From: Escherichia phage vB_EcoM_PTE-Eco09 | Sequence record: PQ306574.1 | Reading direction: 5' to 3' (one strand) | Length of the DNA: 64,000 nucleotides | Shown: one piece after another, positions 1 to 64,000 of the stretch | Layout: each line of letters begins with the position of its first letter | Numbering within the stretch: position 1 is the first letter of the stretch | Made by a program: the position numbers and the translations under genes | The notes under the pieces: model-generated | What the model saw: the letters and a program-made list of their open reading frames with translations, nothing else | Told to the model about the DNA's origin: nothing | Databases searched by the model: none

Positions 1-498
1 TCATACTGTCTCACCTTCAATAACTCGCGCTTCCTCGTCTTCGATTTCATCCATTAAATCACTAGGAGAACCCATAAAGACGGTCGCATTCTGGATATTA
101 ACTGGTGCGGCTGGGGTATTATCTTTCTTTTTCTCTCCAGCTTGCTCGGTGATTTTCTTCATATCCTTATGGATGTTCAGCAATTCTTTATTGTTGTTGC
201 TCATTTGCTGCATGAGGCCGTTAAATGCTTGTAGGAACCTCGGAGACTCACTATTTTTTGCAAGTTCAAGATAAATCTTTGCGGCGTCCATCATCATCTG
301 ATTCTGAAAATGAATATTCTGACGTGCCTCATTATAATCTCGTTGTAAGTCAATATTACGATCTTCTGGATGACTTTCGACCGGAGTCAAGACGAGCGGA
401 TCATAGCTCACTCGATCTTCTTCCGCGTCGAATGACCCCGGAAGACCTAGACTTTCGAAATTCATTAATTGCTTCATATCTAAGCCTAGATCTGACAT
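1..498 (-). CDS. 16: Terminase small subunit (T4 gp16-like)
   Basis: 165-aa ORF, ATG at 496-498, stop at 1-3; sequence along its length resembles T4 gp16 as recalled (e.g. NIQNATVFMGSP, LMDEI); lies after gp15 as in T4. Confidence 0.85.
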   Translation of the reverse strand: MSDLGLDMKQLMNFESLGLPGSFDAEEDRVSYDPLVLTPVESHPEDRNIDLQRDYNEARQNIHFQNQMMMDAAKIYLELAKNSESPRFLQAFNGLMQQMSNNNKELLNIHKDMKKITEQAGEKKKDNTPAAPVNIQNATVFMGSPSDLMDEIEDEEARVIEGETV

Positions 499-511
499 AA
501 TAAATTACCTC

Positions 512-1345
512 TTAAAATTCTCTTACACTACGTGGACCCGGTGGAGTCGGTGCAACTGGTATTGGAATATCACTAGAATATGATTCTTTGATAGTTCCGT
601 CCCAATCTTCTTGCTCGACGTCACGTTTAACGACCTCGTGATCCACTGATTCAAAATTACCGCTAGGATTCAATTCACGAGAATTGGCATGAAAATCAAG
701 ATAAATCGTTCTGATTTCCCCCTTAACGTCGGTAGCTGGAGGATATATAAACCCGATAAATTCGAACATAATGGTCCACTCAAGACGACGACGAGAAAAC
801 TTATCTTCGCCTACCTGTTCATCTGGAGTAATAGAACTAATTGTGACCTGAATATCTCGATCAATCCATACATCATTACCGTGTAGTTCTTTAATCTTAC
901 AGTTAAAATGAGGCTGGAAGTAAGGAAGAATCTGTTCAATTATTTGAAACATATCATCTTCGTTACGCGTATAAATCCCTAACTCGAAAGTAAACTTATA
1001 TGGTACAGGATTATATTGTGTTACGCTCCTGATTCCATCAGCCGTATATTTTGGTACTGTCTTATTTGCAATATTGGTTTTAAAGTTCTGGGCGTATGTC
1101 ATATCAATCAAAGAAAGACACATACGCGGTAAAATAGTTTCTACCTTTGCTACGTCTTCCTCACTTGAGATATTGTTATATTTGTCCAGACTCATCATGA
1201 ATTTTTCTTTCTTTGCGTAGGTGATAGGAACTTTAATAAACCGCTCACCGTCACTACGCACCCTTTTAATTTGTACGCCGGAGAATAAATTACCCAGCAA
1301 TACAATATACCGTCTAATTGACGAATTATAGTGCCAACCGAACAT
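512..1345 (-). CDS. 15: Tail sheath stabilizer / completion protein (T4 gp15-like)
   Basis: Resembles T4 gp15 from MFGWHYNSS onward (VPITYAKKEKFMM, YNPVPYKF, DFHANSRELNP); the track start at 1375 is TTG, trimmed to ATG 1343-1345 with AAGGGGG RBS. Confidence 0.85.
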   Translation of the reverse strand: MFGWHYNSSIRRYIVLLGNLFSGVQIKRVRSDGERFIKVPITYAKKEKFMMSLDKYNNISSEEDVAKVETILPRMCLSLIDMTYAQNFKTNIANKTVPKYTADGIRSVTQYNPVPYKFTFELGIYTRNEDDMFQIIEQILPYFQPHFNCKIKELHGNDVWIDRDIQVTISSITPDEQVGEDKFSRRRLEWTIMFEFIGFIYPPATDVKGEIRTIYLDFHANSRELNPSGNFESVDHEVVKRDVEQEDWDGTIKESYSSDIPIPVAPTPPGPRSVREF

Positions 1346-1371
1346 TTGACCCCCTTGTTTATGAGTATTTA

Positions 1372-2112
1372 TCAAAAATCGGCGAAAGGTGAACCCTTGC
1401 CATTAATAGGATCAAACGGATCAATAAAATCTTGTCCTTCGCTTCTGAATTGCTTATCTTCTTTGTACTGATCTAAGTTGATATCTGTTAACCCGTCCAG
1501 ATTAGTGATCGGTGCAAGATCCAGATCCGCAAACTCATCAACATTAATTCCCTCATTGTGTTGTAATTCTGGTCGCAATTCCTCACCGCTATACACGAAT
1601 TTCTCTGCAATAATTTTACGCATGGCATTTTTGCCAGCCTGAAAAAACGGCTGATATGGCTCAACGTAATTAATTTCAAATAAATCATTACTCATCGGAA
1701 TATAAATTAAGTCACCTGATTTTGGCTCTTGATCATCTACTTGATGTTTGAATAGGTTGGGGTTAACCGTAAAAGTTAATTCATCATTAGCTTGATACCC
1801 GAAACTAGAGAAGAAATTACCCGCTCCTTCATACCCATCAAATGAGTTAATATACGCCGCAAATTTCCATGCTTTAGTAAATTTGCTTTGAACATCCTCA
1901 CCAAAGATCATATCTGGCTTGACAAATTCACGAGGGATGTAATATAATTCTACACCTCGCATCTGAATAGCTTCGGCGACCATAACGTCGGCTAACGTCT
2001 GAGTATTTGTATATTTGTGAAAGTTCACATAAGGATTAAGAATCTCTGTTTGTCGTGTATTCTCATAATCCTTTTGCGATTCAAGGCGAGCAAAAAGAGT
2101 GTTGTTAAACAT
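1372..2112 (-). CDS. 14: Neck protein (T4 gp14-like)
   Basis: 246-aa ORF, ATG start; size and position between gp13 and gp15 as in T4 gp14. Confidence 0.85.
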
Positions 2113-2148
2113 ATGTTACTCCAAATGGGGGAATACTCCCCCAATAAA

Positions 2149-3081
2149 TCAAATCATGAGGATGCCGAACGGAGGATCTAATAATTCTAGTTCTTGTCGC
2201 AATTTCTCAATGTCGGCGCGTGCTTCTTCAATGATTCGGATACCATCAACAGTGACACCGCCGAGTAATTGCAGACCTTGATGTTTAGCCATGATAGACC
2301 CCCACACCTCCTTAGTGAAAGCGGTTGCCATGTCTTTAACCCAACGGTTATTATATGCGCCCTGCTTGTTCTCACTGATCGGTCCCATGCCAGCAACAAT
2401 CCCGCTTAAACCAGCAGTTGGATTATCATAAACGGCGCTAATCCCGCCAGCGGTAGAACATCCTCCAGCATGAGCATAACCAGCAACCGCGCCGATCATA
2501 TCAGGAACGTCTACATAGCTTTTAACATATAATTCAACAACAATGAGATCACCTTCTCGGAAGTTTCCTGTTATCTTAAGTTGTCCGTTTGCGCTGTTAT
2601 ACCAATAATCTGGCAGCGGATTGAGCATATTTTGCATAGTGGCTCGATAGCTCATAAGCTGTTCGAAATATCCTAGATCACCACCCATTGCATTTGGACC
2701 ATAAAATTTACTACAGCCAGATCCTAAACCGCCATTTACACCCGCTAAACCCAACAGAAAGTCGGTGAACCACGGATAAACGGCAGTACCATCCATCGTA
2801 GCCGCGCTACCTACGTTTGTTCGAATTATTTTAGTTACTGCAAATACACCAGAATCGCTTAAATCAAATACCCCGTGTTGCGCTTGTTCTGCACTAACAC
2901 GAAATACTTTATATCCTTTATTCACACCATCGAAATGATATTCCCCATAGAGTTCTAGTGCTCTCTGAATACAATCGTAAATCTGGTCTTCTGTTACTTC
3001 TACGTTAATTACTGGTGCGCCTAAACGACGCAGAATAGCGTCTTTTAATTCTCTTGGGTTATTGGTTACATATCCTGACAT
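2149..3081 (-). CDS. 13: Neck protein (T4 gp13-like)
   Basis: 310-aa ORF (T4 gp13 is 309 aa); ATG start; synteny wac-13-14. Confidence 0.85.
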
Positions 3082-3090
3082 AATATCACC

Positions 3091-3120
3091 TATAAACGAA
3101 AAAGGGGCTTAACGCCCCTT
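3091..3120 (-). terminator. Hairpin plus U-run after fibritin gene (minus strand)
   Basis: AAGGGGC-TTAAC-GCCCCTT stem-loop; on the minus strand it is followed by TTTCGTTTATA. Confidence 0.5.
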
Positions 3121-3127
3121 TAATTTC

Positions 3128-4897
3128 TTATACCGGAGAAATCCCAAAGAGGAACTCTTTAATTTGTACTGGCTGTGCTACTGCTTCGGCAGATACACCC
3201 TTAATACGGATGTTAATCTGATCGCCCTTTTCAATATTTAGGAAAGCACTGGTAGAATAGCTGATCAATTCGTCTGTGCCGTAATGACCATTTTTCGCTT
3301 CATGTACCATCTGTCCATTTTTGAAAATCGCAACAATGAATGTTGCATTATGTTGAGCTTGTACAGCACAACGGAATACACAACGGAATAAACCTTTGTC
3401 CTGAACGGTAATAACAGATTCACTTTTCACCATTTGACGCGCATTAACTTCTTCCGCCATGTCGTTAAGCGGAATCTGTTTATAAACATCCTGTTCGTCC
3501 AGTTCAACCGTAATATCTGCGGTATTTTTAAATGCTCCAGCAGCATATGCAACTTGCACCCATTCTCCGCGCTTACGCAGATAATGGAAACCGTCATCAG
3601 GTACATCATCTACTTTGTTTCCGTTAGATGTTTGTAGCTCTTTGACGATTTTAATCACGCCTTTCTGAGTAAATGGATCTTCTGAACCATCATCGCCATA
3701 GATATCACTTGATAGTTTAATAACGCCAGCGGTCAAACCTGATTCGCGATCACCTACAATCTGTTCCATGTCCTGTACGCTTGCTTCTAACCGACCCTGA
3801 GTGTTTTCTACAACTTTAATACGTCCGGCTAGAGTATGTCGATCGCTGTCAGTGCCAATCTCATTGGAAAGTCGAACAACTTCACCGCGCAAACCGTCAG
3901 CACCGCTTACACCAACAACCTGTTTAAGATCTAAAAATTCTCGCTCTGTGTTGGTTAATCGATAATCAATGCTTCCGGCCGATTGAGGCGTTCCGATCTT
4001 ATTCTCGACAGCCAGAAGACGAGGACGAATACCGGAATCTACACCATTAACATCATTGTTTAGACGTTCATAATTAGTTCCCAGCGTAGTGACTTTAGTC
4101 CCGATATCAGGGATTGAATCAAACAAAATTGCTTTCTTGACTTCTAGAACTTCGTTTGATAAGTTAGCAATGTTTCTTGCGTTGGTGCGGAGACGAACAT
4201 ACACATTTTCTTGTGTTGCAAGAGACGTGTCGCCGATCTCACTGCGCATTTTGTTAACTTGTTTTGTTAACTCGCCTACGTCAGAATCTTGCCAGTCGTT
4301 TTCAAGCTGAATGATTCGGCGACCGTGGTCATTTAATGCTGCGGTATTCTGAATAACTCGGTATTTGATGCCAGAACCGGAACTGCCAGCATCAGGGGAA
4401 CCATTGATATTAAAGTTAGGATAAGAACCCATTTCTTGTTTGATGAAAGAAATGTCATCATAGATTGTTCTTGTGCTAGGATCGGCAGCGGGGCGATCAC
4501 CAATCTTGATGTTAAGTTCTGATACAGCGTCTACCGTTGTTTGTAGAGTTCTTGCTGTTTCTCCTAAGTTATCTTCGACGGATTCAACTTTTGCGACAGT
4601 CTGGTTAACCACATCAATGATACTTCCGTCAGAAATTACCCCTAAAGTTGTTTTAATATCGTTAACCGCCGTTACAACCTCGTTAACTTTAGCGACGGTT
4701 GATTTTGCGTTTTCGTTTACGCGTGCAACGTTTTCTTGAATTGCAACCGGGGCGCGGTTAAGCGTCCCGTCATTGCCAGTCTGTGTCGTTGCTGCGCTTA
4801 AACATTCGCCATTCTTGATCCAGTTAATACGGTGCTGTCCTTCGCTTGGTACACCGTCAACATGTGGGATCTCGTGGATGTTTAATTGTTCAATCAT
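3128..4897 (-). CDS. wac: Fibritin (whisker antigen control) with extra C-terminal domain
   Basis: N-terminus (HVDGVPSEGQHRINWIKNGE) matches T4 fibritin (LPFVDGPPAEGQSRISWIKNGE); long coiled-coil region; foldon-like GFHYLRKRGEWVQV followed by about 130 extra residues. Confidence 0.8.
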   Translation of the reverse strand: MIEQLNIHEIPHVDGVPSEGQHRINWIKNGECLSAATTQTGNDGTLNRAPVAIQENVARVNENAKSTVAKVNEVVTAVNDIKTTLGVISDGSIIDVVNQTVAKVESVEDNLGETARTLQTTVDAVSELNIKIGDRPAADPSTRTIYDDISFIKQEMGSYPNFNINGSPDAGSSGSGIKYRVIQNTAALNDHGRRIIQLENDWQDSDVGELTKQVNKMRSEIGDTSLATQENVYVRLRTNARNIANLSNEVLEVKKAILFDSIPDIGTKVTTLGTNYERLNNDVNGVDSGIRPRLLAVENKIGTPQSAGSIDYRLTNTEREFLDLKQVVGVSGADGLRGEVVRLSNEIGTDSDRHTLAGRIKVVENTQGRLEASVQDMEQIVGDRESGLTAGVIKLSSDIYGDDGSEDPFTQKGVIKIVKELQTSNGNKVDDVPDDGFHYLRKRGEWVQVAYAAGAFKNTADITVELDEQDVYKQIPLNDMAEEVNARQMVKSESVITVQDKGLFRCVFRCAVQAQHNATFIVAIFKNGQMVHEAKNGHYGTDELISYSTSAFLNIEKGDQINIRIKGVSAEAVAQPVQIKEFLFGISPV

Positions 4898-6297
4898 TAG
4901 CGCACCCTTATGATATAGTTTAATGCCAGACTCTTGACGCGAGTCTCGTTAGCCGTTCTTACGGATCTTCCTGAGTCAAAGTTAACAGTAGTACCCCAAT
5001 CATCACCACCACCGTTTTTATAGTTCGTGCTCCATTGACCGCGCTGTGCAGTAAATGCTCCACCATACCAACCGCGCCAGCGGTCAGCTACAGGGAATTT
5101 ACCAGTAATTCTCTGCATTGCGTCTTCTTGATAAGAACCAAATCGACGACCTGGATCAAGGTTTCTTCCATGATCGCAACCACGAGCAACTAAACCGCGC
5201 ATATCAGGAAGATTAAAATTGTCACCTGAACCACCAAAGGTATAACCAATCGCAGAAAATAATTGCGGATATTGATTTTTATTCAGTGAACGACCATTAC
5301 AGATCAGAAAGTCACCTCGATCGGCATTGAATCCAGAAAGGATAATACCACCAATTGGCATTGCGTGATTCGCTAATTCATTTTTAGTAACAAACTGGTT
5401 GCCGTCTGAGTTAGAACCTTTATAGACGTTTCCGCTTACCGTACCGCCAGTGCTCGGAAGAACCTTAGCATTTGCTGATAGTGCAGCGTTAGCCTCACTT
5501 CCTACGGTGTCTCGTAGTTTAACAATGCCGTATTGAGACGTTGTTGCCTTAGTGCTTGCAAACTTCTTAGCAGAAACAACTACAGTATCATCTGAACCAG
5601 CATTCATCTGTGACTGGCTGGCGATCTTAACAGTACCCGCCTGATTCTCATTGGCGCGAGCATTTGCAAATGCATAAGGGCTAATTGCAAAACCTTCTCG
5701 AATCTGGCCTTGTAAAACCTGCGCATTAGTTGCTAACTGAACTAAACCCTGTGCGCTTTCGGTTGCTGTGTTTTGATCTGGAATTAATCCCGGCACAATC
5801 TGTGCAATGGCAGTGTGCATCTTTTTCGGTGTTACTGCCATTGTGTCATCGCTGCCAATCTTTGCCGCCTCAAGAGAACATATCTTAATAGTCCCCTGAA
5901 CGCTCTCTGACGCCTTTTTAGTGGTGAAGTAATGGTTTAGTGTGTCTGGACCGATTGCCATGTTCTCGTTGCTCTCTTGCAGCGATTCTTCCATCGTGGC
6001 AAATCGGGTAATGCCTTTTACTTCTTTTGTAGCATCTGGACGTGACATTTTAACAGCTAGTGTTTTTGGAGTCACGATCTTATTGTCTACAGTGCCGTCG
6101 TTTACTTCTTCCTGAGTTGCGATTGCAGCGATCCCGGCTGTATCTTCCGTAGCGTCCGGTAATCCATTTACGGCAAAGCCATTAATAGCGGCTAAAGCCG
6201 CTTGTACGTTGGTAATGCTTTGAGGCCAATCATTTACAGGGTTAAACTTGACGTATTGAGCATCGTCTTTTACATGGTTAATAGTATTGTTTGCCAT
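4897..6297 (-). CDS. 12: Short tail fiber protein (T4 gp12-like)
   Basis: 466 aa; N-terminus MANNTINHV...YVKFNP..VQAALAA resembles T4 gp12 MSNNTYQHV..YVKFDP..VQAAIAA. Confidence 0.85.
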   Translation of the reverse strand: MANNTINHVKDDAQYVKFNPVNDWPQSITNVQAALAAINGFAVNGLPDATEDTAGIAAIATQEEVNDGTVDNKIVTPKTLAVKMSRPDATKEVKGITRFATMEESLQESNENMAIGPDTLNHYFTTKKASESVQGTIKICSLEAAKIGSDDTMAVTPKKMHTAIAQIVPGLIPDQNTATESAQGLVQLATNAQVLQGQIREGFAISPYAFANARANENQAGTVKIASQSQMNAGSDDTVVVSAKKFASTKATTSQYGIVKLRDTVGSEANAALSANAKVLPSTGGTVSGNVYKGSNSDGNQFVTKNELANHAMPIGGIILSGFNADRGDFLICNGRSLNKNQYPQLFSAIGYTFGGSGDNFNLPDMRGLVARGCDHGRNLDPGRRFGSYQEDAMQRITGKFPVADRWRGWYGGAFTAQRGQWSTNYKNGGGDDWGTTVNFDSGRSVRTANETRVKSLALNYIIRVR

Positions 6298-6308
6298 TAT
6301 ACATCACC

Positions 6309-6953
6309 TTATGCAATACGTTTGAAATAATATAGGGTAGTTCCAAATTTCTCTTCTGTACCCATTCGAGACCATGAACCATAACCAACACGAGCAGGAG
6401 AATCAACATTTCCTGTGATTGTAATTCCGTACTTGTTAATATCGGTTGGTGGGTGTTCAAGAGAATCGATATAATGAATTTCTAATTGGTCGTTGCTACT
6501 TCCTTTTCTTTTTACTTCTTTGAACATAATGTTTTTATTCATTAGTTCGGTAAATTTTTCCGTTACTTTCTCACATAGAGAAACGCCGGAAGACCCAACA
6601 TCAACAATAAATGGATAACCCAAAACATCAATTAATACTTTGTTTGCGTCTGGATTATGCTGATTGTTAACAGAACCAGAAAATGACAGAGTTTCAATCT
6701 GTCCTGCGGCTTGTGGTGGAGTTGAGTCGGTTGTAACCAACACATCACCAATTCGGATCATTGACAATGAATAAAGGTCATCAATTGCAGATTGAACGTT
6801 GTTTACATAGGAACCTTTTCTTGATTGATCGACATTAACGCCACCAATTGGACGAGAACCACCGATAACAGGATCTTTCGATCCTGGATCGTATGAAATA
6901 AACGCCGCATCGCTGGAAAATACACTAGCTTTTGAACGTGTTTTAGAAATCAT
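6309..6953 (-). CDS. 11: Baseplate wedge protein (T4 gp11-like)
   Basis: 214 aa (T4 gp11 219 aa); position between gp10 and gp12. Confidence 0.8.
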   Translation of the reverse strand: MISKTRSKASVFSSDAAFISYDPGSKDPVIGGSRPIGGVNVDQSRKGSYVNNVQSAIDDLYSLSMIRIGDVLVTTDSTPPQAAGQIETLSFSGSVNNQHNPDANKVLIDVLGYPFIVDVGSSGVSLCEKVTEKFTELMNKNIMFKEVKRKGSSNDQLEIHYIDSLEHPPTDINKYGITITGNVDSPARVGYGSWSRMGTEEKFGTTLYYFKRIA

Positions 6954-6954
6954 A

Positions 6955-8757
6955 TTAACCTACCCTTAGCCAACGATAGACAGTTCTGTATGGAGGAAGA
7001 ATACCCATCATTGATGGATCGGTATTTCCCTGATTAACTTTAACATTATCTTCTCGATATTTGGTAAACGCTGGACCTACTGCATCAGGGTCTACCTGAC
7101 AACCACCGATAATAATATTTCCGTTATCATCTTTTACAAGAACTCGATCGTTGCTCTGTAATTCAGGAATCATATTTTTCTTGATCTGGTATGCAACATC
7201 ACCACCGTTACCACCTGCGGTGTGTGTAGGTTGACCATGTGTATCAAGATCGTTGTTGTTTAGTGCGAAGTTTTGATCGCTTGCGTCAGAAGACCAACCA
7301 GCCAGAAATTCTCCTTCCGCATAACGTACCCATGTACCAATTCCCATATATGTCGCCGGGTTAGCTGGGTTATGCGCGTTTTCATAAATTGTGCCTATAG
7401 GATGGAAAATATCAAAGATGGAATAGATATCCATCACACGACCTGTATAATCTTCCATTGGGCGTTTAGTTGCTTGGCTTGGATTCTGGAAATCGGTATA
7501 TTCAATTCGATTTGTCAGAGTAACTTCATCTTCGTTATTAAGATAGATTTTATCTGCTTTTTCTTTAATACCGCCTACACCGTCCCATTCCATTAATGTT
7601 CCGATATCATTATTAAACCAGCGAATTGTGATAGTGTCTCTGTTATCTAGTGCTTTAGATAATTTAATACCAGTCACCACGCTGTTTTCGTCAAACATTA
7701 ATGAATAATCTTCACCAGATTCCACCCATTGACCGCCAGCAAGTACGCAGGTTTCTTCCGTTTCACCGTCAGCACCTTCACAAATAAAGGAAGGTAAATC
7801 CGCATCACCCGCTTTAATCATTTGTGTGCCGTTGATCAGCAATTCAAATGAATTTGGGTTAATAAGATCTCGCTTACTTACGCCTAATTCAGCATTAGTA
7901 AACTCTTTCTTATTAGCAAGTTCACCGACCCAAACTTCACCAGGGATGGATTCCAAAGTGGTCATTCCTGTTTCATAAACGCGGATTGTATGAGTAATAT
8001 AGCTTGACCGGAAGGATGCGATACCGTCCATATAAGTGATGATTTGAATGGTATCACCCGCCGAACAAGGGAAGCGTAATTTAATGCTTTTACCGTCAAG
8101 AGGAACAATATCACCGTTTTCACCGATTGAACCATAGTTAGAATCATCGGTTAAATCCTTGCCATAATAAAGCAAGTTACCGCGATAATACACTTCAACA
8201 TTTCGAATATTGTAAGTATTGGAACCAAACACATTAGGGAAGTCTGTTTGTCCTTCGGTTGCAATATAAACTTCCTTAGCGACTGTGCTTAAATCGGAAG
8301 TGGTGATAGTATCTACTCGTTTATTTTCGACATATTCCCAACGTCCGGGCGCACAATAAACCAATTCAACATCCATGAAATCTTTATACAACTCACGGTC
8401 GATTGGAGATCCCTTAATGGTATCACCTTGCGCTGGCTTCAACGTTACGTTATGTGCAGCCCATGAGCGCCAAACATCACGAAGTTTAATTGTTTTATTA
8501 TAATCACTCGCGCTTCCTTTAGGCAATTCAACAGAAACAGCGTTGTTCGTTGTATTAATCGCCCATGCATCACCAAAATTTGGTTTTAATACTGGTTGTG
8601 TGTGAGTTTTCCACGCGCCGGATGCATGAGGGATATCACCATCCCCCAGCTTAGTATAAAGTTCAGAAAAGTTGTCATTAATCTTTTGACCGCCTTTTCT
8701 TAGATAATCACCTGTACCGTCATCAACAACGTTACCGATATTAATTAATTGTTTCAT
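6955..8757 (-). CDS. 10: Baseplate wedge protein (T4 gp10-like)
   Basis: 600 aa (T4 gp10 602 aa); synteny. Confidence 0.85.
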   Translation of the reverse strand: MKQLINIGNVVDDGTGDYLRKGGQKINDNFSELYTKLGDGDIPHASGAWKTHTQPVLKPNFGDAWAINTTNNAVSVELPKGSASDYNKTIKLRDVWRSWAAHNVTLKPAQGDTIKGSPIDRELYKDFMDVELVYCAPGRWEYVENKRVDTITTSDLSTVAKEVYIATEGQTDFPNVFGSNTYNIRNVEVYYRGNLLYYGKDLTDDSNYGSIGENGDIVPLDGKSIKLRFPCSAGDTIQIITYMDGIASFRSSYITHTIRVYETGMTTLESIPGEVWVGELANKKEFTNAELGVSKRDLINPNSFELLINGTQMIKAGDADLPSFICEGADGETEETCVLAGGQWVESGEDYSLMFDENSVVTGIKLSKALDNRDTITIRWFNNDIGTLMEWDGVGGIKEKADKIYLNNEDEVTLTNRIEYTDFQNPSQATKRPMEDYTGRVMDIYSIFDIFHPIGTIYENAHNPANPATYMGIGTWVRYAEGEFLAGWSSDASDQNFALNNNDLDTHGQPTHTAGGNGGDVAYQIKKNMIPELQSNDRVLVKDDNGNIIIGGCQVDPDAVGPAFTKYREDNVKVNQGNTDPSMMGILPPYRTVYRWLRVG

Positions 8758-9608
8758 GTAGCAACCCCGATTTTAATAGTGTCTACGGCTTTAACTGCTA
8801 AACGAATATTTTCGCCAGTAGCCTTATACTCTGCATATACTTTATCGCCGGAACCTATGAAATAACGAACCGTGTATAATTCGTCTTCTGTCTTCTGCAA
8901 AACTGCATATTCCGTCGCATAAACTTTTCCGGCTTTAGAATCAATCATCAGTAGCGTTTCACTTGAACGCATTTTTGAACCGGATGTATTGCTAGCGGTA
9001 GTTAATAATTTGATGGAAACGTATTCTGTTTTTGCGGCAATAGCAACGTTTGTTGCTACTCCAGTTACGTTAACTGTTTTATCTAATGGCGTTGTTGTAT
9101 CGGTAAACATACTTTCGATACCCAATCGCCATGTTGCGCGACTACCTTCAACGGCAGTACACCAAACAGTGACTTTTGAAAATGGTTGTGTTATTGTAGC
9201 ATCACCGGAATAACCGCTAATAGAATCACCTGCTTGAGTTCGAATATTGAGCGGTGTCGTCGTTGAAAAGCTACCGTTACTATTTATGAATACAACACCC
9301 TCACCAACCTTTGCTTTAGGTAGAATAGCAATAAGTGCGCCTTGAGTTGTATCGATATCGTGTAGACTCCCAATCTCAACAGCGGACCCAGAGTAGCTTT
9401 GACGTGGATGTTTCTGATAGTATCCGGTTGCATGAATAACCATTCTTCCTACGCCGTGGTCTACGTCTTTAAACCGTTGATCAGCAAATGCGTCATATAT
9501 TGAATCAAAGTTATCGTTAATTTTATTGCCGCCATCATATAAGATATCGCCAGTCGATGGATTGCCGACAGTACCTGTGTCTATTCTTTTCTTTGGAACT
9601 TGTGCCAT
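8754..9608 (-). CDS. 9: Baseplate wedge / long tail fiber socket protein (T4 gp9-like)
   Basis: 284 aa (T4 gp9 288 aa); overlaps gp10 start by 4 nt; synteny. Confidence 0.8.
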   Translation of the reverse strand: MAQVPKKRIDTGTVGNPSTGDILYDGGNKINDNFDSIYDAFADQRFKDVDHGVGRMVIHATGYYQKHPRQSYSGSAVEIGSLHDIDTTQGALIAILPKAKVGEGVVFINSNGSFSTTTPLNIRTQAGDSISGYSGDATITQPFSKVTVWCTAVEGSRATWRLGIESMFTDTTTPLDKTVNVTGVATNVAIAAKTEYVSIKLLTTASNTSGSKMRSSETLLMIDSKAGKVYATEYAVLQKTEDELYTVRYFIGSGDKVYAEYKATGENIRLAVKAVDTIKIGVAT

Positions 9609-9635
9609 TGTTTAATTCCTCATGTTATGATGTAT

Positions 9636-9643
9636 TATTTATA
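9636..9643 (-). promoter_or_regulatory. T4-type late promoter motif TATAAATA upstream of gp9
   Basis: Plus strand reads TATTTATA (reverse complement TATAAATA) about 28 nt upstream of the gp9 ATG, directly after the cassette terminator. Confidence 0.55.
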
Positions 9644-9652
9644 AAATACATA

Positions 9653-9678
9653 CAAAAAAGCCGCCCACAAGGACGGCT
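9653..9678 (-). terminator. Hairpin plus U-run ending the MTase cassette (minus strand)
   Basis: AGCCGCC-CACAA-GGACGGCT stem (one bulge), then TTTTTT on the minus strand. Confidence 0.55.
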
Positions 9679-9683
9679 TATAA

Positions 9684-10523
9684 TTAAATGTCAAACAAAT
9701 CTGAGAGCGTCCCAGACTCGCTTTCCTGTTTCGGTAAGGTAATCTCCTTACTTTCTTCTATTTGTTCGTTAGGACGTGATTTAGGCGCTTCTACGGCTTC
9801 TTTCTCGTAATACCGAACCTCAACCACTTCTGTTAAAACGTTGGTACTATGCCATTCATCGCGATAGATTGATGTATCGATCCCACATCCGGCGTAAGTC
9901 ACCAAACCAGTTTGTTTGCTCCATTTTAGATATTTATTAGACTTCACTGATTCATCATAATAAGGTCTACCGGAATAAGCAAACCCAGCGGAACTAGCAG
10001 GAACAATAAAATAACCTACATCGGCAAACTTCTGGCCTAACGTCATAACCTTAAATTCAAACTCACCGCCAGTATATTCAAATACATCCTTTGTGTCTGT
10101 AGTATTGATTTTACCGAAAGGTGGATTGCTGATCACCACATCGAATTTTTCGTTTGACTCAAATTCGAATACATCGCTGGTGATCCATTCTGCCTCCGGT
10201 AATAGTCGCTTGCCAATCCGCGCAAATTCTGGATTGAGTTCGACGCATACGATCTTTTCTGGCTTACAACGATGTAACATACAAAAAGATAAGCGACCGA
10301 TCCCCGCACAAAGATCTAATACTTTTCCGGTGCAATATGCATCAATGGTAAAATCCCAGGCAAGCCATTCTGGGGTAAAGAATGCACCGGAACCGCCTAG
10401 ACCATCGCCATGATAGTTATTATAGCAAAATTCTTTTTCTTCATATGTCAATGGGCGATCTGAATTAATCAACTCCATCACCCGATCGTGTAATTTTTGT
10501 TCTTGTTTAGAAAGTCGTGCCAT
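9684..10523 (-). CDS. N6-adenine DNA methyltransferase-like protein (gamma-class motif order)
   Basis: FFTP motif, LDLCAGIG SAM-binding motif and VISNPPFG catalytic motif in that order, then a roughly 140-aa C-terminal region; no T4 counterpart at this position. Confidence 0.65.
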   Translation of the reverse strand: MARLSKQEQKLHDRVMELINSDRPLTYEEKEFCYNNYHGDGLGGSGAFFTPEWLAWDFTIDAYCTGKVLDLCAGIGRLSFCMLHRCKPEKIVCVELNPEFARIGKRLLPEAEWITSDVFEFESNEKFDVVISNPPFGKINTTDTKDVFEYTGGEFEFKVMTLGQKFADVGYFIVPASSAGFAYSGRPYYDESVKSNKYLKWSKQTGLVTYAGCGIDTSIYRDEWHSTNVLTEVVEVRYYEKEAVEAPKSRPNEQIEESKEITLPKQESESGTLSDLFDI

Positions 10524-10855
10524 TATTTAACCTTTGCTGTGACGGTAACGCTATGTCCCAAATAAACATGAGACATAAAGAACACAAAGTTTTTAAATTG
10601 CGGATTCTTACGAATCCATCGTTTCAATTTTCGAATGCAAGTTATACGATGGTCATAATTAGAATAACTAAATTCAATACCCTGTTTCATCATCTCGTGC
10701 ATTTCTTCGTATGTGTGCCATTGGTTATCATGTTTACAAAACCAATGAGTACCATAGAGTTTAGGATCTTGTGCACGTAGACCATAGTAATGCTTTTGCA
10801 TTGGGAACTTAGCTTTATTCATTGTGTAATGCAATTTAATATTTACGCGTGCCAT
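10523..10855 (-). CDS. Hypothetical protein (cassette ORF 2, 110 aa)
   Basis: ATG start; its stop shares one nucleotide with the MTase start codon; His/aromatic-rich; no recognisable motif. Confidence 0.45.
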   Translation of the reverse strand: MARVNIKLHYTMNKAKFPMQKHYYGLRAQDPKLYGTHWFCKHDNQWHTYEEMHEMMKQGIEFSYSNYDHRITCIRKLKRWIRKNPQFKNFVFFMSHVYLGHSVTVTAKVK

Positions 10856-11100
10856 TTTCTATTACCCCACATACCGAAAGTTGGATTATACACAAAATAG
10901 ATAGCTTCGTCGATAGTCTTGAATCGTTTAGTGTCATTCATGAAGTTGATACCCTCCCATAGTTCATCGGTGTAATCGGCTAGTGATGAATGAGTATGAT
11001 CGATGATCTCTCCGATCTTTTCACCGTTCGCGATCACATCCCAACCGCAAGGGGATACCTGAATTGCTTCACAATTATCTGTAAATTTACGACGTGCCAT
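10843..11100 (-). CDS. Hypothetical protein (cassette ORF 1, 85 aa)
   Basis: ATG with GGAGGA RBS; first gene after the cassette promoter; no recognisable motif. Confidence 0.5.
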   Translation of the reverse strand: MARRKFTDNCEAIQVSPCGWDVIANGEKIGEIIDHTHSSLADYTDELWEGINFMNDTKRFKTIDEAIYFVYNPTFGMWGNRKWHA

Positions 11101-11129
11101 AATTTATCCTCCGTTGTTTAGATGTGATC

Positions 11130-11158
11130 ATTATACCTTATCAGACAAGATTGTCAAC
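11130..11158 (-). promoter_or_regulatory. Sigma70-like early promoter driving the inserted cassette
   Basis: Minus strand GGTGTTGACA-N17-TATAAT, same context as the plus-strand early promoter modules at 26-61 kb. Confidence 0.6.
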
Positions 11159-11161
11159 ACC

Positions 11162-11194
11162 CAAAATAGAAAAGCCAACTCTCTCGAATTGGCT
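11162..11194 (-). terminator. Hairpin plus U-run after gp8 (minus strand)
   Basis: AGCCAA-N10-TTGGCT stem followed on the minus strand by TTTCTATTTT. Confidence 0.5.
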
Positions 11195-11208
11195 TTTAAA
11201 TCATACAC

Positions 11209-12204
11209 TTAGAACTCAAACAATACAGAAACAAGTTCTGTTTGATCTAATGACCGAACGATAGGTTGTCGGTTTTCCATGTAGATCATTTCGCCTGAGT
11301 GTGGCTCTAAGTCTTGCGGTCGGTACTTATCTTTGACCGCTTTAACGTCTGGATCGCTAGGGCGTGCTTTCTTTTCCAATGGGTTAAGGATAATGCTTAA
11401 CTGACGGAAACCAGTATTACCCACTAACGCGGTAGTTGGGAATTGCGCAGAGTCCATATAAGCCTGAAAACGCAAAGTTACTACTTTCAGCCGATAAAGC
11501 AGATTATAGTCATTATACCAGGTGGTCACATTGTCATAACCCCAACGCGCCGGATCTTGTCGCAGTTCATCGGGGAACGGTACAACAATATGTTCATTGG
11601 TGCAACGGTTGATCGCCGCATCAGGTGGAATTGTGTACAGATATTCCCAACGATATCCATCACCCATATCAATAGAATCGCCCTTTCCTACAGGTGGCGC
11701 AATTGATTCATGGGTAGGTGTCCACTTTCCGCCCAGCTTCAAACACTCTACTTTAGCGTCAATGCTTGAAATAGAGCAGTAACCGCGATCAGGAACATCG
11801 GTTACACGGTAAACCATCCAGCCGCTACCAACATCTGTACGGTTATATGGTGCTGAGTTTACGACAACAATGTCATTGATAAAGAACGTGCGCGGGTTAT
11901 CCTGTCCGGTATCACCCCAATCTTTACGAGGGATAACCGCATCAAGAAGTGATTTGTTAATCTTAACCGCCCCCATCATATGGGTCCACATGTCAACAAC
12001 ACCAGCCGTTGAATCGGTCGGATAAGGTGGGGCAAAGCCCACCTCTTTTTCGTTTTCTGACCACGGCTCCGAACGTCCAAACGTTCCATAAATTGTAATT
12101 TGATTTGCTCCATCGCCTACAGAATTATAGAAGTTCAGAAGTTTTTCTGTTCTGAATTTGCTAGTAATGATTGAGCGATAGATCACACTATTTTCATTAG
12201 CCAT
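11209..12204 (-). CDS. 8: Baseplate wedge protein (T4 gp8-like)
   Basis: 331 aa; ENSVIYRSIITSKFRTEKLLNFYNS and GFAPPYPTDS resemble T4 gp8 DSSVIYRAIVTSKFRTEKMLNFYNS. Confidence 0.9.
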   Translation of the reverse strand: MANENSVIYRSIITSKFRTEKLLNFYNSVGDGANQITIYGTFGRSEPWSENEKEVGFAPPYPTDSTAGVVDMWTHMMGAVKINKSLLDAVIPRKDWGDTGQDNPRTFFINDIVVVNSAPYNRTDVGSGWMVYRVTDVPDRGYCSISSIDAKVECLKLGGKWTPTHESIAPPVGKGDSIDMGDGYRWEYLYTIPPDAAINRCTNEHIVVPFPDELRQDPARWGYDNVTTWYNDYNLLYRLKVVTLRFQAYMDSAQFPTTALVGNTGFRQLSIILNPLEKKARPSDPDVKAVKDKYRPQDLEPHSGEMIYMENRQPIVRSLDQTELVSVLFEF

Positions 12205-15200
12205 TAATTTTCCTCTGTGTCGGATTCTTCGGATCGCGTGGATTCCCTATATTATCCTTCAACCGTTTATCTACAAGTTCACGGAACATAGAGAATGTTA
12301 CCGCCGACTGGTCAAACAGTGGACTCATTGCAAATCTTCGTTCGCTTGCTTTAAGTCCGTGGAACAATTCGCTGTTCTCCTGATCATATTCAGGAGGAAC
12401 CGGAAATTCTTCACCAATTAAAGGTGAAGTCAAATATAATGCTTTTCCGGTAAGCGGGTCTTTCTTAATGTTTCCGTCAACGTCAAGGTCTGCCACCCGA
12501 TCAGGATACACGCTAGGCAATCCGCTGTCAAACTTATAATTTTTCAGAGATTGAATTATAGTCTCGGTGTGCTTCATGCTTAACCCGCTGTTAATGAACA
12601 TTGTAAGCAGGGTAACACCGATAAACCCAAAGCCGACAGGATGAACGAATCGCATTACATCATTTGCATAGCGCGAAACTGGCAATGCACTTTTAATCTT
12701 CATGGTGTATTGGCTTCGTGAGCGGTTGATATAGTCGATTGAACTACTCAACAACTCTTTACCACGTACACCAACAAGGATCATCCCTTCAAACGCTGTT
12801 TTCTCTGATTTGATCACTTGACCTTCTTCGAACCGCCCGATCAGGTTATGAATGGTTACTCGCCAGCGTAGGCGACCACCTTCATATTCCCTTTCAAGAT
12901 ACGTCACGTTAGCCCGTCCGGTTGGAGTATAAATCGTGCGACCTACGATATCCTCGTCAATGTTCGTTGAACTAACAACAATATCATACTCTAGTCCGGC
13001 TTGTGATTCAACCTCAATTTCCACATCTTCATTATAAAGTAACTTAAACAAGAACTTATAAGAAGCCTCCACGCCCTTAGTGGAATAAAAATCTGATTTG
13101 CGGGATTCAAAGAATCTTACTACCGCATCTCGCTTGTTTTTATCTGCATAGATGTTTCGTTTGTTCATCTCTGACCAAAGATACTCATATGCATCTTTCT
13201 CGCGTGGATATTTGTTTTTAATCAGATTTTTTAGTTTATTATAATATGTTCCTGAACCATCGCTTAAGAATTGCAGATAATATTCAGAGAATTTTCTGAA
13301 ATTTTCGTTCTCAAGTAAAAAGCTATCAGGGGTCATCTTATTCAGTAAAGGCCGCAAATCTGGATCTTGCTCTCGATCGTAGTGAACCGGAACCCAGGGA
13401 ACCTCTCGAACCTGATTTTGCAATTCAGCAACAAATGCTACATTTGTAGGTTTCCAATATACACCAACCTGATCACGAACACGATAATTAAATTGATAGA
13501 ATCCTATGATCTCTCCTGTGTTTTTATGGAACATTACACCGGATGCATATTGTTTGAATCCTTCAAATTTAACATTGTTAAGATAACAGGTCACGGTCCC
13601 TTTATCATAAACTTCTCGGTTGACCCTATTTTGGTCAAGAATGCCAGACGTATCAACTTCTTGAGTATAGATAACCTCTGGATAAACAACCAACGGGCGA
13701 TTATCATTTGTGATCCACACACGGACACCGTTTCGACGCATCCATGTATAATCAGCCTCGTTATAATACGCTTGCGGTCCTAACTCCCAAATACGCAAAT
13801 CATCATAACTTGCTCTGAAAGTAGTTTGATGTATTTTCTTATCAGTTAGATAAGTTGGCTCCTGAGAATATTTTACAGCTTCGCCCAATTCATATTTCTC
13901 GGCAGTTTCTGGATCAGGTAAAATGCTTTCGAAGTGATGATTATAATGGCTTATGAACACCTCATCACCATTGGTTGACATATTACTGAACCCATGCTGA
14001 ATGTATTCCCTTTCCTGCGGAGTGTTGCCAAATACTCTCTGAAAAGACAGACCATCACTCCCTATTAAGTATACACCCGCATCATCTGACGGAACAACGT
14101 TTTCTGGTTTAGTTGGATCTTGATAACGCTGTTTAACTTCACCCGTAACAAATACAAGCAATTTACCGTCGATCACATCCATTTTCTGAATGACAGCTTT
14201 ATCATTTCCTGTTACTCGGATAACATCAGGATCGAATATTTTTTCTCCAAACGTAGGCGAACCCTGTACGGTATCAACAGGAGTATTCTTAAGACGAATC
14301 CGGCGAATAACATCTTTAGCACCAACCCACAAATAGTCATCACTACACGCCATAGCTTCGGCGTATTTTGTGGTATCACCTGTTAATCTGGAAAATACAC
14401 CAAAGACCTCAACGTCAAAGCCTAAATCGTTTTCGTCACCGACCTTTGCAAAAGTGATCGTATCATCACTAAATCGAACATCGTCCGCGCTCCATCGAGT
14501 ATCGCTCGCTTGTCGTCCGTAAAAGATTCGGTCATATCCTAAAACGTAAGTAGTGGTTTTAGACTGATAAACGCATGTACGGGAAACCGGATTGCCTACA
14601 CGGTCATTAAAAGCCTTGTATGCTTTCCATGATTGACCTTTATCATTTGACACTTTCACGATCGGCTGGAACCGTTCGAAAAGGTACAAAACACCGTTCA
14701 TTTCCGCTAACATAGTGCGGTTTATATCAGTACAAACTTTTTCTATATGATCCTGTATTTCATGAAAGTTCTCATCAACTACAATGTAGTTTGAGATATT
14801 TGTCATGTTTGCATATTCAGGACTAAAGACAAAATCTTCCTTCATCAATGATGCTTGAATAAGGTCGGTATTAAACTTGACATACTCTCGATTATCGTAT
14901 GTAAATTTTTCCTTTATAAACTCGTTTGCAAGGTTGAACTCTCGCATCATAGAAAAATTATATGCGTTTGTTTTAAATGTCTGAAACTCTTCTGTCTCAA
15001 CCCATTTACTTTGTTCAAATCCTTCTGCGGCTACTGCTACACGAAACTTGTAATAATATTCTGGAAAAAGGTTTTTATCCTCAAACCAGTTTTGTTCGGC
15101 AGTATATCCCAGGTTTACCCAGCTTAACTCATCGACGGGGATGATCTCCCCGTCTCGTGTTCTGGTTTCGGCTAACTCCACAAAATAAAAGAAGTTTTCG

Positions 15201-15283
15201 CCTACGTCATCCCATGTGATATACGCCTGATTAGCAGACAATTTTTCTATTGTCAAGCTAGTTACACTAGGCGCTTTAATCAT
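12197..15283 (-). CDS. 7: Baseplate wedge initiator (T4 gp7-like)
   Basis: 1028 aa (T4 gp7 1032 aa); synteny between gp6 and gp8. Confidence 0.85.
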   Translation of the reverse strand: MIKAPSVTSLTIEKLSANQAYITWDDVGENFFYFVELAETRTRDGEIIPVDELSWVNLGYTAEQNWFEDKNLFPEYYYKFRVAVAAEGFEQSKWVETEEFQTFKTNAYNFSMMREFNLANEFIKEKFTYDNREYVKFNTDLIQASLMKEDFVFSPEYANMTNISNYIVVDENFHEIQDHIEKVCTDINRTMLAEMNGVLYLFERFQPIVKVSNDKGQSWKAYKAFNDRVGNPVSRTCVYQSKTTTYVLGYDRIFYGRQASDTRWSADDVRFSDDTITFAKVGDENDLGFDVEVFGVFSRLTGDTTKYAEAMACSDDYLWVGAKDVIRRIRLKNTPVDTVQGSPTFGEKIFDPDVIRVTGNDKAVIQKMDVIDGKLLVFVTGEVKQRYQDPTKPENVVPSDDAGVYLIGSDGLSFQRVFGNTPQEREYIQHGFSNMSTNGDEVFISHYNHHFESILPDPETAEKYELGEAVKYSQEPTYLTDKKIHQTTFRASYDDLRIWELGPQAYYNEADYTWMRRNGVRVWITNDNRPLVVYPEVIYTQEVDTSGILDQNRVNREVYDKGTVTCYLNNVKFEGFKQYASGVMFHKNTGEIIGFYQFNYRVRDQVGVYWKPTNVAFVAELQNQVREVPWVPVHYDREQDPDLRPLLNKMTPDSFLLENENFRKFSEYYLQFLSDGSGTYYNKLKNLIKNKYPREKDAYEYLWSEMNKRNIYADKNKRDAVVRFFESRKSDFYSTKGVEASYKFLFKLLYNEDVEIEVESQAGLEYDIVVSSTNIDEDIVGRTIYTPTGRANVTYLEREYEGGRLRWRVTIHNLIGRFEEGQVIKSEKTAFEGMILVGVRGKELLSSSIDYINRSRSQYTMKIKSALPVSRYANDVMRFVHPVGFGFIGVTLLTMFINSGLSMKHTETIIQSLKNYKFDSGLPSVYPDRVADLDVDGNIKKDPLTGKALYLTSPLIGEEFPVPPEYDQENSELFHGLKASERRFAMSPLFDQSAVTFSMFRELVDKRLKDNIGNPRDPKNPTQRKING

Positions 15284-17184
15284 TGAGCAATTGCCTCCAG
15301 ACTAATAGTTGTGTACTGAGGACGGAGATCGTTTTCAAACACGATCAAAGAACCGTCTTTAGTAAAGATGTTATCAGCAATCGGTTTAGCTGTCAACTCA
15401 ATATATGAACCAGTAAAGCGATCGCTATTGATATTCAGTTTACCCAGATCCCATGAAATAAGGTCGTCATAATGCTGAACCTCTCCAACCTCAAAGTATA
15501 GGTCCGCCCCGTCAATAACCTCTTTATCAAAATCAGTGCCGGAATAGTGCGGTAAAGCGATTGTAGAATCAACAGGGAAAGGTCCAACCAGCAATTTAGC
15601 TAAACCGGATTCTTTGTTCATTTCTGTACTTACATAATGGATTGGATATTGCTTGTCGTCCTTTTCGAAGTTGAATGAACTAGACTTGATTCCGCTCTTA
15701 TACTGGTTTAAAAACTTGATTCCAGCCATCGGTGCTTTATAGAAGTTGTCGATCTCTCGCACCATCTCGATTTCTGCACTAGAACCTATCACTGATACAT
15801 CAGCTTTGTCAATACGCGCAAGCATTTTAGACTTACTAAAGGTCTGGTTAAAAATTTCCACTTCGTCGGTATAATATGCATCAATCTGATCAATAACCGC
15901 ACCGCGCAACCACTGCTCTGATTCTGACAAGTCGTTGATTGAATAGGAAACTTTAATATTCTGTTTAATATACAGATAGTTAGGGTCAATGATGCTCGGC
16001 GTGATAGGGGCAAGGTTATATTTTGCCAGATAATCCCGCATATCTTCTTTTTGAACGGTTGTCAAGCGCAAGCCAGATTTAGGCTTAACAGCAACAAAAG
16101 CATAACCCGGTTTTTCTCGGTCGGTGAAACATTGTACCGCCTGAACAATACTACCAAAACGGCTAGACACAAAAGCCTCATAGTCGGAAGCAGTCACACA
16201 ACGACGCTGAGATTCACGCATTACCGGAGCAAGTTCACGGATACGTTCGATTGATTCAGGATCACCACCACCATCTGCACCGACATAATCACGATCATTT
16301 GTCGGATTCTCAATAATTTTAACAATAGAGATAGATGCCAATGTATCCGCGTATGTGAAATTGACAGATCCGTTAGCTTCCGCGCCTTTAGTGCTGATAT
16401 ATTCGATAACAATATTAGCACCAGTTGACGGCTTAAGTCCACCAATATAATTTGCTTCCAGTGCACCGCCAGCAGCAGATAAAGTTGATTCACCTTCACC
16501 AAAGAAGATTTCTGTATGACCGTCTACGGTTTCACGCATATAGAAAATATTACTAGCGCCAGTTGCATTAACAATGCTTTCTCGCGTCCAGTCTTTCCAT
16601 TCAGCACCGTCTACCCACAATTTAACCTGAGCGCGGTCAATATCAGGATCGCGGATCAGAATTTGTTTCTTCGGATCAAATAACATTTCTGTACGAACAA
16701 TACGACCTTGTGCGACTTTAAGCATAGGCGTATATAAACCATTTGAACCTAAAACACTCACAACGTCTTCTGTAGTCACAAACGGATAAGACGTCTGGCG
16801 ATCCACACTTGCAATAAATTTAGTTCCTCGTGGGATTCGAATACTTGCCGGATTTCGCGGATGTGTTACGTGCAACATAATTGTAGTCGATGCACTAGTT
16901 TTACTTGCTGGCAAATATCCTAAATCTTGCGCGGCTTGAACAACTGAACTACGCTTAATTGCCGTTCTGATAAAAGATTCATATAGCGCGGCGTTAGCGA
17001 ATTGCTGAATATAAAGGGTATTATATGCGAGCAAGTCCATCAATACGTTAATACCAGCACCATTAAAATCAAAATCTTTAAATTCTTCCTGGTTTCTCAT
17101 CCAGTCTGTTAATGCGCTTTTAATTTCATCAAACGTAGCAGCATTAAAAATATCAGGAATTTGTGTAATCTTTTGCTTTGTCAT
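15280..17184 (-). CDS. 6: Baseplate wedge protein (T4 gp6-like)
   Basis: 634 aa (T4 gp6 660 aa); synteny. Confidence 0.85.
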
Positions 17185-17474
17185 TTTATGAATACCTTCG
17201 GTGATGCCATAGCGACGGTATCGCCACAGCTAATACGATCTGCCATTTGAATTGCTTTCTTTCCGGTAACAAATACTTTCGGGGTACTGGCGACCGTAGT
17301 TCCCCCGTGTGTATCATAAGGCTTTGTTGTTTTTGTATGTGGTGTAATTGGGTCTCCTTCGACTAATACAGGGATACCCTCAACAAATACCTTAGATTGA
17401 GTTGCATTAATTACCGTAGGTGGGTAGTTTCCGTGCCCTGTAGTTTTAGCTTTATCGTAGGATAATCCAGCCAT
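17181..17474 (-). CDS. 5.4: PAAR-repeat baseplate spike tip protein (T4 gp5.4-like)
   Basis: 97 aa, the same length as T4 gp5.4; lies between gp5 and gp6. Confidence 0.75.
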
Positions 17475-18040
17475 TAAACACCCCTATGTACATAATCTCT
17501 TAACTGTTTACTCCACACATCCCAATTTCCAAAAACGGTTTGAGTATAAACTTTCTCTATTGTGTGTTCTGTTACTACCGGAGGCGGATTAGTTTCACCA
17601 GCACCCTCTCGGCTATTGGAACCACCACTATTTCCTTCACCAGAACCGCCAGAAGACTCTGAAACAGATTGGATATAGGTTAGGGTTACTTTATAAGTAT
17701 AAACCTCCTGTAGACGTGTAGGAGCGTTAAAATAATATAGATCTGCGGTAGTTGGATCTGGTAAATCATCAAAACTTCCGGCAGATTTTTTAATTCTATC
17801 TTTCGTTATATATTTAAGAGAATCCGCGCCAAGCGAAAAACTATCCCGATACTCACCAGATATTTTAGTTTCTTCAACGGTAACGCCCTTATTAGGGCGA
17901 TACTCGCTGATCTTAAACTCTTTAATCGTGTATGTGGTATTTGCATCCGGTGGCGTTGCTTTATAAGAGAACACCACCTCAAAGATTTCTCGCTCGCTGA
18001 TATCCTCCAATTTTGAACTCATCGGAAGAATTTCAACCAT
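17474..18040 (-). CDS. Hypothetical protein in the gp5.1 position
   Basis: 188-aa ORF, ATG start, Gly/Ser-rich C-terminal segment; positional analog of T4 5.1. Confidence 0.5.
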
Positions 18041-18048
18041 TAGTTACC

Positions 18049-19848
18049 TCACCCAAGATCAATACGGCTACCATCAATTTTAACTGTACCAGATGCAATA
18101 TCTTTAACGCTTGCACCACAATTACGGGACCAGTCACCATTAACCTGATCTGATTTAGTGCCATTGACTGTCATATTAAAATTACCCTCAACGGTTAAAT
18201 CATAGTTACCTTTAATTGTTTCGGTAGTGTTACCATCGATCATTAATTCAGCATTACCCTTGACGTTAGCCGTCAAATTAGCGTCAAGCTGTGCGATAAC
18301 ATCACCAACAACATGCATGTTAGCAGCACCTTCAACGGTCTGATTAACATTGCCACGAATAAATTCAGTGACGTTACCATCAACGGTTTGCATCACATTA
18401 CCCATATAATAAACTTGCGCGTCACCTTCAACAACAACTTGCAAATTACCCTTGACGTTTACTTTCCGGCCTTGTTTAACGATCAGATAATCATCACCTT
18501 CAATCTTTTCTACCCTCGTTCCGTCCGGTCTGGTTTCTTCAAATGTACCAGAAGGATGTTTACGATGATATCGCTCATGAGAAGGAGTATCATCAATCTC
18601 GATAATATGACCGCTCTCTGACTCGTACACATGGTTATATGGATACCTTGCAGAATACGAACTCTTAGGCTCTTTAAACATGATTCGTGTGTCTTGTGGG
18701 GTAAACGGTGCTTCTGGGTCTTCTTCTGCTCTCTGCGTCTTATAGGCAGCAATACGGGCATTTCTCAAACGTGCTCGCGGATCATCCGAAATTGATTCCT
18801 CTTTCTTTGGAGCAATTACGCCATATGATTCTAAGTTACCAGTTAAAATAATTTTAGAAACACGGCTGGAGCGTCCTGGAGTTTGGTTAGCCCATACCGA
18901 TTGACGTAATCCATCATAGGCTTGTTTCCATTCTTCCGCTAACATCGCAGCAAGACTATTCTTAAATTTACCCAATCCTCCAACACCCATTTGAAACGCC
19001 ATATTTTCTAATGCCATACGACGTGAGGCATTACATTTATTATAGACAGGTGCAATTCGTGGATGTTTGCGCATATCACGACGAGTCTTTTCTATATCGT
19101 CGGCAAATACTTTACTAACTTCTTCGGCGGTAAGTCTTCCGTTTGTAACTTCACGCCCTACCAGCTTAGAAAGTTCATTATTGATAATACCAAGATCACT
19201 GGTTTTCTTATAAATGATCAAATGCCCGATGCCTATTGTCGGATATCCTTCTGAATCAAGATACCATTTCTCGCGATATCCCTCATCGCCCCGCAGCATT
19301 TTTTCTATTGTAAAATCAGGATTATCATCAACCGGAATTTGGTCTAATGGCTCGTCGTCTGGATTTACTGCAACTCCAGTGTTTTCATCTCTAATATAGA
19401 CACTATCAGGTTTTGTTGTTTGTCCGGTTTCTGGGTTAATACCGCCACGAGCAAGAATATTAACATCATTACCAATATAACGAGGATATGCACCAGAAGG
19501 GTCACAAAAACCCTCTGTAGTGAGTGGTTTCTCTGTATATTGTCCGGCAATAGTACCCAGAATAACGCAGTTTAAATAACGTTCATCTAAAGCCAAACCA
19601 AATACCATTGAACCTTCAACAATACCAGTAGGGCTTTGACCTATACCGGAGATCGCCGCGCTTGTAATATCTTGTACTGGCGTAATCCATAATAGATCTT
19701 CGGTTGGAAGACCTTGAATGTCACCGTGTGCGGATAGCGAGGGATGTATACCATGAATCCTAACCTGAACACGCCCCAGCATTAATGGGTCTTCCCTGTT
19801 TTCTACAATTCCGGTAAACCATTTAACGGAGTTATTAAACATTAGCAT
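18049..19848 (-). CDS. 5: Baseplate central spike with lysozyme domain (T4 gp5-like)
   Basis: 599 aa; central lysozyme-like segment (DSEGYPTIGIGHLI) and C-terminal beta-helix repeats (VxGN..). Confidence 0.9.
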   Translation of the reverse strand: MLMFNNSVKWFTGIVENREDPLMLGRVQVRIHGIHPSLSAHGDIQGLPTEDLLWITPVQDITSAAISGIGQSPTGIVEGSMVFGLALDERYLNCVILGTIAGQYTEKPLTTEGFCDPSGAYPRYIGNDVNILARGGINPETGQTTKPDSVYIRDENTGVAVNPDDEPLDQIPVDDNPDFTIEKMLRGDEGYREKWYLDSEGYPTIGIGHLIIYKKTSDLGIINNELSKLVGREVTNGRLTAEEVSKVFADDIEKTRRDMRKHPRIAPVYNKCNASRRMALENMAFQMGVGGLGKFKNSLAAMLAEEWKQAYDGLRQSVWANQTPGRSSRVSKIILTGNLESYGVIAPKKEESISDDPRARLRNARIAAYKTQRAEEDPEAPFTPQDTRIMFKEPKSSYSARYPYNHVYESESGHIIEIDDTPSHERYHRKHPSGTFEETRPDGTRVEKIEGDDYLIVKQGRKVNVKGNLQVVVEGDAQVYYMGNVMQTVDGNVTEFIRGNVNQTVEGAANMHVVGDVIAQLDANLTANVKGNAELMIDGNTTETIKGNYDLTVEGNFNMTVNGTKSDQVNGDWSRNCGASVKDIASGTVKIDGSRIDLG

Positions 19849-19859
19849 AATTAATCACC

Positions 19860-20414
19860 TTACACATCAGCCTTTTCCATTTCTCGAATGAATGCGTTAA
19901 TAAATTGTTTAATTTGTGTAGGATCTATGATCTTGATCTTGCGTCGTTCCTCATTACGGAGGATCGCATCTTCCAGTGTGTCTACTGCCGATAGTGCACC
20001 TTGAAACTGCAAATGACGATGATGAATATCCCCTTTATCATACCAATTGCTTGATCCTTTCGGATATTCGGTAAGATTCCAATACTTGTTTCCGTCAATA
20101 TCAACGTGGTATAATACTTGATTTCCTCCTACATTTGCATATCGCTGTTCGGCTGATTCATATGCTGTCTCTTGATCGGTGATCCAGTCATGGAATGGAT
20201 CGTATACGTCATTAATCATCAGCAAGATCCAGTAAAGTTGTTGGTTTCCGTATACTTCATATGCAACTTGTTCCGGTCGTGGACTACCTTGAATGTAATA
20301 TGTTTGTATGTTATAATCAGAAATTATTGCGTTGAAATATGCGCGGTAATTGCGCACAATGTCAGTAATCATCTTGCCGTTGTATTCAATGGCAGGGAAG
20401 AAAGAAAAGAGCAT
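19860..20414 (-). CDS. 53: Baseplate wedge protein (T4 gp53-like)
   Basis: 184 aa; YYIQGSPRPE..NQQLYWILLMINDVYDP resembles T4 gp53 YYIKGSPRPE..NPQLYWVLLMCNDNYDP. Confidence 0.85.
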   Translation of the reverse strand: MLFSFFPAIEYNGKMITDIVRNYRAYFNAIISDYNIQTYYIQGSPRPEQVAYEVYGNQQLYWILLMINDVYDPFHDWITDQETAYESAEQRYANVGGNQVLYHVDIDGNKYWNLTEYPKGSSNWYDKGDIHHRHLQFQGALSAVDTLEDAILRNEERRKIKIIDPTQIKQFINAFIREMEKADV

Positions 20415-20446
20415 TTTAGCACCCTCAATTGATAAATAGTATTATG

Positions 20447-20454
20447 TATTTATA
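20447..20454 (-). promoter_or_regulatory. T4-type late promoter motif TATAAATA upstream of gp53
   Basis: Plus strand TATTTATA about 33 nt upstream of the gp53 ATG, inside the inverted repeat GCACCCT..AGGGTGC (20419-20465). Confidence 0.55.
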
Positions 20455-20469
20455 ATAAAGGGTGCTAAA

Positions 20470-21165
20470 ATGGACTATCAAAAACAATATGAACGATTAA
20501 TTGAACGCGCAAAGCATAGAACGCTTGAAGGATATAAAGAAAAACATCATATTATTCCTCGTTGTATGGGAGGCGATGATAGTCCAGAAAATATAGTTGA
20601 GTTAACGGGGTCTGAACATTTTGTTGCTCATCAACTTTTAGCAAAAATGCATCCAACACATCACGGAATTGTACATGCGGCGAAAATATTGATGGGGTCT
20701 ACCAACTATAACAATAAACAATTTGAGTGGGTAAGAAAACTTGCGGTTGAGACTTCAAGAAAATTTCATACAGGAAGAAAAAGATCCGAAGAGACTAGAC
20801 GCAGAATATCAGAAGCAACTAAAGGAAAGAGAAAAGGAATTAAATTATCTGAGGAACATCGACAGAAATTATCTGCTTCATTAAAAGGTAGAGTGTTTAC
20901 AGAAGAACATAAAAGAAATATTGCGTCAAGAGAAATTACACAAGAATGGAGAGACAACATCTCTAAAGCGGGTAAGGGTAGAAAGTTGTCACAAGAAAAC
21001 GTAGAGAAATGGAAACGTATTCATAACACGCCAGAAATGAAACAAAAATATAGTGAATTGTCAAAGTCTCGTCCGTATTTCACCTGTCCTCATTGTGGAA
21101 AAACAGCCAATCAGGGAAATTATGTTAGATGGCATGGTGACAACTGCAAGAAGAAGGTGGTATAA
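20470..21165 (+). CDS. HNH homing endonuclease with NUMOD3-like repeats
   Basis: HHIIPRCMGG..N..EL..EH HNH motif, then repeated basic S/T-E-E-x-R-x-K motifs (GRKRSEETRRRISEATKG, KLSEEHRQKLSASLKG); inserted upstream of gp4. Confidence 0.8.
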   Translation: MDYQKQYERLIERAKHRTLEGYKEKHHIIPRCMGGDDSPENIVELTGSEHFVAHQLLAKMHPTHHGIVHAAKILMGSTNYNNKQFEWVRKLAVETSRKFHTGRKRSEETRRRISEATKGKRKGIKLSEEHRQKLSASLKGRVFTEEHKRNIASREITQEWRDNISKAGKGRKLSQENVEKWKRIHNTPEMKQKYSELSKSRPYFTCPHCGKTANQGNYVRWHGDNCKKKVV

Positions 21166-21638
21166 TGGGTAATTGCAACACATATAGGGGTAAATATAGA
21201 CCTGAAAACCCGGAGAAGTATAAAGGCGACCTGAAAAAAATCGTCTACAGGTCAAGTTGGGAATTACATATAATGAAATTTTTAGACCGCAATCCTAGAG
21301 TTGCAAAATGGGGATCTGAGACCGTAGTAATTCCTTATGAGTCATCAACAGACGGAAAAAGACACAGATACTTTATGGATTTTTACGTTAAGTTTGATGA
21401 TGGCAAGGAGCATTTATGGGAAGTTAAACCAGCTAAAGAGACAAGGCCACCGGAAAAGCCAAAAAGAATGACCGCAAAGACAAAGCAACGATATATGCAT
21501 GAAGTGTGGACGTACACAAAAAATACTGAAAAATGGTTAGCTGCCGTGAAATTATGCCAAAAGCATAACATGGAGTTTAAGATCATCACCGAACATGCAT
21601 TAAAGAAAGTGTTTGGCTTTAAAGGGCTTAACAAATAG
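21165..21638 (+). CDS. 4: Head completion protein (gp4-like), PD-(D/E)xK-like motif
   Basis: 157 aa (T4 gp4 about 150 aa); D..E.K motif (MDFYVKF..EHLWEVKP); position before gp2. Confidence 0.55.
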   Translation: MGNCNTYRGKYRPENPEKYKGDLKKIVYRSSWELHIMKFLDRNPRVAKWGSETVVIPYESSTDGKRHRYFMDFYVKFDDGKEHLWEVKPAKETRPPEKPKRMTAKTKQRYMHEVWTYTKNTEKWLAAVKLCQKHNMEFKIITEHALKKVFGFKGLNK

Positions 21639-21649
21639 AGGATAATATT

Positions 21650-22471
21650 ATGAGCGTATTTGAAATAATCACAGAAGACGAAAAGCCGTCTCCCCAAAAA
21701 CGAAAGTCTAAACAGTGGGTCGAATTGGGTGTAGAATTTGCGAAAGCAAAAGCCAAAGGAATGACAGCTAAAGCATTTGCAGATTCTAAGGGAATAGCCT
21801 ATGCGACTTTCACTAAAAGTATGTCTCGTTATGCAAGCGAAATTAAAACAGCAATAGAAGTTGAAAAACTAAAAGGGAAAGGCGCAAAGGGTCTCAATAA
21901 GCAGCAACGCGCAATGATGATGATTAATGATTTTCGTGCGTCTATGCGTGCTGTATCAAAGAGTCGTCCTAAAGAAAAATCACAGGAGTGGTTTATGAAG
22001 ACCATCAAGGATGGTGTAAAAGGTCATCAGGTAGTAAAACCACAAGTGGGACGGATCTATACTTATGCGTATAACCCAAAATATCGGGATTCTTTGCCAT
22101 TCTTTGACCGATACCCCTTGATTATCTGTCTAGGATTTGGTACATCTAAAGCGGGAAACGAGATTATGCTAGGTTTGAACTTGCACTATGCGCCACCTAA
22201 AGCTCGCCAGCAGTTCTTAGAAGCGTTGTTGCGACAATACGCGAGTACACCTACTCTTAGTAATAAAACTCGTTTAAAAATTAAATGGAGTGATGTTAAA
22301 GGTATGAGAGGCGCAGACCACATGATCAAAGCATATTTGCCTGGACACATCCAAACAAAACTGATTGAGATCGCACCAAAAGATTGGAGCACGGTTGTGT
22401 ATCTTCCGACCTACCAGTTTATGAGCAAAGACAAGAAATATGATGCTCGTAAGGTGTGGAAATTGTTTTAA
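21650..22471 (+). CDS. 2: DNA end protector protein (gp2-like)
   Basis: 273 aa (T4 gp2 274 aa); basic N-terminal region; called on size and synteny only. Confidence 0.5.
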   Translation: MSVFEIITEDEKPSPQKRKSKQWVELGVEFAKAKAKGMTAKAFADSKGIAYATFTKSMSRYASEIKTAIEVEKLKGKGAKGLNKQQRAMMMINDFRASMRAVSKSRPKEKSQEWFMKTIKDGVKGHQVVKPQVGRIYTYAYNPKYRDSLPFFDRYPLIICLGFGTSKAGNEIMLGLNLHYAPPKARQQFLEALLRQYASTPTLSNKTRLKIKWSDVKGMRGADHMIKAYLPGHIQTKLIEIAPKDWSTVVYLPTYQFMSKDKKYDARKVWKLF

Positions 22472-22527
22472 TGATTATAAAAATAGCGCCGCTGGTGACG
22501 GCGCTTTAATTTACAGGATATAAAAAT

Positions 22528-23670
22528 ATGACTAAAGAAAGAAAACCTAATTCAGTTCCTAGACCGTTCGGTGTATATCTAGAGAAGGTAAAAGAACATA
22601 TCCCATGTGGTTATGAATGGTATGGTCTAGTCGGAGAATACACCAACGCAAAGGATACTAGATTTAAGTTAAAATGTGATAAAGGACATACGTCAACTAT
22701 ATTTAGTTTAGATACTCTTAGACTGGGTGTAAAATGTCATGAATGCACTGGTCGCTTACGCTGGACCAAAGAAAGAATAGATGATGCATTAAAGACAATA
22801 TGCGGAAAATACACATTGATCGATATTCCTAAAGGATATACAGGTCAAATGACAGAATTACTAATGCATTGTCCTGATTGCAACAAAAACTTTACTAAGA
22901 AATTTATATATCTTTATCAAGGTCATGGTTGTCTCTGCGTTAAGGGTAAACGCTGGAATAGCGAAGAGTTGCTAACAGAGATGAGGAATAACCAAAAAGA
23001 CCACGAAGTCATTGGCTATGTGTCTGATTATAAAGATTTTTATGAAAGAAATATCTTAGTTAAATGCCCTAATGGACATGAATATACTGCATCCGGTCAC
23101 TCGTTTTTAGTTAATGGATCTAGATGTAAACTATGTTCAGGTAAAAACAAGAAGTCAACTGAGCAAGTAGTAAAGGAAATAACAGATAAGGCGATTGATA
23201 AAGGTGATACATTTGTTGATTTTGTTGGCGGTGAGTATAGAGGAATGCTAAAAACAAAATTGGTAATGCGTTGTAGTAGCGGACATGAATTTACGCCAAA
23301 CTTAGGAGACTACGTATCAAAAAATAGCGGTTGCCCTATGTGTAGCAATCATGGATTTAAGAGGAATAAACCTGCATACATTTATGTACAAACTTTATAC
23401 AAAGAAGATGTTGCGGTTGCTATAAAATTTGGTATAACCAACAACAGATTAATAAAAAGAATACAAAACCAATCTTCAAAATCTATATTTCGTCATGAGT
23501 TGACATTTTATAAAAAATACGATAACGGTGATGATGCTCTTTCTATGGAATGTGCAATAAAGAAAAAGTATAAAGGTTTCTATGTTAGTAAAGAAGATAT
23601 GCCCGATGGATATACAGAAACGCTATCCATATCAGAGCTACAAAACGTCATTGATATGATCAATAGTTAA
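22528..23670 (+). CDS. Zinc-ribbon repeat protein with C-terminal GIY-YIG-like (T5orf172-type) domain
   Basis: Four CxxGHE[FY]..G..CxxC repeats; C-terminal KPAYIYVQ..IKFGIT..R..E resembles a GIY-YIG/T5orf172 fold; splits the gp2-gp3 pair. Confidence 0.5.
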   Translation: MTKERKPNSVPRPFGVYLEKVKEHIPCGYEWYGLVGEYTNAKDTRFKLKCDKGHTSTIFSLDTLRLGVKCHECTGRLRWTKERIDDALKTICGKYTLIDIPKGYTGQMTELLMHCPDCNKNFTKKFIYLYQGHGCLCVKGKRWNSEELLTEMRNNQKDHEVIGYVSDYKDFYERNILVKCPNGHEYTASGHSFLVNGSRCKLCSGKNKKSTEQVVKEITDKAIDKGDTFVDFVGGEYRGMLKTKLVMRCSSGHEFTPNLGDYVSKNSGCPMCSNHGFKRNKPAYIYVQTLYKEDVAVAIKFGITNNRLIKRIQNQSSKSIFRHELTFYKKYDNGDDALSMECAIKKKYKGFYVSKEDMPDGYTETLSISELQNVIDMINS

Positions 23671-23674
23671 GATT

Positions 23675-23700
23675 AAGCCCGTCAATGACGGGCTTTTTTT
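23675..23700 (+). terminator. Rho-independent terminator
   Basis: AAGCCCGTCAATGACGGGCTT hairpin followed by TTTTTTT. Confidence 0.6.
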
Positions 23701-23701
23701 A

Positions 23702-23956
23702 TTATAGATCGATAGCATGAGCATAACCATGTAAGAAGTCTTTTAATTCTTCCTTATTGGTAACACGCTGTAAAATCTCTAATGCCTTGTCGCGATCACG
23801 TAATGCACCTGAAAGGGATTTTATTTGATCATCCCTTTCTGCAATCTGCTTAAGCAGATCTGTATTGCATTTAGACAAATAGAGAACTTCACCCCGCAAT
23901 GTTGCTAATTCGTTATCCAGACGATCATAGAGTTTTAACAAAATGTCTTCTGTCAT
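23702..23956 (-). CDS. Hypothetical coiled-coil protein, antisense to the surrounding plus-strand genes
   Basis: 84-aa ORF, ATG with GAGGA RBS; heptad-like Leu pattern; lone minus-strand gene in a plus block. Confidence 0.35.
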   Translation of the reverse strand: MTEDILLKLYDRLDNELATLRGEVLYLSKCNTDLLKQIAERDDQIKSLSGALRDRDKALEILQRVTNKEELKDFLHGYAHAIDL

Positions 23957-24145
23957 AAGAAGTCCTCGTATAGTACCCGTTTTATTTATTACTGTATAAA
24001 AATATAGTTATTGGTTAAAACATAACCAAAACGAAGAAAGATCTTTAGAATAATAAAAATTTGTTTCGGTTAAAAAGTAGTCAGTGCCTACGGCACGTCG
24101 CAAAGCGACAATTGTTAATAAATATTTTCATTTGAGGAATCAGTA

Positions 24146-24736
24146 ATGTCTAATCTCTTTAACTATGCTAACCCTAGCAACTGGCAGATTGCCATTCCAG
24201 ATGGTCAACTAACAAAAGGCTTTACTTTAAACTGTCAAGGTGTTACACTTCCGGCTATAACCATTCCACCGACTAAGCAAGTTGCTGGTCAATATGGTTT
24301 GGCGGTCGCTGATTATCCGTCTAGTCATGTGGAGTTTGACCCGTTGGTAGTCCGGTTTATCGTTGATGAGCATTTGGAAAGCTATCTAAACCTTTACACA
24401 TGGATGCTTTCTATAGTAGACTACAATAACGGTAACTCCACAGCGTGGAAGGATTCAATGCCGGAAGCCGTTCAAGTTCACATGATGGACAACGAACGAC
24501 GTAACATTGTGTGCACTTTTAACTTTTATGGTTGTTGGTGTTCACAATTGGGGGAACTTGAGTTAACATACACCGATGATATGCATGAATCTCTGGTGTG
24601 TACTGCAATTCTTCCCTTTAAAACAATGAGCATTGAACGTGATGGTCAACTGATCGTTCCTCGCCCAGCAATTCAGGCGGCGGATCGTCAGAGGGTGGAA
24701 GGTATTAAAGCTATGCACCCTGCTTTTAGAAAGTAA
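24146..24736 (+). CDS. 3: Tail completion / sheath stabilizer (gp3-like)
   Basis: 196 aa; GAGGA RBS; position between gp2 and gp1 as in the T4 order 4-2-3-1. Confidence 0.5.
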   Translation: MSNLFNYANPSNWQIAIPDGQLTKGFTLNCQGVTLPAITIPPTKQVAGQYGLAVADYPSSHVEFDPLVVRFIVDEHLESYLNLYTWMLSIVDYNNGNSTAWKDSMPEAVQVHMMDNERRNIVCTFNFYGCWCSQLGELELTYTDDMHESLVCTAILPFKTMSIERDGQLIVPRPAIQAADRQRVEGIKAMHPAFRK

Positions 24737-24751
24737 TAAGAGGCTTATATA

Positions 24752-25408
24752 ATGAAATTGATTGCACTTTGTGGTAAAAAGCGAGTAGGAAAAGACACTG
24801 CCGCGTTAATCATTGATGGACATAGTTATCAACTGGCAGCACCGATCAAAGAAATATTGTGCGAATGTCAACCAGACTTAGGTCTGACTTATCTTGACTT
24901 TGACGGGTTAGGGCGTGACAGAGAAGCCGATCTAGGTATTGATACCTATACCGCGCATAAGTGGTTTATTCAGTGTCTGCTTATGCTAGATTCGAAGTAT
25001 GGCGGTAGTTCCTTTACTTGTGATCGTCTGGCTGAGATTTACAAGGTCGTTAATGAGATTGGCGAAAAACATAATAACGTCTGGTCTATTCGTCTCATGT
25101 TAACCACTCTCGGTACTGATATAATGGTTAACTTGATCAATCCGCTTTATTGGTGTAATCTCTTCGTGAATGAGTTTATGAAGCGAAAAAATGAAGAAGG
25201 GTATTTTGTAGTGGTTGATGTGCGTCAGCCTATTGAAATTGCTCTTATGCGTGCTATGGGTGCTAAGGTGTTGCATATTCAGCGTGATACTGGTATTGTA
25301 TCGACTCACTCCACCGAAAAAGGAATTTTGCCTATTGACGGTGAAACCATTATCATAAATAATGGTACATTAGAAGAATTTGAAAGCGCGATTCTCGCGA
25401 ACATTTAA
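24752..25408 (+). CDS. 1: Deoxynucleoside monophosphate kinase (T4 gp1-like)
   Basis: MKLIALCGKKRVGKDT P-loop; LAAPIKE, TTLGTDIMVN, YWCNLF, AMGAKVLHI resemble T4 gp1. Confidence 0.85.
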   Translation: MKLIALCGKKRVGKDTAALIIDGHSYQLAAPIKEILCECQPDLGLTYLDFDGLGRDREADLGIDTYTAHKWFIQCLLMLDSKYGGSSFTCDRLAEIYKVVNEIGEKHNNVWSIRLMLTTLGTDIMVNLINPLYWCNLFVNEFMKRKNEEGYFVVVDVRQPIEIALMRAMGAKVLHIQRDTGIVSTHSTEKGILPIDGETIIINNGTLEEFESAILANI

Positions 25409-25440
25409 TAAAAAGTTATCAACAAATAGGAGATGTGAAT

Positions 25441-25701
25441 ATGTCCAATCAGCATGAACAAATGATTAATGTCCTGAAAGTACGTCTGTTTGACACTCAA
25501 GAAAAGGCCGCATTCTTAGAAGGCCAACTGAAAGATCGTGAGCGTGTATTGATGGAACTGGTACGCATTCTGGGTATTCAGCCAGACGAAAACGGGACTG
25601 TTTCCCTTGATGCTATTGTCGAAGAAGTGAAAGCACTTCTCCCTAAAGACGAAGCAGCGGAAGACGCAGAAGAGGAAGTAGAACTGATCACGGAGGCTTG
25701 A
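25441..25701 (+). CDS. 57A: Tail fiber assembly chaperone (gp57A-like)
   Basis: 86 aa, coiled-coil with acidic C-terminus; the track start is GTG, moved to ATG 25441 with TAGGAGA RBS; position after gp1. Confidence 0.5.
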   Translation: MSNQHEQMINVLKVRLFDTQEKAAFLEGQLKDRERVLMELVRILGIQPDENGTVSLDAIVEEVKALLPKDEAAEDAEEEVELITEA

Positions 25702-25703
25702 TT

Positions 25704-26168
25704 ATGACCCCGTTTAGAGAATCCGTTAAAGGTACATATGCGGCGGTTAAATTCACTGAGGATACACTAGACCGCATTGAAAAATTGCAGGAGTTCTACG
25801 ATCTGCCTAATGCCGTTCCTCGTGATAAACTGCATAGCACTATCTTATATTCTCGTGTCTATGTTCCGTTTATACCAGAAGAAGGTGAAAAGTTTTTAGG
25901 CTCTCTATGCCATCTGAAAGTGTTTGAAACTCAATCCGGTACTAATGCGCTTGTGTTGGCATTTGAAAGCGACTACATGCAATTCAGACACGATATAGGC
26001 ACTGCTTTAGGCGCGACGTGGGATTATCCTGAATATGTACCGCATATCACGCTTTCTTATGATGTTGGTGCGCGTAAATTTGGCACTGACCTAGAGTTCG
26101 ATTTAGAGATTGTCCGATCTCATGAGTATGTCGAAGATCTAGACCTGGAGTGGACGACCAAACTGTAA
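25704..26168 (+). CDS. 57B: 2H phosphoesterase-like protein (57B-like)
   Basis: Two H-x-T/S-x motifs (LHSTILYS and PHITLSY) typical of the 2H/LigT family; position after 57A. Confidence 0.55.
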   Translation: MTPFRESVKGTYAAVKFTEDTLDRIEKLQEFYDLPNAVPRDKLHSTILYSRVYVPFIPEEGEKFLGSLCHLKVFETQSGTNALVLAFESDYMQFRHDIGTALGATWDYPEYVPHITLSYDVGARKFGTDLEFDLEIVRSHEYVEDLDLEWTTKL

Positions 26169-26175
26169 TTCTATG

Positions 26176-26206
26176 CCCCGAAATTTTTTCGGGGTTTTTT
26201 GTTTTT
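26176..26206 (+). terminator. Rho-independent terminator
   Basis: CCCCGAAATTTTTTCGGGG hairpin followed by TTTTTTGTTTTT. Confidence 0.7.
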
Positions 26207-26211
26207 AGGTG

Positions 26212-26240
26212 TTGACAACCATAAACGACTATAGCATAAT
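26212..26240 (+). promoter_or_regulatory. Early promoter module (TTGACA-N17-CATAAT), conserved-leader type
   Basis: GGTGTTGACA, 17-bp spacer, TAGCATAAT, then conserved leader ATCGAAACGAAACAC..AGGAGAATCAAAATG. Confidence 0.65.
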
Positions 26241-26277
26241 GCACATATCGAAACGAAACACACTTAGGAGAATCAAA

Positions 26278-26655
26278 ATGATGATGATGTTTAAAGATAA
26301 ATTCGAATGTCACTACACCCGTAACTTTGACTTAGTATCCCGCTACTACATTCATAAAGAAACTGGCACGCAAGTAGTTCTTGAATCTCACAGCGAAGTA
26401 GGATTCGATTCAACAAAAGTAGCAATTAGTGCTCGCTTCTGGGATAACGGCAAATTTGCTTATATCGCTTGGAACGACGACGAAAATGTAATTACAGTAG
26501 CTTTCGGTGATGACTACTACACTAAAAAGACTTTCGATAGTAAGCCATCAAATGAATACCTGAAAGCGTATGTGCAGCACATGTTCCAACGTGTTCTGAC
26601 CGGAATGGAAATCAATGTCATGAAAGACATTGTAGACGAAGTAAAATTTTCTTAA
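26278..26655 (+). CDS. Hypothetical protein
   Basis: ORF trimmed to the first ATG after the promoter and AGGAGA RBS (the track N-terminus ran through the promoter). Confidence 0.55.
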   Translation: MMMMFKDKFECHYTRNFDLVSRYYIHKETGTQVVLESHSEVGFDSTKVAISARFWDNGKFAYIAWNDDENVITVAFGDDYYTKKTFDSKPSNEYLKAYVQHMFQRVLTGMEINVMKDIVDEVKFS

Positions 26656-26661
26656 AAACAG

Positions 26662-26690
26662 TTGACAACATGAAACGGGGGTAGTAAGAT
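26662..26690 (+). promoter_or_regulatory. Early promoter module with stem-loop over the -10 box
   Basis: TTGACA-N17-TAAGAT; inverted repeat GGGGGTA/TACCCCC (26677-26696) spans spacer and -10. Confidence 0.6.
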
Positions 26691-26721
26691 ACCCCCACAA
26701 ACAAACGAAAGGAGAATCAAG

Positions 26722-26880
26722 ATGAAATTTATCGGTAAAACTTTTATGTTCGTAGCTGGTACTCTGTTTACTGCAACTCTGTTAGCTGGTGGCTTAGATA
26801 TCTTTACTGCATTTGAAACTTTCGGGTATACTGTAGCATCGGGTGCTCTCTTCGGATTGGGTTTAGCGATTAGCAAATAA
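26722..26880 (+). CDS. Small hydrophobic protein (52 aa)
   Basis: ATG after AAGGAGA RBS; MKFIGKTFMFVAGTLFTATLLAGGLDIFT..; not in the ORF track (under 60 aa). Confidence 0.5.
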   Translation: MKFIGKTFMFVAGTLFTATLLAGGLDIFTAFETFGYTVASGALFGLGLAISK

Positions 26881-26889
26881 GGTGATAAT

Positions 26890-27084
26890 ATGGAATTGGA
26901 TATGGTTAAAGCAAAATTTATGGGTAAGGATAAGAGCGGTAAAACATTTGTTATTAATAGAACATTGTTTCGCTCTGACCTTAAGTGGGTAACACAACAA
27001 TTTGCGGAAGTCAACGAGGCAGTTGTGACATGCTTCGTTGATGATAAAAAAGTTTTTGAAATTGATCGTCGTGGGGGTGTCTAA
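26890..27084 (+). CDS. Hypothetical protein (64 aa)
   Basis: ATG with AAGGTGA RBS. Confidence 0.5.
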   Translation: MELDMVKAKFMGKDKSGKTFVINRTLFRSDLKWVTQQFAEVNEAVVTCFVDDKKVFEIDRRGGV

Positions 27085-27281
27085 TGATCACTAAACTGTT
27101 TAGCAATACTTTGTTTCTGATTGCATTTGTTTTCTTTCTGTGTCTGATGATCGGTGTTGTTACAGTAGGTAGCTATTCCGGTGTTACCTTAGATGATTTT
27201 TGCCAACTTGTTTTAGTCTCGTTTATACCTAGTATTCTGCTCGCTTTATGTGGTGCTTTCAGATGGCTCTGTGATCTATGA
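27084..27281 (+). CDS. Small membrane protein (65 aa)
   Basis: Hydrophobic N-terminal stretch, GGGGGTG RBS. Confidence 0.5.
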   Translation: MITKLFSNTLFLIAFVFFLCLMIGVVTVGSYSGVTLDDFCQLVLVSFIPSILLALCGAFRWLCDL

Positions 27282-27384
27282 ATGAACAGGAACGAATGAT
27301 GTTGATAGGTGGACCGGAGTTCACTAAATTTGATGCAATTCTTATTGCGTTGGGTTTTCTTATGATCTGTTGTATGGTGGCGCT

Positions 27385-27609
27385 ATGAGTAGCATAAAAT
27401 ATTTTGCTTTCTTGTGTTTTATGATGTTCTTTACATTCTTAGCATGTGTTTTCTTTACATGGCTTGCTCATGTTGATAATGCAACCGGACCGTTTTACTT
27501 CTTCTGTGTGTTGTCTGTGTTGACTGGTGCTCTTGTTACGTGGATGATTCGAGATTGTTACGTAATGTATAAGTTTGAAAAGACTCGACCGAAATGGGGC
27601 AAACGATGA
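27385..27609 (+). CDS. Small membrane protein (74 aa)
   Basis: ATG with GGTGG RBS (the track start at 27370 is TTG); two hydrophobic segments. Confidence 0.45.
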   Translation: MSSIKYFAFLCFMMFFTFLACVFFTWLAHVDNATGPFYFFCVLSVLTGALVTWMIRDCYVMYKFEKTRPKWGKR

Positions 27610-27788
27610 AATTATTTGCGTGGCTAATTATTTTAAATGTAATTGTTAAGACCGTTCTCGCTGGTTTACTGATGATACATAGCACGAAACCAGAAGAAGC
27701 ATTAACGTATTTTGTTGCTTATGTGCTGGGATTCTTGCTTACTGCGTGGATGTGTGATGAATATCGAAGAATTGAGGTAAAACCATGA
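27606..27788 (+). CDS. Small membrane protein (60 aa)
   Basis: ATGA start/stop overlap with the upstream ORF; hydrophobic. Confidence 0.45.
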   Translation: MKLFAWLIILNVIVKTVLAGLLMIHSTKPEEALTYFVAYVLGFLLTAWMCDEYRRIEVKP

Positions 27789-28003
27789 AAATGACTTTTT
27801 ATATCTTAGCAAGTATCATGCTTGTGATCTCTTCTGCACTATTTGCATTTCTTACCGTTTGGGGGATCTGTACTGATGCGAAGCCGTGGGATATCGTAGA
27901 AAATACGGTTATGTTCATTATCAGTGTCATGTGTCTTTTTGATGCGTTTAACTCTATCAAGGAAGAAGATCAAAAACGTCGCGAGAGAAAGCGATATAAA
28001 TAA
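27785..28003 (+). CDS. Small membrane protein (72 aa)
   Basis: GAGGTAA RBS; hydrophobic core and basic C-terminus (KRRERKRYK). Confidence 0.5.
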   Translation: MKMTFYILASIMLVISSALFAFLTVWGICTDAKPWDIVENTVMFIISVMCLFDAFNSIKEEDQKRRERKRYK

Positions 28004-28152
28004 TAGTGAACTAAAGACAGCGCGGTTAGAATGATTTGGACGTCACCTAGCCGCATTTATTACAGCGTATGGGGTGACCCGGTACGCTAAAGCATTCACT
28101 TGCTAGGCCGCTAGCAGGTTGGAGACAAGGAAGATTCGCTACCTTCCCTATA
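28004..28152 (+). ncRNA. Candidate structured non-coding RNA
   Basis: About 150 nt with no ORF on either strand and several inverted repeats (GTCACC/GGTGAC, CTAGGCCGCTAG, GGAAG..CTTCC), ending at the terminator at 28153. Confidence 0.25.
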
Positions 28153-28178
28153 AGCCACTCTTCGGAGTGGCTTTTTTA
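28153..28178 (+). terminator. Rho-independent terminator
   Basis: AGCCACTCTTCGGAGTGGCT hairpin followed by TTTTTT. Confidence 0.65.
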
Positions 28179-28204
28179 TTGCCTAAAATTTTTTAAAAAA
28201 GTTG

Positions 28205-28233
28205 TTGACACCAGATCACGCCTATAGCATAAT
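28205..28233 (+). promoter_or_regulatory. Early promoter module (TTGACA-N17-CATAAT), conserved-leader type
   Basis: GTTGTTGACA..TAGCATAAT..ATCGAAACGAAACAC leader. Confidence 0.65.
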
Positions 28234-28279
28234 ACACCCATCGAAACGAAACACACTTTCTTAAACGGAGAATCAAATT

Positions 28280-28465
28280 ATGGCACGTCGCATCACTAAA
28301 GCACTGAAAGCAGTAAGCAAAGAAAACGTAGTAGCTATTCTGGTCATCTGGGGTTATAACGAAGAATCCGCTAAACAGAAAGTTGAAGCAGGGTTTGAAC
28401 TGGCGGTAAAAGCAATGCCGAATGATGACTCTGTAGGACTGGCAAACTATATTGCATATTTCTGA
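28280..28465 (+). CDS. Hypothetical protein (61 aa)
   Basis: ATG after the promoter and ACGGAGAA RBS. Confidence 0.5.
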   Translation: MARRITKALKAVSKENVVAILVIWGYNEESAKQKVEAGFELAVKAMPNDDSVGLANYIAYF

Positions 28466-28473
28466 TAAAAGTG

Positions 28474-28502
28474 TTGACAGGGGAGGATAACTCCCCTACA
28501 AT
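28474..28502 (+). promoter_or_regulatory. Early promoter module with spacer stem-loop
   Basis: TTGACA-N17-TACAAT; spacer palindrome GGGGAGGATAACTCCCC. Confidence 0.55.
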
Positions 28503-28531
28503 ACAACCATCAACGAAACGGGAGGACCAAA

Positions 28532-28759
28532 ATGATTAACTTTAAAGACGCAGCAAAAGAAATTATCGACTTTGAGCGTGAAATGTTTGAGATGGAACCG
28601 CAGATGGGTAAAATGGAACTGGCTAACCAGATCTGGGCTACTAGACTGAATCCGGCTGATCGCTTAGAGATCATGAACATTGTAGGAGCAAGCGACATGA
28701 AAGGTAGTGCTATGGCTAAACTCCGTAAATGCACCGCATACATTGCAGAACAACTTTAA
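28532..28759 (+). CDS. Hypothetical protein (75 aa)
   Basis: ATG with GGGAGGA RBS. Confidence 0.5.
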   Translation: MINFKDAAKEIIDFEREMFEMEPQMGKMELANQIWATRLNPADRLEIMNIVGASDMKGSAMAKLRKCTAYIAEQL

Positions 28760-28771
28760 TTGGAGGGTGTT

Positions 28772-28960
28772 ATGGGAGAGAAACCATTAACGCAACTGAG
28801 AGTACGCTATTATCAGATCTTAGCATTGCTTAACGCTGAGGGCGTAGATCCATCGGACCGCGAGGCTGTAAAAGCGTGCTTATCTGATACGGTACAGCCA
28901 AAACAAAATTATGCTTGCTATATGTACTTTCAAAATCGTTTGAATAGTGTTAAGTGTTGA
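28772..28960 (+). CDS. Hypothetical protein (62 aa)
   Basis: ATG with GGAGGG RBS (the track start is TTG). Confidence 0.45.
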   Translation: MGEKPLTQLRVRYYQILALLNAEGVDPSDREAVKACLSDTVQPKQNYACYMYFQNRLNSVKC

Positions 28961-28969
28961 GGTGATACT

Positions 28970-29158
28970 ATGGAAGACCAAATTGAACAATTACGCGAAT
29001 CCGCTAAAGAGCATGGTATGAGCGAAGCGTTTGTAGAATGGTTTATCTCTAAAAAGGTTGATTCCTGCGGGTGCTTTAACTTCCTTACTATGTCCATTAT
29101 GTGGGAAGGTTGGAAAGGTGCTGTAGAAACTGCTCTAGAAATTATGAAAAAAGACTAA
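28970..29158 (+). CDS. Hypothetical protein (62 aa)
   Basis: ATG with GAGGTGA RBS. Confidence 0.5.
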   Translation: MEDQIEQLRESAKEHGMSEAFVEWFISKKVDSCGCFNFLTMSIMWEGWKGAVETALEIMKKD

Positions 29159-29166
29159 AAAAGTTG

Positions 29167-29195
29167 TTGACACGCGAGAGGGTGTATAGCATAAT
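29167..29195 (+). promoter_or_regulatory. Early promoter module (TTGACA-N17-CATAAT), conserved-leader type
   Basis: AGTTGTTGACA..TAGCATAAT..ATCGAAACGAAACAC. Confidence 0.65.
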
Positions 29196-29237
29196 ACACC
29201 CATCGAAACGAAACACGAACTACTAAGGAGTATCAAA

Positions 29238-29564
29238 ATGAAACCAGTATCTGTTAAAGTTATCTTCTCTGAATCTTCTGTATTCGCTAACGCAAACGAA
29301 GTATTCCACTTCGAAGACTTCGAGCGTAAAGCACAGGACGCGGCAGCAAAAGCCTATGAAAGCGAATATGACAAAACTCAAATCGAGGTTACTTTCGAAA
29401 ACGGCACTACTTACGCTTGCCGCCTTGACCTGGGTGATCGTCTGTCTGGCTTCCGTCACCATGTAGAGAAGACAATCGCTTTCTCTAAAACCGAAAAAGG
29501 AAAACACTACTTTTCTGTTTTCGGTACTGAAAATCTGGATTTCTTGAAAACTGTTTCTTTCTAA
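29238..29564 (+). CDS. Hypothetical protein (108 aa)
   Basis: ATG after the promoter and AAGGAG RBS. Confidence 0.55.
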   Translation: MKPVSVKVIFSESSVFANANEVFHFEDFERKAQDAAAKAYESEYDKTQIEVTFENGTTYACRLDLGDRLSGFRHHVEKTIAFSKTEKGKHYFSVFGTENLDFLKTVSF

Positions 29565-29572
29565 GGTATATT

Positions 29573-29755
29573 ATGAAAAAGATTAATTGGTTAGCGAACA
29601 TAGGCGCGGTCTGCGCCTTTAACATCCTCGGATGGATAATGTTACATTTTGATGAGCGAGTTTCAAAATGTGAGGGTGTATTGATTCTCGGATCTGCTAG
29701 CATATTCATTATGCTGTATGCAATTGCTGTTGACTTAAGCCGCGATGGTTGTTAA
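29573..29755 (+). CDS. Small membrane protein (60 aa)
   Basis: TAAGGT RBS; two hydrophobic segments. Confidence 0.5.
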   Translation: MKKINWLANIGAVCAFNILGWIMLHFDERVSKCEGVLILGSASIFIMLYAIAVDLSRDGC

Positions 29756-29808
29756 TATGACGCTCAAGAATATGTTTTTTTAACTTCGTAGGTGCTTCCA
29801 TTCTTTCA

Positions 29809-29955
29809 ATGCTATATCTTGTGATTGTATGGATGGGCGACTATGAATTAACTAACGATGAAAATTTGACAGTGTTTACTGTCTTGACGATGATCATTTA
29901 CACTGTCTTTCTTGTCTTGGATTTTATTGTGTTTCTTTACAAAACGGTGACTTGA
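29809..29955 (+). CDS. Possible small hydrophobic protein (48 aa)
   Basis: ATG ORF filling the gap between neighbours; weak RBS. Confidence 0.3.
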   Translation: MLYLVIVWMGDYELTNDENLTVFTVLTMIIYTVFLVLDFIVFLYKTVT

Positions 29956-30152
29956 TGACGATTAGTAAAAATGATATTGGTTTTGTTGCGGGTATCGCTA
30001 GCGTCTTTACTGTTGTTATTTTGCTAATGCTTTTACCCGGTGTATTCTCTGACCAGATTGAATTGTATGTAGCTTTTATCTGTTGCATTTATACTTGGTT
30101 TGCAATGTTTGTGATTAGTCTAATTATGCAATTCGTCGTTAACAAATTTTAG
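29955..30152 (+). CDS. Small membrane protein (65 aa)
   Basis: ATG with ACGGTGA RBS (the track start is TTG). Confidence 0.45.
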   Translation: MTISKNDIGFVAGIASVFTVVILLMLLPGVFSDQIELYVAFICCIYTWFAMFVISLIMQFVVNKF

Positions 30153-30173
30153 ATTTAATGTGAGGATTATATT

Positions 30174-30494
30174 ATGAGCAAACTGTTTGAAACTCCGCGT
30201 GAAATTCTAATTGATAAGCTGAAAGAACGTGGTTTTAAAATCAAAGATGCAACCAAATACAGCCGAATTGATGAAATTAAGTTGCATTCTCTTGATGAAC
30301 TGGTAGAATATGTTGCGGCGGTTGCTGATCCGCAGTTTGATGTGATTGTAGGTGACGTTGAATATCTCGATAATGTATATTCATTCTTCACTTATGGTAA
30401 AATTGTGTCTGTGAAAATTTCATTCTGTGAAAATGTGGAGGTGCTTGCTAGTGAACCAGAAAAACCAACTGACAACGGTCCTTCGGCAGCGTAA
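30174..30494 (+). CDS. Hypothetical protein (106 aa)
   Basis: ATG with TGAGGATTATATT leader. Confidence 0.55.
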   Translation: MSKLFETPREILIDKLKERGFKIKDATKYSRIDEIKLHSLDELVEYVAAVADPQFDVIVGDVEYLDNVYSFFTYGKIVSVKISFCENVEVLASEPEKPTDNGPSAA

Positions 30495-30765
30495 CAAGGA
30501 AGACCGTCTGATTTATGCGCTGGCGGTTATCCTTGAAAAAGAATTACCGGATCTTGAGGTAGTTTTTACTGACCGACCAGTAGGCCAACGTTACGGCGGA
30601 TATGATAGCCTAGTTTATCCATCATATAGCCTTGAAATGTGGGTAGAAGATTTTAAAAACTTGGCCGATACATCTAAACCGCTTTATTTGTGGGATGTTG
30701 AGTATAATTGCGATCCTAACTGGCCTGGCATTAATGTTTATGCGTCTATGACTTTAAAGGTGTGA
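30451..30765 (+). CDS. Hypothetical protein (about 104 aa)
   Basis: GTG start with GGAGGTG RBS; overlaps the upstream ORF by 44 nt; start uncertain. Confidence 0.4.
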   Translation: MNQKNQLTTVLRQRNKEDRLIYALAVILEKELPDLEVVFTDRPVGQRYGGYDSLVYPSYSLEMWVEDFKNLADTSKPLYLWDVEYNCDPNWPGINVYASMTLKV

Positions 30766-30767
30766 TA

Positions 30768-30926
30768 ATGGTTGAACAAATGTTAACTTCAATGGTAATG
30801 GCTTTCTGTATGGTTGTTGTTATGATTGCAATGATCCCTAAAGAGAGAATGAATCTTCTTGTAGCTGTCTGTATGGGCGTTGTTTGTGGATGGTTTGGGA
30901 TCGCGCTAGAAGAAGCTCTGCGTTGA
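30768..30926 (+). CDS. Small membrane protein (52 aa)
   Basis: ATG with AAAGGTG RBS; MVEQMLTSMVMAFCMVVVMIAMIP..; not in the ORF track. Confidence 0.45.
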   Translation: MVEQMLTSMVMAFCMVVVMIAMIPKERMNLLVAVCMGVVCGWFGIALEEALR

Positions 30927-30934
30927 TTAACAAA

Positions 30935-30970
30935 GCGGGTAGTACATTCCACTACCCGCACTAATTTATC
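30935..30970 (+). terminator. Hairpin (possible terminator or RNA stability element)
   Basis: GCGGGTAGT-ACATTCC-ACTACCCGC 9-bp stem; weak U-run. Confidence 0.35.
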
Positions 30971-30987
30971 TCGCTGGAGGGCTTTCT

Positions 30988-31176
30988 ATGGCGTTTTGTC
31001 TATGGTTGCTTATAGTATGCTTTGTAATGGGTTTATGCTTCTATACTGGCGTATTCTGTTTTGTCGCCTGGATAGACGGCGGTTTCTCTAATATCATTTT
31101 GCTTGCCGGATCAATTGCCTCGTTTCTGTTGATATGGCTTTTTTCTTATTTGTTTGGTGAATGGGATTTATTATGA
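30988..31176 (+). CDS. Small membrane protein (62 aa)
   Basis: TGGAGGG RBS; hydrophobic. Confidence 0.5.
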   Translation: MAFCLWLLIVCFVMGLCFYTGVFCFVAWIDGGFSNIILLAGSIASFLLIWLFSYLFGEWDLL

Positions 31177-31352
31177 ACAAATATATGTTTTGGGCGACCC
31201 TTGCCTATGTTGTGATTGCGGTAGTATGGGGATTCTGTGTTATTGTCGCTTCTCTGATCTGGTGGGAATCACTTGGCGCGGGTTGTCTTATTAGCGGCGC
31301 ATCATGTCTTATCACTGGCGTGATTGTTGGTTTTCTTGTGTCGGAGGATTGA
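31173..31352 (+). CDS. Small membrane protein (59 aa)
   Basis: ATGA overlap with the upstream ORF; hydrophobic. Confidence 0.45.
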   Translation: MNKYMFWATLAYVVIAVVWGFCVIVASLIWWESLGAGCLISGASCLITGVIVGFLVSED

Positions 31353-31354
31353 CA

Positions 31355-31570
31355 ATGGTTTTCTTCGGTCTTATTATAATGGTGCTTAATGTCATTTGTG
31401 GCGTTGCTATGTTAGCTATGGCCTTTACTGTTCCTATGTCTGTTGACAGCGCCGCGTCAGTAGGTGTGTTGGGAATTGTAAACCTGTTTACTGCCATAGC
31501 ATGTTGGATCACCGGACGCGATGAGGTAATGTATTACTTTTATAAACGTAAACAGAGAAAAGGAAAATAA
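31355..31570 (+). CDS. Small membrane protein (71 aa)
   Basis: ATG with GGAGGA RBS; hydrophobic. Confidence 0.5.
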   Translation: MVFFGLIIMVLNVICGVAMLAMAFTVPMSVDSAASVGVLGIVNLFTAIACWITGRDEVMYYFYKRKQRKGK

Positions 31571-31571
31571 T

Positions 31572-31763
31572 ATGAAATTTGCATTTGGTTTTACCGTGAT
31601 GTTGATTATTGCTCTGAGTATGTGTACCGGAATGCTTGTCTTTGGCTTAACAAACGGATTTAGCATTTATAATAATCCGTGGGTTGATTGTGGAATGGTT
31701 GTCGTTAATGCTATCCTTATTGGTGCTAATACAAGAACTCTATGCAGGATCGCCGGAATCTAA
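31572..31763 (+). CDS. Small membrane protein (63 aa)
   Basis: ATG; hydrophobic; directly upstream of the endolysin. Confidence 0.5.
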   Translation: MKFAFGFTVMLIIALSMCTGMLVFGLTNGFSIYNNPWVDCGMVVVNAILIGANTRTLCRIAGI

Positions 31764-31791
31764 ATATTATCACTCACAAAGGGGGTGAATA

Positions 31792-32181
31792 ATGTTTAAA
31801 TTATCTCAAAGAAGCAAAGATCGGCTTGTTGGTGTACATCCAGACCTGGTAAAAGTCGTTCATCGTGCGTTAGAACTGACTCCGGTCGATTTTGGTATTA
31901 CGGAAGGTGTGCGTAGTCTAGAAACGCAAAAGAAATATGTTGCGGAAGGTAAATCTAAGACTATGAAATCTCGTCATCTTCACGGTTTCGCGGTTGATGT
32001 TGTAGCGTATCCGAAAGATAAAGATACATGGAACATGAAATATTACCGCATGATCGCTGATGCGTTTAAACAAGCTGGTCGAGAATTGGGTGTTCCTGTT
32101 ATCTGCGGTGTTGATTGGGTTACTTTTAAAGACGGACCGCATATGGAACTCGATAAAAAGGTATATCCAGACCCGGTATAA
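31792..32181 (+). CDS. Endolysin, L-alanyl-D-glutamate peptidase (M15 family, T5 Lys-like)
   Basis: RALELTPVDFGITEGVRS, SRHLHGFAVD, AFKQAGRELGV, GPHMELD resemble T5 endolysin as recalled; H-x6-D and H zinc ligands. Confidence 0.8.
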   Translation: MFKLSQRSKDRLVGVHPDLVKVVHRALELTPVDFGITEGVRSLETQKKYVAEGKSKTMKSRHLHGFAVDVVAYPKDKDTWNMKYYRMIADAFKQAGRELGVPVICGVDWVTFKDGPHMELDKKVYPDPV

Positions 32182-32190
32182 CTAAAATAA

Positions 32191-32213
32191 AGCCAGCTTA
32201 GTCTCTGGCTTTG
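32191..32213 (+). terminator. Hairpin after the endolysin (weak terminator)
   Basis: AGCCAG-CTTAGTCT-CTGGCT stem; short U-run. Confidence 0.35.
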
Positions 32214-32226
32214 TGAGGATTATAAA

Positions 32227-32802
32227 ATGGCTTTTAAATATTGGGATGAATCCCTACAAAACGAGATAAAACTTAGATATGCTCATATAGAGGGTATCTT
32301 ATATTATAGAGTCGATAGTAAAGCTATCAAAGGACGACCATTAGGGAGTAGATATAAACACGGCGATTTAGTTAAAGTCAGAACAAATAAAGATGGTCAT
32401 CTTAGATTTTGGCATAGTAGAGATGACGGTCTTCCTAGAGTTCATCTATTCGTGCATAGGGTTGTTTGGTTTCTAGAACATGGGACGCAAGTTAGATTAA
32501 TTGATCATATTGACGGTAATCCTGCGAATAACAATCCTCCAAATCTTAGGGAGGCAACCGACGCGCAAAATCAACATAATAGAAAGAAGAAGTCTAAAAA
32601 GTTTTCTAGTGTGTATAAGGGTGTTAGTAAGTGTAACAGGAAGGATTTGCGTAAGAAATGGAGAGCTAGTATAATGGTCAACCTACAAAGACATGTTCTT
32701 GGACAATATGACACAGAAATCGAAGCTGCAATCGCTTATGATAATGCAGCTAGGAAATTTTATGGAGAATATGCTCTATTGAATTTCCCAGATCCAAAAT
32801 GA
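32227..32802 (+). CDS. HNH homing endonuclease with AP2 DNA-binding domain
   Basis: HIDGNPANNNPPNLREATDAQNQHN HNH motif plus AP2-like YKGVS..WRASI..YDTEIEAAIAYDNAARKFYGE. Confidence 0.75.
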   Translation: MAFKYWDESLQNEIKLRYAHIEGILYYRVDSKAIKGRPLGSRYKHGDLVKVRTNKDGHLRFWHSRDDGLPRVHLFVHRVVWFLEHGTQVRLIDHIDGNPANNNPPNLREATDAQNQHNRKKKSKKFSSVYKGVSKCNRKDLRKKWRASIMVNLQRHVLGQYDTEIEAAIAYDNAARKFYGEYALLNFPDPK

Positions 32803-32864
32803 AATATTAACCATCAACGGGGAGACAATCTAAGGATCTCTCCCCGTTCACTGGAGACTTGACA

Positions 32865-33350
32865 ATGAATATTGATGTAAAATTAGAAAGTAAAGATTTG
32901 ATTTATGCTGCGTGTGTTTCTGCCGTAGATGGCATCATAGAACGCCGTAAGCGACGCAATTTTGCTGATGACCTAGATTCCATTGTCTCAATCAATTTAG
33001 GCCGTCAGACAGGGCATACAGACGCTACAATCAAGTTATATGACCATTATACGAGAAAAGGCTATAGTGTCTTTATCGTTTCAACGACGCGGGAACATGC
33101 CAAAACGATCCGAGATCGCGGTCGCGGTGAAAATGTAAATATTTCAAATGTAGATTGTACGTCGATCCGAACTTTCCTGAATCCGATCACATGGCGAGGT
33201 CGTAGTCTTGACAAAACAATTTTTATCCTAGATACTACCATGCGCGGATTTACTGACAGCGTATTGCAGTTTTTAGAATTGAATCGACTTAGTGTTGGGA
33301 TGGGTAATGTAGAAGACCAACCTATTTTCATTGGCTTAGGTATCAACTAA
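32865..33350 (+). CDS. Hypothetical protein (161 aa)
   Basis: ATG with CTGGAGA RBS (the track start is TTG). Confidence 0.5.
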   Translation: MNIDVKLESKDLIYAACVSAVDGIIERRKRRNFADDLDSIVSINLGRQTGHTDATIKLYDHYTRKGYSVFIVSTTREHAKTIRDRGRGENVNISNVDCTSIRTFLNPITWRGRSLDKTIFILDTTMRGFTDSVLQFLELNRLSVGMGNVEDQPIFIGLGIN

Positions 33351-33475
33351 TGAAAAATAAAGATAGCGTAGCTCGTCGATTTCGTGCTACAATTAAAAAG
33401 AATCGTAAAGTCCAACCTGATAAACTCTATGGTGTTTTGGTTGGTAAAATTAATGACGAACGTCCTGATCTATAA
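33350..33475 (+). CDS. Possible small basic protein (41 aa)
   Basis: ATG overlapping the upstream stop; MKNKDSVARRFRATIKKNRK..; speculative. Confidence 0.25.
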   Translation: MKNKDSVARRFRATIKKNRKVQPDKLYGVLVGKINDERPDL

Positions 33476-33485
33476 GAGGTGATTT

Positions 33486-33902
33486 ATGGAATTTAAAGCA
33501 ATTCAAATCATGAAAGGTGAGCATAAAGGTACTATTATCGGTGGACATTTCGCGCCTATGATTCTGGTATCCGAACCGAAAGCCCTGATCGGCGCTAAAG
33601 TAATTGTTAGTAAAACTTTCGCAGAAGACCATGTGATCACCGCAGAAGACGTCGATTCGCTGGCACTGCACACAACTAGCTTCCGTCCGGTGATTGTAGA
33701 TAATGGTGCTCCGGTTGTCGAAGGTGGTCAGCATTTGAATGTTAACGTATTGTTACGAGAAATGTTGCTGGACGCTGTTGAACATCCTGAGAAGTACCCG
33801 CAGCTTACAATTCGCGTTTCTGGTTACGCAGTGCGCTTCAATAGTCTGACTCCAGACCAGCAGCGTGACGTTATCGCTCGTACCTTTACCGAATCTCTCT
33901 AA
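33486..33902 (+). CDS. grcA: Autonomous glycyl radical cofactor (GrcA/YfiD-like)
   Basis: C-terminal [49 protein letters not shown] is near-identical to E. coli GrcA as recalled. Confidence 0.85.
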
Positions 33903-33912
33903 TTTTTCATCA

Positions 33913-33946
33913 AGCCAATCCGAAAAGGGTTGGCTTTTTCTTTTTA
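33913..33946 (+). terminator. Rho-independent terminator
   Basis: AGCCAATCCGAAAAGGGTTGGCT hairpin followed by TTTTTCTTTTT. Confidence 0.65.
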
Positions 33947-33988
33947 TGATGTTATGATGTAATCTCTTAATCAATTGAGGGTTTAATT

Positions 33989-34687
33989 ATGCATACAATG
34001 GTTAAAATGGTCTTCGGATCTCACTTATACGGCCTTGATACTGAAAACTCCGATAAAGATTATCGTGGTATCTTTGTTCCGACTGCGAAAGAAATTATCT
34101 TAGGATCGATGAAAGAACACTATGATCAAAGCACTAGCGGTCAAGGGATCAAGAACACCAAAGACGACATTGACGTTAATATGTTCAGTCTAAAACGGTT
34201 TATCAATCTGGCATGTAAAGGCGATATCGGCGCTATTGACATGGTGCACGCTCCTAGTAACATGTTGATTGAATCCTCCAGAGAATGGGAATACATCCGA
34301 ACACATCGCGATAAATTCTATCATGTTGGGATGTGTGGTTTGTCTGGTTATCTCAAAAAGCAGGTAGCAAAATCTGAAAAGTATTTCAGTAACTGGAAAG
34401 ATCTTTCTCATGCTCTGCGTGTTGGTTATCAGCTACTTGAAATCTATCAGACAGGTGATTTACAATTCCCGCTCGCGCGACGTTCTTCTATTTTAGCGTG
34501 TAAGTTAGGAGAAAGAACCTTTGATAATGTGCGGGAAGAATTGAAAGATCTCTACGAGCGTGTTAAACTCGCTCGTGAAGAGGCAAAGAAAAACGGTATG
34601 CCGGAAGAACCAGATGTTGACTTTTGGAAAGATCTATTAGAATATATTCATCTGACAGTTGTTCTGGAACACTATACCCGTGGTTAG
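33989..34687 (+). CDS. Pol-beta-superfamily nucleotidyltransferase-like protein
   Basis: N-terminal GSHLYGLDTENSDKDYRGIF matches the GS-x(9-11)-DxD nucleotidyltransferase signature; helical C-terminal half. Confidence 0.55.
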   Translation: MHTMVKMVFGSHLYGLDTENSDKDYRGIFVPTAKEIILGSMKEHYDQSTSGQGIKNTKDDIDVNMFSLKRFINLACKGDIGAIDMVHAPSNMLIESSREWEYIRTHRDKFYHVGMCGLSGYLKKQVAKSEKYFSNWKDLSHALRVGYQLLEIYQTGDLQFPLARRSSILACKLGERTFDNVREELKDLYERVKLAREEAKKNGMPEEPDVDFWKDLLEYIHLTVVLEHYTRG

Positions 34688-34708
34688 TTAATATAGGAGA
34701 TTAAGAAA

Positions 34709-34903
34709 ATGAAAGTTTATACCAATAGTAATAAAGGACAAGATATTACGCCCGGAAAGATGTATGATTTTACCCCGACACGAGACGACGAAAATCCACC
34801 GACAATCGGTTACATCAAAGATGATATAGGTTATCGTATTACGATCCTTCTTGATGGTGGATGTTCTCATCTTCGCGGTGATCGTTGGGAGTTAGTACCA
34901 TGA
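34709..34903 (+). CDS. Small paralog family member A (64 aa)
   Basis: TAGGAGA RBS; motif IGYIKDDIGYRITILLDGGCSHLRGDRWEL shared with the next two ORFs. Confidence 0.5.
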   Translation: MKVYTNSNKGQDITPGKMYDFTPTRDDENPPTIGYIKDDIGYRITILLDGGCSHLRGDRWELVP

Positions 34904-35145
34904 TGTATGTGATGACACCTTATAGTAACCGCAGGTATATTACACCAAATACACTGTATGAATATACACCACATGAAAGATTTGCGAATAGTGGTTATAT
35001 CCGTGATGATAAGGGACACCAGATTTTTATTTGTCTTAAAAATTGTGCACACTTAGACGGTCGAACATGGACACTAATCGAAGAACCAAAACAACCTGAG
35101 AATAAAGGTCTTTGGAACGCAATTAAAAAAATCTTGAAAAAGTAG
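34900..35145 (+). CDS. Small paralog family member B (81 aa)
   Basis: ATGA overlap; GYIRDDKGHQIFICLKNCAHLDGRTWTL. Confidence 0.5.
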   Translation: MMYVMTPYSNRRYITPNTLYEYTPHERFANSGYIRDDKGHQIFICLKNCAHLDGRTWTLIEEPKQPENKGLWNAIKKILKK

Positions 35146-35173
35146 TTGACACAACAAAACGGGGGTAGTAATA
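35146..35173 (+). promoter_or_regulatory. Early promoter module with stem-loop over the -10 box
   Basis: TTGACA-N16-TAATAT; inverted repeat GGGGGTA/TACCCCC (35161-35180). Confidence 0.55.
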
Positions 35174-35202
35174 TACCCCCATCGAAACAAAGGAGTATTA
35201 AA

Positions 35203-35538
35203 ATGAGTATTAAAGAAGTGTTTGTTTATACCGACTATGACGGGTGCGCCTATCTCACTGCTGGAAAACTTTACCGTTGTGAGATTATTCATGGTACGCT
35301 AGGTCGAATTATGTGCGATCCTATTACAAAATTGTGGAAAAATAATCCTAGTGAGCGAGAAACTCTTATTAACCTAGATCCAGACGGTTGTTCACATTTG
35401 GACTATAGAAAATGGCATATCGTGACACATGATGCTTATGGTATTCATCTTGCTACTAAAGAATTAACTATAGAGAAATTCAAGTTTAAAGAAATCCCGT
35501 TTGTATACTGGCTTCGCAATTTGTTTAAGAAAGGATAA
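35203..35538 (+). CDS. Small paralog family member C (111 aa)
   Basis: ATG after the promoter and AAGGAG RBS; DPDGCSHLDYRKWHIV motif. Confidence 0.5.
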   Translation: MSIKEVFVYTDYDGCAYLTAGKLYRCEIIHGTLGRIMCDPITKLWKNNPSERETLINLDPDGCSHLDYRKWHIVTHDAYGIHLATKELTIEKFKFKEIPFVYWLRNLFKKG

Positions 35539-35542
35539 TAAA

Positions 35543-35965
35543 ATGGAAACAATTAACGTACATGTTCGCCGTAGTAAGCTGCGTAGATTCTTCGAAACCG
35601 AAATGCGCAAAACCAATGCGCAGATCAAAGAAAAGTGCTTGAATGATGGTTATGGTGAGTATATTTTCATTCGCTTTAGTCCGCATATGATCGACCGTCT
35701 AACCGATCGTCATATCGATGAACATAAGACAATGGAACTATTCAATAAGATAGAAACTCGTTTGCCGGAGATCTTCGACTTCCTGAAAATGGAAGACCGA
35801 CCTAATCGATTAGAAATTACTGACGGTAACATGTGGATCGGGATGACAGTAGACCTAATTGAAGACGGTAAGCCATATCACGGTCTATGCTGCCGAATGA
35901 TTATAGAGAATCCAAAACGACTGGCGGGTAAAATGTCGGCTGTTGTTTTGAAAGTTGACCAATAA
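35543..35965 (+). CDS. Hypothetical protein (140 aa)
   Basis: ATG with AGAAAGGA RBS. Confidence 0.5.
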   Translation: METINVHVRRSKLRRFFETEMRKTNAQIKEKCLNDGYGEYIFIRFSPHMIDRLTDRHIDEHKTMELFNKIETRLPEIFDFLKMEDRPNRLEITDGNMWIGMTVDLIEDGKPYHGLCCRMIIENPKRLAGKMSAVVLKVDQ

Positions 35966-36050
35966 TGGAGATTGGTTAAAATAATGCTTGACTTTCTGGT
36001 GATATGGCTATATTATGGAATCAGAAAGTTAAGCCAAACAGGAGAAATTA

Positions 36051-36641
36051 ATGTTAAAAGTTCTAAAAGCGATAGTATTGAGTCTGTCACTAGCCGTTGG
36101 TGCTACACACGCATCGACTAGCGCACCGATCAAAAAAGCGCCGATAGACAACTTTACAGCACACCAACTAGATAATTTACATTTCGCCTATCAATACGGC
36201 GAACAATTCGAGAAAAGCGGTAAGTTGAAAAAGGACCATCCGAATATTCGCTATAACGGAAAGGGTTTAGGTCACATCCTGGCGGGTATCGCATGGCAAG
36301 AATCAAGCGCGGGTGCAAACTTAGCACCAAAGAAAAATCATCATGCTTATGGATTATTTCAAAATTACCTTAAAACGGTGAAAGCGAAAAATGCAAAGCG
36401 CGGTGTTAAAATGAGTGATCGCCAGACTATCAACTTTATCATGAATCGCGAGGTTTCTGCATTCTACGCGATGGATGAGTTAGCATACTGGCTGGATGTT
36501 CGAAACGGTAATATCCGACTCGCGCTAGCTTCTTACAATGCTGGATGGAACTATAAAGCCGGATTAGGTTATGCTGATGACGTACTAAAAAAGGCTAACC
36601 ATCTAAAGAGTAAAGGCATTCTTAAGACTAAACGCTATTGA
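36051..36641 (+). CDS. Secreted lytic transglycosylase (SLT domain) with signal peptide
   Basis: N-terminal signal peptide (MLKVLKAIVLSLSLAVGATHA); SLT motifs GIAWQESS, YGLFQ, YNAG. Confidence 0.65.
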   Translation: MLKVLKAIVLSLSLAVGATHASTSAPIKKAPIDNFTAHQLDNLHFAYQYGEQFEKSGKLKKDHPNIRYNGKGLGHILAGIAWQESSAGANLAPKKNHHAYGLFQNYLKTVKAKNAKRGVKMSDRQTINFIMNREVSAFYAMDELAYWLDVRNGNIRLALASYNAGWNYKAGLGYADDVLKKANHLKSKGILKTKRY

Positions 36642-36648
36642 GGAATAT

Positions 36649-37008
36649 ATGAAAAAGTTGACAATAGTTGCTATGATTGCTATGATGTTCTCGGCTGGTG
36701 CGCTTGCTAGTAATGAGCGCCCTTATCCAAAGTTCGAATACAAAGGATTTGAGATCAACAAAAAGATCATTAAAACCTTCTGTGATGATGATAACATGTG
36801 TAGCGATTTTATCGCACTTGAACTTGACGAGGCATACAAACAAGGTCGAGACGAAAAACGAAAAAATCGAGCGTGGGATCTGAGTATTGCCAGCTTTGCT
36901 AAAACAAAACGTAACCTGTGTGATACTGCCCCTGATAAGCAATTATGCTTTGCTTATCGCGACACACTGTTAAGCCGTTTTATGGCTGGGTTGTCTTCCC
37001 GTGACTAA
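36649..37008 (+). CDS. Secreted Cys-containing protein of unknown function
   Basis: Signal peptide (MKKLTIVAMIAMMFSAGALA); four Cys; 8 nt after the SLT gene. Confidence 0.5.
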   Translation: MKKLTIVAMIAMMFSAGALASNERPYPKFEYKGFEINKKIIKTFCDDDNMCSDFIALELDEAYKQGRDEKRKNRAWDLSIASFAKTKRNLCDTAPDKQLCFAYRDTLLSRFMAGLSSRD

Positions 37009-37023
37009 TTAGAGGTTTATAAT

Positions 37024-37479
37024 ATGATTATTGATACTGTAAAGGGCGATCTCATCGCCCTGTTTAAACAAGGAAACGGTCATTTAATTCATGGTTGTAA
37101 TTGTTTTCATACTATGGGCGCTGGTATTGCTGCGGATATCGCGAAAGAGTTCCCGCAAGCGTTAGAGATTGACAAGCAAACTTCTCGCGGTAAGGTAGAA
37201 AAGTTGGGTGGGTTTAGTGTCTGGACGCATCAAGTTAATGGTTATAACTGGTGCGTGGTGAATCTCTATACCCAATTCCGACCGGGTCCAAATGCTGAAT
37301 ATGGTGCTATCCTGAAAGGATTTGAGACTCTCAATGATGTTTTTGAAGGTGCTATACAGCCTTTCTATATCCCTAAAATCGGTTGCGGTATCGGTGGCCT
37401 TGAGTGGGAATGTGTAGAAGAAATCATTAATATTGCTACTCCAGACATTAACATTGTGGTGGTGGAATATGACAAATAA
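37024..37479 (+). CDS. Macro-domain-like protein (possible ADP-ribose binding/hydrolase)
   Basis: HGCNCFHTMGAGIAADI and IPKIGCGIGGL resemble the two glycine-rich macro-domain motifs. Confidence 0.45.
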   Translation: MIIDTVKGDLIALFKQGNGHLIHGCNCFHTMGAGIAADIAKEFPQALEIDKQTSRGKVEKLGGFSVWTHQVNGYNWCVVNLYTQFRPGPNAEYGAILKGFETLNDVFEGAIQPFYIPKIGCGIGGLEWECVEEIINIATPDINIVVVEYDK

Positions 37480-37663
37480 AAATGACCTCTATTCCGGTTA
37501 TTGGGTGAAACGTCAGTCTGTGGAAAACGTAACTTGTTTTCGTTGTTTCACCGAATACAATATAAAAACCGCTCCTGTTAGTGTTCCAAAGACAGACGGG
37601 TATTATATTAAAGAACCGCATTGCCCTAAATGTAAATGTCGATTATATTGGAGTCATCTATGA
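37469..37663 (+). CDS. Small zinc-ribbon-like protein (64 aa)
   Basis: CFRC..CPKCKC cysteine pairs; GGTGGTGG RBS. Confidence 0.4.
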   Translation: MTNKNDLYSGYWVKRQSVENVTCFRCFTEYNIKTAPVSVPKTDGYYIKEPHCPKCKCRLYWSHL

Positions 37664-37878
37664 AGAAGCCTAATACCGCTCACATGAAGGAAAACTGCCG
37701 ATGTGTTAGATGTGGTTGGCCTATTGTCTTCACTTGCTGTAACGACGATATGCAGCGTTTACCGTGGGGAATGTGGGATTGGTGGATGTATTGTAGCAAT
37801 AAAGGATGCATCCACCACGAAGGCGAAGGAGTATTTCAGGAAACGCCTGATTGGGTGGAGGTGATAGAAAATGCTTGA
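37660..37878 (+). CDS. Small Cys/Trp-rich protein (72 aa)
   Basis: CRCVRCGW..CCNDD..C..C; TTGGAG RBS. Confidence 0.4.
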   Translation: MKKPNTAHMKENCRCVRCGWPIVFTCCNDDMQRLPWGMWDWWMYCSNKGCIHHEGEGVFQETPDWVEVIENA

Positions 37879-38164
37879 GACTACCATTAACCTTGTTATG
37901 TGGACTTTCAATTTCGTTATTGTTATTATGGCGGGTATTGAGATTGTCAAGCAATATCTGTTACAATCCAGAAATAAACATGTTGTAATTGATATGGACT
38001 CTCAAGGAAATAAGCTGATCCGGTTAGAAGATGGTCGGGAATATTGGGTAGGTTATCCAAAGACACTACGCGGATTTATCTTTGCTATGGGGGTTTGCTT
38101 CTTTTTCCTTTGTATCTGGACTTATATCGGTTTAGGCCTTGTTGGATTTTTGGAGATTAATTAA
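37871..38164 (+). CDS. Small membrane protein (97 aa)
   Basis: Two hydrophobic segments; overlaps neighbours by a few nt. Confidence 0.5.
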   Translation: MLETTINLVMWTFNFVIVIMAGIEIVKQYLLQSRNKHVVIDMDSQGNKLIRLEDGREYWVGYPKTLRGFIFAMGVCFFFLCIWTYIGLGLVGFLEIN

Positions 38165-38760
38165 TGGCGCAATTATATTTCTACTATGCATCTATGAACG
38201 CTGGCAAATCAACTTCTCTGTTACAAAGTGCTTATAACTATACCGAACGTGATATGCGAGTATTAATTCTTAAGCCAGCGATTGATAATCGAGATTCAGA
38301 AAGTGAAGTTGTTTCCCGAATTGGTCTAAGTGCTCCAGCGATCACCTTCACTAAATCGGATGATCTTTTCGATTTGGTTTATCGTGAATCATTAGGTAAG
38401 CGTAGACCGGATCGCTGGCGTCCTGATGCTGTATTTGTAGATGAAGCCCAATTTATGACTAAAGAGCATGTTTTAGGCTTGTGTGCGCTTGTTGATGATG
38501 CAAATATCCCTGTACTGTGCTATGGCCTTCGCACCGACTTTCAGGGCAATCTATTTGAAGGATCTGCGGCATTAATGGCATTTGCTGATAAACTGGTCGA
38601 AATGAAGGGTATTTGTCATTGTGGCAAGAAAGCAACAATGGTCCTTCGTGTAGATAAAGAGGGTAATGTTATTCGCGATGGTGCTCAAATAGAAGTTGGT
38701 GCAGAGGATAAATATGTCTCTGTGTGCCGTAAACATTTTATTGACGGTACTACCAAATAA
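38164..38760 (+). CDS. tk: Thymidine kinase
   Basis: YASMNAGKSTSLLQ P-loop, VFVDEAQF, YGLRTDFQGNLFEGS, CHCGKKA resemble T4 Tk. Confidence 0.9.
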   Translation: MAQLYFYYASMNAGKSTSLLQSAYNYTERDMRVLILKPAIDNRDSESEVVSRIGLSAPAITFTKSDDLFDLVYRESLGKRRPDRWRPDAVFVDEAQFMTKEHVLGLCALVDDANIPVLCYGLRTDFQGNLFEGSAALMAFADKLVEMKGICHCGKKATMVLRVDKEGNVIRDGAQIEVGAEDKYVSVCRKHFIDGTTK

Positions 38761-38779
38761 GAGTTAATCATAAATAAAG

Positions 38780-38819
38780 CCCCAGATTATAAATATAACT
38801 GAATATTTTTAATCTGGGG
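38780..38819 (+). promoter_or_regulatory. Long hairpin carrying a TATAAATA late-promoter motif in its loop
   Basis: CCCCAGATT..(22-nt loop containing TATAAATA at 38788-38795)..AATCTGGGG, about 33 nt upstream of the ATG at 38829. Confidence 0.35.
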
Positions 38820-38828
38820 GAATGACTT

Positions 38829-39131
38829 ATGTCATTTATTCGTAAAACTCTAACAGCGGCAATATGCTTGACTGCGGTCGGAAGTGTCAGTGCTGATCAA
38901 TATGATCCAACTGGTGACTTTACTGATTATTTCGACGGTGCAATGATAGTATATGTAAACAAAATATCTCCTTCCATTGAAACCAGCCAGAAATTTCATG
39001 CCCATATTATGAAGATGTATGCTCGTAGTAAATGTATGGATTCTAAGCAGTGTTTTATTATGGGGGAATATGCCGCACAACAGTTTGTTATGTTGCATAA
39101 TATGGAGAATCGAGAACATGAAATTCAGTGA
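38829..39131 (+). CDS. Secreted protein of unknown function (100 aa)
   Basis: Signal peptide MSFIRKTLTAAICLTAVGSVSA; GGGGGAA RBS. Confidence 0.5.
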   Translation: MSFIRKTLTAAICLTAVGSVSADQYDPTGDFTDYFDGAMIVYVNKISPSIETSQKFHAHIMKMYARSKCMDSKQCFIMGEYAAQQFVMLHNMENREHEIQ

Positions 39132-39516
39132 TTTTCGAAAGACGTCCGAAGATGGGAAAGCTAATAAAGTTGACCGCTTTATCGGTGAATGTCTGATGAG
39201 TGTTACTTATATGCATTCTGCGCATTTTGGAGTAACTGGTCCTGGATCTTATGCAAAACATAAGGCTCTAGAAGAGTTCTATCTTGAAATGCAAGAATTG
39301 GTTGATGATTTCACTGAAACCAATATTGGGATCACTGGTCGTTATCAGCCAACGTTGGTCGTCCGCAAGGAGATGAGCGAAATTGCCTATTTGCAAGAGT
39401 TAACGCAAATGGCTAGTGAGATTTATAATGATGTTGATAGCTCGTTACAGAGCGTTTTAGACGATATCAAAGCTCTATGCTTTAAAACAATTTATAAACT
39501 CACTCGATTGGCTTAA
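39118..39516 (+). CDS. Hypothetical protein (132 aa)
   Basis: First ATG with a weak RBS in a long track ORF; start uncertain. Confidence 0.45.
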   Translation: MKFSDFRKTSEDGKANKVDRFIGECLMSVTYMHSAHFGVTGPGSYAKHKALEEFYLEMQELVDDFTETNIGITGRYQPTLVVRKEMSEIAYLQELTQMASEIYNDVDSSLQSVLDDIKALCFKTIYKLTRLA

Positions 39517-39750
39517 TGTTAGTCACATTGGGATACATACCAGAAGTAAAAGAATACTAGCATCAACACAACTATTTGTCTTCCTCATACTTTCGCGTGT
39601 TCAATTACTGCCGAATCGGAAGACCCGTCTAAGACGAGGAAGGGTTATCATTGGAAAGGGATGGTGAATTGGTTACTATGTTTAACTAGTTTAGCAAAGG
39701 TCGATTCAAACACTACTATACAAATGGACGTGAATAAAATATAATCAAAA

Positions 39751-39780
39751 AGCCATCCGAAAGGGTGGCTTTTTCGTTTT
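39751..39780 (+). terminator. Rho-independent terminator
   Basis: AGCCATCCGAAAGGGTGGCT hairpin followed by TTTTTCGTTTT. Confidence 0.65.
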
Positions 39781-39786
39781 TAGGTG

Positions 39787-39815
39787 TTGACAACCGGAAT
39801 AGGGTATAGCATAAT
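39787..39815 (+). promoter_or_regulatory. Early promoter module (TTGACA-N17-CATAAT)
   Basis: GGTGTTGACA..TAGCATAAT. Confidence 0.65.
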
Positions 39816-39844
39816 GCACACATTGACAACAAAGGAGAATCAAA

Positions 39845-40054
39845 ATGATTAATCCAGTAGCCGCAGCACTTGCTTCCGAAGAAACTTTGAAGTATATGGT
39901 AGAACATGCAGCAAAGAAAGGAGAAATTGTTACTGCCGATGAGATCGTAGAAACCATGCTCCGCGATCCGAAGGGTAACACTGCAAAGTTTTTCGGTGAT
40001 CATCTTAAGCTGGCTTACAAAACAATTATGGAGACCGTGAAGAATGCAAAATGA
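39845..40054 (+). CDS. Hypothetical protein (69 aa)
   Basis: AAGGAGAATCAAAATG leader. Confidence 0.55.
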   Translation: MINPVAAALASEETLKYMVEHAAKKGEIVTADEIVETMLRDPKGNTAKFFGDHLKLAYKTIMETVKNAK

Positions 40055-40382
40055 TGTGATTGAAATTATTATGAATCAATACCGAAACCGGATTTGGTCT
40101 GGACGTATCAAAGAAGAAAAGGCAAAACGGATCATCGAAAAATATGCTGAAAAGACTAAGCAAGCGCCAACGGCTAACAGAGTTATGATTCTTAAATGTC
40201 TGGTGCTTTCCGGTGACGATATGCCTATTGATGCAGAGACAGCCACCGATTTTCATAAGACCTATCGCCAGTGTGATGTAATTTTTACTTCTGGCTTCGG
40301 TAGTTATGACTCTATTATGTGGAATTTAATGCACCTTGACTCAACGATCTGGGATGTGCTTTCAGAGGAGGGTTACAAATGA
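40044..40382 (+). CDS. Hypothetical protein (112 aa)
   Basis: ATG overlapping the upstream ORF end. Confidence 0.5.
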   Translation: MQNDVIEIIMNQYRNRIWSGRIKEEKAKRIIEKYAEKTKQAPTANRVMILKCLVLSGDDMPIDAETATDFHKTYRQCDVIFTSGFGSYDSIMWNLMHLDSTIWDVLSEEGYK

Positions 40383-40729
40383 ACATTGACATTCAACGAC
40401 TAATTGATCATCTTCATGCGGGAATACCTTATCATGGCGACGTTACCCGCGATATTCTTGATGTGTTGGAATATACCCAGCAAGTGATCAACGAAAAGCA
40501 AGCATTAGAATCACGGATCGACGAGGCAATAGGAAACATTGCAACCGAAGATGAATTAGATAATCACTTTGGACCTGTTCTTGATGCTCTTATGGCTGCG
40601 CGTGATACCAAACTGAAACAGGATAAACAAGAATTTATCCTTGATGGTTTAGCTCGTTATCACAATGCAATCGATATTATGAATAACCAGCATGATTATG
40701 CTATTAGTGTTTTGCGAGGTCTGGCATGA
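40379..40729 (+). CDS. Hypothetical protein (116 aa)
   Basis: GAGGAGGG RBS; ATGA overlap. Confidence 0.5.
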   Translation: MNIDIQRLIDHLHAGIPYHGDVTRDILDVLEYTQQVINEKQALESRIDEAIGNIATEDELDNHFGPVLDALMAARDTKLKQDKQEFILDGLARYHNAIDIMNNQHDYAISVLRGLA

Positions 40730-41010
40730 AAGACACAAACGAATTTAACGGTATTCAGGTAAGCCCGAATTTTATTGTTCCATCACTGGTGACTAAGCTG
40801 AATGGTCATATGGTCGCTTTGTCTTCCACACCGCCAGAATCAGGAAAGTTTATTACTATCGTAGTTTATGCGGGGCAAATTTTCTCTCATGATTGCTGCA
40901 TGAAAAATGGTCAGTTGATGGTTGCAAATTATGACTACGGCGACCTTGAATGGGAAGTTTTAGGTCTGGCTAAAGGTGCTGAAATTCTGGGCTACATTCG
41001 ATTAGTTTAA
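40726..41010 (+). CDS. Hypothetical protein (94 aa)
   Basis: GCGAGGT RBS; ATGA overlap. Confidence 0.5.
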   Translation: MKDTNEFNGIQVSPNFIVPSLVTKLNGHMVALSSTPPESGKFITIVVYAGQIFSHDCCMKNGQLMVANYDYGDLEWEVLGLAKGAEILGYIRLV

Positions 41011-41028
41011 AATTTTTCTTAGAAAGTG

Positions 41029-41057
41029 TTGACAGCGTTCCGGTGTTATTGCATAAT
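41029..41057 (+). promoter_or_regulatory. Early promoter module (TTGACA-N17-CATAAT), conserved-leader type
   Basis: AGTGTTGACA..TTGCATAAT..ATCGAAACGAGATAC..AGGAGAATCAAAATG. Confidence 0.65.
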
Positions 41058-41097
41058 ACACACATCGAAACGAGATACACTTTCTAGGAGAATCAAA

Positions 41098-41319
41098 ATG
41101 GCAACTGTTAAAATTATCAAATCTTCCGCTGGTTTCGGTTTCATGCGTGGCGCTAAGTACCCGATGATTATTGAAAACGTTGCCATCGAAGATGGTATGG
41201 CTAAAGTAACCAGCCGTCAATTGTTCGAAGCTGGTGTTAAAACCGCTGAATCATGGGCGCTTCGCTATCCTAACAAAACATGGTCTTTCTTCCTGGATGG
41301 TGAAGCAGAGGTCATCTAA
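41098..41319 (+). CDS. Hypothetical protein (73 aa)
   Basis: ATG after the promoter and AGGAGA RBS. Confidence 0.55.
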   Translation: MATVKIIKSSAGFGFMRGAKYPMIIENVAIEDGMAKVTSRQLFEAGVKTAESWALRYPNKTWSFFLDGEAEVI

Positions 41320-41337
41320 GTAATATTATCAATCAAT

Positions 41338-41360
41338 GCCCCTTAATTGGGGCTTTTCTT
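41338..41360 (+). terminator. Rho-independent terminator
   Basis: GCCCCTTAATTGGGGC hairpin followed by TTTTCTT. Confidence 0.6.
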
Positions 41361-41373
41361 GTGAGGAAATTTT

Positions 41374-42150
41374 ATGGCAATATCTTCTGGATGGGTAGGA
41401 TCATCTGCGGTGTCCGAGACTGGTCAACGGTGGATGAGCGCCGCAATGCAAGCTGTACGCTTAGGTCGTCCGGCGTATATGTCGGCAATGGTCGGACGCT
41501 CTAAAGAGATTCATTATAGCATTGGTGCTAGTAACTCTTACAATAAAGACACTCTTATTAACTGGATGAAAGCACAAGGATCTACTCCTGTAGTAATTAC
41601 TATCACGGGTGATATTGTTTCCCAATCTACTGGAGTTCCTTGTCTTGACTTCCCTAGCTCGTTAACAAACGAATATGTAACATTGATCATTAACTCCGGT
41701 GTGACTGTCTACGGACGTGGGGGTAATGGTGGTAGTAACGCTGCTGGCGCTGCTGGTGGAAACGCAATCAATAACGCTATCGGTACACGTCTACGAATTA
41801 CAAATAACGGTGCTATCGCTGGTGGCGGCGGTGGCGGCGGTGGCGGTAACAGGGGTAAACTATCATTTGGTGGTGGCGGTGGTCGCCCATTCGGTGCTGC
41901 CGGGTCTTCCTCTAATATGGGTTCTGGTGCAACCGCTGGCTCCATTTCCGCTCCGGGTAAAGGATCTGTTGGTTCGGGGTCTCTTAGTGCATATACAGGC
42001 GGTGCGGGCGGTAACGTTGGTGCTGCTGGAGGAAGATGTAATACTCATGGGAACTGTACAGAATATAACGGTGGTGCTGCTGGTAAAGCCGTTACTGGTA
42101 ATGCTCCACGCTGGGATAAAGTAGGCACGATCTACGGCGATCGCGTGTAA
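41374..42150 (+). CDS. Glycine-rich receptor-binding adhesin-like protein (T2/T6-type gp38-like), orphan
   Basis: N-terminal GWVGSSAVSETGQRWMSAAMQAVRLG..ITITGDIV resembles the gp37-binding domain of T2-type gp38 as recalled; C-terminal poly-Gly motifs (GGGGGGGGGN, FGGGGGRPFGAAG) alternating with variable segments. Confidence 0.55.
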   Translation: MAISSGWVGSSAVSETGQRWMSAAMQAVRLGRPAYMSAMVGRSKEIHYSIGASNSYNKDTLINWMKAQGSTPVVITITGDIVSQSTGVPCLDFPSSLTNEYVTLIINSGVTVYGRGGNGGSNAAGAAGGNAINNAIGTRLRITNNGAIAGGGGGGGGGNRGKLSFGGGGGRPFGAAGSSSNMGSGATAGSISAPGKGSVGSGSLSAYTGGAGGNVGAAGGRCNTHGNCTEYNGGAAGKAVTGNAPRWDKVGTIYGDRV

Positions 42151-42157
42151 TTTTATG

Positions 42158-42190
42158 GGCTATCCTTCGGGATAGCCTTTTTTTGTTTTT
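42158..42190 (+). terminator. Rho-independent terminator
   Basis: GGCTATCCTTCGGGATAGCC hairpin followed by TTTTTTTGTTTTT. Confidence 0.7.
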
Positions 42191-42195
42191 GGGTG

Positions 42196-42223
42196 TTGAC
42201 AAAGATAATCACAATGCTATAAT
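42196..42223 (+). promoter_or_regulatory. Early promoter module (TTGACA-N16-TATAAT)
   Basis: GGGTGTTGACA..GCTATAAT. Confidence 0.65.
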
Positions 42224-42252
42224 GCACGCATACCAACTAAGGAGAATCAAAG

Positions 42253-42543
42253 ATGACCACTGAACAATTAATCAAGCATACCCGAAACATCATCTGGGAT
42301 CTGTCTGGAGATAAAGAGGAACAAGCTGAACGCATTTTGGCTAAACTCTATAAGCGCCGTGACCGTGGAGTATCAGCAAAGAAAGTAGAAACTTTCAAAG
42401 AATTGTCTTTCATCGAAGCTAAAAAGGATGGATTAATTTATCAGTTGACAGATGGTTATTGGTGCTATGATAATACTCGCTATGACACCGCGACCGATGC
42501 ATTAAAAGCATGTAATGACCATCTTCGCAAAACTACAATTTGA
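42253..42543 (+). CDS. Hypothetical protein (96 aa)
   Basis: AAGGAGAATCAAAGATG leader. Confidence 0.55.
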   Translation: MTTEQLIKHTRNIIWDLSGDKEEQAERILAKLYKRRDRGVSAKKVETFKELSFIEAKKDGLIYQLTDGYWCYDNTRYDTATDALKACNDHLRKTTI

Positions 42544-42553
42544 GGATTATATT

Positions 42554-42751
42554 ATGAAGGTTAAAACATTGGCTGATATGGATGAGATCGAGACTCAAGT
42601 ACATGCGGCGCTAGTCGGTTATGAGTTCGGGCGATTCCTTAATAAGTTCCATGATTATAAATGCTTAAATTGTGGTGCTCATAACGTAATTGGTGCTTGC
42701 TGTATTAATCCGGTTATAGTACCATATAAAAGAAATGAAACAGAAGAGTGA
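42554..42751 (+). CDS. Small Cys-containing protein (65 aa)
   Basis: TGAGGATTATATTATG leader; CLNCGAHNVIGACC. Confidence 0.5.
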   Translation: MKVKTLADMDEIETQVHAALVGYEFGRFLNKFHDYKCLNCGAHNVIGACCINPVIVPYKRNETEE

Positions 42752-42761
42752 GGAATATAGA

Positions 42762-43196
42762 ATGAAAAAGTTGATGGCGACCTTTCATGATATGCGAGAT
42801 CTACCAGGTTTAGCACATGTCGATTTTCCTGTTACTATGGAAGTGTCGGAATATGACGGTTATCATGATATTCTGTTTATTAAAAACACTGAGTTTATCC
42901 GCTTAGGCGCTAAACCTGCTGTGCTATACCCAGAAGGAAACCGGACAGCGGTCAGAAAAACAAATTCTGTTAAATTGGCATTTAGTTCAGATGTTGGCTT
43001 GGAACCCGCTTTCGGATATACTCCGGTCGAGATCACAAAATCGAATACTTCTTTCGTGAAAGTTGGAGAGAAAACGCATATTTCAACTATGCCGAACGGT
43101 GCACAATATCTATGGTCCGATTTCTGCCAGCGTTATGAGCGTTTATCATGGGCTACCCGCTTATGGTGTGTTGAGTATAAGGAGATCACAAAATGA
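42762..43196 (+). CDS. Hypothetical protein (144 aa)
   Basis: GAGGAA RBS. Confidence 0.5.
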   Translation: MKKLMATFHDMRDLPGLAHVDFPVTMEVSEYDGYHDILFIKNTEFIRLGAKPAVLYPEGNRTAVRKTNSVKLAFSSDVGLEPAFGYTPVEITKSNTSFVKVGEKTHISTMPNGAQYLWSDFCQRYERLSWATRLWCVEYKEITK

Positions 43197-43447
43197 TCAC
43201 CGGATATATTCCATATTCAACGACAAAACACATTATCGGATTCGAAGACATAGAAAAGTCTTGCTTTCCTCTCAAGGTTGAAGTAGACTTTATTACAGCG
43301 AACGGGTGGGCTTATATTACCGTAGAAGAAATGAAGCGAGTGGGGTGGGAAAACTGCATACACCTACCGCATCTTATCCTAGATGTTCGCGCTGGTGAAA
43401 TTGATATTGCTGGAAAGATCTATGGAGATAATGTAAATGAAAATTGA
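43193..43447 (+). CDS. Hypothetical protein (84 aa)
   Basis: AAGGAGA RBS; ATGA overlap. Confidence 0.5.
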   Translation: MITGYIPYSTTKHIIGFEDIEKSCFPLKVEVDFITANGWAYITVEEMKRVGWENCIHLPHLILDVRAGEIDIAGKIYGDNVNEN

Positions 43448-43694
43448 AATTATTGACCGTGCTGGGTATACTTTCATGGAAAAAGTTAAACTTCCTATCA
43501 TTGTTGAAGGTCGCCCCTTATGTCAAGGATTCATGATAAAGACCAGAGAACTACGAAATGCGGGTGTTCCTGTTGAATCATGTTTCAGTGATGATTATGA
43601 ATGGTGTTTCAGTGGTTTACGTGCACATAAAGTAAAAGAAGCACGAAAAGCATCATGGTTTACTCGCTTGAATAACTGGTTGAGGAAACTGTGA
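43437..43694 (+). CDS. Hypothetical protein (85 aa)
   Basis: TGGAGATA RBS; N-terminal AGYTF motif shared with the next ORF. Confidence 0.5.
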   Translation: MKIEIIDRAGYTFMEKVKLPIIVEGRPLCQGFMIKTRELRNAGVPVESCFSDDYEWCFSGLRAHKVKEARKASWFTRLNNWLRKL

Positions 43695-44032
43695 TGTGTG
43701 AAATGAAAAAGTATATGATTCTAAGTGATTCAGGATACACCTTCTTACAAGGTATTGATAGTGACTCGCGTCCTATTGTATATGGCAAGGAACATCCGAC
43801 CATTCCTGGGATCATTCTTGTTACGACAACATCACTTCGTAGAGTGTCAGAAAGTCCATACCTACAAAACGTAAAGCAGGACCGAGAATGGGCTTTCGAG
43901 TTAGGTAAAGACCTTGTTGAATGGGTAAACTGTGAAGACAAGAACCAACGAAATCATGAAGGGAAGATTTCACGAATTGTACTGAGAGGAAAACTTGATG
44001 AAATCAAAAACAGGATTCTACAATCAATGTAA
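43694..44032 (+). CDS. Hypothetical protein (112 aa)
   Basis: ATG (the track start is GTG); SGYTF motif. Confidence 0.5.
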   Translation: MCEMKKYMILSDSGYTFLQGIDSDSRPIVYGKEHPTIPGIILVTTTSLRRVSESPYLQNVKQDREWAFELGKDLVEWVNCEDKNQRNHEGKISRIVLRGKLDEIKNRILQSM

Positions 44033-44252
44033 CAGGGTATTCATTGTCCTGCTGGATTCGGAAAACTATCCAGAACTCTCTAAAACGCGTTTTCCGTGCG
44101 TTGTTGAAGCACGCAAGGCATATGCACCAGATAAACAGTTTATAGTGTTAGCGAGCGAAATAGAGCGGTTAGGGGCGATTCCTAAACATGATGAATATGT
44201 GTTTTGTAAGGCGTTCTCTGTGCCTCATTTTGGTGTAGAGTTAATTCACTAA
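43998..44252 (+). CDS. Hypothetical protein (84 aa)
   Basis: ATG with GAGAGGA RBS (the track start is TTG). Confidence 0.45.
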   Translation: MKSKTGFYNQCNRVFIVLLDSENYPELSKTRFPCVVEARKAYAPDKQFIVLASEIERLGAIPKHDEYVFCKAFSVPHFGVELIH

Positions 44253-44268
44253 AATCATAAAAAAGTTG

Positions 44269-44297
44269 TTGACAGGGGATCGGTGATCCCCTATACT
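44269..44297 (+). promoter_or_regulatory. Early promoter module with spacer stem-loop
   Basis: TTGACA-N17-TATACT; spacer palindrome GGGGATCGGTGATCCCC; conserved leader ATCAAAACGAAACAC. Confidence 0.6.
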
Positions 44298-44339
44298 ACA
44301 CACATCAAAACGAAACACACTTTCTTAAGGAGAATCAAA

Positions 44340-44618
44340 ATGAGCAACCTGTCTTTCGCTAAAGTAGAAATTTCTAAAACTCGCGGTGGCTTTAAAATCA
44401 AAACTTCCAACATCACTTCCTGTCGTGGTTGCGTCCGGTTTGCGTTCGACTTGGCAGCGAAGCTGGGTATTAAAACCTTTACCGTTGAGAGCGGATCTAC
44501 CTGGACCACTCTGATTGTTACTGCCGCTTGGATCAATGGCGAGTATGTAGAAAAAGCATACTTTGACATTTTCTATGACTACGAAGAAAAATGCTTTTAT
44601 GCACTGCAAGACATGTAA
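44340..44618 (+). CDS. Hypothetical protein (92 aa)
   Basis: ATG after the promoter and AAGGAGAATCAAAATG leader. Confidence 0.55.
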   Translation: MSNLSFAKVEISKTRGGFKIKTSNITSCRGCVRFAFDLAAKLGIKTFTVESGSTWTTLIVTAAWINGEYVEKAYFDIFYDYEEKCFYALQDM

Positions 44619-44628
44619 GGAGGACAAT

Positions 44629-44937
44629 TTGACAACACAAGATATTGTTAATGTACTTTATATCTGGATTACTGGTGCAATGATCTCGTATCTAGTATTC
44701 TGCTTGTATGCCAGATTCGACAAGGACACCAAAGAGGTCGATACAGGAGCATATGCCATTTGTTCTATTGTATGGCCTTTAACGTGGGTAGTTGTGATCA
44801 TCGCTTACTCATACAAACTTCTTAAATGGCTTGGACTATCGATCGCGGGGAAACCGGAAGCGAAGCCGCGCACGCATAAAGGATTTACTCCAAAACAAGA
44901 AGACGACGGTCGATATAAACCGGAAGAAGATTTTTAA
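44629..44937 (+). CDS. Membrane protein (about 102 aa), TTG start
   Basis: AGGAGGA RBS 5 nt before TTG; two hydrophobic segments; start uncertain. Confidence 0.4.
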   Translation: MTTQDIVNVLYIWITGAMISYLVFCLYARFDKDTKEVDTGAYAICSIVWPLTWVVVIIAYSYKLLKWLGLSIAGKPEAKPRTHKGFTPKQEDDGRYKPEEDF

Positions 44938-44943
44938 AAACTG

Positions 44944-44972
44944 TTGACATGAAAATGCGGTTATCATATAAT
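44944..44972 (+). promoter_or_regulatory. Early promoter module with stem-loop over the -10 box
   Basis: TTGACA-N17-TATAAT; inverted repeat GCGGTTA/TAACCGC (44957-44978) encloses the -10. Confidence 0.6.
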
Positions 44973-45006
44973 AACCGCATCAAATGAACGATGTGAGGAT
45001 TATATT

Positions 45007-45315
45007 ATGTTTATCTCTTCTGCTACTCCAGTTAAAGTTTACGGCGAAACTGTGTATCTTCCGGCTGGCTATCGCTATGTTATCGTTGACCGTCACGGTG
45101 TAGTGTATGCTTTTAAAGGCCGTCCGGTTGAGATTGATTCTGAATACGGTACATGGGGATATAAAGCCGCATACATGGATATTCCTGATTTGGGAGTACG
45201 TTTAGGAAGATTTGATAATGATGTTAAACCATGCTTGATTAAGTATGCATCCTATGGTAAAACTGTTAAACCAAATAGCGTCGGCTGGATTGATAACGGC
45301 GTTAACGTGAAATAA
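45007..45315 (+). CDS. Hypothetical protein (102 aa)
   Basis: TGAGGATTATATTATG leader. Confidence 0.55.
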   Translation: MFISSATPVKVYGETVYLPAGYRYVIVDRHGVVYAFKGRPVEIDSEYGTWGYKAAYMDIPDLGVRLGRFDNDVKPCLIKYASYGKTVKPNSVGWIDNGVNVK

Positions 45316-45329
45316 TGTGAGGTGAATTT

Positions 45330-45623
45330 ATGCTGTCTACTCGTAAAATGGTTGTTGGTGTCGCTGAAAATGCTTTAGAAATCGCTGATGAGGCTTTGAC
45401 CGTAGCTTATGTTCGACGTGAAGAATTGCTATTGAAACACGCGGATCTATTGGTTGAACGGAAAGAGACTATGAAAGCTGGTAAAAGCACGCTCGCGATT
45501 GCCATTAAACTATCTGATAGTGAAGATGAGATCGTGGAGATCCACACTAAGATCAAGGAAGTAGAAAAATACTCTGAAATGCTGCGACATAATCTTGATG
45601 AATTAGGGGTAAATCATGGCTAA
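45330..45623 (+). CDS. Hypothetical protein (97 aa)
   Basis: TGAGGTGA RBS. Confidence 0.5.
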   Translation: MLSTRKMVVGVAENALEIADEALTVAYVRREELLLKHADLLVERKETMKAGKSTLAIAIKLSDSEDEIVEIHTKIKEVEKYSEMLRHNLDELGVNHG

Positions 45624-45837
45624 GTTACGATCTGGGCGAGTTTTAACGCTGGCTGAACTGAAAGAAAAAGGTTTAGACCCTGATTCTGTAGGTATTAGAC
45701 CTATTAATTACATTCTGTTTCTAGAGGGTAAACTCTTTACTAATGCTCATCCAGCATTAAATGCACCACATTTTTATAAGTGTAATGACTTTAACGGTTA
45801 TATCGTTCCAGAATATTTCTTAGAATTTGATGATTAG
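45616..45837 (+). CDS. Hypothetical protein (73 aa)
   Basis: AGGGGTAAA RBS. Confidence 0.5.
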   Translation: MAKLRSGRVLTLAELKEKGLDPDSVGIRPINYILFLEGKLFTNAHPALNAPHFYKCNDFNGYIVPEYFLEFDD

Positions 45838-46123
45838 TATAAAACACTCACCGACCGGAAAGGGGTCGGTGATCTTCAATGATGATAAACCGTTAATCTT
45901 AATTCGAAATGGTGACTGGACATTACATGATACCCGTGTTACTATCCATTCACCGCCTAAAGAGATTCAACGGGAATTGGTTAGGATCGCCCTAACCGAT
46001 AAGCATAAAGAGGCGGTAGGCTATTCTCTTTTGAAGTTGGGTGTTGACTTTCCTTTCGAGTATACGCTAACATTCAGAGAGCAGTCAGTGAAGCTAACAG
46101 AGATTCTATTCTCTGAGATATGA
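45830..46123 (+). CDS. Hypothetical protein (97 aa)
   Basis: ATG (the track start is TTG); weak RBS. Confidence 0.45.
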   Translation: MISIKHSPTGKGSVIFNDDKPLILIRNGDWTLHDTRVTIHSPPKEIQRELVRIALTDKHKEAVGYSLLKLGVDFPFEYTLTFREQSVKLTEILFSEI

Positions 46124-46133
46124 GGATTATATA

Positions 46134-46565
46134 ATGGTTTATCCAACCCCTAGTAAGATTTACATTGACGATACTCATTTTCTTGTTGAAATTATGGGTA
46201 TCAAGTTTAGTGGTAATGTTAAAATTGTAGAATGGGAATTGCACGGTCAATCTGTAACCGATCATGACCATTATATCCCTTTCGGTGGCGATGATAACTT
46301 TGTTTCATTCGACCATGAAGGTTACATGAACTTTGAGCAAGACGATGTACCTTTGTATCTGGCAATGATGGATATTCCTACTAAAACAGAATATACAGAG
46401 GGTGATTGCGATTGTTGCGGATACTACAGCGTAACAGATATTAAGCTGCTATCCGGTAAAGAACTTTACAAAGAGGATCATTTCGGAAACTGCAATTTTC
46501 CGTGTGATTGGCAAGAATTTTTCGAACTGGTAGAGATTGAGCGAACTTATGTGAGGAAGGGATAA
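46134..46565 (+). CDS. Hypothetical Cys-rich protein (143 aa)
   Basis: TGAGGATTATATAATG leader; CDCCGYY and CNFPCDW motifs. Confidence 0.5.
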   Translation: MVYPTPSKIYIDDTHFLVEIMGIKFSGNVKIVEWELHGQSVTDHDHYIPFGGDDNFVSFDHEGYMNFEQDDVPLYLAMMDIPTKTEYTEGDCDCCGYYSVTDIKLLSGKELYKEDHFGNCNFPCDWQEFFELVEIERTYVRKG

Positions 46566-47377
46566 TGAAGAAAGCATTAGGTTTAATTCCCTATACTGGC
46601 AATAAGGAAAAGTTATTGCCGGGTGTTAGTAAGTATTTCCCTAAGCACTATAACCGCTTTGTTGATGCCTTTTGTGGCGGCTTGAGCGTGTCTCTGTACG
46701 TAGAAGGGGATGTGCTGGCTAATGACTATGATCACCGCTTAATTGAAGCGTACAAAGCGATTGACGAGTGTCCTGATCCGGTTTCTACGATCAAGCGGAT
46801 TATTGCCGAGAATGATTTGTCTCGTGATGATAAAGATGCTTACATGGCATTCCGTAAGAAGTATAATGAGAATCCAGATCCGCTATCTCTGTTTGTTCTG
46901 ATTCAGCACAGTTTTAGCAACATTAACCGTCATAACAGGAAGGGCGAATTTAATGCTAATTTTGGTCGCCGGACTTTTAACGAAAACGCGGTAGAGCGTG
47001 TCCTGAATTTTAAGGAAGAAAACAAAGACGGTCGAATCAGTTTTACGTCTGGTCGTTATGACGAGATCGAGATCTTGCCAGGTGATTTCGTTTATTTGGA
47101 CCCGCCGTACCTTATCACTTCTGCGGAATATAATAAGTTCTGGAGTGACGAGGAAGAGATTAAATTCTATCAGTGGGTAGAATCTATTATGGCGCGTGGT
47201 TTTCAGTTTGGTATAAGTAATGTCACGCATCATAAGGGAAAGGCAAATGATCATCTTCTTGACTTTATCAAGCGGAATGATTTAAACTGCGTCTTGTTGA
47301 ATAAGACCTATTGCCTAGATCGTTCAGGTGGCAAGTCTTCTGATACGCAAGAAGTTTATGTAACTAACGTAGATTGA
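46565..47377 (+). CDS. dam: DNA adenine methyltransferase (T4 Dam-like)
   Basis: YTGNK, FVDAFCGGLSVSL, LAND, DPPYLITSAEYNKFWSDEEE resemble T4 Dam. Confidence 0.9.
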   Translation: MKKALGLIPYTGNKEKLLPGVSKYFPKHYNRFVDAFCGGLSVSLYVEGDVLANDYDHRLIEAYKAIDECPDPVSTIKRIIAENDLSRDDKDAYMAFRKKYNENPDPLSLFVLIQHSFSNINRHNRKGEFNANFGRRTFNENAVERVLNFKEENKDGRISFTSGRYDEIEILPGDFVYLDPPYLITSAEYNKFWSDEEEIKFYQWVESIMARGFQFGISNVTHHKGKANDHLLDFIKRNDLNCVLLNKTYCLDRSGGKSSDTQEVYVTNVD

Positions 47378-47385
47378 GGTATAAC

Positions 47386-47667
47386 ATGGTAGAAATTTTT
47401 GGTTTTGAAGGTTACAACTGTAAGTATTGCCAGAATGCAAAGCGCCTTTGTGAAGCGCGTAAGATCCCTTACATCTACATTCCGGTTAATGATGGTGTGG
47501 ACGAAAACGGTCGCCCGGTAAAGATTGATTCTATCATTGCCGATATTCAGGATCGCGCAGGGGTAGAAGTTATTGCCACCATGCCGCAGATTTTCTATGA
47601 TGGTGATTATATCGGTGGCTTTGATGAGTTCCGATCCTTTGTAGTCAAAAACAAGATTAATGGTTAA
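47386..47667 (+). CDS. nrdC: Thioredoxin/glutaredoxin (T4 NrdC-like)
   Basis: CKYCQNAKRL, TMPQIF, IGGFDEF resemble T4 NrdC CVYCDNAKRL, TMPQVF, IGGFDQL; the track start is TTG, moved to ATG. Confidence 0.8.
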   Translation: MVEIFGFEGYNCKYCQNAKRLCEARKIPYIYIPVNDGVDENGRPVKIDSIIADIQDRAGVEVIATMPQIFYDGDYIGGFDEFRSFVVKNKING

Positions 47668-47691
47668 ATACCTTCTTTGGAGGGTGAATTT

Positions 47692-48165
47692 ATGTTACTG
47701 ACTGCTAAGAGTGCTAAAGAGTACAAACAAGAACTATTCGAAAAACAGGGGGGCATTTGCCCCCTTTGTCAATTGCCACTTTTTGAGGATATGAGCAAAA
47801 ACCATCTTGACCACGACCACGATCTAGATGGGAAAGGGCAAGGCCGCGTAAGGGGATTGCTTCATTCGTGTTGCAACCGCCTAGAAGGATCGTTGACCGG
47901 AGACTTTAAACGGTTTGGTGTTGGTGCTTTAGGTGCTGATTTCGTTGTTTGGGCTACAAACTATGTTAATTACATCAAAGGAGACTACACCAACAATCAT
48001 TTACATCCTCAATATGCTGTTGATAAAGTAAAACGATTTTCACGCTTGACACGCGCGGAGATGGTTGATATTATGGACGCAGAAGGTTTCGATTACTGCG
48101 ACGCTGATACAAGAGAAGAGATCACGAAGAAGTATAAGAAACAATTTATACAAAGATTAAGATAG
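47692..48165 (+). CDS. 49: Endonuclease VII, Holliday junction resolvase (T4 gp49-like)
   Basis: MLLTAK.., HLDHDHDLDGKGQGRVRGLL, NYIKGDYTNNHLHP resemble T4 endo VII. Confidence 0.85.
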   Translation: MLLTAKSAKEYKQELFEKQGGICPLCQLPLFEDMSKNHLDHDHDLDGKGQGRVRGLLHSCCNRLEGSLTGDFKRFGVGALGADFVVWATNYVNYIKGDYTNNHLHPQYAVDKVKRFSRLTRAEMVDIMDAEGFDYCDADTREEITKKYKKQFIQRLR

Positions 48166-48168
48166 TAG

Positions 48169-48197
48169 TTGACAATAAGAAATGGGAGTAGTAAAAT
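48169..48197 (+). promoter_or_regulatory. Early promoter module with stem-loop over the -10 box
   Basis: TTGACA-N17-TAAAAT; inverted repeat GGGAGTA/TACTCCC (48184-48203). Confidence 0.6.
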
Positions 48198-48228
48198 ACT
48201 CCCATCTAATCAAGAAGGAGAATCAACA

Positions 48229-48501
48229 ATGCGTAAGATGTTTAAATCCGGTGTTGCCTATGTTTTTAAATCTGAGCAAGCACATAAAGACTTCTTAGAT
48301 GATGAATACGAAGGGGTGAAAGATACCTACGAAGTCATCAAGAATGGGTTTACTGTTCTTAAAGTGTCACCTGTTGGTTATGTAAGTGAAATCTCGGTTG
48401 ATGGGAAAACATACACCGCTAAAGACTTTGATCCGCGTTGGGAATTTATGCTGCTTCCGTGTGAGCGCATTCTGTTCCGTGCTGTTCAATTAGTGAAATG
48501 A
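48229..48501 (+). CDS. Modular family protein, short form (90 aa)
   Basis: AAGGAGAATCAACAATG leader; a K/E..GF.VLKV.. module also present in the next two ORFs. Confidence 0.5.
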   Translation: MRKMFKSGVAYVFKSEQAHKDFLDDEYEGVKDTYEVIKNGFTVLKVSPVGYVSEISVDGKTYTAKDFDPRWEFMLLPCERILFRAVQLVK

Positions 48502-48515
48502 TAGAGGATTATATT

Positions 48516-49082
48516 ATGGTACAGAAAACGTATAAATTGTATCCGGCTAAGTCTTCAAATGATGCTGTTTTTGAACGAGGTCGTTATTACACTTTCCGTA
48601 ATGCTGAGTCCGCAGAGGAATTTGTTAAACGCTACCAACAACATAACAAGTTCCTGTATGGTGTGCTTCACAGGGGCTTTAAAGTTCTTACGGTTAATGT
48701 TATGGGTAAAGTGTATTTGGTAGAAACTCATGATTATGAGGGTGCGTCAATCATGATTGATGCAAGCGAGCGCAAATACTTTAAACGCATCACTAAAAAG
48801 CAGTTTGAAGAAATGAAACCAGTTAAGAAAGAAGAATCTCTGGAAGATCTGATTAACTTGTTTGGTAAAGTTCGCTCTATCTCCTTTGCGATTGAAGATG
48901 ACATTACCGACAATAAAATCTTTATCAAGAACGCGGAAGACCTGAAAGAGTTCCTTATTGAAAATAGATCTCGGCTGGAAACCTTTCTTGAAAGTGAAAT
49001 TATTCGACATGATACCTACGCTAAATTCAGCGCCGATAAAGTAGCTGAACTGAAAGAGATCCAAAAGTCATTTAACGCTTGA
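48516..49082 (+). CDS. Modular family protein (188 aa)
   Basis: AGAGGATTATATTATG leader; shares NERKYFKRI(T/S)K and a C-terminal LFG..xxLKxFLI module with 49139..50317. Confidence 0.5.
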   Translation: MVQKTYKLYPAKSSNDAVFERGRYYTFRNAESAEEFVKRYQQHNKFLYGVLHRGFKVLTVNVMGKVYLVETHDYEGASIMIDASERKYFKRITKKQFEEMKPVKKEESLEDLINLFGKVRSISFAIEDDITDNKIFIKNAEDLKEFLIENRSRLETFLESEIIRHDTYAKFSADKVAELKEIQKSFNA

Positions 49083-49107
49083 CATGATGAAACGGGAGTA
49101 GTAAGAT
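49079..49107 (+). promoter_or_regulatory. Early promoter module with stem-loop over the -10 box
   Basis: TTGACA-N17-TAAGAT; inverted repeat GGGAGTA/TACTCCC; the -35 overlaps the upstream stop codon. Confidence 0.6.
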
Positions 49108-49138
49108 ACTCCCGTCTAAACAACGAGAGGATTATATT

Positions 49139-50317
49139 ATGGCTAAATTCTTTGAAGGTCATTACTATGCATTCCGTGAAGGCGGTAAAGATGAGTTTCT
49201 AGACTTTTCTCGCTATTCAATTATTCTGACCGATGCTTCGCGCCGTGGTCATATTCGGGTTGCTGAAATCGTAGAAAAGGGCTTTAAAGTATTAGAAAAA
49301 GATGACCACGGTCATGTTATTACTATTGAAGCTGGAGATGTAGTTTATTCCGCTGAGGATATCGTTTATTATTGGTCTACTATGATTATGCACAATGAGC
49401 GCAAATACTTTAAACGTATCTCAAAAGAGGCATACGAAGCGATGAACAAGAAAGAGGATGCAATGCCGACTTACTTTGAAAAAGGTAAATGTTATTCGTT
49501 TACCCCAGAAGGTTTGCAAGAATTTAAGCGATTCTGGGGAGAGCATGACCCAGAGCACAAAGAAGCCATGAAACTTGTTGATTTTGTCGAATATGGCTTT
49601 TTAGTTGAAGAAGAATTGCACGGATCAGCTACCATGATCACCGCGAAAGGTGAAACCGTCAAGGCGGACCGTTTTTGTGACCAATGGAATTGCTTGTTTG
49701 ACGGTAGCGAATTTGAATACTTCGCGGAAATCACGAAACAACAATTTCATTCTATGCAAGCGGATGGTCAGAGATTTAAAGTAGGTGAACGCTACAAACC
49801 AAATCAGCATAATTTGCCATATTGGTTTACCGCTGAAACTGTATCAAGTCATGTTGTTGAAATTGTTCAAAAGCTGGGACAAGGATTTAAGGTAACTAAA
49901 GTAGATGATTATGGAAGTGTTGACGCGGTTGAAATTGATGGTGTAGAATATACACCGAAATCTTTCGGTCTTTGCTGGTATCACTTGATCAGCAATGATG
50001 AACGTTATAACTTTGTTGAACTGCCATCTGAACCGGAAGAAGCACTAGAAGATCATGATCATCTGTCTGAACTGGTTAAGCTGTTTGGTGATCTGCCGGA
50101 TGGTGTAGGCGTGGCGGTAATGGGTGAAGGTGCTGTTATCCGAAACCTGAAAGACTTTAAAAAGTTCTTGATTGACATGCTGCCTAAACTTGATGATAAT
50201 CTAGATACAGATATTCAGAATCGCAAAGAAATTGTTAAAGAGACTGAAAAAGAGATCGAAGAGATTCGAGCAATTCGCCAGAAGGTGAAAGCAGTAAAGA
50301 AAAAAGTTAGTGCTTGA
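49139..50317 (+). CDS. Modular family protein, long form (392 aa)
   Basis: AGAGGATTATATTATG leader; internal repeats of the module seen in the two preceding ORFs. Confidence 0.55.
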   Translation: MAKFFEGHYYAFREGGKDEFLDFSRYSIILTDASRRGHIRVAEIVEKGFKVLEKDDHGHVITIEAGDVVYSAEDIVYYWSTMIMHNERKYFKRISKEAYEAMNKKEDAMPTYFEKGKCYSFTPEGLQEFKRFWGEHDPEHKEAMKLVDFVEYGFLVEEELHGSATMITAKGETVKADRFCDQWNCLFDGSEFEYFAEITKQQFHSMQADGQRFKVGERYKPNQHNLPYWFTAETVSSHVVEIVQKLGQGFKVTKVDDYGSVDAVEIDGVEYTPKSFGLCWYHLISNDERYNFVELPSEPEEALEDHDHLSELVKLFGDLPDGVGVAVMGEGAVIRNLKDFKKFLIDMLPKLDDNLDTDIQNRKEIVKETEKEIEEIRAIRQKVKAVKKKVSA

Positions 50318-50341
50318 CATGCGAAGGGAGTATGCTATAAT
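50314..50341 (+). promoter_or_regulatory. Early promoter module with stem-loop over the -10 box
   Basis: TTGACA-N16-TATAAT; inverted repeat GGGAGTA/TACTCCC (50326-50347). Confidence 0.6.
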
Positions 50342-50371
50342 ACTCCCACTTAACAACGAGAGGATTATATT

Positions 50372-50866
50372 ATGTGGGTACAAGATGTTTGGTATACTGT
50401 AACTAAAGAAAACCTTGACGCATTCAGCGACCAATCTTGCGCTAATAGCTCAATTGCTGGTATACTTACTGATGTGTTTGGTGGTGTAGATAAAATTCGT
50501 TTTAAAGTTGTTGTTAGTTCGCTGGGTCAGGTGAAAGATCTTTACACCGAAGATAAAGACCTTGATCTTGAACTTCGTCTTCGTATTGATAATGCAAGTC
50601 TAGGTTATTGGTTTGAAGATAACGAATATGAATACTTCACGCCAGCAATTAAAGTTTTTGCGACTAAACTGGAAGCTGTACTGAATCTCCGACCAATTAA
50701 TGTTGACGGATACATTATCAAAAATATTCAGGATTGGGAGTTGTATCTAGATCAGGTTATCCGAAATAGTAAGCAGGAAGCCGCTAATAAGAAGCGACAA
50801 GAGATTAAACAGCTTAAAGCTGAACTAGAAGCTAAAGAAAAAGAATTAGCAGAACTGGTAAAATAA
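50372..50866 (+). CDS. Hypothetical protein with C-terminal coiled coil (164 aa)
   Basis: AGAGGATTATATTATG leader; KKRQEIKQLKAELEAKEKELAELVK. Confidence 0.55.
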   Translation: MWVQDVWYTVTKENLDAFSDQSCANSSIAGILTDVFGGVDKIRFKVVVSSLGQVKDLYTEDKDLDLELRLRIDNASLGYWFEDNEYEYFTPAIKVFATKLEAVLNLRPINVDGYIIKNIQDWELYLDQVIRNSKQEAANKKRQEIKQLKAELEAKEKELAELVK

Positions 50867-50875
50867 CTATCAACG

Positions 50876-50898
50876 AGCGGGAGAAATCCCGCTTTTTC
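50876..50898 (+). terminator. Rho-independent terminator
   Basis: AGCGGGAGAAATCCCGCT hairpin followed by TTTTT. Confidence 0.6.
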
Positions 50899-50910
50899 AT
50901 AGGTGATACA

Positions 50911-52773
50911 ATGGAAAAACTAATCAAAGACATTACAGAGATCGCAACGGGTAAAGAAAACGAAGTAAGCAAAGAGAACGCGAACAAAGACGCGCGAACA
51001 TTCCCGACACGTCGAGATCTGATTGCTGGCGCTGTGTCTAAACAGATTGCTAAAACCGTGTTACCTGAGCACATCTATAAAGCGCATGTAGACGGTGATA
51101 TTCATTATCATGATATGGATTATGCACCAGCTATGCCGTTTACTAACTGCTGTCTTGTTAATCTCAAAGACATGTTAGAGAATGGTTTTAAATTGGGTAG
51201 CGCACAAATCGAAAGTCCGAAATCAATCGGCGTTGCTTGTGCTGTAACCGCTCAAATTATCGCACAGGTGGCAAGTCATCAATATGGCGGGACCACAATT
51301 GCAAACATCGATCAGGTTTTAGCGCCATACGTTGAGAAAACATATCATAAACACCTTGCTGATGCCGAAACCTACGGAATCAAAGCTGATACTCTCTATG
51401 CACAAGAGAAGACAGAAAAAGAAACTTTAGACGGGTATCAAGCGTTGGAATATGAAATCAACACTTTGTTCTCCACCAACGGTCAAACGCCTTTTGTGAC
51501 TTTAACCTTTGGTATGGGTACTAGCTGGGAAGAAAAACTGATTCAGAAAGCGATCCTGAACGTTCGAACTAAAGGTTTAGGTAAAGATGGTATCACTCCG
51601 GTGTTTCCTAAGCTGGTGATGTTCTTAGAAGAAGGATTAAACCTTAAACCGGAAGATCCGAACTACGACATTAAGCAACTTGCATTGGAATGTTCGAGTA
51701 AGCGTCTTTACCCTGATTATATCTCTGCGAAGAATAACCGTAGCATCACTGGATCTAGTGTTCCGGTTAGCCCGATGGGTTGTCGTAGCTTCCTGGGTGT
51801 GTGGCATAATGAGAAAGGCGAAGAAGTATTAGACGGACGTAATAACTTAGGTGTTGTGACTCTGAATCTTCCGCGTATTGCCCTTATTGCCGCGCGTCGT
51901 GCTGGTAAAGCGTCTGTAATGCGCAGAATTGAGCTATTCGAACAAGAGCTAGCTAATCGTATGCCTATTTGTTTTGATGCGCTCATGAGTCGCGTAGACG
52001 CTTTAAAAGGCGCTAAAGCCAATGTTGCTCCTGTACTATATACCGAAGGTGCATTTTTCCGTATTCATCAAAACGATGAAATTTTGGAAGTGTTGAAAGA
52101 TGGTCGCGCTAGTATCTCTCTTGGATATATTGGTTTACATGAGGTATTGAGCGTCCTGTTTGATGTTCATCCGTTTGATTCGGAAGATGCGCAGCGATAC
52201 GGTAAACATATTCTTAAGATCTTGCGTCATTATACTGAAAAATGGAAGGACGAAACCGGACTTGGGTTTAGTCTTTACGGTACTCCAGCCGAGAGCCTTT
52301 GCTATCGATTTAATCGACTGGACCGAGAGCAATTTGGTATTGTTAAGGGTGCTACCGATAAAGACTGGTACACCAACTCATTCCACCTTGACGTAGACCG
52401 GAAAGTCACTCCATTTGAGAAAATTGACTTTGAGAAAGATTATCACTGGCTGGCGTCCGGTGGCATGATCTCTTATGTTGAGTTCCCAGACATGAAAAAC
52501 AACCTGAAAGGTCTTGAAACTGTAGTAGACTATGCAATGGATAAATTGCACTACTTCGGTGTTAATACTCCTTCTGATGTATGTCATGTATGCGGATCTA
52601 CTAAGGAAATGAGAGCGACCGAGTCTGGTTTTGTTTGTCCTGATTGCGGTAATGACAATCTGGAAAAGATGAATGTTATCCGTCGCGTTAGTGGATATCT
52701 TGGATCTGTTGATCTGCGTCCATTCAACCACGGGAAACACTCCGAGATGGTAAACCGCGTTAAGCACATGTAA
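50911..52773 (+). CDS. nrdD: Anaerobic ribonucleoside-triphosphate reductase
   Basis: 620 aa; long stretches resemble T4 NrdD (NANKDARTFPTRRDL, PFTNCCLVNLKDMLENGFKLGSAQIE, C-terminal glycyl-radical RRVSGYLG); no intron. Confidence 0.9.
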   Translation: MEKLIKDITEIATGKENEVSKENANKDARTFPTRRDLIAGAVSKQIAKTVLPEHIYKAHVDGDIHYHDMDYAPAMPFTNCCLVNLKDMLENGFKLGSAQIESPKSIGVACAVTAQIIAQVASHQYGGTTIANIDQVLAPYVEKTYHKHLADAETYGIKADTLYAQEKTEKETLDGYQALEYEINTLFSTNGQTPFVTLTFGMGTSWEEKLIQKAILNVRTKGLGKDGITPVFPKLVMFLEEGLNLKPEDPNYDIKQLALECSSKRLYPDYISAKNNRSITGSSVPVSPMGCRSFLGVWHNEKGEEVLDGRNNLGVVTLNLPRIALIAARRAGKASVMRRIELFEQELANRMPICFDALMSRVDALKGAKANVAPVLYTEGAFFRIHQNDEILEVLKDGRASISLGYIGLHEVLSVLFDVHPFDSEDAQRYGKHILKILRHYTEKWKDETGLGFSLYGTPAESLCYRFNRLDREQFGIVKGATDKDWYTNSFHLDVDRKVTPFEKIDFEKDYHWLASGGMISYVEFPDMKNNLKGLETVVDYAMDKLHYFGVNTPSDVCHVCGSTKEMRATESGFVCPDCGNDNLEKMNVIRRVSGYLGSVDLRPFNHGKHSEMVNRVKHM

Positions 52774-52778
52774 ATTTC

Positions 52779-52810
52779 AGCCGATCCGAAAGGGTCGGCT
52801 TTTTCGTTTT
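52779..52810 (+). terminator. Rho-independent terminator
   Basis: AGCCGATCCGAAAGGGTCGGCT hairpin followed by TTTTTCGTTTT. Confidence 0.7.
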
Positions 52811-52816
52811 GGGGTG

Positions 52817-52844
52817 TTGACAACATGATTAGCTAATGTATAAT
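52817..52844 (+). promoter_or_regulatory. Early promoter module (TTGACA-N16-TATAAT)
   Basis: GGGGTGTTGACA..TGTATAAT. Confidence 0.65.
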
Positions 52845-52873
52845 GCTCACATCGAAAACAACGAGAGGACAAC

Positions 52874-53413
52874 ATGATGATGTTTTGTGTACTGAACAAA
52901 GAAGTTAAACTTCGTAAACTGGAAATTGGCGATGGTGTTGTTGTTAAAATGCACGCTAGCACATTGACTAGTTTTAATTTAAAGGAAAGTTTTTTTATTA
53001 GAGGAACGGTGGTTAATATCTGCTGGAGTCAAGGCGAAGGAATCCGTAGCTTTTGCGTAATTGACGATGATAATAACCTGTATGTGATTCGCTATCATAA
53101 TAATTCTGTATTGGTCTATACCGACAATTCACGAGAATTGTATACTCTTGAATTTGTTAAGCGTACTGATTGCGATCGATTTGTTCGTGCTTATGAAGAA
53201 GATGGCTGTTTTGCGACTGAAACAGAAACAAATGAATATGTTCCTATGGAAGTAGGGGCAGAAATTAAACACAAGATCACGGATCGTATTTTTAAGGTTG
53301 TGGCGGTTGCTCATACTCAATTTGTAGCGCAAGCGCCGGATGAAGAATTTATTATCTACAATATTGGTAATGCAAGTTCTCATTTTCATAATGTACTATA
53401 TCGCGACCTTTGA
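52874..53413 (+). CDS. Hypothetical protein (179 aa)
   Basis: ATG after the promoter; GAGAGGA RBS. Confidence 0.55.
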   Translation: MMMFCVLNKEVKLRKLEIGDGVVVKMHASTLTSFNLKESFFIRGTVVNICWSQGEGIRSFCVIDDDNNLYVIRYHNNSVLVYTDNSRELYTLEFVKRTDCDRFVRAYEEDGCFATETETNEYVPMEVGAEIKHKITDRIFKVVAVAHTQFVAQAPDEEFIIYNIGNASSHFHNVLYRDL

Positions 53414-53430
53414 TAATGTGTGAGGTGAAT

Positions 53431-53958
53431 ATGAAATCATTAAACCGTAAGCGTAAAGCACAACGACACAAAGAACGAGCTAAAAAGATTGCTATTGAAC
53501 TTGTAGAGCGAGAAGATAACTATTTGTCTACGGGTCGTTTGTATACATTCCATGCATTGATTGATGGTAAGCCAGTGTTGCATAATCATGATTGCTTAGC
53601 ACTGTTTCACGAGATCGAACCAATCCATCGTGAATGGGATGACAACAAAGCAAAAGGACAATATTTCCTTACTTGTTCGTGTGGTCATGCTGGATGTGCT
53701 GGATATTGGGAACCTGTTACGATCCGTGAGAAAACTGATACTATTCAATGGGTCGCCAGTACCCGCGATGGTTATGATAAAGGGGTTGATGGTACTGGTG
53801 ATAACGTAGTTTACTTTAATCGTGATTGGTATTGTATGGCGCGATGTATGATCCTGTTTTATCTTGACTCGATGCCGTATGAATATTTCAGTTTCCAGAA
53901 CGGGTCCGAAATGACAGGGAAGGAATGGTCTGAATACATTCGAAAAAATTTAAAATAA
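53431..53958 (+). CDS. Hypothetical protein (175 aa)
   Basis: ATG with GAGGTGA RBS (the track start is TTG); basic N-terminus; CSCGHAGCAGYW. Confidence 0.5.
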   Translation: MKSLNRKRKAQRHKERAKKIAIELVEREDNYLSTGRLYTFHALIDGKPVLHNHDCLALFHEIEPIHREWDDNKAKGQYFLTCSCGHAGCAGYWEPVTIREKTDTIQWVASTRDGYDKGVDGTGDNVVYFNRDWYCMARCMILFYLDSMPYEYFSFQNGSEMTGKEWSEYIRKNLK

Positions 53959-53962
53959 ATGC

Positions 53963-53991
53963 TTGACGGGGATCGCGAGATCCCCTATACT
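53963..53991 (+). promoter_or_regulatory. Early promoter module with spacer stem-loop
   Basis: TTGACG-N17-TATACT; spacer palindrome GGGGATCGCGAGATCCCC. Confidence 0.55.
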
Positions 53992-54033
53992 ATATTCATC
54001 AAGACGAGATACAACTTTACAGGAGAATCAAAT

Positions 54034-54186
54034 ATGTGGACTTTACTGATTTGGGAAACTGAAAACGCACAAGTAGAAATCCGTGAATACGAATACCTAA
54101 GCCCAGCTTATCTATTAGCATCTCGCGGTGGTTACTATAAAGCGCAGATTGTAAACGAGTTCGGGGTAATTGAATATGAGTTCTGA
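54034..54186 (+). CDS. Small protein (50 aa)
   Basis: ATG after the promoter and CAGGAGAATCAAATATG leader. Confidence 0.45.
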   Translation: MWTLLIWETENAQVEIREYEYLSPAYLLASRGGYYKAQIVNEFGVIEYEF

Positions 54187-54679
54187 TACATACGGCAAGC
54201 TACGCTATGCCGATATTAAAGATTGTGATATGGTGAACGGTGAGGGAGTGAGAGTCTCCCTTTACGTTACCGGATGTTCACACGCATGTGATGGTTGCTT
54301 TAATGCTAGCCTACTCAATCCTAAGAACGGGGAACCATTCACCGATGATACAATGGGATTGATTCTGGATCTGCTTAGACCTGATTTTATTCAGGGGCTA
54401 ACATTCTTAGGTGGCGATCCATTGTATAAACGCAATTTAAAGGGTGTACAGCGGATCATCGATGAAGTAAAATCATGGATGCCAAATAAAGATATTTGGC
54501 TATGGTCTGGTTATACCCTTGACCAATTGAATGATGAGCAAAGAAAAATTGTAGAATCAGTTGACATGTTCATCGATGGGCGTTATATTAAAGATATGCC
54601 AACGAAGAAGCCGTGGCGGGGGTCTGACAATCAAGTACAATACAAGATTGTTAATAGTATTCCAGTGAAAATTATTTGA
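54176..54679 (+). CDS. nrdG: Anaerobic ribonucleotide reductase activating protein (radical SAM)
   Basis: YVTGCSHACDGCFN CxxxCxxC cluster; 167 aa; adjacent to nrdD. Confidence 0.8.
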   Translation: MSSDTYGKLRYADIKDCDMVNGEGVRVSLYVTGCSHACDGCFNASLLNPKNGEPFTDDTMGLILDLLRPDFIQGLTFLGGDPLYKRNLKGVQRIIDEVKSWMPNKDIWLWSGYTLDQLNDEQRKIVESVDMFIDGRYIKDMPTKKPWRGSDNQVQYKIVNSIPVKII

Positions 54680-54689
54680 GGTGATTATT

Positions 54690-55217
54690 ATGGAATGGGA
54701 AGTTGGTAAAACTTACAAGATTGAATGCGAAGCGTCGAAAGCCGAACTGACTAAATTTTCGTCGTCTATTAACAGATGTATTGTTGACTTGTTGGCTGGT
54801 CGCCCGTTTAGGGTAGAAGACCTTGACGATGATGGTGATGTTAGAGAAATTACTATTATTGGTAGTAATTTCGACTCTATGACGTTAAAAGAATCCCCTA
54901 TTGGCTGTTCCGGTGTGTGGTTTTGGTCGGGTGAGCGTCGTTTCTTTACCGAAGTTACTATTGAACCTAAGATTCCAGAATCGGAAGAAAAAGAAGAAGA
55001 CCTAACTTTAGAACGTCTGGGTCTGCTTATGGAAGCCTACGACATTCAGTTGATCGATAAGATGGGGTTACATAATAGCATTGCCAAAATTACTACCATA
55101 GAAGGTATTAAGAGCGTACTGGATGGTATGCCTAGCCGGATCGGTGCTATCCGCGAATACAAGCAAACGCGCGACCGTATGATCCAATTAGAATCACGTA
55201 TCAAAAATGAGAGATGA
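54690..55217 (+). CDS. Repeat-module family protein 1 (WEVGKTY module)
   Basis: MEWEVGKTYK..WFWSGERRFFTEV; GAGGTGA RBS. Confidence 0.5.
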   Translation: MEWEVGKTYKIECEASKAELTKFSSSINRCIVDLLAGRPFRVEDLDDDGDVREITIIGSNFDSMTLKESPIGCSGVWFWSGERRFFTEVTIEPKIPESEEKEEDLTLERLGLLMEAYDIQLIDKMGLHNSIAKITTIEGIKSVLDGMPSRIGAIREYKQTRDRMIQLESRIKNER

Positions 55218-55221
55218 TATT

Positions 55222-55707
55222 ATGAAATGGGAAGAAGGGAAGACATATAAGTTGGTTGGTGAGGACGAAAAGCGCATTTTGCGTGATTGTTGGCGTTACG
55301 AACAAAAACCTAATATTGATGGTGTGTTTACATATCTAGATAAACCATTTACTGTCGCTACGGTAGACCGTTGGGGTAATGTACGTTCAATCTATAATCA
55401 CGAAGGGGATTATATTAGTTCTATCGATGTTGGTGATAATATATGGTTTTCCGATGGCGACCGAGCGTGCTTCAAAGAAGTTTTATTGCCTGGTCATGAA
55501 TATGATCTAATAGACCTTCTCAAATTGGCGATGGATAATTATAAAATTCGCTTTGAATGCAAATCACATGCGGCTATCGGTGCTAATGCCTTGCGTCATA
55601 TCTCCAGTTTTGAAGAGTTGAAAGATTTTCTTGACAAAATGCCGGAAAGAGTGCAAGCTATACAGGAAGCAGAGAAAGCATTAAACGAACTTGATAAAAT
55701 CGGTTAA
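55222..55707 (+). CDS. Repeat-module family protein 2
   Basis: MKWEEGKTYK..WFSDGDRACFKEV; C-terminal helical tail similar to protein 1. Confidence 0.5.
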   Translation: MKWEEGKTYKLVGEDEKRILRDCWRYEQKPNIDGVFTYLDKPFTVATVDRWGNVRSIYNHEGDYISSIDVGDNIWFSDGDRACFKEVLLPGHEYDLIDLLKLAMDNYKIRFECKSHAAIGANALRHISSFEELKDFLDKMPERVQAIQEAEKALNELDKIG

Positions 55708-55719
55708 GGGGAATATATT

Positions 55720-56286
55720 ATGAAATGGGAAATTGGTAAAACTTACACCTGGAAAGATGAAAACGCTAAAACTGAGTTTATTACTAACGGAGAAGGTGTT
55801 CTTTCTCCACTTAACAGCGATATTAGTGCAGCTATTGGTGACAAGCCATTTACCATCATCGAGATCGATGGTAACGGTTGGATTGATGCAATAGAGCTAG
55901 ACGGTGTTTATCATACGGCGAAAACTGCTACAGGAAAAGACATTTGGACTGCAACATATTTCTTTAGTCCATTCGATCGAAAATTCTTTCGTGAAGTTGA
56001 AGAAGTTCCCCAGAAATGGGAAGTTGGTAAAACTTATACTTGGAAAGATGCGAATGCTATGACCGACTTCTGTCATTATGCTGAAAACGTATCTAATCTT
56101 AATTATGTTATTGCACGAGCAATAAATTATAGACCTTTTACTGTTAAAAATGTTCGTCCATGTGGGCAAATTGATGTAATTGAAATTGATGGTAAAGACC
56201 ATACTCTAATGAGCGCAACCGAAGATAGAGACCATAAGGAACTAGCTGGTTTATTGATTCTGATAGAAAATTCTTTCGTGAAGTAG
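55720..56286 (+). CDS. Repeat-module family protein 3 (two tandem modules; second module frameshifted at its end)
   Basis: MKWEIGKTYTWKDENA..FDRKFFREVEEV then KWEVGKTYTWKDANA..; the reading frame loses the module end about 56235-56250. Confidence 0.45.
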   Translation: MKWEIGKTYTWKDENAKTEFITNGEGVLSPLNSDISAAIGDKPFTIIEIDGNGWIDAIELDGVYHTAKTATGKDIWTATYFFSPFDRKFFREVEEVPQKWEVGKTYTWKDANAMTDFCHYAENVSNLNYVIARAINYRPFTVKNVRPCGQIDVIEIDGKDHTLMSATEDRDHKELAGLLILIENSFVK

Positions 56287-56291
56287 AAGAA

Positions 56292-56543
56292 TTGGAAGTT
56301 ATAACCACTGATTCTAAGATCGTTGGACAGTTGAAACGTCTGTTTAGTAGTCGTTACGGCCTGACAATGGTTAAATTTGGCGAAGCAAATGAAGGTAAAA
56401 CCTTTGAACGTTTCGATGATTTCATTGCGGCACTTGACAAGATGGATGAAATCATGCAAGATCGCCAGAAGATTAAAGACCTTCAAGAAGACATTAAACG
56501 TCGTGAAGTTGAATTTTTGATTGGTAAAGAGCGAGGTTGGTAA
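56292..56543 (+). pseudogene. Frame-shifted continuation of repeat-module protein 3 (probable disrupted gene segment)
   Basis: In the -1 frame from 56238 the DNA encodes GTSWFIDSDRKFFREVEEL.., homologous to the module end and continuing to 56543; there is no ATG start (the track start is TTG). Confidence 0.4.
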
Positions 56544-56544
56544 T

Positions 56545-57021
56545 ATGTTTGTTGTTGGTATGACCTATCAGTGGAAAAACGAACAAGCGCGTAAAGCATT
56601 TGCAACCAGTGATGCGAATCGTGTGATCTCCGAGTTTATCGGGGACCGTGCGTTTAAAGTCTTAGCTATTGATTCATCTAGTATACCTGAGTATGTTTCT
56701 GTGATTGAAATCGATGGTAAGGCTTACCAGTGTCCAGACAATGAAAAGGTTTATCTTTATGCTTGTAATTGGTTTTCGCCTACAGAAGATCAATATTTTA
56801 AAGTGGTATCAGCAGAGCTATCATCCGAAGCAATGATGCAACAATTCTTCAATAACTACGAAGTTTCTGTGCGTCGCTATGGCGAAGAAGAAGTGTTTAA
56901 AATCGATGATTACAATCAGTTTAAACGAGTATTCGCCACTAAGTTACAGCGTGACTTTGAACGTGACCAACGGATCAAGGAACTGGAAGAAGAACTAGAA
57001 AGATTAAAGGCTGAGAAATGA
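56545..57021 (+). CDS. Repeat-module family protein 4
   Basis: MFVVGMTYQWKNEQA..WFSPTEDQYFKVV; CGAGGTTGG RBS. Confidence 0.5.
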   Translation: MFVVGMTYQWKNEQARKAFATSDANRVISEFIGDRAFKVLAIDSSSIPEYVSVIEIDGKAYQCPDNEKVYLYACNWFSPTEDQYFKVVSAELSSEAMMQQFFNNYEVSVRRYGEEEVFKIDDYNQFKRVFATKLQRDFERDQRIKELEEELERLKAEK

Positions 57022-57287
57022 TCGAGATATACGGTATACCGAAAGAGGCTTATCATTGTTATGGTTGTATTAGTGCAATGAAGCTACTGGATGATCTGGG
57101 TATTCCGTATACACTTAAACCAGTATTCAAGCAGGTCGGGGTTGACATTATTCCCGACCGTGATATGATTGAAGAACTGGCGGGGAGGCTAAACTCAAAG
57201 AGCCTCCGGTTTGTATACCCCCAGATATTCATTGACAACGAGCACATTGGAGGCTATAAAGAACTGAGGGCGATTTATGATTATTGA
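57018..57287 (+). CDS. nrdH: Glutaredoxin-like protein (NrdH-like)
   Basis: CYGC redox motif near the N-terminus; IGGYKEL near the C-terminus; ATGA overlap with the upstream gene. Confidence 0.6.
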   Translation: MIEIYGIPKEAYHCYGCISAMKLLDDLGIPYTLKPVFKQVGVDIIPDRDMIEELAGRLNSKSLRFVYPQIFIDNEHIGGYKELRAIYDY

Positions 57288-57435
57288 GAATTTAGTTTCG
57301 GTGTTCATTATTGCTTTATTTGCTATAATGGCTTTACCGTTGAAGAAGTGTAAACACTGTAACGGAACAGGATTGCGTGGTGATGGGTGTTGCGCTCATT
57401 GTCACGGATCTGGTAAAGTAAGTATCATTAAGTAA
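57277..57435 (+). CDS. Small membrane-anchored DnaJ-type zinc-finger protein (52 aa)
   Basis: Hydrophobic N-terminus then CKHCNGTG..CAHCHGSG (two CxxCxGxG motifs); overlaps the nrdH stop; not in the ORF track. Confidence 0.4.
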   Translation: MIIENLVSVFIIALFAIMALPLKKCKHCNGTGLRGDGCCAHCHGSGKVSIIK

Positions 57436-57456
57436 TTCTTGAGTGAGGAATATATT

Positions 57457-57744
57457 ATGTTAGTACACAATGCAATCGCACACATGGTTTATTCTCGATT
57501 TGGGCGCATGGAAGAAATCAATATTACCGACGCGGATTTAGATCTGATGCAAGTCGAAGGCCAGACATATCTGAAAAATAACGGCGTGAATATCGGTAAA
57601 GCGCGTGTGCGTGAATTGTTGGTTGAATATATTCTCTCTGAATTTGGCATTAGTGCTTTCGGTGTGAAAGAGATTGCACCTAAGCGCGAAATTTCTGATA
57701 AAATGATCAAGAAATGCCAGAAAGCACGACGTAAGGGTTTCTAA
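57457..57744 (+). CDS. Hypothetical protein (95 aa)
   Basis: GTGAGGAATATATTATG leader. Confidence 0.5.
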   Translation: MLVHNAIAHMVYSRFGRMEEINITDADLDLMQVEGQTYLKNNGVNIGKARVRELLVEYILSEFGISAFGVKEIAPKREISDKMIKKCQKARRKGF

Positions 57745-59213
57745 TGAAGATTGAAACATTAATCGCATTGCCAGCGGCGGGGAAAACTGATGCTATACTT
57801 TCCCACGTCCTAGAGACAAAAGAAAAAGCGGTTATTGCTTCGCCATCTCGTGTTTTAAGTGAACAATCTTACAATAAGTTTAAAAGAATGGGCGGTCGTG
57901 CTGTCTTGATTGATAGCACAAGACTAAGAAGCCTTAAGACAGTGCAAGCGTCGATAATGCAATCAGTTAAAGACGGTGCTGATGTGATATTCATTACACA
58001 TACAGCGTTATCTAATATGGAACGTTCAAAAATGTTTGGTGATTATGCTCTTTACATTGATGAAGTTCCTCAACTGGTTGAATTTAATGAGTATCCGTTT
58101 AAGTCTAATCTTGAACTTATCACGAAGCATTGCGAACCAATCGCCGACGAATCGGAATGCCTACAGAACTTAGTTCTAAAAGACTCTGAGAAGGCCGCTA
58201 TCAAAGAAAAGATAGAAAGTGCGAAGGATGGTACTGATATGATCGATTCTTCTCTTAGAGGGCTTTATGAGGCGTTATTAGAGAAGAAAATCAACGTTAT
58301 GGTAAAACATAACGAAGGACACCGGAAGAATGGGTCGAAAATTGTTTTCTTGAACGATAACAAACACGGTACGTGGGGAGACTTTAAAAAGGTTACGATA
58401 GCATGTGCAAATCTCTTTGATACATATAGTGGGAAGTATCTACGATACTATGCAAATTGCGATTTTGTTCCGAGTGCGCTAGAATCCAGACTATATTTCA
58501 AAGAGTATAAAAATACAGATAGAGTTAATATCATCCTTATGACGGACTCTGAACGATGGTCGCGTCACCAGTCAGAAACAAACAATACCTTTGAACGTCT
58601 TGTTGATATGGTTAAAAATGAATGTGGCGATGACTTCATTTATACCGTGAATCGGGACCGAGAAGCGTGTACAAATGGTATTGGTGAGCGGATACCTTAC
58701 GGATCTTATGGTCTTAACTCTTACATTCATCATAAAAATGTTGCTGTGATGTTCAGCTTTAACCCTCAACGATGGGAGATTGATATTTTAAAAGGTCTTG
58801 CTAATAGTTGTGATCTCCCGACAAATGAGTTTTTGAAAGCGCGTCATGTGTCTGATTATCTGGAACCAGCATTTCAATTATGTTTGCGTTGTAACCTGAG
58901 AGACAACGAGAGCAAGGAGAATGTTAATCTATATGTTCCTGATTGGGCGTTGGTGGATTATCTAAAAACGTTTCTACCTAATGCCAATGTAATAACAGAC
59001 CGAATGATTCCGCTAGAATGTGGTGAGCGTAAAGGGCGAAAATCATTTAAAAAGATGTTCGACTTTAACGAGCAAGAGAATGCAAGATTTAACGGATTTA
59101 AGTACCGCATGAAGAAAAAAGGAAAAACTCTTGATCCGTCTGACGGTGAATCAGTAGAGATGGTTAGAGTGTGGATAACTAAGCAAAGAAAGTATAATGG
59201 TAATGGGGAATAG
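57744..59213 (+). CDS. P-loop NTPase (helicase/translocase-like) of unknown function
   Basis: Walker A-like ALPAAGKTDA, then VIASPSRVL and Walker B-like YIDEVPQ; 489 aa. Confidence 0.5.
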   Translation: MKIETLIALPAAGKTDAILSHVLETKEKAVIASPSRVLSEQSYNKFKRMGGRAVLIDSTRLRSLKTVQASIMQSVKDGADVIFITHTALSNMERSKMFGDYALYIDEVPQLVEFNEYPFKSNLELITKHCEPIADESECLQNLVLKDSEKAAIKEKIESAKDGTDMIDSSLRGLYEALLEKKINVMVKHNEGHRKNGSKIVFLNDNKHGTWGDFKKVTIACANLFDTYSGKYLRYYANCDFVPSALESRLYFKEYKNTDRVNIILMTDSERWSRHQSETNNTFERLVDMVKNECGDDFIYTVNRDREACTNGIGERIPYGSYGLNSYIHHKNVAVMFSFNPQRWEIDILKGLANSCDLPTNEFLKARHVSDYLEPAFQLCLRCNLRDNESKENVNLYVPDWALVDYLKTFLPNANVITDRMIPLECGERKGRKSFKKMFDFNEQENARFNGFKYRMKKKGKTLDPSDGESVEMVRVWITKQRKYNGNGE

Positions 59214-59253
59214 CCCGAAAGGGTTATTTCCTAAATAATAGCGAGGGTGCGAA

Positions 59254-59787
59254 GTGTCTGATTATGTAAACAATAAAGAGCTTTACGAAGAAATTTGCCG
59301 TTGGAAACAACGAATTGCAGCAGAAGGTCGGCAAGTTCCAATGAGCGATCAAATCGGCCTAGCAATTATGCAAATCTCTAAAAATCTATCACGTCGTTTT
59401 AACTTTTCTGGTTATAGTCAAACATGGCGCGAAGAAATGATCGACGACGGAATCGAAGCGGCGGTCAAGGGTTTGATTAATTTTGACGAGACAAAGTATA
59501 AAAATCCTCATGCTTACATCACGCAAGCGTGCTTTAATGCTTTTGTACAGCGCATTAAAAAAGAGAGAACAGCGACAGCCGCAAAATACAAATATTTTGT
59601 GCATCATGTATATGACGAACGCGACGCTGATATGTGCCAGATTGCTGATGAGGCATTCATACAGGACATTTACGATAAAATCAACAACTACGAGGAATCG
59701 GTCAATAAACCGAAAGCGCCAAAGGTTGAAGATGTATTGGCCGAGGAATTGCCTAGCTTGGACCAATTTTATGAGATTGAAAATTAA
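59254..59787 (+). CDS. 55: Late-transcription sigma factor (T4 gp55-like)
   Basis: YVNNKEL, GLAIM.I...[39 protein letters not shown] resemble T4 gp55; GTG start after GAGGGTG. Confidence 0.9.
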
Positions 59788-60004
59788 CATTTCCCGTTTG
59801 CTGGAAGAAGCAGAGTTTGAAACTGACCTTGTGCCGTATTTCGCCAAATTATTTTTGAGAGATTGCGGCGTTCCGGTGATTATCGATCCGTGCAATATCA
59901 AATCACCGGATCTTGAGGTCTTTACGGGTACAATCTCACATAGCTATAATGTATCAGAAGATGAATTTTCTTTAATAATTGATTATATCCCAGAGGTAAA
60001 ATAA
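59771..60004 (+). CDS. Hypothetical protein (77 aa)
   Basis: ATG ORF overlapping the gp55 end by 17 nt; start uncertain. Confidence 0.4.
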
Positions 60005-60005
60005 T

Positions 60006-60293
60006 ATGACTTGCAATGAACAGCATGACCAGATTGCAGTGAATGAAGTAGACAAAGTACAAGCAGAACTAGAGGCTAAAGCCGCTAAGAAAGCGGAAAA
60101 GATCTTGCGTAAGAACTCGCGAGAGATTGCACGCCTTAAGCGGTGGGCTGAACAAGCTATCATCGATGATAACCGTGATGCGTATATCTACGCTATCGGA
60201 AAGTTACGTGATATCTACAAACAGCCACACACGCCAGAACTGCTTTCTGCTATGTGGATTAGTACACGGCAAACGGTATTAAGTATGCTGTAA
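60006..60293 (+). CDS. Hypothetical protein (95 aa)
   Basis: CAGAGGTAAA RBS; Lys/Ala-rich coiled-coil N-terminus. Confidence 0.5.
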   Translation: MTCNEQHDQIAVNEVDKVQAELEAKAAKKAEKILRKNSREIARLKRWAEQAIIDDNRDAYIYAIGKLRDIYKQPHTPELLSAMWISTRQTVLSML

Positions 60294-60315
60294 TGGCTTT
60301 ATAAGGGAGACTCTG

Positions 60316-60340
60316 AAAGGGGTTTCCCTTTTTATTTTTC
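60316..60340 (+). terminator. Hairpin plus U-run
   Basis: AAGGGG-TTT-CCCTTT followed by TTTATTTTTC. Confidence 0.4.
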
Positions 60341-60383
60341 TGTGATATAGTGAGAGCATCGAAAACGAAGAGAGGAAGAGACT

Positions 60384-61409
60384 ATGAAAATTTTGCTTTT
60401 AGGTGATCTGCATACTGGTATCGGTGGCGATGATCCGTGGGTGCATGAGTATATTCTTGATACCATCAAGAAGGCGGTTGAATACTCCAAAGAGCATAAT
60501 ATTAAGACATGGATTCAAACAGGGGATTGGTTTGATTGCCGAAAAGCAATTACCCATGAAACCATGAAATTTAACCGTACTAAGGTCATCCCATTACTGG
60601 AAGAGGCTGGAATTACTTGTTATATCACGGTCGGGAACCATGATATGTTTAAACGAAACAAGATCCAGCCTAACGCACCGCGTGAAGTGTTAAGCCAGTA
60701 TGATTGCATTAAGGTTATCGATAAACCGGAAACAGTTACCTTTGATGGTGTATCATTTGATCTGTTCCCGTGGTTTTGTGATGACAATAAATCAGAGATT
60801 TTAGAGTTTATTCAAAACTCATTCAGCGAATATTGTGTAGGCCATTGGGAATTGTCCGGTTACTATTTCTATAAAGGGCTAAAATCCGAAGGTTATAGCG
60901 CGGACTTCCTCAAGAAATACCGTGAAGTGTTTTCCGGTCATTTTCATACTATCAGCGATGGCGGTAATGTAACGTATATCGGTACACCATACACACTAAC
61001 GGCGGGTGACGAAAACGATCCGCGTGGGTTTTGGGTATTCGATACCGATACACACAAAAAAGAGTTTATCCAGAATGACAAAACTTATCATGTGCGTATC
61101 ACTTACCCGTCAGATGATAAAATCGATGTAGAACGCTTTAAGGGGCTTAGTGTGCGTCTTATTGCAACGGTTGCTGATAATGGGTTAACTAAGTTAGAAA
61201 GCGCGTTAGAGGCCGTTGTACACAAGCTAAAAGTGGTCCATAAACTGGAGAGTAGCGCATCACAGGAGACAGGTGTTATTGAAGTTAAAAGCACTATTCA
61301 GATGGTATATGAATATCTGGAAGAACAAAACCTAGAACCGGAAGAACTTGCGGCGGTCAAGCGTATTTCTGATGAACTTTTAGCCGAGGTAAATAGCGCA
61401 AAAAGTTAG
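60384..61409 (+). CDS. 47: Recombination endonuclease subunit (Mre11-like, T4 gp47-like)
   Basis: MKILLLGDLH, TWIQTGDWFDCRKAITHETM, VGNHD, CVGHWELSGYYFYKG, SGHFHT, GTPYTLTAGDENDPRGFWVFD resemble T4 gp47. Confidence 0.9.
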   Translation: MKILLLGDLHTGIGGDDPWVHEYILDTIKKAVEYSKEHNIKTWIQTGDWFDCRKAITHETMKFNRTKVIPLLEEAGITCYITVGNHDMFKRNKIQPNAPREVLSQYDCIKVIDKPETVTFDGVSFDLFPWFCDDNKSEILEFIQNSFSEYCVGHWELSGYYFYKGLKSEGYSADFLKKYREVFSGHFHTISDGGNVTYIGTPYTLTAGDENDPRGFWVFDTDTHKKEFIQNDKTYHVRITYPSDDKIDVERFKGLSVRLIATVADNGLTKLESALEAVVHKLKVVHKLESSASQETGVIEVKSTIQMVYEYLEEQNLEPEELAAVKRISDELLAEVNSAKS

Positions 61410-61438
61410 TTGACGCGGGGAGAAATCCCCGTTATACT
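61410..61438 (+). promoter_or_regulatory. Early promoter module with spacer stem-loop
   Basis: TTGACG-N17-TATACT; spacer palindrome CGGGGAGAAATCCCCG. Confidence 0.55.
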
Positions 61439-61463
61439 CTCTAAAAATTGATTGGAGGTTGTT

Positions 61464-61715
61464 ATGATTACTAATGCATTGAAAGAAATCAACGAAGGTT
61501 TATCGAAATTCACTAAGATCCATGTATTTGAGGTTGTGCGAGATGGTCAGTATATGCTATCATTTCGATCTAACTATGGTTTGTGGACTCATGACGAAAT
61601 CCCATTTGATCGTGAAAATATCACCAAAGAGGGGCTAACAAACATCGTATCCCGTAAGGTTGCTGATATTACCCAGAATGTTATTGCGCGTGGATCTATG
61701 GGGTCTGTACGATGA
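61464..61715 (+). CDS. Hypothetical protein (83 aa)
   Basis: ATG with TTGGAGG RBS. Confidence 0.5.
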   Translation: MITNALKEINEGLSKFTKIHVFEVVRDGQYMLSFRSNYGLWTHDEIPFDRENITKEGLTNIVSRKVADITQNVIARGSMGSVR

Positions 61716-62029
61716 AAACACTTGCACAAAAGGTAATGGAATTTAATGAGGCATTGCCTATGTTTGCTCGACGTAAGGGGATCTCCGTTGATGTATGGTA
61801 TTCCAAAGAGCATGAAGAAGTTCGGATGATGGTCGAAAAGCGACTCACTGATACTACCGTTAAGTGTAAGTTTCGCTCTATTCCTCGCGCGGAAATAGAA
61901 TTTGATGAAAGCTATTACTTTACGCTGCGTCATGTACTGAAACAAGCAGTGGATGAACTTTTAGAAGACCTGAAACAATATGAGATTGAACGAGGAACAT
62001 ATTATGAATACGACTATGGTCGCGGCTGA
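61712..62029 (+). CDS. Hypothetical protein (105 aa)
   Basis: ATGA overlap with the upstream ORF. Confidence 0.5.
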   Translation: MKTLAQKVMEFNEALPMFARRKGISVDVWYSKEHEEVRMMVEKRLTDTTVKCKFRSIPRAEIEFDESYYFTLRHVLKQAVDELLEDLKQYEIERGTYYEYDYGRG

Positions 62030-62576
62030 TTCTGATTTGTTGGTAATGGAACATTTTATTAAATTGGTGCACACATACACACTAAAACAATCACATTGCA
62101 AGAATCCGATCTATGGCTATCTGAAAGCGAGTATTGCTAAAATGTGGGGTCAGCCAGTGGTTAAGATGTGGTATGATGACGGTTATCGTCGTTACCTTAA
62201 AGTGATTCATCCACAGGATTTGATGGTAACTATGGACATTGGCGACTTTGTAAAAGACAAAGTAGAATCCATTATTAAGAGTGTGGTTGGTGAATATAAT
62301 CCGATTGTATATGGTGCTTTCGTACAGTGGAAACAATCCAGCAAGTATTATTTTCCGAATACTCCATTGACGTTAACAGGTTGGATCTCTGTCATGCATA
62401 GTGGGGTATTCCTGGAAGCGTCAGAGACAATGTATAAAGGGTATATTCTCCCGCATCGACTGGTGAAATGTGATTACCGCTTGACTGTAGGTGAATTTCG
62501 CGATATTCTGGAACAGCAAGCGGAAGACCTGCAAGGTGAAATTGAAGAATTTTTAGAGGAACATAAACTAAAATGA
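62004..62576 (+). CDS. Hypothetical protein (190 aa)
   Basis: ATG with GAGGAA RBS; overlaps the upstream ORF by 26 nt. Confidence 0.5.
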   Translation: MNTTMVAADSDLLVMEHFIKLVHTYTLKQSHCKNPIYGYLKASIAKMWGQPVVKMWYDDGYRRYLKVIHPQDLMVTMDIGDFVKDKVESIIKSVVGEYNPIVYGAFVQWKQSSKYYFPNTPLTLTGWISVMHSGVFLEASETMYKGYILPHRLVKCDYRLTVGEFRDILEQQAEDLQGEIEEFLEEHKLK

Positions 62577-62836
62577 TTCTATCGATGACCTACCTTAGAC
62601 ACAGGGTTATAGAAGGTCTTCGCGAATATCTGGCATTGAATAAAGGGATTTATGTTGATCCCTTTATGACATATGATCCTGCGACACTGGATTATGTGAT
62701 CATGTTGCCAGATCGCAGAGACACATTAGTTAAAGTGAAGGCGGCAAGTGTTTACAACATTGATGAAGATGTGTTAGCATTTAATATTATGGAATGTGTG
62801 ATTGCGGAGTGGATTAATGGCAAAGTTAAATTTTAA
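62573..62836 (+). CDS. Hypothetical protein (87 aa)
   Basis: ATGA overlap. Confidence 0.5.
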   Translation: MILSMTYLRHRVIEGLREYLALNKGIYVDPFMTYDPATLDYVIMLPDRRDTLVKVKAASVYNIDEDVLAFNIMECVIAEWINGKVKF

Positions 62837-64000
62837 AACCTTGCGCTATCAAAATATAATGAGCGTGGGTGCTGAACCTGTAGAGATTCAGCTAGACGGA
62901 TTCAAAAAGACACTAATCACTGGTGTTAACGGTGCTGGTAAATCAACAATGATCGAGGCGCTTTGCTTTGTGTTGTTCGGTAAACCGTTTCGTAGTATCA
63001 AGAAAGGCCAATTGATTAACAGCGTCAACAAAAAGAAACTGTTAGTCGAAGTCTGGTTTGAACTGGACGGGAAAGAGTTTTATATCAAACGTGGTCAAAA
63101 ACCGGAAGTATTCGAAGTGCATCGCGACGGTCAAAAGATCGACGAGAGCGCAAGCACCAAAGACTTTCAGGAATATTTTGAAGGTATCATAGGAATGAAC
63201 CTAGCCAGCTTTAAACAGATCGTTGTTTTAGGCACTGCTGGTTATGTTCCGTTTATGAGTCTTCCGGCAGCGGGTCGCCGTAAACTGGTCGAGGATTTGC
63301 TTGATATTGCTACGCTAGGCGAAATGGATAAACTGAATAAAGCGTATGTGCGCGAGATTACCCAGAATATCCAAATGCAGGAAATGAAAGCTAATCACGT
63401 TCAGCAACAAATCAACACTCATAAAAAGTACATAGAAGACGCTAGCAAGGCGAGTGCCGAGAATCTACAGCGTTTGCAGAATATGTACGAGAAAGAAGTA
63501 GAATCAGCTAAAGCGTTTAAAGCCGAAGAAACGCGCTTGACCGATGAGCTATTGGCTGTTGTTATGCCGGAAGATCCTAGCGCAGCATTGGCTAAAATTA
63601 ATACTGCTATCGCACAGATTGGTGCGCAGATCCAGAACTTTGACCGTGTTATCCATATGCACGAGAAAGGCGGGATCTGTCCTACGTGCACACAACCGAT
63701 CATTCAGGGTAATGATCAGGCTGTACGCGAACAAAAAGCACAAGCCGAACATAAACTGTCTCTTATTGACGAGAAACGCGTAGAATACGCAGAGAAAGCC
63801 AATTCTTTCCAGACAGCACAAACTAAGGTCTTGGAAATTAAACGCGCTATAGAGTCACAGAGAGCGAATTTAACGGCATCTGTAGGTCGGGCTAAACAGA
63901 TCCAGAAAGCAATTCAGGAATTACAAAAAGAAAGGGTTGACAATTCCGAAGAACTTGCTAAACTGGAACACGAACTGGTAGAGATTACTAATGAAAAATC
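62817..64000 (+). CDS. 46: Recombination endonuclease ATPase subunit (Rad50-like, T4 gp46-like), 5' partial
   Basis: MAKLNFKTLRYQNIMSVGAEPVEIQLDGFKKTLITGVNGAGKSTMIEALCFVLFGKPFR resembles the T4 gp46 N-terminus; the ORF runs off the window end. Confidence 0.9.
   Translation, partial: MAKLNFKTLRYQNIMSVGAEPVEIQLDGFKKTLITGVNGAGKSTMIEALCFVLFGKPFRSIKKGQLINSVNKKKLLVEVWFELDGKEFYIKRGQKPEVFEVHRDGQKIDESASTKDFQEYFEGIIGMNLASFKQIVVLGTAGYVPFMSLPAAGRRKLVEDLLDIATLGEMDKLNKAYVREITQNIQMQEMKANHVQQQINTHKKYIEDASKASAENLQRLQNMYEKEVESAKAFKAEETRLTDELLAVVMPEDPSAALAKINTAIAQIGAQIQNFDRVIHMHEKGGICPTCTQPIIQGNDQAVREQKAQAEHKLSLIDEKRVEYAEKANSFQTAQTKVLEIKRAIESQRANLTASVGRAKQIQKAIQELQKERVDNSEELAKLEHELVEITNEK

Follow-up and report, generated by a model that had tools for sequence, protein, structure and literature searches.

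What are the four consecutive genes that lie between nrdG and nrdH in this genome, and does their position beside the anaerobic reductase genes bear on their function? The DNA analysed as a whole (hereinafter the window) is a 64,000-nucleotide stretch of a Krischvirus, i.e. an RB49-like T4-type coliphage. The earlier note on it had described four consecutive genes, here termed A to D, that share a start module, and this description agrees with the following: 1) ATG starts were verified at 54690, 55222, 55720 and 56545. 2) An N-terminal module of ~90 aa is common to A, B, C and D, with pairwise E-values from 1e-6 to 1e-28; modules compared with each other by pairwise BLASTP are 29-35% identical (E 1e-6 to 1e-12) and the two modules of gene C, C1 and C2, are 52% identical (E 7e-28). 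3) The module begins in all four genes with [M/K]-W/F-E/V-x-G-K/M-T-Y and ends with ...[WF]F-x3-4-[DE]-x-x-x-F-x-[EV]-V; the end motif originally given, F-x-x-[RD]-[RK]-x-F-x-[EK]-V, occurs in its exact form in 0/4, but its core, F-x-E/V-V preceded by an acidic/basic pair, is genuinely conserved. 4) All four match phrog_5347 (E 1e-54 to 1e-66), as exemplified by gene A (E 5e-66), which additionally matches phrog_622, the GoF/Frd.2 PHROG, at E 1e-10 and the module HMM at 81 bits. Direct BLASTP detected no match between the A and D modules, and these are joined in one family because both link through C; with that qualification the module similarity, for which pairwise alignment had been proposed as a check, is significant. 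The second module reported for the 55720 gene is likewise present, and begins at 56014 (KWEVGKTYTWKDANA).

The 55720 open reading frame owes its end at 56286 solely to the absence of one A from an AAA run: a 1-nt deletion at 56236..56237 on the + strand converts AAA to AA (CATAAAGGA to CATAAGGA) and shifts the frame of gene C, truncating it before the last strand of module 2. The remainder, beginning with the end of module 2 (WFIDSDRKFFREVEE), continues in the displaced frame, which matches positions 74-165 of phrog_5347 (E 4e-34), and a mechanically called ORF at 56292-56543 is the displaced C-terminus of gene C; the earlier note missed the frameshift and left this -1-frame ORF unconnected to gene C. 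Intact gene C forms one ORF of 825 nt (274 aa) in 8/8 relatives examined, and in a 17.7-kb alignment with FL20 its deletion is the sole frameshifting indel. The simplest reading is therefore that one nucleotide was deleted or that a base was miscalled. A programmed -1 ribosomal frameshift giving short and full-length products would agree with a downstream frame that lies at -1 to that of the start codon and is open from 56238, but we reject it as scarcely credible, because all eight relatives use a single frame with the extra A and the sequence of 56233-56250, read directly, contains no X-XXY-YYZ slippery heptamer.

That the genes form a tandem paralogous set with one double-module member is correct, but the family extends beyond 54690-57021: a module HMM finds four further genes, E to H, upstream of nrdD (48229-50866), giving a window total of 8 family genes and 11 modules (Table 1). 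Gene E matches phrog_16115 and phrog_622 (E 2e-7) and has RB49p060 as its RB49 counterpart. The middle module of gene G has a marginal HMM score (18 bits) yet a full-length match in register. The module of gene H scores 19.5 bits and matches phrog_3710 (E 2e-4), and that of gene F, with a net charge of +5, is the sole basic module in a family whose heads are mostly acidic. In RefSeq the RB49 orthologue of gene F appears as 'goF mRNA metabolism modulator' and RB49p058, the counterpart of gene G, as 'frd.2 / goF mRNA metabolism modulator'. The genome-wide family count for RB49 is a lower bound, as the scan covered the genome outside positions ~87-137 kb.

Table 1. Family genes and associated elements in the window
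Feature	Position	Strand	Description
PeSL-type element, upstream of E	48169..48209	+	TTGACA, 17 nt, TAAAAT; GGGAGTA/TACTCCC stem-loop over -10
Gene E	48229..48501	+	90 aa; stand-alone module; module HMM 63 bits
Gene F	48516..49082	+	188 aa; module and C-terminal domain; module HMM match
PeSL-type element, upstream of G	49079..49119	+	
Gene G	49139..50317	+	392 aa; modules aa 4-94, 113-198, 213-295, and C-terminal domain
PeSL-type element, upstream of H	50314..50353	+	12/12 sigma-70 consensus
Gene H	50372..50866	+	164 aa; divergent module and coiled-coil tail
Terminator-like hairpin and promoter	52779..52844	+	intrinsic-terminator-like hairpin after nrdD, then 12/12 sigma-70 consensus promoter
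Candidate sigma-70-like site	54561..54589	+	11/12; within nrdG 3' end, ~100 nt upstream of A
Gene A	54690..55217	+	175 aa; module aa 1-92, acidic linker, C-terminal domain
Gene B	55222..55707	+	161 aa; module aa 1-88, then C-terminal domain
Gene C, window reading	55720..56286	+	188 aa; module 1 55720-56010, module 2 from 56014
Gene C, displaced -1 frame	56238..56543	+	end of module 2 and C-terminal domain
Gene D	56545..57021	+	158 aa; module aa 1-90, C-terminal domain ending in heptad-like helix

Structure prediction, suggested earlier as a further check on the module, yielded a confident AF2 model of gene D (pLDDT 89.6; >90 across the N-terminal domain), in which strands 6-10, 37-43, 50-56, 59-62 and 85-90 form a bent five-stranded antiparallel beta-barrel, the head. 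A linker at residues 91-100, where pLDDT falls to 72, leads to a tail consisting of a helix, a beta-hairpin and a 35-residue helix. Both heads in the model of intact gene C have an identical order of elements. As modelled, the module is thus an SH3-like ('LSm-like') beta-barrel with a two-helix insert, present in 1-3 copies per protein; 7/8 genes add a linker and C-terminal domain, gene E being head-only. Leave-one-out profiles showed the tails of B, C, D and G to be significantly related and those of A and F only marginally so, and did not support a relation of the H tail to the others. Hence the 'variable helical tail' of the original description needs amending, as most tails share the helix/beta-hairpin/long-helix plan.

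The T4 goF gene is the site to which rho (nusD) suppressor mutations mapped, and the wild-type function of its product is a long-standing puzzle. In hhalign comparisons of the family profile with T4 proteins, GoF was recovered at 98.0% (E 2e-13, residues 3-92), Frd.2 at 93% (E 4e-7) and MotB.1 at 72%, and genes A-D match phrog_622, to which GoF (E 5e-38) and Frd.2 (E 4e-46) also belong. By these sequence comparisons A-D are paralogues of the T4 early protein GoF and belong to an eight-gene, lineage-specific expansion of the GoF/Frd.2 family. The 'function unknown' of the earlier note can thus be made more specific, as the module corresponds to the N-terminal domain of GoF/Frd.2. In the BLASTP alignment GoF residue D25 falls in the loop that joins the two helices inserted in the head; judged by inspection of the paralogue alignment, this loop is suggestively among its most variable stretches. 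The GoF/Frd.2/MotB.1 family, described by Kim et al. in 2025, comprises Tevenvirinae early proteins of 'LSm-like fold' with an N-terminal barrel, a flexible linker and a C-terminal domain 'of various structures', reported to be early, abundant, dispensable and dimer-forming, and an effect on mRNA stability was shown only for the GoF D25Y mutant (PMC12152347). The GoF-like family is thus already known and A-H are added members, differing from T4 GoF (ComC-alpha) and Frd.2 in several respects. The T4 proteins have single heads and are encoded at three scattered loci, whereas Krischvirus has 8 genes in two tandem arrays, including two- and three-head proteins; further, the tails here are not detectably related to the C-terminal domains of GoF and Frd.2, a homology that is plausible by eye but unsupported by hhalign (2.8% and 0.6% probability with the A5 tail profile). 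In RB49 none of goF, cef, motB and motB.1 is found at the canonical locus, which lies between gene 39 and dexA.

Other affinities of the head are at the level of fold. FeoA and the C-terminal SH3-like domain of DtxR/IdeR (CATH 2.30.30.90) resemble it at 10-13% identity, but the heads give no Pfam match to FeoA (PF04023) and lack metal ligands and a metal-related context. Like the Sm/LSm/Hfq RNA chaperones they form a small, strongly bent five-stranded antiparallel barrel, but do not display the N-terminal helix followed by five strands, the Sm1/Sm2 motifs or the ring oligomer of those proteins. Pfam, NCBIfam and PADLOC scans returned chance-level matches only, and neither a sequence search nor Foldseek against the PDB gave anything significant. 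Matches in tblastn searches with protein D were confined to Krischvirus records, and when 1.84 billion representative proteins were searched with the module profile only 32 matched, two of them spurious repeat proteins (P0083, P0087).

A consensus sigma-70 promoter, its -10 box spanned by a GGGAGTA/TACTCCC stem-loop, stands in front of each of genes E, G and H. Such PeSL (promoter-early stem-loop) elements were described by Arbiol et al. in 2010 as forming cassettes with ORFans in the hyperplastic regions of RB49 and phi1, with nrdD named as a PeSL-associated gene (PMC2839356). E, G and H are alike in this, and in that genes differ between close relatives; directly upstream of gene F no such strong sigma-70-like promoter with stem-loop was found, and A-D depart from the pattern, the run from A to nrdH being tightly packed (gaps of -4 to +12 nt) and free of intergenic promoter/stem-loop cassettes. 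The promoter that follows nrdD likely starts an early unit of nrdG, A-D and nrdH; the promoters found are of sigma-70 consensus type, and no late-promoter motif was detected. The setting inside the nrd cluster, which had been singled out as notable, is probably incidental. In a viral contig survey anchored on NrdG, arrays occurred at only two of 80 nrdG loci, both in Krischvirus contigs, with a single module gene at one other, and T4 has no family member at the corresponding position. The location being lineage-specific, it probably represents occupancy of a hyperplastic slot. That the proteins are partners of the anaerobic ribonucleotide reductase, e.g. in iron/Fe-S handling for NrdG or NrdD regulation, would fit their location and FeoA-like fold, but this survey and the T4 synteny make it very unlikely.

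The four-gene layout of A-D is present in 56/56 Krischvirus records with a query coverage of 80% or more and is intact in 8/8 relatives inspected gene by gene. The local amplification read by the earlier note is not recent, because identity between the paralogues is only ~30% and all 56 records have the layout; the recombination it inferred is borne out by module replacement and by the acquisition or loss of entire modules or genes. Copy number, which had been suggested for comparison, does vary, one metagenomic phage having six genes between nrdG and nrdH. Among related phages the module is replaced (39-63% identity), and in five of the genes the tail remains 91-100% identical: RB49 has a 46%-identical module allele in gene B (block 55250-55516), G5211 a replaced gene D module (56619-56852) and FL20 a replaced gene H module (50370-50699; 43-63% vs 93-100% identity). 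Judged from these alignments, the N-terminal module is exchanged as a cassette between related phages, which is a new finding. The breakpoints lie inside genes, at the head/tail border and not at PeSLs, and heads within one protein swap independently of each other; 30-nt repeats also occur at module ends, ~288 nt apart. Across the family genes dN/dS is 0.06-0.3. Positive selection on the heads was considered and is unsupported, since dN/dS there is ~0.3 and dS is saturated, which indicates old alleles exchanged by recombination. In sum the original observation is confirmed and its interpretation partly so, the second cluster and the frameshift having escaped it.

These observations are best explained, on balance, by an expansion of the GoF/Frd.2 family driven by recombination, in which early, dispensable and probably dimeric proteins would tune mRNA fate through their heads; they probably act by binding, with effects on host factors or on what becomes of RNA. 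They would be expressed early from sigma-70-type promoters and be dispensable in the laboratory. The tail, with its helix, beta-hairpin and long amphipathic helix, may be a constant oligomerisation or scaffold part that dimerises the protein, as T4 GoF dimerises, and the barrel a ligand-binding head. By analogy with GoF, in which the D25Y substitution of a barrel residue stabilises the mRNA of gene 41 at the post-transcriptional level, the heads could bind RNA or a host RNA-handling factor during host takeover, with distinct paralogues and alleles supplying distinct specificities. Homologous recombination would shuffle whole genes in a hyperplastic region where promoter/stem-loop cassettes abound, and within genes trade the head as a cassette and add or remove modules, for which the 30-nt repeats are candidate crossover sites; in this genome the 1-nt deletion breaks the double-module gene.

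A possible, though in our view improbable, alternative is that the acidic SH3-like heads bind proteins rather than RNA, as inhibitors or decoys of variable host proteins, e.g. defence components, nucleases or Rho; the exchange of heads and the paralogue arrays would then be products of an arms race with diverse E. coli strains, and the tail would provide dimerisation or avidity. The acidity of most heads agrees with this, as do their nearest folds, FeoA and the DtxR/IdeR domain, which are protein-interaction modules, the independent swapping of highly mosaic heads on near-invariant tails, the company of other accessory ORFans in the hyperplastic region, the lack of a clear RNA effect with wild-type GoF, and the dispensability of the genes, which follows from frameshifted copies found in isolates. 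Against it, the selection estimates for the heads point to old recombined alleles, similarity to PADLOC or other annotated families is absent, and GoF pull-downs yielded mainly GoF itself. Frameshifted copies (gene C here, gene A in ECD7 and metagenomic P0068, P0071 and P0078), together with the nonessentiality of the family in T4, might suggest functionless decaying duplicates, mere recombination junk between repeats in a plastic region. We regard this as highly improbable, given that all four genes are kept in the 56 Krischvirus records, that dN/dS is low, tails near-invariant and structures confidently predicted, and that some of the frameshifts may be assembly errors.

A more speculative and rather doubtful proposal is that the arrays supply the phage with a set of interchangeable binding heads mounted on constant, dimeric stalks. 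Homologous recombination near module borders would swap, duplicate and delete the SH3-like modules, such that each Krischvirus strain would hold a different 10-11 specificities against variable host targets, e.g. defence or RNA-decay components. If true, early host-takeover proteins would have a cassette system that operates at the level of domains, with a logic like that of tail-fibre adhesin swapping. Krischviruses in any case offer eight natural GoF paralogues, each of whose products bears one to three heads, and the genus-wide head alleles on mostly identical tails form a natural library that provides a comparative and genetic handle on the ligand of the GoF-type barrel. Four 'hypothetical proteins' are thereby given a family, and the gene model of one is corrected.

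The four genes between nrdG and nrdH (A, B, C and D), which an earlier note described as beginning with a common repeat module, each have a Shine-Dalgarno-like sequence upstream of their start. BLASTP comparisons of their first ~90 residues recovered E-values of 1e-6 to 1e-12 at 29-35% identity, with A and D linked only via C; the two tandem modules that the note had placed in C are 52% identical (E 7e-28). All four genes match one PHROG, phrog_5347 (E 1e-54 to 1e-66); hence the repeat is real and far beyond chance. Pairwise alignment thus found the motif similarity significant (E 1e-6 to 7e-28), and the consensus proposed for the module start is accurate, that for its end approximate. The family is not confined to 54690-57021: an HMM of the module recovered four further genes (E-H) between gene 49 and nrdD, so that the earlier observation is somewhat larger than described, with 8 family genes and 11 modules flanking nrdD...nrdG. 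The middle module of G (18 bits) and that of H (19.5 bits) score weakly but match over their full length and in register; H matches phrog_3710, as does T4 GoF (E 8e-12).

Family genes and associated elements (window positions unless another record is named)
Feature	Position	Size or content	Basis
Gene A	start 54690	175 aa	ORF
Gene B	start 55222	161 aa	ORF
Gene C	start 55720	frameshifted in window; 274 aa in relatives	ORF
Gene D	start 56545	158 aa	ORF
Gene E	48229-48501	module only	module HMM
Gene F	48516-49082		module HMM
Gene G	49139-50317	three modules + tail	module HMM
Gene H	50372-50866		module HMM
PeSL-type cassettes	48169-48209, 49079-49119, 50314-50353	TTGACA, GGGAGTA...TACTCCC stem-loop around -10, then CTAAACAACGAGAGGATTATATTATG	
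After nrdD	52779-52844	clean terminator hairpin, then 12/12 consensus promoter	
RB49 Dc2	NC_005066 (L013) 11993-12628, outside window	211 aa	head HMM

PHROG scans tie the module to families that carry the label 'goF mRNA metabolism modulator'; RefSeq gives this label also to the orthologues of F and G in RB49 (G being tagged frd.2 as well); A-D are annotated as hypothetical in all 8 records whose annotation was read. T4 GoF and Frd.2 have their best match in phrog_622 (E 5e-38 and 4e-46), which A-D match too, and GoF matches phrog_5347 (E 6.5e-7). Further, profile-profile comparison of the family alignment recovered GoF (98.0% probability, E 2e-13, GoF residues 3-92), Frd.2 (93%) and MotB.1 (72%). 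Judged by these sequence comparisons, A-H are new members of the recently described GoF family, in which an N-terminal five-stranded 'LSm-like' barrel is joined by a flexible linker to C-terminal domains of various structure (Kim et al. 2025, PMC12152347). GoF itself is early, abundant, nonessential and dimeric; gene 41 mRNA is stabilised by its D25Y mutant at the post-transcriptional level, and wild-type GoF and MotB.1 have little effect (PMC12152347; see also PMC2988021). What is new here are the multi-head architectures, the two arrays totalling 11 modules and the exchange of head cassettes on conserved tails.

D was modelled with AlphaFold2 from an alignment of 41 sequences (mean pLDDT 89.6); in the model its head, as we term the N-terminal module, runs b1, two helices, b2-b3-b4 and b5. 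Foldseek and sequence searches against the PDB returned nothing significant (the family is without a solved structure), and hence the model points only weakly to an SH3-like small barrel. A search of predicted viral structures gave 59 matches (E <= 1e-3); nearly all of these proteins are uncharacterised, and most come from T4-like phages whose hosts span many genera. The D tail is modelled as two helices, one at 94-104 and one of 35 residues at 123-157 whose end is heptad-like, with a beta-hairpin (107-110, 117-120) between them. By leave-one-out profiles, B, C, D and G have related tails (real score reached by 0 of 500 shuffles), A and F are marginal, and no relation is supported for H. Thus most of the tails, previously called variable and helical, instead share a common plan, which in the D model includes a hairpin beside the helices. 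The tail profile showed no similarity to the tails of GoF and Frd.2, which have the head alone in common with the Krischvirus proteins.

The 3.1-kb nrdG-nrdH stretch has 99.7% identity with Escherichia phage FL20, 93.8-99.7% among the matches listed (30 records), and at least 90% in 58 of 58 matching records (query coverage at least 80% in 56), all RB49-like (Krischvirus) T4-type coliphages. Across the genus, nrdG and nrdH keep 98-100% identity, whereas B is just 65% identical in RB49 and D 69-77% in G5211, ECD7 and Makalu_002. This divergence is concentrated in the head: B compared with RB49 has 46% amino acid identity and dS 1.9 in the head against 94% and 0.19 in the tail, and for D compared with G5211 dS is 0.83 and 0.14, respectively. 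DNA identity profiles break sharply at module borders (B 55250-55516, D 56619-56852, H 50370-50699), the two heads of C vary independently, and F reverses the pattern. As dN/dS is ~0.3 in heads and 0.06-0.23 in tails, the high synonymous divergence under purifying selection indicates that old alleles have been swapped by recombination, rather than arising by rapid positive selection. Two 30-nt repeats (family D9; 93% identical, ~288 nt apart) at the module ends of C are candidate crossover sites for in-frame module gain or loss.

Identity of cluster representatives to the window protein
Gene	Representative	Head	Tail
A		46%	93%
B		43-55%	99%
C	P0047	head 1 98%, head 2 39%	100%
C	P0034	head 1 68%, head 2 96%	97%
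C	P0057	head 1 69%, head 2 40%	100%
D		58-63%	91-92%
F		85-96%	58-60%

Searched with the module profile, 1.84 billion representative proteins gave only 32 matches, two of them spurious repeat proteins; the remaining 30 include two- and three-head proteins and other C-terminal domains. Single-head versions of C exist (174-185 aa), a more distant relative (overlapping metagenomic contigs L015 and L016) has six consecutive single-head genes between nrdG and nrdH, and on the distant contig L017 nrdH directly follows a gene for a 274-aa two-head protein. The canonical locus of RB49 (gene 39 to dexA) lacks goF, cef, motB and motB.1, and the head HMM matches Dc2 directly upstream of the helicase gene 41 (28 bits); its ECD7 orthologue is one of the 59 structural matches (BFVD, E 5e-5). 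This position is curious, as in T4 it is the mRNA of gene 41 that GoF(D25Y) acts on.

The window order is gene 49 (endonuclease VII), nrdD, three small ORFs (52874-53413, 53431-53958 and 53959-54186, none GoF-like), nrdG, A-D, nrdH and later gene 55; T4, by contrast, has nothing between 49 and nrdD, and just mobC and 55.8 around nrdG. E, G and H each have an upstream consensus sigma-70 promoter whose -10 lies within a GGGAGTA/TACTCCC stem-loop, and by sequence these are promoter-early stem-loop (PeSL) cassettes as defined for the RB49/phi1 hyperplastic regions, where nrdD is named as a PeSL-associated gene (PMC2839356). No PeSL-type element occurs between A, B, C and D, which are probably part of an early unit that starts at the terminator-promoter pair after nrdD or at weaker promoter-like sites (53963, 54561). 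The region holds no T4-type late promoter motif.

The family proteins would be early, dispensable and probably dimeric binders, the barrel serving as a head that carries specificity and the tail as a constant scaffold. By homology, RNA or host factors that handle RNA are the most likely target class; in the alignment GoF D25 falls in the loop joining the two inserted helices, apparently among the most variable stretches across paralogues. A protein-binding role, as inhibitor or decoy, is a serious rival, since the heads are mostly acidic and wild-type GoF did not clearly affect RNA. Involvement with the anaerobic reductase, in whose gene cluster the position had seemed notable, is disfavoured: among 80 viral contigs sampled around nrdG, arrays occur in two Krischvirus contigs only (10 modules each above threshold), and hence the nrd neighbourhood is a lineage-specific slot, not a general association. 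The sole case outside Krischvirus is a distant T4-like contig (NrdG 44% identical) where nrdG is followed directly by one GoF-type module gene (L042 7786-8142). Decay without function is likewise disfavoured.

The C orthologue is a single 825-nt ORF in RB49, FL20, kvi, FL38, GEC-3S, G5211, ECD7 and Makalu_002. In the window one A is missing from an AAA run at 56236-37, and therefore the frame stops at 56286 without reaching the last strand of module 2; what remains of the protein (WFIDSDRKFFREVEE and the tail) is encoded by the -1 frame (56238-56543). The 17.7-kb alignment with FL20 contains no other frameshifting indel, and its one further indel is an in-frame 6-nt deletion at 53040, in the ORF for a PHROG-14838 protein (52874-53413). 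Either gene C is truly knocked out or the frameshift is an isolated error of base calling; a programmed frameshift was rejected, the eight relatives being in frame and a slippery heptamer absent. Frameshifted or truncated family copies, mostly broken at short homopolymers, also occur in a sequenced isolate (ECD7 gene A, L007 721-1212) and in metagenome assemblies (P0068, P0071, P0078), reflecting either recurrent inactivation or assembly errors.

Downstream, a 52-aa ORF (57277-57435) overlapping the end of nrdH has a hydrophobic N-terminus followed by CKHCNGTG...CCAHCHGSGK, apparently two CxxCxGxG zinc-finger-like motifs of the kind found in DnaJ; L017 has a 59-aa counterpart after nrdH with the same motifs. 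The 489-aa conserved hypothetical protein RB49p044 (57744-59213) has a GKT P-loop-like motif near its N-terminus, and its 485-aa counterpart in L017 gives a weak DEAD-helicase Pfam match.

Follow-up and report, generated by a model that had tools for sequence, protein, structure and literature searches.

The two open reading frames found at 55720..56286 and 56292..56543 of Escherichia phage vB_EcoM_PTE-Eco09 (record PQ306574.1; the window is the whole 64,000 nt stretch which was analysed) are the pieces of one gene which was split by the loss of a single base. Sequence comparison places the window in Krischvirus, the RB49-like T4-type coliphages, and identifies the broken gene as the ortholog of RB49ORF049c. 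The split is almost certainly a simple indel and not recoding. The deletion itself is of an ordinary kind, either a mutation or a sequencing slip, and occurs in this genome only among the collections searched; we lean towards a genuine, very recent loss-of-function mutation as its most likely origin. For annotation, we recommend a single disrupted-gene entry covering 55720..56286 and 56292..56543, as the ortholog of RB49ORF049c and with a flag for read-level verification, rather than two hypothetical proteins or a recoding site.

Reading frames and the one-base deletion

The features described here between 54690 and 57021 are all on the plus strand. The first ORF (55720..56286), whose ATG is preceded by an AAGGGG Shine-Dalgarno sequence, codes for 188 aa ending in ...LLILIENSFVK*. 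It is made up of 173 native residues, comprising the whole of module 1 and all of module 2 but for the final helix and strand, followed by a 15-aa out-of-frame tail (ELAGLLILIENSFVK) and a TAG stop. The rest of the ancestral gene, residues 174-274, is found in the -1 frame at 56238..56543 with its TAA stop at 56541-56543. This frame is closed by a TAA at 56235-56237 and from 56238 reads GTSWFIDSDRKFFREVEEL and onwards without a stop to 56543, coding for the end of module 2 (GTSWFIDSDRKFFREVEEL) and a helical C-terminal domain, and its translation does not differ from the corresponding C-terminal portion of the intact orthologs. The second ORF (56292..56543, 83 aa) is the portion of this frame which follows a TTG start. 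Inspection of the two frames bore out the original prediction that the first ORF runs out of frame over a conserved module end while the other frame continues to 56543. The -1 frame had also been described as having no ATG of its own, which is correct for the sequence before 56367-56369, where an ATG is present as codon 26 of the 83-aa ORF.

The end-of-module repeat is present in frame at 55975..56004, where it encodes DRKFFREVEE, and again 287 nt downstream at 56262..56291, where it is out of frame and matches the first copy at 28 of 30 positions. The near-identity of the two copies had been correctly recognized from the letters, while the coordinates given at that time for the first copy (55973-56002) were off by 2 nt. 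The spacing of the module starts (55722 and 56013) is 291 nt and divisible by 3 while that of the module ends is 287 nt and is not, so that the window alone shows one base to be missing within module 2. Modules 1 and 2 have 51% protein identity and can be aligned with nine other copies elsewhere in the window, indicating that their likeness reflects homology and not chance.

Comparison with related phages located the missing base at 56236..56237, where the window has AA and the relatives have AAA (CATAAGG versus CATAAAGG). In base-by-base alignment (n = 4) the window reads CAT-AA-GG at 56233-56239 while FL20, kvi, G37-3 and RB49 all read CATAAAGG, and a gap at 56236 was also seen in the alignments with kaaroe and FL20. 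An 85-nt query spanning the site matched 53 Krischvirus (RB49-like) phage records, every one of which was 1 nt longer (53/53) and none of which was 100% identical; a search of the INPHARED phage collection for the truncated allele was likewise negative. The gene is annotated as a single 825-nt CDS (274 aa) in FL20, kvi, G37-3, RB49 and kaaroe, the CDS names including RB49ORF049c (AAQ15324.1), kvi_190 and kaaroe_124. When one A was inserted after 56237 the resulting protein was identical at 274/274 residues to that of FL38 (XAO16234.1), which argues that there has been no decay since the deletion event. Full-length ortholog clusters (100% query coverage) numbered 59, all of which were intact with lengths of 274-281 aa and identity down to 65%. 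The cluster which contains the intact protein has 58 members, of which the 15 listed are each 274 aa long.

The 26-mer carrying the deletion gave 0 DNA matches in IMG/VR, JGI metagenomes and GTDB genomes, whereas the intact 27-mer was found. Exact look-ups in a collection of 15 billion proteins returned neither the 188-aa nor the 83-aa product. The four-gene stretch from 54681 to 57021 (2.3 kb) matched 58 phage records at 92-99.7% identity. A 1-nt indel in an ancestral two-module gene, one of the explanations offered originally, was confirmed by these comparisons and could be located (A3 to A2, 56236-56237; 53/53 records 1 nt longer). Orthologs with two ORFs and independent starts, which had also been considered, were not found, each two-module ortholog having one intact ORF of 274-281 aa. 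The broken gene shares its nrdG-nrdH locus and its neighbours with RB49ORF049c and the other Krischvirus orthologs (FL38 XAO16234.1, kvi_190, kaaroe_124), and differs from them in that theirs is an intact 825-nt ORF while that of the window is split by the change from A3 to A2. Gene conversion from module 1 was considered as a source of the deletion and was rejected since the modules are similar in DNA only at their starts and ends and not at the site.

Possible recoding or use of the second frame

Programmed -1 ribosomal frameshifting or transcriptional slippage, either of which would fuse the two frames into the full-length protein, was judged to be extremely improbable. A -1 shift just after the AAG codon at 56236-56238 would restore the exact ancestral ...DHKGTSWF... 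sequence, and the tRNA-Lys of E. coli is shift-prone on AAG in other contexts, both of which speak in favour of recoding. The conserved Trp-Phe could be restored only by a shift within 56238-56246 (AAG GAA CTA GCT), however, and direct reading of 56238-56283, which takes in this usable interval, gave no X-XXY-YYZ slippery heptamer, as the first reading of the overlap had rightly held. The minimum free energy of 56225-56330 was -15.3 kcal/mol compared with a shuffle mean of -18.2 (z = +0.93) and 163 of 200 shuffles folded at least as well; this RNA folds no better than shuffled sequence and we found no stimulatory structure downstream. A run of two A residues cannot support transcriptional slippage. 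Furthermore the two-frame arrangement was present in 0/53 relatives, so that there is nothing conserved which could be called programmed. The programmed -1 sites of E. coli dnaX and of the phage tail-chaperone G/GT genes likewise have overlapping frames and a sensible -1 fusion product, but the window lacks the heptamer, the stimulatory structure and the conserved overlap, and its relatives encode the fusion directly. With slippery site, downstream structure and conservation of the split all absent, recoding was rejected, and the suggestion that the ribosome shifts frame here is unsupported. It is similarly far-fetched that the AA allele is a real selected variant which makes mainly the 188-aa module-1 protein with a little full-length product through tRNA-Lys slippage at AAG-G; if this were true, a GoF-like RNA-associated factor would be made as two isoforms in a set ratio.

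A functional split, in which both pieces are separate proteins and the second is made by reinitiation at TTG 56292 to give a new gene arrangement, was considered very unlikely. The distance from the stop (56284-56286) to this TTG, which lies 5 nt after the TAG, is short enough for termination-reinitiation, and natural single-module members of the family do exist (P0072, P0075, P0078, P0069). However, no recognizable Shine-Dalgarno sequence was found upstream of the TTG, in contrast to AAGGGG for 55720 and GAGG for 56545, and the first piece ends inside module 2 with a conserved structural segment gone. In the natural one-module variants, unlike in the window, an entire module has been removed cleanly and in frame, and the split arrangement of the window was found in no other genome searched.

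GoF-like modules, the paralog array and the predicted effect of the deletion

The modules belong to the GoF/Frd.2/MotB.1 family as judged by profile homology to the N-terminal domain of GoF. Compared with T4 GoF by hhalign, the 11-module profile aligned in 86 columns with residues 3-91 of GoF (95.2% probability, E 2.7e-8), a span which coincides exactly with the N-terminal domain as delimited by Kim et al. 2025 (PMC12152347). There were also matches to three PHROG families which bear the name 'goF mRNA metabolism modulator' (E 2.7e-10, 4.4e-9 and 2.3e-6). The same profile reached 24% probability with MotB.1, which is not significant. [quoted passage not shown] 2025, PMC12152347, section 2.2); the AF2 model obtained here also had FeoA and IdeR as its nearest solved folds. 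The predicted fold of the modules is a small beta-barrel of the SH3-like/LSm-like kind. T4 GoF is also called ComC-alpha and the family consists of early proteins, the T4 members being described as expressed early, dispensable under laboratory conditions and affecting mRNA level (PMC12152347); an RNA-related role may be proposed for the modules. Position G84 of GoF, at which the suppressor G84R is found (PMC12152347), aligns with the terminal E-x-x-F-F-x-E-V segment which is thrown out of frame in module 2 of the broken gene. [quoted passage not shown]

The repaired protein matched PHROG 5347 with E 2.5e-92, its residues 98-266 covering positions 1-165 of the 165 in the profile, and this PHROG takes in each of the four genes located between nrdG and nrdH (E about 1e-59 to 1e-92). 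None of the four paralogs had a Pfam match above threshold, and a PDB sequence search gave a chance-level match only. A search of a large protein collection with the 11-module profile returned 8 matches, all of them close paralogs, a number which was probably limited by the word-index prefilter, and added no wider members to the family. In the same neighbourhood a small ORF just upstream of nrdG (53959-54186) matched Pfam DUF7170 (E 2.4e-17), the only significant Pfam match among six neighbouring proteins tested.

Eight genes between 48169 and 57021 carry 11 copies of the GoF-like module of about 90 aa, in two clusters which flank nrdD (50911..52773) and nrdG (54170..54679). The first cluster contains 48169..48501, 48498..49082, 49139..50317 and 50372..50866, of which 49139..50317 codes for 392 aa with three modules. 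With the exception of 48169..48501, the module genes pair their modules with a helical, charged C-terminal domain. In the second cluster the broken gene is accompanied by paralog 1 (54690..55217, PHROG 5347 E 5e-66), paralog 2 (55222..55707, E 3e-59) and paralog 4 (56545..57021, E 1.5e-60), each with one module and a C-terminal domain; paralog 1 is a single CDS in FL20, kvi and RB49. Paralog 4, which has a GAGG Shine-Dalgarno sequence to itself, starts with an ATG 1 nt past the broken gene's ancestral stop. A conserved translation-initiation cassette of about 25 nt (AACAACGAGAGGATTATATTATG) was observed at 49116-49141, 50349-50374 and 52854-52879. This AACAACGAGAGGATTATATTATG cassette precedes three genes, two of them GoF-like paralogs, and a similar GGA(A/T)TATATTATG lies ahead of other genes at 50360 and 57445.

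The array also varies among relatives. Ortholog variants (P0069, P0072, P0075, P0078, P0083) include clean in-frame module-1-only or module-2-only forms and a chimera in which paralog 1 is joined to the end of the ortholog of the broken gene. Such variation in module number is suggestive of unequal recombination among the repeats at the module ends. In one short ENA contig, the C-terminal domain of the ortholog is frameshifted. In G37-3, a 2-nt deletion is present in the GAA-rich linker of paralog 1 (approx. 812-813, equivalent to 54992-54993 of the window) and two CDS are annotated. Like the break in the window it is a frameshift of a single isolate in the same tandem family, but it affects another gene at another site and removes 2 nt instead of 1.

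The repaired protein contains two tandem modules of about 96 aa, a poorly modelled linker and a helical C-terminal domain. Module 1 (55720..56007, residues 1-96) was assigned as a GoF-like small beta-barrel module from the AF2 model and hhalign, and module 2 (56008..56294) corresponds to residues 97-192 of the intact protein and is broken after residue 173. The module pattern is W-E-x-G-K-T-Y ... P-F-x-V ... G ... W-F ... R-K-F-F-x-E-V. The C-terminal helical domain with the stop codon occupies 56295..56543 (residues 193-274); in the AF2 model, linker residues 191-199 have pLDDT <50 and are followed by helices at 197-209 and 232-271. The C-terminal domain is highly conserved among orthologs.

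Loss of one A from the AAA run changes the frame beyond residue 173. A product of 188 aa is predicted, with module 1 intact, 77 residues of module 2 and a nonsense tail of 15 aa, and by the model it would lack the conserved last helix (180-185) and strand (186-189) of module 2 (WF...RKFFxEV) and the entire C-terminal domain. That domain is probably untranslated or only poorly translated from the AA allele, with weak reinitiation from the TTG without a Shine-Dalgarno sequence as the best that would be expected. The AA allele is thus most likely null or hypomorphic. Such a loss would be tolerated, as we propose, because the gene has seven paralogs in a set of eight and the T4 members of its family are dispensable in laboratory growth. 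Several observations indicate that it should be tolerable, namely the seven paralogs which are left in the window, the relatives in which module 1 or module 2 is naturally absent or a fusion with paralog 1 is present, and the independent 2-nt deletion in paralog 1 of G37-3.

Origin of the deletion

The preference for a genuine mutation was weighed against a sequencing or assembly error, by which the consensus would have lost one A while the phage itself carries AAA and a complete gene of 274 aa. Such an error is a serious contender, which we would place a little short of even. The change was found in this genome only and sits in a homopolymer, the repaired protein is a known protein, the ORF is intact in every relative, and short metagenome contigs of the gene also carry frame errors (e.g., P0082). 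A change in a single genome, within a homopolymer and with no secondary decay, has the look of a consensus or basecalling error as much as that of a mutation. The full-length ORF is kept down to 65% identity, implying that the protein matters in nature, and with such conservation in the orthologs a broken copy is somewhat unexpected. Moreover A3 is a short run and no strong mutational hotspot.

Against an error stand the results of an indel survey in which the whole window was compared with kaaroe and approx. 51 kb of it with FL20. Comparison with kaaroe gave 19 net frame-changing indel sites, and by the kaaroe annotation the indels fall in intergenic homopolymers (RBS spacers and terminator T-runs) or at the very 3' end of a gene. 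In the comparison with FL20 only 3 of these recurred, at 23694, 27073 and 56236. The T7 run at 23694 recurs unchanged in phage AV108, and the terminal G5 run of dmd (27073) has the same length in JSE and G5211. The site at 56236 is therefore the sole window-specific indel found in approx. 51 kb, and also the sole mid-gene one. The compared stretch contains 230 homopolymers of at least 5 nt (197 runs of 5, 27 of 6 and 6 of 7), and in comparison with the two relatives no window-specific indel was found in any of these. Error-prone platforms fail mainly at long runs while the affected run is of only 3 nt, and the other homopolymer length differences are intergenic or common to other phages. Systematic homopolymer error in the assembly was not supported, the other candidates at 23694 and 27073 being shared with AV108 and with JSE and G5211, respectively. 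With a single window-specific indel and the long runs unaffected, the balance tilts toward a genuine mutation, and the deletion would then be present in the phage DNA rather than in the assembly alone.

If the deletion is real, members of the GoF-like array around nrdD/nrdG would be individually dispensable and subject to fast turnover, in keeping with the gain, loss and fusion of modules and with the other breaks observed among relatives. The case itself is an ordinary one, a single-base deletion or a lone consensus error in a member of a dispensable, fast-evolving accessory family.

Two other features of the window were recorded in the course of these comparisons. The G-run at the 3' end of dmd (27069-27073) is G5 in the window and G4 in kaaroe, FL20 and RB49, which alters the C-terminus from ...DRRGVSNDH* to ...DRRGGV*; with the same length in JSE and G5211 as in the window, this looks like a natural polymorphism of the antitoxin tail. 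The segments 20474-23667, 32143-32786 and 41838-42069 were unmatched or approx. 88% identical to kaaroe/FL20 compared with 97-99% identity for the backbone, and these are variable or replaced segments, possibly swaps of mobile elements or accessory genes.

Follow-up and report, generated by a model that had tools for sequence, protein, structure and literature searches.

The window analysed here, 64,000 nucleotides of one strand of Escherichia phage vB_EcoM_PTE-Eco09 (PQ306574.1), belongs by its sequence matches to a Krischvirus, an RB49-like T4-type coliphage. Positions 56500–58500 are 100% identical to Escherichia phages kvi and FL20 and 99% identical to RB49, and this region is present in 58 records, all of them Krischvirus (T4-type Straboviridae). 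At 57277–57435 on the plus strand lies a mini-gene with an ATG start and 52 codons. Its translation, MIIENLVSVFIIALFAIMALPLKKCKHCNGTGLRGDGCCAHCHGSGKVSIIK, is exactly that of the open reading frame (ORF) singled out by an earlier reading of the letters (the original prediction), and it appears both in the ORF list and among public coding sequence (CDS) calls, as the orthologue of RB49p046 and kvi_187. The original prediction described the ORF as unannotated, which is true only of the ORF track then in use, because a CDS is called in the public records of RB49 (RB49p046, NP_891617.1, 'hypothetical protein'), kvi (kvi_187, VOG3798) and W115 (W115_25, 'putative membrane protein'). The BFVD entry of the protein, Q7Y3T0, reads 'uncharacterized protein'. 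As a hypothetical protein, the gene product already has a place in the PHROG and VOG families, and its cysteine motif is well known; searches of the literature by accession, family identifier and keyword found no study of the family.

The mini-gene is preceded by an nrdH-like glutaredoxin gene of 89 amino acids (57018–57287, plus strand; Pfam Glutaredoxin 23.4 bits against a cutoff of 22.9; nrdH in RB49) and followed by gene 55.2 (57457–57744, plus strand; DUF7570, Pfam E = 1.1e-28). Its start overlaps the end of the glutaredoxin-like gene by 11 nt, in line with the overlap claimed originally. An exhaustive profile search with contig look-ups gave a set of syntenic relatives, the Krischvirus-like metagenomic contigs L004, L036–L039, L040 and L041. 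All of them share the overlap and a constant gene order: nrdH-like gene, mini-gene, 55.2/DUF7570, a 489-amino-acid DEAD-like gene and gene 55. A Shine–Dalgarno-like GAGGG, read from the sequence at 57266–57270 on the plus strand, lies 6 nt 5′ of the ATG within the 3′ end of nrdH; GAGGG or AAGGAG stands at the same place in L004, L036, L039, L040 and L041. The mini-gene is probably translationally coupled to nrdH. An apparently non-overlapping junction in contig L005 was rejected as a natural variant, as it stems from a frameshifted nrdH call on DNA identical to that of L004.

On a larger scale, the mini-gene sits in a same-strand, closely packed block that runs from nrdG to gene 55 and a-gt.4. 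The sole strong terminator-like hairpin of the block is found after a-gt.4 (60303–60330), and no T4-type late motif (TATAAATA) was found within about 18 kb of the mini-gene. By synteny with T4, the block would be a pre-replicative transcription unit. A near-consensus sigma-70 promoter-like site lies within nrdH (57142–57169; TTGACA, 16-nt spacer and TG-extended TATGAT, 11/12), some 110 nt before the mini-gene; close relatives have it unchanged, and L040 and L041 lack it. We do not claim it as a promoter, as it is conserved only where the coding sequence is conserved.

Several other features of this block deserve mention. Between nrdG and nrdH (54681–57021) lies a tandem array of paralogous genes (ORFs at 54681, 55207, 55720 and 56521), each starting with a W-(E/K)-x-GKTY-type motif. 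The third ORF contains an internal duplication, and the last has a strong match to phrog_5347 and weak ones to 'goF mRNA metabolism modulator' PHROGs. The array genes are among the most divergent between relatives, with 70–86% nucleotide identity. At about 56235 the window has one base fewer than kvi and RB49, which splits the homologue of the 274-amino-acid kvi_190/RB49p049 into 55720–56286 (188 amino acids) and 56292–56543 (83 amino acids); the homologue is also split in contig L038. The missing base marks either a genuine frameshift or pseudogene of this isolate, or else an error in sequencing. Downstream of 55.2, the 489-amino-acid DEAD/helicase-like gene (57744–59213; phrog_2467, with the Pfam DEAD match barely above threshold) is mosaic. 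Its nucleotide identity is about 69–70% in L004 and L036 versus 99% in L039, with flanks at 91–99%, a pattern that suggests allele exchange through recombination.

The comparison with diverged relatives argues that the ORF is a real small gene. Loss of the frame in relatives would, by the original prediction, have spoken against it; instead, no relative has an interrupted frame, and lengths differ by whole codons, through an insertion of 3 residues in the helix and extensions at the C terminus. Within the genus, dN/dS has no power as a test of selection, the 58 Krischvirus records all being at least 95% identical here, and because these isolates are too alike the diverged metagenomic contigs were used instead. 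Nei–Gojobori estimates for the window against L004, L036 and L039 gave dN/dS values of 0.20, 0.17 and 0.41 for the mini-gene, which are noisy given its approximately 33 synonymous sites, compared with 0.05, 0.09 and 0.12 for nrdH and 0.04, 0.05 and 0.02 for 55.2. Against L040 and L041 the synonymous sites of the mini-gene are saturated, and its dN/dS (0.88 and undefined, respectively) is not informative. By these estimates, the mini-gene is under purifying selection, but much weaker selection than its neighbours.

The composition of the window points the same way. Across its six frames, the CxxCxGxG motifs at 57349 and 57391 are the only ones inside an ORF; a third match lies on the minus strand and is interrupted by a stop codon. 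In 200 base shuffles the mean number of single CxxCxGxG motifs was 0.225, and the double motif appeared in none. The ORF is very short, as an untranslated frame that arose by chance could be, but such an origin has hardly any probability left: the frame, the Shine–Dalgarno-like sequence and all eight motif residues are kept down to 26–47% identity in two phage lineages, the double motif is absent from every shuffle and dN/dS is below 1. The conservation data effectively refute a chance ORF, and the mini-gene is almost certainly real.

The protein belongs to phrog_3931, which it matches significantly (E = 4.3e-10, residues 7–48 against profile positions 15–56 of 59). This family and VOG3798, both listed with function not assigned, take in proteins of RB49, Felix O1-like and Erwinia phages, and a few of their records bear motif-based names ('chaperone protein' and 'putative membrane protein'). 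With tblastn, full-length homologues, about 42% identical at 88% coverage, were found in more than 200 (about 220) Ounavirinae records, from Felixounavirus on E. coli and Salmonella and from Kolesnikvirus on Erwinia; these copies are likewise preceded by Shine–Dalgarno-like sequences. A profile search added metagenomic homologues of 49–60 amino acids with the same layout, and a diverged allele (P0056) joins the Krischvirus and Ounavirinae clades at E ≤ 1e-3. Across an alignment of 17 homologues, in which identity falls as low as 26%, no columns are invariant other than C25, C28, G30, G32, C39, C42, G44 and G46. Three frameshifted Felixounavirus copies (P0007, P0009 and P0010) and one with a truncated start (P0008) were left out of the family set. 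Frameshifted copies occur in several deposited Felixounavirus genomes or contigs (the records behind the three just named, for example phage phiWec177), with the frame switching after the helix so that the cysteine-rich knuckle is lost. They are either sequencing errors or natural loss-of-function alleles; if natural, the mini-gene would be dispensable in culture.

Other searches mostly retrieved the motif. A word-indexed protein search yielded few relatives, and a single-protein scan of IMG/VR gave two true orthologues, the other 24 loci being motif-only (phage DnaJ and unrelated Cys-rich proteins). Matches in Pseudomonas and Rhizobium obtained with tblastn were rejected as homologues, being motif-only as well. 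Many further database matches cover the knuckle alone, in DnaJ proteins, multi-repeat proteins, lambda-Q-like proteins and small phage Cys-rich proteins. The CxxCxGxG motif is common in phages, and it is the transmembrane (TM)-plus-knuckle architecture that defines the family. No counterpart was found in T4; neither rIIA.1, which is unrelated, nor 55.3–55.9 has this architecture. Not previously described are the combination of a membrane helix with half a DnaJ finger as a family design, its occurrence in two unrelated enterobacterial phage lineages and its fast, gene-bounded divergence.

The surroundings of the gene differ between the two lineages. In Ounavirinae and related metagenomic lineages the order is NAMPT, an ORF of about 110 amino acids, mini-gene, (once) an HNH gene, rIIA and rIIB, and the ORF upstream of the mini-gene (phrog_4262/27920) has neither a thioredoxin fold nor a CxxC. 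The adjacency to redox genes that had been noted for this ORF applies to the Krischvirus-like phages, with nrdH next door, and fails in Ounavirinae, where no neighbour has a thioredoxin fold. The redox link is lineage-specific, because in Ounavirinae the homologues precede rIIA/rIIB and have no redox gene next to them. No partner gene is common to the Krischvirus-like and Ounavirinae loci, so the genomic context does not point to a target. HNH homing-endonuclease genes lie at varied points of the PRPP-synthetase/NAMPT/mini-gene/rIIA block in Ounavirinae-like contigs, for instance at 884–1378 in L042 (between mini-gene and rIIA) and at 1642–2136 in L043/L044.

Both structural claims of the original prediction, a membrane anchor and two DnaJ-type CxxCxGxG motifs, stood up to each computational test applied. 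Hydropathy and AlphaFold predict a single TM helix at about residues 4–22 (57286–57342, plus strand): the best 17-residue Kyte–Doolittle window covers residues 6–22 with a mean of 2.80, and the models place the helix at residues 2–19 or 3–18. Although their identity is low, each of the 17 aligned homologues has a hydrophobic segment at the corresponding place. One bilayer-spanning hydrophobic helix of conserved character is what a bitopic inner-membrane protein calls for. A signal peptide or lipoprotein was rejected, as there is no basic n-region and no lipobox.

Charges around the helix bear on its orientation. Lys23-Lys24 (57343–57348, plus strand) follow the helix as a positive-inside signal, with K26 and R34 within the next ten residues; in total, the N-flank of the window protein carries 0 positive and 1 negative charges and the 12-residue C-flank 4 positive and 0 negative ones. 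Throughout the Krischvirus clade, the N-flank (MIIE/N) is free of positive charge and carries a conserved Glu, and the 12 residues past the helix are +1 to +4; E. coli Felixounavirus and Erwinia members are +3 after the helix. By the positive-inside rule, the short N-terminal tail would be periplasmic and the knuckle cytoplasmic. This charge bias makes a cytoplasmic C terminus probable, a location that also suits a thiolate–zinc site. The topology should be read as a prediction, because in some Ounavirinae-like members (P0019, P0024 and P0040) the bias is slight or runs the other way, their C-flanks being net negative.

Past the helix, the first motif, C25-K-H-C28-N-G30-T-G32, occupies 57349–57372 and the second, C39-A-H-C42-H-G44-S-G46, occupies 57391–57414, both on the plus strand. 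Between them lies the six-residue linker LRGDGC (57373–57390, plus strand); the linker has 6 residues in 17 of the 19 tabulated family members and 7 in the other two. It includes a fifth, non-essential cysteine, C38; Pro takes its place in L041/P0067 and Val, Leu or Ile in others, and because it is replaced in several members it is not a ligand. The family profile matches the Cys-rich domain of E. coli DnaJ (1EXK) at E = 8.7e-9, in two stretches and without gaps to motifs 3–4. AlphaFold2 models show a compact beta-hairpin pair at residues 22–49 after the helix, with a mean pLDDT of 70.7 (7 sequences) or 74.5 (17 sequences) and of 78–84 in the knuckle. For both models, the best Foldseek match in the PDB is anti-TRAP (rmsd 0.7–0.8 Å over 26–29 columns, probability 0.99–1.0), with E-values of 0.18–0.29 that are not significant because the domain is tiny. 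The knuckle aligns with that of Bacillus licheniformis anti-TRAP without gaps and with identical spacing (3LCZ residues 11–35).

Scans against curated families gave weaker matches. Pfam DnaJ_CXXCXGXG (PF00684) scored 14.6 bits (E = 0.041), below its gathering threshold of 32.7, and the NCBIfam RtpA model (NF058604) scored 12.8 bits for the window protein and 9.6–16.6 for homologues against a cutoff of 65. The best Pfam match, GRXCR1-2_C (PF23733; E = 0.0036, 17.6 bits against 26), covers 12 residues and a single motif, and a zf-AtTam37 match was also sub-threshold. The NCBIfam scan of the mini-protein returned sub-threshold matches only, PADLOC returned no match, and weak Gad1, defensin and cytochrome matches were judged to be chance. 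Because all curated family scores fall below threshold, we do not file the protein as a member of the DnaJ or anti-TRAP families.

Judged by its sequence, the knuckle would work like the zinc unit of DnaJ and anti-TRAP, and the mini-protein very probably consists of a TM helix plus a single zinc knuckle. Anti-TRAP binds zinc through its two motifs and cannot oligomerize or function without it (PMC2896485), and the cysimiditides are a second two-motif precedent (preprint). Together with the invariance of C25, C28, C39 and C42, these precedents suggest that the mini-protein binds zinc. Neighbouring motifs in the DnaJ structure (1EXK) belong to different zinc centres, and because of this split a two-motif protein must either use the anti-TRAP mode, with one zinc per chain, or dimerize.

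The mini-gene is also a hotspot of divergence. Nucleotide identity between the window and L039 is 93% in nrdH, 66% in the mini-gene, 92% in 55.2 and 96–99% in five downstream genes. In the same comparison, dN of the mini-gene is 13–40 times that of its neighbours nrdH and 55.2, and dS is 2–4 times theirs. Because dN and dS are both raised and the drop in identity is bounded by the gene, the pattern fits replacement by a distant allele through recombination, combined with relaxed or diversifying selection that has spared the zinc ligands and the hydrophobicity of the helix.

Taken together, these results allow us to propose, tentatively and with slightly less than even confidence, that the mini-protein is a bitopic inner-membrane protein with one cytoplasmic Zn(Cys)4 knuckle that serves as a tethered protein-binding module. 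The product of this presumably pre-replicative gene would be a 52-residue single-pass protein, with a 4–5-residue N-terminal tail carrying the conserved Glu in the periplasm, residues approximately 5–22 spanning the inner membrane and the C-terminal 30 residues on the cytoplasmic face. There, the two motifs would fold back on each other to hold one Zn2+ through C25, C28, C39 and C42, as in anti-TRAP and unlike in DnaJ, whose neighbouring motifs serve different zinc centres. Too small for catalysis, the protein might use the knuckle as a membrane-tethered module to capture, block or relocate a host or phage protein at the inner membrane. We offer this protein-binding role with some doubt, as a possibility based on the precedents of anti-TRAP, the DnaJ zinc centre and the plant protein FIP.

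Other readings of the locus have to be weighed against this proposal. The protein might face the other way, with its C terminus outside, as a signal anchor with a periplasmic, disulfide-bonded Cys-rich tail and a role such as excluding superinfecting phages or modifying the envelope. The envelope is where many small phage membrane proteins act, positive charge past the helix is missing from several Ounavirinae-like members and a few distant look-alikes (P0078 and P0143) have positively charged, signal-peptide-like N termini. We consider this orientation improbable, however: in Krischvirus and E. coli Felixounavirus members the N terminus is free of positive charge and the stretch past the helix is +3/+4, neither a lipobox nor a signal-peptidase site is present, invariant glycines in CxxCxGxG typify zinc knuckles and not disulfide knots, and the motif matches that of cytoplasmic zinc proteins. 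The position of the gene within the nrdG/nrdH nucleotide-reduction neighbourhood, with its start overlapping the nrdH stop in every Krischvirus-like relative, would suit a redox partner of the adjacent NrdH glutaredoxin whose cysteines cycle between thiol and disulfide. Plant DnaJ-like zinc-finger proteins with a TM anchor are reported to have protein-disulfide-isomerase activity. In another version, the pair could be a split form of the GRXCR1/2 architecture, a glutaredoxin domain followed by a Cys-rich C-terminal domain, as the sub-threshold top Pfam match to GRXCR1-2_C would have it. Both forms seem unlikely to us, and to the same degree, as the Ounavirinae homologue adjoins no thioredoxin-fold gene, the GRXCR1-2_C match spans only the 12 residues of one motif, the pattern and spacing of cysteines and glycines are those of structural zinc sites, and a non-synonymous rate 13–40 times that of nrdH and 55.2 in L039 is unexpected for an obligate NrdH partner. 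A GRXCR-like fusion of glutaredoxin and knuckle by frameshifting was considered separately and is unsupported; the mini-gene is in the +1 frame relative to nrdH and has its own conserved Shine–Dalgarno sequence and ATG, and an informal look at the nrdH/mini-gene junction noted no obvious slippery site.

The Ounavirinae arrangement suggests a different association. The RIIA/RIIB system is membrane-associated and is linked to protection against abortive infection and to membrane integrity, and the mini-protein could be an accessory factor of it whose gene was relocated in Krischvirus. The gene directly precedes rIIA–rIIB in Felixounavirus, Kolesnikvirus and three diverged metagenomic lineages, once with an HNH endonuclease gene inserted between them. 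All these rIIA-linked cases may, however, represent one broad phage lineage, and hence inherited synteny rather than functional linkage. In Krischvirus the place of the mini-gene, between nrdH and 55.2, is approximately 28 kb away from where rIIA usually lies, and T4, the model for rII, has no homologue, its rIIA.1 being unrelated. A part in the rII system therefore seems to us quite unlikely.

Starting again from the membrane-tethered protein-binding module, a bolder and rather speculative version would make the mini-protein a fast-evolving, anti-TRAP-like inhibitor of a host inner-membrane protein, exchanged horizontally between Krischvirus and Ounavirinae and diverging in an arms race. Its target might be a component of a defence system or, by analogy with FIP, a quality-control protease such as FtsH; we see a small chance for this version. 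Tiny early genes without known function are numerous in T4-like and Felix O1-like phages, and the mini-gene is one of the few with a recognizable, testable architecture. Its presence in two unrelated enterobacterial phage lineages and its unusually fast divergence make it a reasonable candidate for functional screening. Should the knuckle act as a membrane-tethered protein trap, bacterial viruses would have their first example of an anchor-plus-half-DnaJ-finger design otherwise seen in chloroplast proteins, and one more compact tool for host takeover or anti-defence. At present the mini-protein amounts to a well-described hypothetical protein and is no surprise.

Finally, the proposed design can be set beside known systems. 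Anti-TRAP (RtpA) of Bacillus (PDB 2BX9, 3LCZ and 3LD0) has 53 amino acids to the mini-protein's 52, and both carry two CxxCxGxG motifs with the same 6-residue linker; in anti-TRAP these form one zinc site, and the zinc site of the mini-protein is predicted by likeness to it. Anti-TRAP is soluble and its C-terminal helix drives trimer and dodecamer formation, whereas the mini-protein has an N-terminal TM helix instead, ends 6 residues past the second motif and is modelled without a helix there. To our knowledge, E. coli has no TRAP. Anti-TRAP binds and inhibits TRAP, acting purely through binding another protein (PMC2896485). The Cys-rich domain of DnaJ/Hsp40 uses the same motif, but in four repeats with two zinc centres rather than in two repeats, and DnaJ carries a J domain and substrate-binding domains; Pfam and NCBIfam scans of the mini-protein found no J domain, only the TM helix and the knuckle. 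Among plants, LQY1 and CYO1/SCO2 are, besides FIP, thylakoid membrane-anchored DnaJ-like zinc-finger proteins. The plant thylakoid proteins are eukaryotic and larger, have transit peptides and face another membrane, and the resemblance to them, which is at the level of the motif, may be convergent. FIP shares the logic of the mini-protein, a hydrophobic anchor followed by a C4 finger with two CxxCxGxG motifs and no J domain, and with this TM anchor and double motif it binds the membrane protease FtsH5 (PMC5915565).

Follow-up and report, generated by a model that had tools for sequence, protein, structure and literature searches.

The window analysed here is a stretch of 64,000 nucleotides from Escherichia phage vB_EcoM_PTE-Eco09 (sequence record PQ306574.1), whose source group is Krischvirus (RB49-like T4-type coliphages), and an open reading frame with an ATG start at 57744..59213 (plus strand) encodes in it a putative SF2-type helicase-like ATPase of 489 aa. 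The gene order at this place reads nrdG .. nrdH .. 55.2 - [489 aa] - 55 - a-gt.5 - a-gt.4 - 47. The upstream gene at 57457..57744 (plus strand) is a homologue of 55.2 (Pfam DUF7570, E=1.4e-28; phrog_1475), shares 42-47% identity with 55.2 of RB14 and RB32, and begins at ATG 57457, to which the annotated RB49 start maps. The downstream gene at 59254..59787 encodes the late sigma factor gp55 (phrog_234, E=6e-63). A first-pass annotation made from the letters of this DNA had placed a 489-aa P-loop NTPase at exactly these coordinates, upstream of gp55 and with the same Walker motifs, and had given small 55.x ORFs and alpha-glucosyltransferase (a-gt) as the content of the T4 locus, which is consistent with the gene order listed above.

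The ATG overlaps the TAA stop of 55.2 (cttcTAATGaag), and an AAGGG Shine-Dalgarno-like sequence lies 9 nt 5' of it. The overlap suggests translational coupling of the two genes, and the same start/stop arrangement is found in most lineages. Expression timing can be proposed from consensus promoter and terminator scans. The best sigma-70-like promoter match (TTGACA-16-TATGAT with a TG extension; 11/12 in the consensus scan) lies inside nrdH at 57142..57169 on the plus strand and is a candidate early promoter for ORF046, 55.2 and the ATPase gene, while the nearest match in the window to the T4 late promoter TATAAATA is at 38788, with none close to the gene. The first downstream terminator-like hairpin in the scan is at 60303..60330 (plus strand), after 55, a-gt.5 and a-gt.4; a terminator is annotated at the matching place in phage GEC-3S, and transcription of the unit probably ends at this hairpin.

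The gene is genuine and not a chance ORF, because it was recovered by tblastn in 243 phage records, has 42 full-length homologues with identity down to 31%, matches phrog_2467 over its whole length (E=2.9e-175; residues 1-489 on profile positions 8-502 of 502) and shows a low dN/dS (0.02-0.06 in six orthologue pairs). The last value indicates strong purifying selection. The protein is 99.8-100% identical to its RB49 and JSE counterparts. Cultured phages that carry it are non-T-even T4-like phages only, including Krischvirus, Pseudotevenvirus, and Aeromonas, Proteus, Cronobacter and related T4-like phages. Across these genera the gene is vertically inherited, with identity down to 31-40%, in a constant position with 55.2 on one side and 55 on the other (31 loci), including the start/stop overlap with the upstream gene. 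A tblastn search with a distant short form returned the same T4-like phages only, and a genome-collection scan with the T4-like alignment recovered only two contigs (35-36% identity), which we read as T4-like phage sequence.

An obligate two-gene module of 55.2 and the ATPase gene was considered and rejected. The 55.2 gene occurs in 1092 phage records versus 243 for the ATPase gene, the T-evens have 55.2 without the ATPase, a DprA-like gene and others separate the two genes in the 44RR group, and no 55.2-like neighbour was found beside the distant relatives.

Motifs, predicted fold and comparison with known helicases

Motif I (Walker A) is ALPAAGKT (aa 8-15; 57765..57788; this and all following features are on the plus strand), in which P10, G13, K14 and T15 do not vary among 30 T4-like homologues; across 144 diverse members of the family, G13 is conserved at 96% and K14 at 99%. 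The motif starts so near the N-terminus, after just 7 residues, that a Q-motif has no room. A motif Ia-like segment, ASPSRVLSEQS (aa 32-42; 57837..57869), was delimited by conservation and hhalign and pairs in hhalign with PTRELA of RhlE, a DEAD-box protein; among the T4-like homologues S33, L38 and S42 never vary, and A32, S35, R36, S39 and Q41 are conserved in at least 90%. Motif II (Walker B) is LYIDEVP (aa 103-109; 58050..58070), of which YIDEVP occupies residues 104-109, with D106 and E107 at 100% and P109 at 89% in the 144 members, and the distance from K14 to D106 is 92 residues. It is followed by an insertion of ~105 aa (aa 110-215; 58071..58388) ahead of motif III, which we take to be in the Arch position, as in the established architecture of XPD and DinG. 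The spacing from Walker B to motif III is large in 144/144 members (96-136 aa, median 115), and the AlphaFold model predicts mixed strands and two long helices (147-162 and 166-179) in the insertion.

The motif III-like segment VTIACANL (aa 216-223; 58389..58412) was placed by conservation and by the model, which has a strand at 216-221; A222 is conserved in 92% of the 144 members, and T218 and N223 in at least 90% of the T4-like clade. A second RecA-like domain (aa ~240-420; 58461..59003) is indicated by its motifs and by an alternating strand/helix pattern in the model. It carries a IV-like FIYTVNRDR (298-306), a V-like YGLNSY (322-327), a VI-like FQLCLRCNLR (377-386) and NLYVPD (395-400). 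Five of its residues, G323, N325, Q378, R382 and R386, are 100% conserved in the 144 members, in which N303, V398 and D400 reach 92%, 94% and 93%. The motif VI-like spacing, Q-x3-R-x3-R, is one residue off the canonical QxxGRxxR. The protein ends in a basic helical tail (aa 421-489; 59004..59210; net charge +7) with predicted helices at 443-458 and 468-484, in which E445 and W477 are invariant within the T4-like clade. This tail is restricted to the stand-alone T4-like forms, the long forms described below running into a primase-like extension at the same place, and it is a candidate for binding DNA or a partner.

Walker A and Walker B motifs, two tandem RecA-like domains and an arginine-bearing motif VI are thus found in the sequence and the model, from which the protein is predicted to be a complete two-RecA-domain SF2-type ATPase and more than a P-loop. 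The full motif set and the predicted fold bear out the first-pass reading of a helicase-like P-loop NTPase and possible translocase.

The AlphaFold model (pLDDT 87.9, pTM 0.76) gave 221 Foldseek matches in the PDB at E<=1e-3, the top 50 of which are, with few exceptions, SF1/SF2 helicases or SecA. XPD (3crw) came first (E=1e-10), followed by type IV DinG (8s35_M), E. coli DinG (6fwr_A, TMq 0.52) and CasDinG, and with a separately modelled long-form relative DinG and CasDinG again lead the list. The likeness is at fold level only (TM 0.46-0.52, rmsd 7-11 A). The XPD/Rad3/DinG family, and especially its members without Fe-S such as CasDinG of type IV CRISPR systems, shares with the protein the two-RecA SF2 core. 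The first motor domain of the protein also has a large insertion separating motif II from motif III, whose position and size would suit an Arch domain. The Fe-S domain of that family, with its four Cys between motifs Ia and II, sets the two apart, as no 4Fe-4S domain or four-Cys cluster was found in the protein, where Walker A and Walker B lie only ~90 residues apart. The only invariant Cys in the T4-like clade are C130 and C380, and none is invariant across the wider family. CasDinG and S. aureus DinG likewise have no functional Fe-S cluster. The protein is also much shorter (489 aa) than XPD/Rad3/DinG helicases and has its own basic C-terminal tail. Pfam DEAD_2 and Helicase_C_2 gave no match, and hhalign of the family profile with E. 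coli DinG was non-significant and in the wrong register (E=0.11). True membership of the DinG family is thus not supported by sequence, and the Fe-S cluster is missing.

Single-sequence and profile searches of PDB sequences returned no meaningful match, and NCBIfam returned none. The first-pass annotation had recognized no clear match to Dda or UvsW, and this holds: BLASTP against RB49 Dda (E=0.17) and UvsW (E=3.2) and hhalign of the family against UvsW (E=0.24) are non-significant, and T4 UvsW ranks 30 in the Foldseek list with TMq 0.21. RB49 encodes its own dda, uvsW, gene 41 and gene 61. A diverged Dda or UvsW was therefore rejected, given the lack of significant similarity and the separate RB49 orthologues. 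Homology with T4 Dda (SF1B), UvsW (SF2) and gp41 (DnaB-like) is limited to the generic P-loop, and these proteins and the predicted 489-aa ATPase are nucleic-acid motor ATPases of one virus family that likely act in the same processes. Neither Pfam, PHROG nor NCBIfam assigns the protein a known T4 core function, in line with the expectation of the first-pass annotation.

Relatives with primase-like extensions

The phrog_2467 family comprises 1330 clusters (50% identity) at E<=1e-3 in two size classes, and no dedicated Pfam or NCBIfam model exists for it. About half of the sampled distant members (63/134) have a C-terminal extension of ~350 aa and are thus fusions of an unusual kind, a helicase followed by a primase, encoded in bacterial chromosomes and mobile elements; these long forms also occur in jumbo phages. 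A plasmid search with one of them found three Sinorhizobium megaplasmids only. The extension appears to be primase-like and of AEP type, as judged from profile matches. The PHROG 'DNA primase' phrog_9765 matches 9/13 extensions (best 2.3e-10), other primase PHROGs also match, PriCT_1 matches 2/13, and residues 563-691 of one relative (P0043) match DNA primase at 1.1e-8. The extension profile also matches the Bradyrhizobium and Atu_ph07 long forms. A PDB sequence profile search with the extension gave noise only, and in a fold search for an AEP fold with the long-form model the helicase half took all 50 best listed matches.

In 2018 a 'novel helicase family of viruses and plasmids' was predicted, relatives of which occur in T4-like phages (Kazlauskas et al., PMC5862659), and phrog_2467 is probably identical to the 'pVOG1685' helicases of that study. 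The All3500 AEP family with pVOG1685 and pVOG9714 (PMC5862659) combines a remote SF2 module in T4-like phages with AEP primase and PriCT fusions in mobile elements, and phrog_2467 shows the same pattern. The domain order differs. The helicase was placed C-terminal to the primase in that work (PMC5862659), whereas the phrog_2467 long forms begin with the helicase and end with the primase-like domain. We rejected the N-terminal-primase architecture for the long forms, because the extension of P0131 is C-terminal and the N-terminal region of P0125 gave only E=0.12. The 489-aa phage protein differs further from the pVOG1685/pVOG9714 fusions in that it lacks a primase domain altogether, and the surrounding genes include no such primase; its function may for that reason differ from that of the fused relatives.

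The first-pass description of the protein as one of unknown function went slightly too far. As early as 2006 a weak DEAD/DEAH match had been tabulated for RB49ORF044c, the RB49 orthologue (PMC1524935), and literature searches on the function of RB49ORF044c, phrog_2467, Krischvirus helicases and pVOG1685 found only this table entry and the 2018 prediction. The protein is well conserved and uncharacterized, yet not surprising as an enzyme.

Proposed role and alternative readings

The gene product is probably a real, DNA-handling enzyme additional to the known phage helicases. With moderate confidence, we regard it as a stand-alone SF2 accessory DNA helicase or translocase of replication, recombination or repair. 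ATPase activity, a DNA substrate, a polarity and a biological role may be proposed as follows. ATP would be bound between the two RecA-like domains via K14/T15 of Walker A and D106/E107 of Walker B, hydrolysis would be sensed by the motif VI-like arginines R382 and R386, and the resulting domain closure would drive the enzyme along nucleic acid, most probably DNA. Translocation 5'-to-3' on single-stranded DNA is the best guess, because the architecture is nearest to XPD/DinG/CasDinG, with an insertion in the Arch position and no Fe-S domain; this polarity is a weak inference, since the likeness is confined to the fold, hhalign is non-significant and the Fe-S domain is absent. The helicase module would ancestrally have taken part in DNA priming and unwinding, because many relatives carry a primase-like and PriCT extension. 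The helicase-only form, encoded in the pre-replicative nrd-55-47 block, would most likely work alongside gp41, Dda and UvsW.

The T4-type phages are the reference system for replication and recombination, and the 489-aa protein would represent a fourth conserved helicase-type motor in their non-T-even members, one that has never been studied. Its characterization would fill a gap in the inventory of non-T-even DNA metabolism and open a family of >1300 clusters to experiment for the first time.

A replication-initiation helicase, left over from a helicase-primase initiator and opening or processing origins or R-loops, perhaps with gp55.2 favouring negative supercoiling and R-loops, is an unlikely alternative that nevertheless draws on several observations. 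Fusion to primase and PriCT is typical of mobile-element replication initiators, and the Bradyrhizobium long form adjoins an ATP-dependent DNA ligase and a faint ORC/CDC6-like gene. The gene is start/stop-coupled to 55.2, and T4 gp55.2 inhibits E. coli topoisomerase I (PMC4396842). For the related pVOG9714 helicases a resemblance to UL9, the herpesvirus origin-binding protein, was reported (PMC5862659); UL9 is a viral SF2 helicase of replication initiation (PF02399) and is cited as the nearest relative of this sister group. However, PF02399 (Herpes_ori_bp) matched neither the protein nor ten long-form relatives, no origin-binding domain was identified in the protein, and the loose association with 55.2 described above (far more records, retention alone in T-evens, intervening genes in the 44RR group, distant relatives with no such neighbour) argues against a joint function. 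An extended version would make the helicase the surviving motor of an ancient helicase-primase initiator, which in non-T-even T4-like phages would join with the coupled gp55.2 in making or using R-loops and negative supercoiling to start replication from origins; the T-evens would have lost this route, and the family would stand for a new class of replicases in bacterial mobile elements, with the SF2 helicase first and the AEP primase second. We consider this version quite unlikely.

Similarly improbable is a non-unwinding dsDNA translocase or remodeller that strips proteins or migrates branches in the manner of Snf2, RecG or Mfd. Many SF2 motors with identical core motifs are pure translocases, and Mfd, Chd1, Snf2h, PriA and reverse-gyrase helicase domains are among the significant fold matches, but these matches are 4-6 orders of magnitude weaker in E-value than XPD/DinG, and the domains specific to Snf2, RecG and Mfd were not found in Pfam or NCBIfam.

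A DEAD-box-like RNA helicase remodelling phage or host RNA (mRNA processing, translation or RNA-DNA hybrids) has to be weighed because the sole above-cutoff Pfam match is the generic DEAD profile (PF00270; aa 11-130, E=3.4e-6), marginal at 27.3 bits against a cutoff of 26, so that an RNA substrate is conceivable. Motifs I, Ia and II align with those of DEAD-box proteins, and hhalign places motifs I-II in register with RhlE (E=0.02). Beyond these motifs the two diverge: the protein has no Q-motif, DEVP in place of DEAD in motif II, xAN in place of SAT in motif III and no Helicase_C (PF00271) match, and DEAD-box proteins have no counterpart of the ~105 aa inserted between its motifs II and III. 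DEAD-box structures also stand far below XPD/DinG in the fold search, and the relatives are joined to DNA primase-like domains. Taken together, these differences make an RNA helicase very unlikely.

The anti-defence role entertained in the first-pass annotation, in which the ATPase would remove, outrun or decoy a host immune sensor or effector acting on phage DNA, fits a gene that is accessory, missing from T-evens and located in a plastic small-ORF region, and phage helicases do meet defence systems (UvsW and D10 trigger Retron-Eco11; PMC12746101), but it found no contextual or literature support and is highly improbable, given that the sole PADLOC match, RTasSLATT, is noise (E=0.0089, 13.6 bits, 60 residues), that vertical inheritance in a fixed slot under strong purifying selection is unlike fast-turnover anti-defence genes, and that the family occurs widely in bacterial chromosomes in the form of primase fusions, which point to replication-type DNA transactions.

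The preferred reading of an accessory DNA helicase or translocase also bears on annotation. RB49ORF044c is labelled "hypothetical protein", in place of which 'putative SF2 DNA helicase' could be used, and the 'DNA primase' label that at least one record of the ATPase carries is probably wrong.

Motifs and predicted fold of the 489-aa protein

The ORF listing of the window places the gene on the + strand, from an ATG at 57744 to a stop at 59213, where the first-pass annotation had put it, and the two motifs noted there, ALPAAGKT and YIDEVP, lie at residues 8–15 and 104–109. Pfam returns a marginal DEAD-domain match alone (residues 11–130, 27.3 bits versus a cutoff of 26), PHROGs assigns the whole protein to phrog_2467 ('unknown function', E=2.9e-175), and searches of NCBIfam, PADLOC and PDB sequences yield nothing beyond noise. 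The early reading as a P-loop NTPase with helicase-like motifs holds, and an alignment of 30 T4-like homologues shows far more than a P-loop: motif I (PAAGKT, residues 10–15), Ia-like (ASxSRxLSxQS, 32–42), II (LYIDEVP, 103–109), III-like (VTIAxAN, 216–223), IV-like (FIYTxNxxR, 298–306), V-like (HGLNxY, 322–327) and VI-like (FQLCxRxNxR, 377–386) motifs, together with the unnamed VIFITH (81–86) and NLxVPD (395–400). Among 144 diverse members of the family, D106, E107, G323, N325, Q378, R382 and R386 are 100% conserved, K14 99%, G13 96%, and N303, A222, V398 and D400 at least 92%; these residues are expected to serve ATP binding and hydrolysis and the coupling of hydrolysis between two RecA-like domains.

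The absence of a clear match to Dda or UvsW, already remarked upon in the first pass, is confirmed by non-significant BLASTP and hhalign comparisons with both RB49 proteins. RB49 carries its own dda, gene 41, gene 61, uvsX and uvsW elsewhere in the genome; a diverged Dda or UvsW is therefore rejected, and the protein is an additional motor protein in RB49-like phages.

An AlphaFold2 model built from the alignment is confident (pLDDT 87.9, pTM 0.76) and has 221 Foldseek matches in the PDB at E<=1e-3, led by XPD (3crw, E=1e-10), DinG in complex with a type IV-A3 CRISPR effector (8s35_M), E. coli DinG (6fwr_A, TMq 0.52) and CasDinG. DEAD-box proteins, RecQ, SecA, PriA and T4 UvsW (rank 30, TMq 0.21) follow orders of magnitude behind, and an independent model of a 799-aa relative (pLDDT 85.7) again finds DinG and CasDinG first. 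The likeness has an anatomical basis, since every family member has an insertion of 96–136 aa between Walker B and motif III, where the Arch domain of XPD/DinG sits. [quoted passage not shown] RhlE, a DEAD-box control, matches weakly but in register across motifs I–II (E=0.02). We therefore regard these proteins as an SF2 family of their own, closest in structure to the XPD/DinG helicases but not belonging with them. In a viral structure library the same family appears in the unrelated phages Atu_ph07 (Agrobacterium), phiRSL1 (Ralstonia), Fnu1 (Fusobacterium) and H101 (Pseudoalteromonas), and 'DinG/Rad3-related' phage helicases rank after these matches.

Primase-fused relatives and earlier predictions

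An exhaustive profile search of 1.84 billion representatives yields 1330 clusters at E<=1e-3 (766 at E<=1e-10). The distant relatives come in two sizes, ~480–550 aa and ~780–890 aa, and 63 of 134 full-length ones carry a ~350-aa C-terminal extension with the conserved pattern LDFDGG ... NSFS..RYRV.IP ... sG.D.sK ... FYLP, followed by a helical G.GN.FF.LA..L...GL. Thirteen extensions were searched: Pfam PriCT_1 ('primase C-terminal') is found in two (best E=1.1e-4) and the 'DNA primase' family phrog_9765 in nine (best 2.3e-10), with further PHROGs matches to phrog_2135, phrog_17236 and a 'replicative helicase-primase' family. By its three motifs the extension resembles an archaeo-eukaryotic-type primase, a putative fold assignment; matches in the long-form fold search are dominated by the helicase half. 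Long forms occur in Sinorhizobium megaplasmids, in the jumbo phage Atu_ph07 and in a Bradyrhizobium chromosome. Those of Bradyrhizobium sp. 172 (L007, 10001–12427) and Atu_ph07 (L040, 6995–9283) run helicase first, primase-like second and PriCT tail, the reverse of the usual primase-then-helicase fusion. The Bradyrhizobium gene shares 4 nt with an unannotated ORF of 150 aa upstream, lies next to an ATP-dependent DNA ligase gene and a faint ORC/CDC6-like gene, has DUF6641 nearby, and possibly sits within an integrated element.

The extension profile has no match within the 64-kb window or in T4-like loci; the T4-like clade is the helicase-only form. One helicase-only orthologue, in Klebsiella phage phi1_146002 (PP889458.1, 37590–38846), is labelled 'DNA primase', an annotation probably transferred from relatives that do have a primase fusion, given that the extension is absent from T4-like proteins.

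A weak Pfam DEAD/DEAH match had been reported for RB49ORF044c (E=0.069; Nolan et al., 2006, PMC1524935), and the helicase family predicted by Kazlauskas et al. (2018, PMC5862659) is probably that of the 489-aa protein, although the domain order differs from their description in that the long forms here are helicase-first. The protein is thus an uncharacterised member of a known enzyme kind, and given this earlier bioinformatic flagging the find is correct but unsurprising; a literature search found no experimental work on any family member. The modest additions here are a complete account of motifs and fold, the family size and the helicase-then-primase fusions.

Distribution, gene neighbours and possible role

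The gene is found by tblastn in 243 phage records, full-length in 237, and 42 full-length homologues in a large protein database reach down to 31% identity. dN/dS is 0.02–0.06 (Nei–Gojobori, six orthologue pairs). The gene is real and constrained. Cultured carriers (tblastn) are non-T-even T4-like phages only: Krischvirus, Pseudotevenvirus (RB16, RB43), Aeromonas phages (44RR, 25, 31, 65, CC2) and phages of Proteus, Morganella, Erwinia, Serratia, Cronobacter, Citrobacter, Enterobacter and Klebsiella. A genome-collection scan gave only two contigs, which their 35–36% identity and, for one of them, a length of 178 kb lead us to read as T4-like phage sequence.

The slot is identical in 31 of 31 loci, with gene 55 downstream (gene 34 in the RB16/RB43 group) and, in most, a start overlapping the upstream stop by 1, 4 or 11 nt. 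In most lineages a 55.2 homologue (DUF7570) is the upstream neighbour. A pair of T4-like viral contigs, at 40% identity to the window protein, each have two 55.2-like paralogues upstream (L013, 2881–3213 and 3657–4001; L017, 2893–3216 and 3654–4001), one adjoining the ATPase gene and the other ~0.8 kb further up. Aeromonas phages of the 44RR/25 group instead have a DprA-like gene, a 'DNA recombination-mediator' (phrog_768, E=2.8e-55; 44RR locus L036, 3498–4004, also L018, L019 and L020), directly upstream with a 4-nt overlap, the 55.2-like gene being further upstream; that the helicase is coupled there to a mediator of ssDNA recombination may be a clue to its function.

We propose that ATP hydrolysis where the two RecA-like domains meet would drive this SF2 motor along DNA, which it probably unwinds; a 5'-to-3' ssDNA mode is our best guess from the XPD/DinG-like architecture. 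As the same module is repeatedly fused to primase-like domains, the family would act on DNA at priming and unwinding sites. The RB49-like phage has its own gp41/gp61 helicase–primase, and the stand-alone form would most plausibly be an accessory helicase in replication, recombination or repair. This reading as a whole seems to us fairly probable, its SF2 ATPase part being much firmer than the DNA substrate, polarity and role.

The gp55.2 protein of T4 binds DNA and inhibits E. coli topoisomerase I (PMC4396842), and a joint role of the two proteins in origin or R-loop initiation is conceivable, if unlikely. An obligate pair is rejected, because 55.2 occurs in 1092 phage records including T-evens that lack the ATPase gene; the two are neighbours by descent and probably co-expressed. 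That the motor would move along dsDNA without unwinding it is rather improbable, and an RNA helicase, for which the marginal DEAD match speaks and against which the low structural rank of DEAD-box proteins counts, is slightly less probable still. Equally poor is the standing of a counter-defence ATPase, suggested in the first pass: nothing found in this analysis supports it, and the one PADLOC match is noise.

The surrounding locus

The window is 99.8% identical across 7 kb to the Krischvirus coliphages kvi and FL20 and 97–99% identical to other RB49-like phages; the 489-aa protein itself shares 99.8–100% identity with RB49ORF044c and the JSE orthologue of the latter, both annotated 'hypothetical protein'. 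Along the locus, nrdG is followed by four tandem paralogues, nrdH, an ORF of 52 aa, 55.2, the 489-aa gene, 55, a-gt.5, a-gt.4 and 47. T4 has the same order except for the 489-aa gene, which lies between 55.2 and 55, so the earlier account of the neighbourhood was correct. The start codon overlaps the upstream TAA stop (ttcTAATGaag), preceded by AAGGG, and the gp55 late sigma factor gene (phrog_234, E=6e-63) follows at 59254–59787. A window scan found no late promoter (TATAAATA) near the ATPase gene; the best sigma-70-like match lies inside nrdH (57142–57169) and the first terminator-like hairpin after a-gt.4 (60303–60330). These consensus scans suggest that the gene is transcribed before replication, together with genes of nucleotide and DNA metabolism.

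The four paralogues between nrdG and nrdH (54681–57021: 54681–55217, 55207–55707, 55720–56286 and 56521–57021) are homologues of RB49ORF048c–051c and have in common an N-terminal module, 'W(E/K).GKTY', ~90 aa long (pairwise BLASTP, E = 1e-6 to 1e-14), present twice within 55720–56286. Near 56236 an A-run is 1 nt shorter than in RB49 and GEC-3S (CATAAAGG becoming CATAAGG), splitting the 274-aa RB49ORF049c homologue into ORFs of 188 aa (55720–56286) and 83 aa (56292–56543); this is either a true frameshift or a homopolymer sequencing error. The 52-aa ORF (57277–57435), a homologue of RB49ORF046c, overlaps the end of nrdH just upstream of 55.2 and combines a hydrophobic N-terminal helix with CKHCNGTG...CAHCHGSG, a DnaJ-type CxxCxGxG double zinc-finger pattern, with weak Pfam matches only. 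Between a-gt.4 and gene 47, RB49 has a 555-bp HNH/AP2-type putative homing endonuclease gene, RB49ORF040c (RB49 locus L001, 6641–7195); in the window the gene is absent and its flanks are joined directly (60294–60383), a mobile endonuclease being polymorphic here for presence or absence. Across the window, GC skew switches at about 20000 from negative (1–20 kb) to positive (20–64 kb), which may reflect a change of transcription direction between gene blocks.
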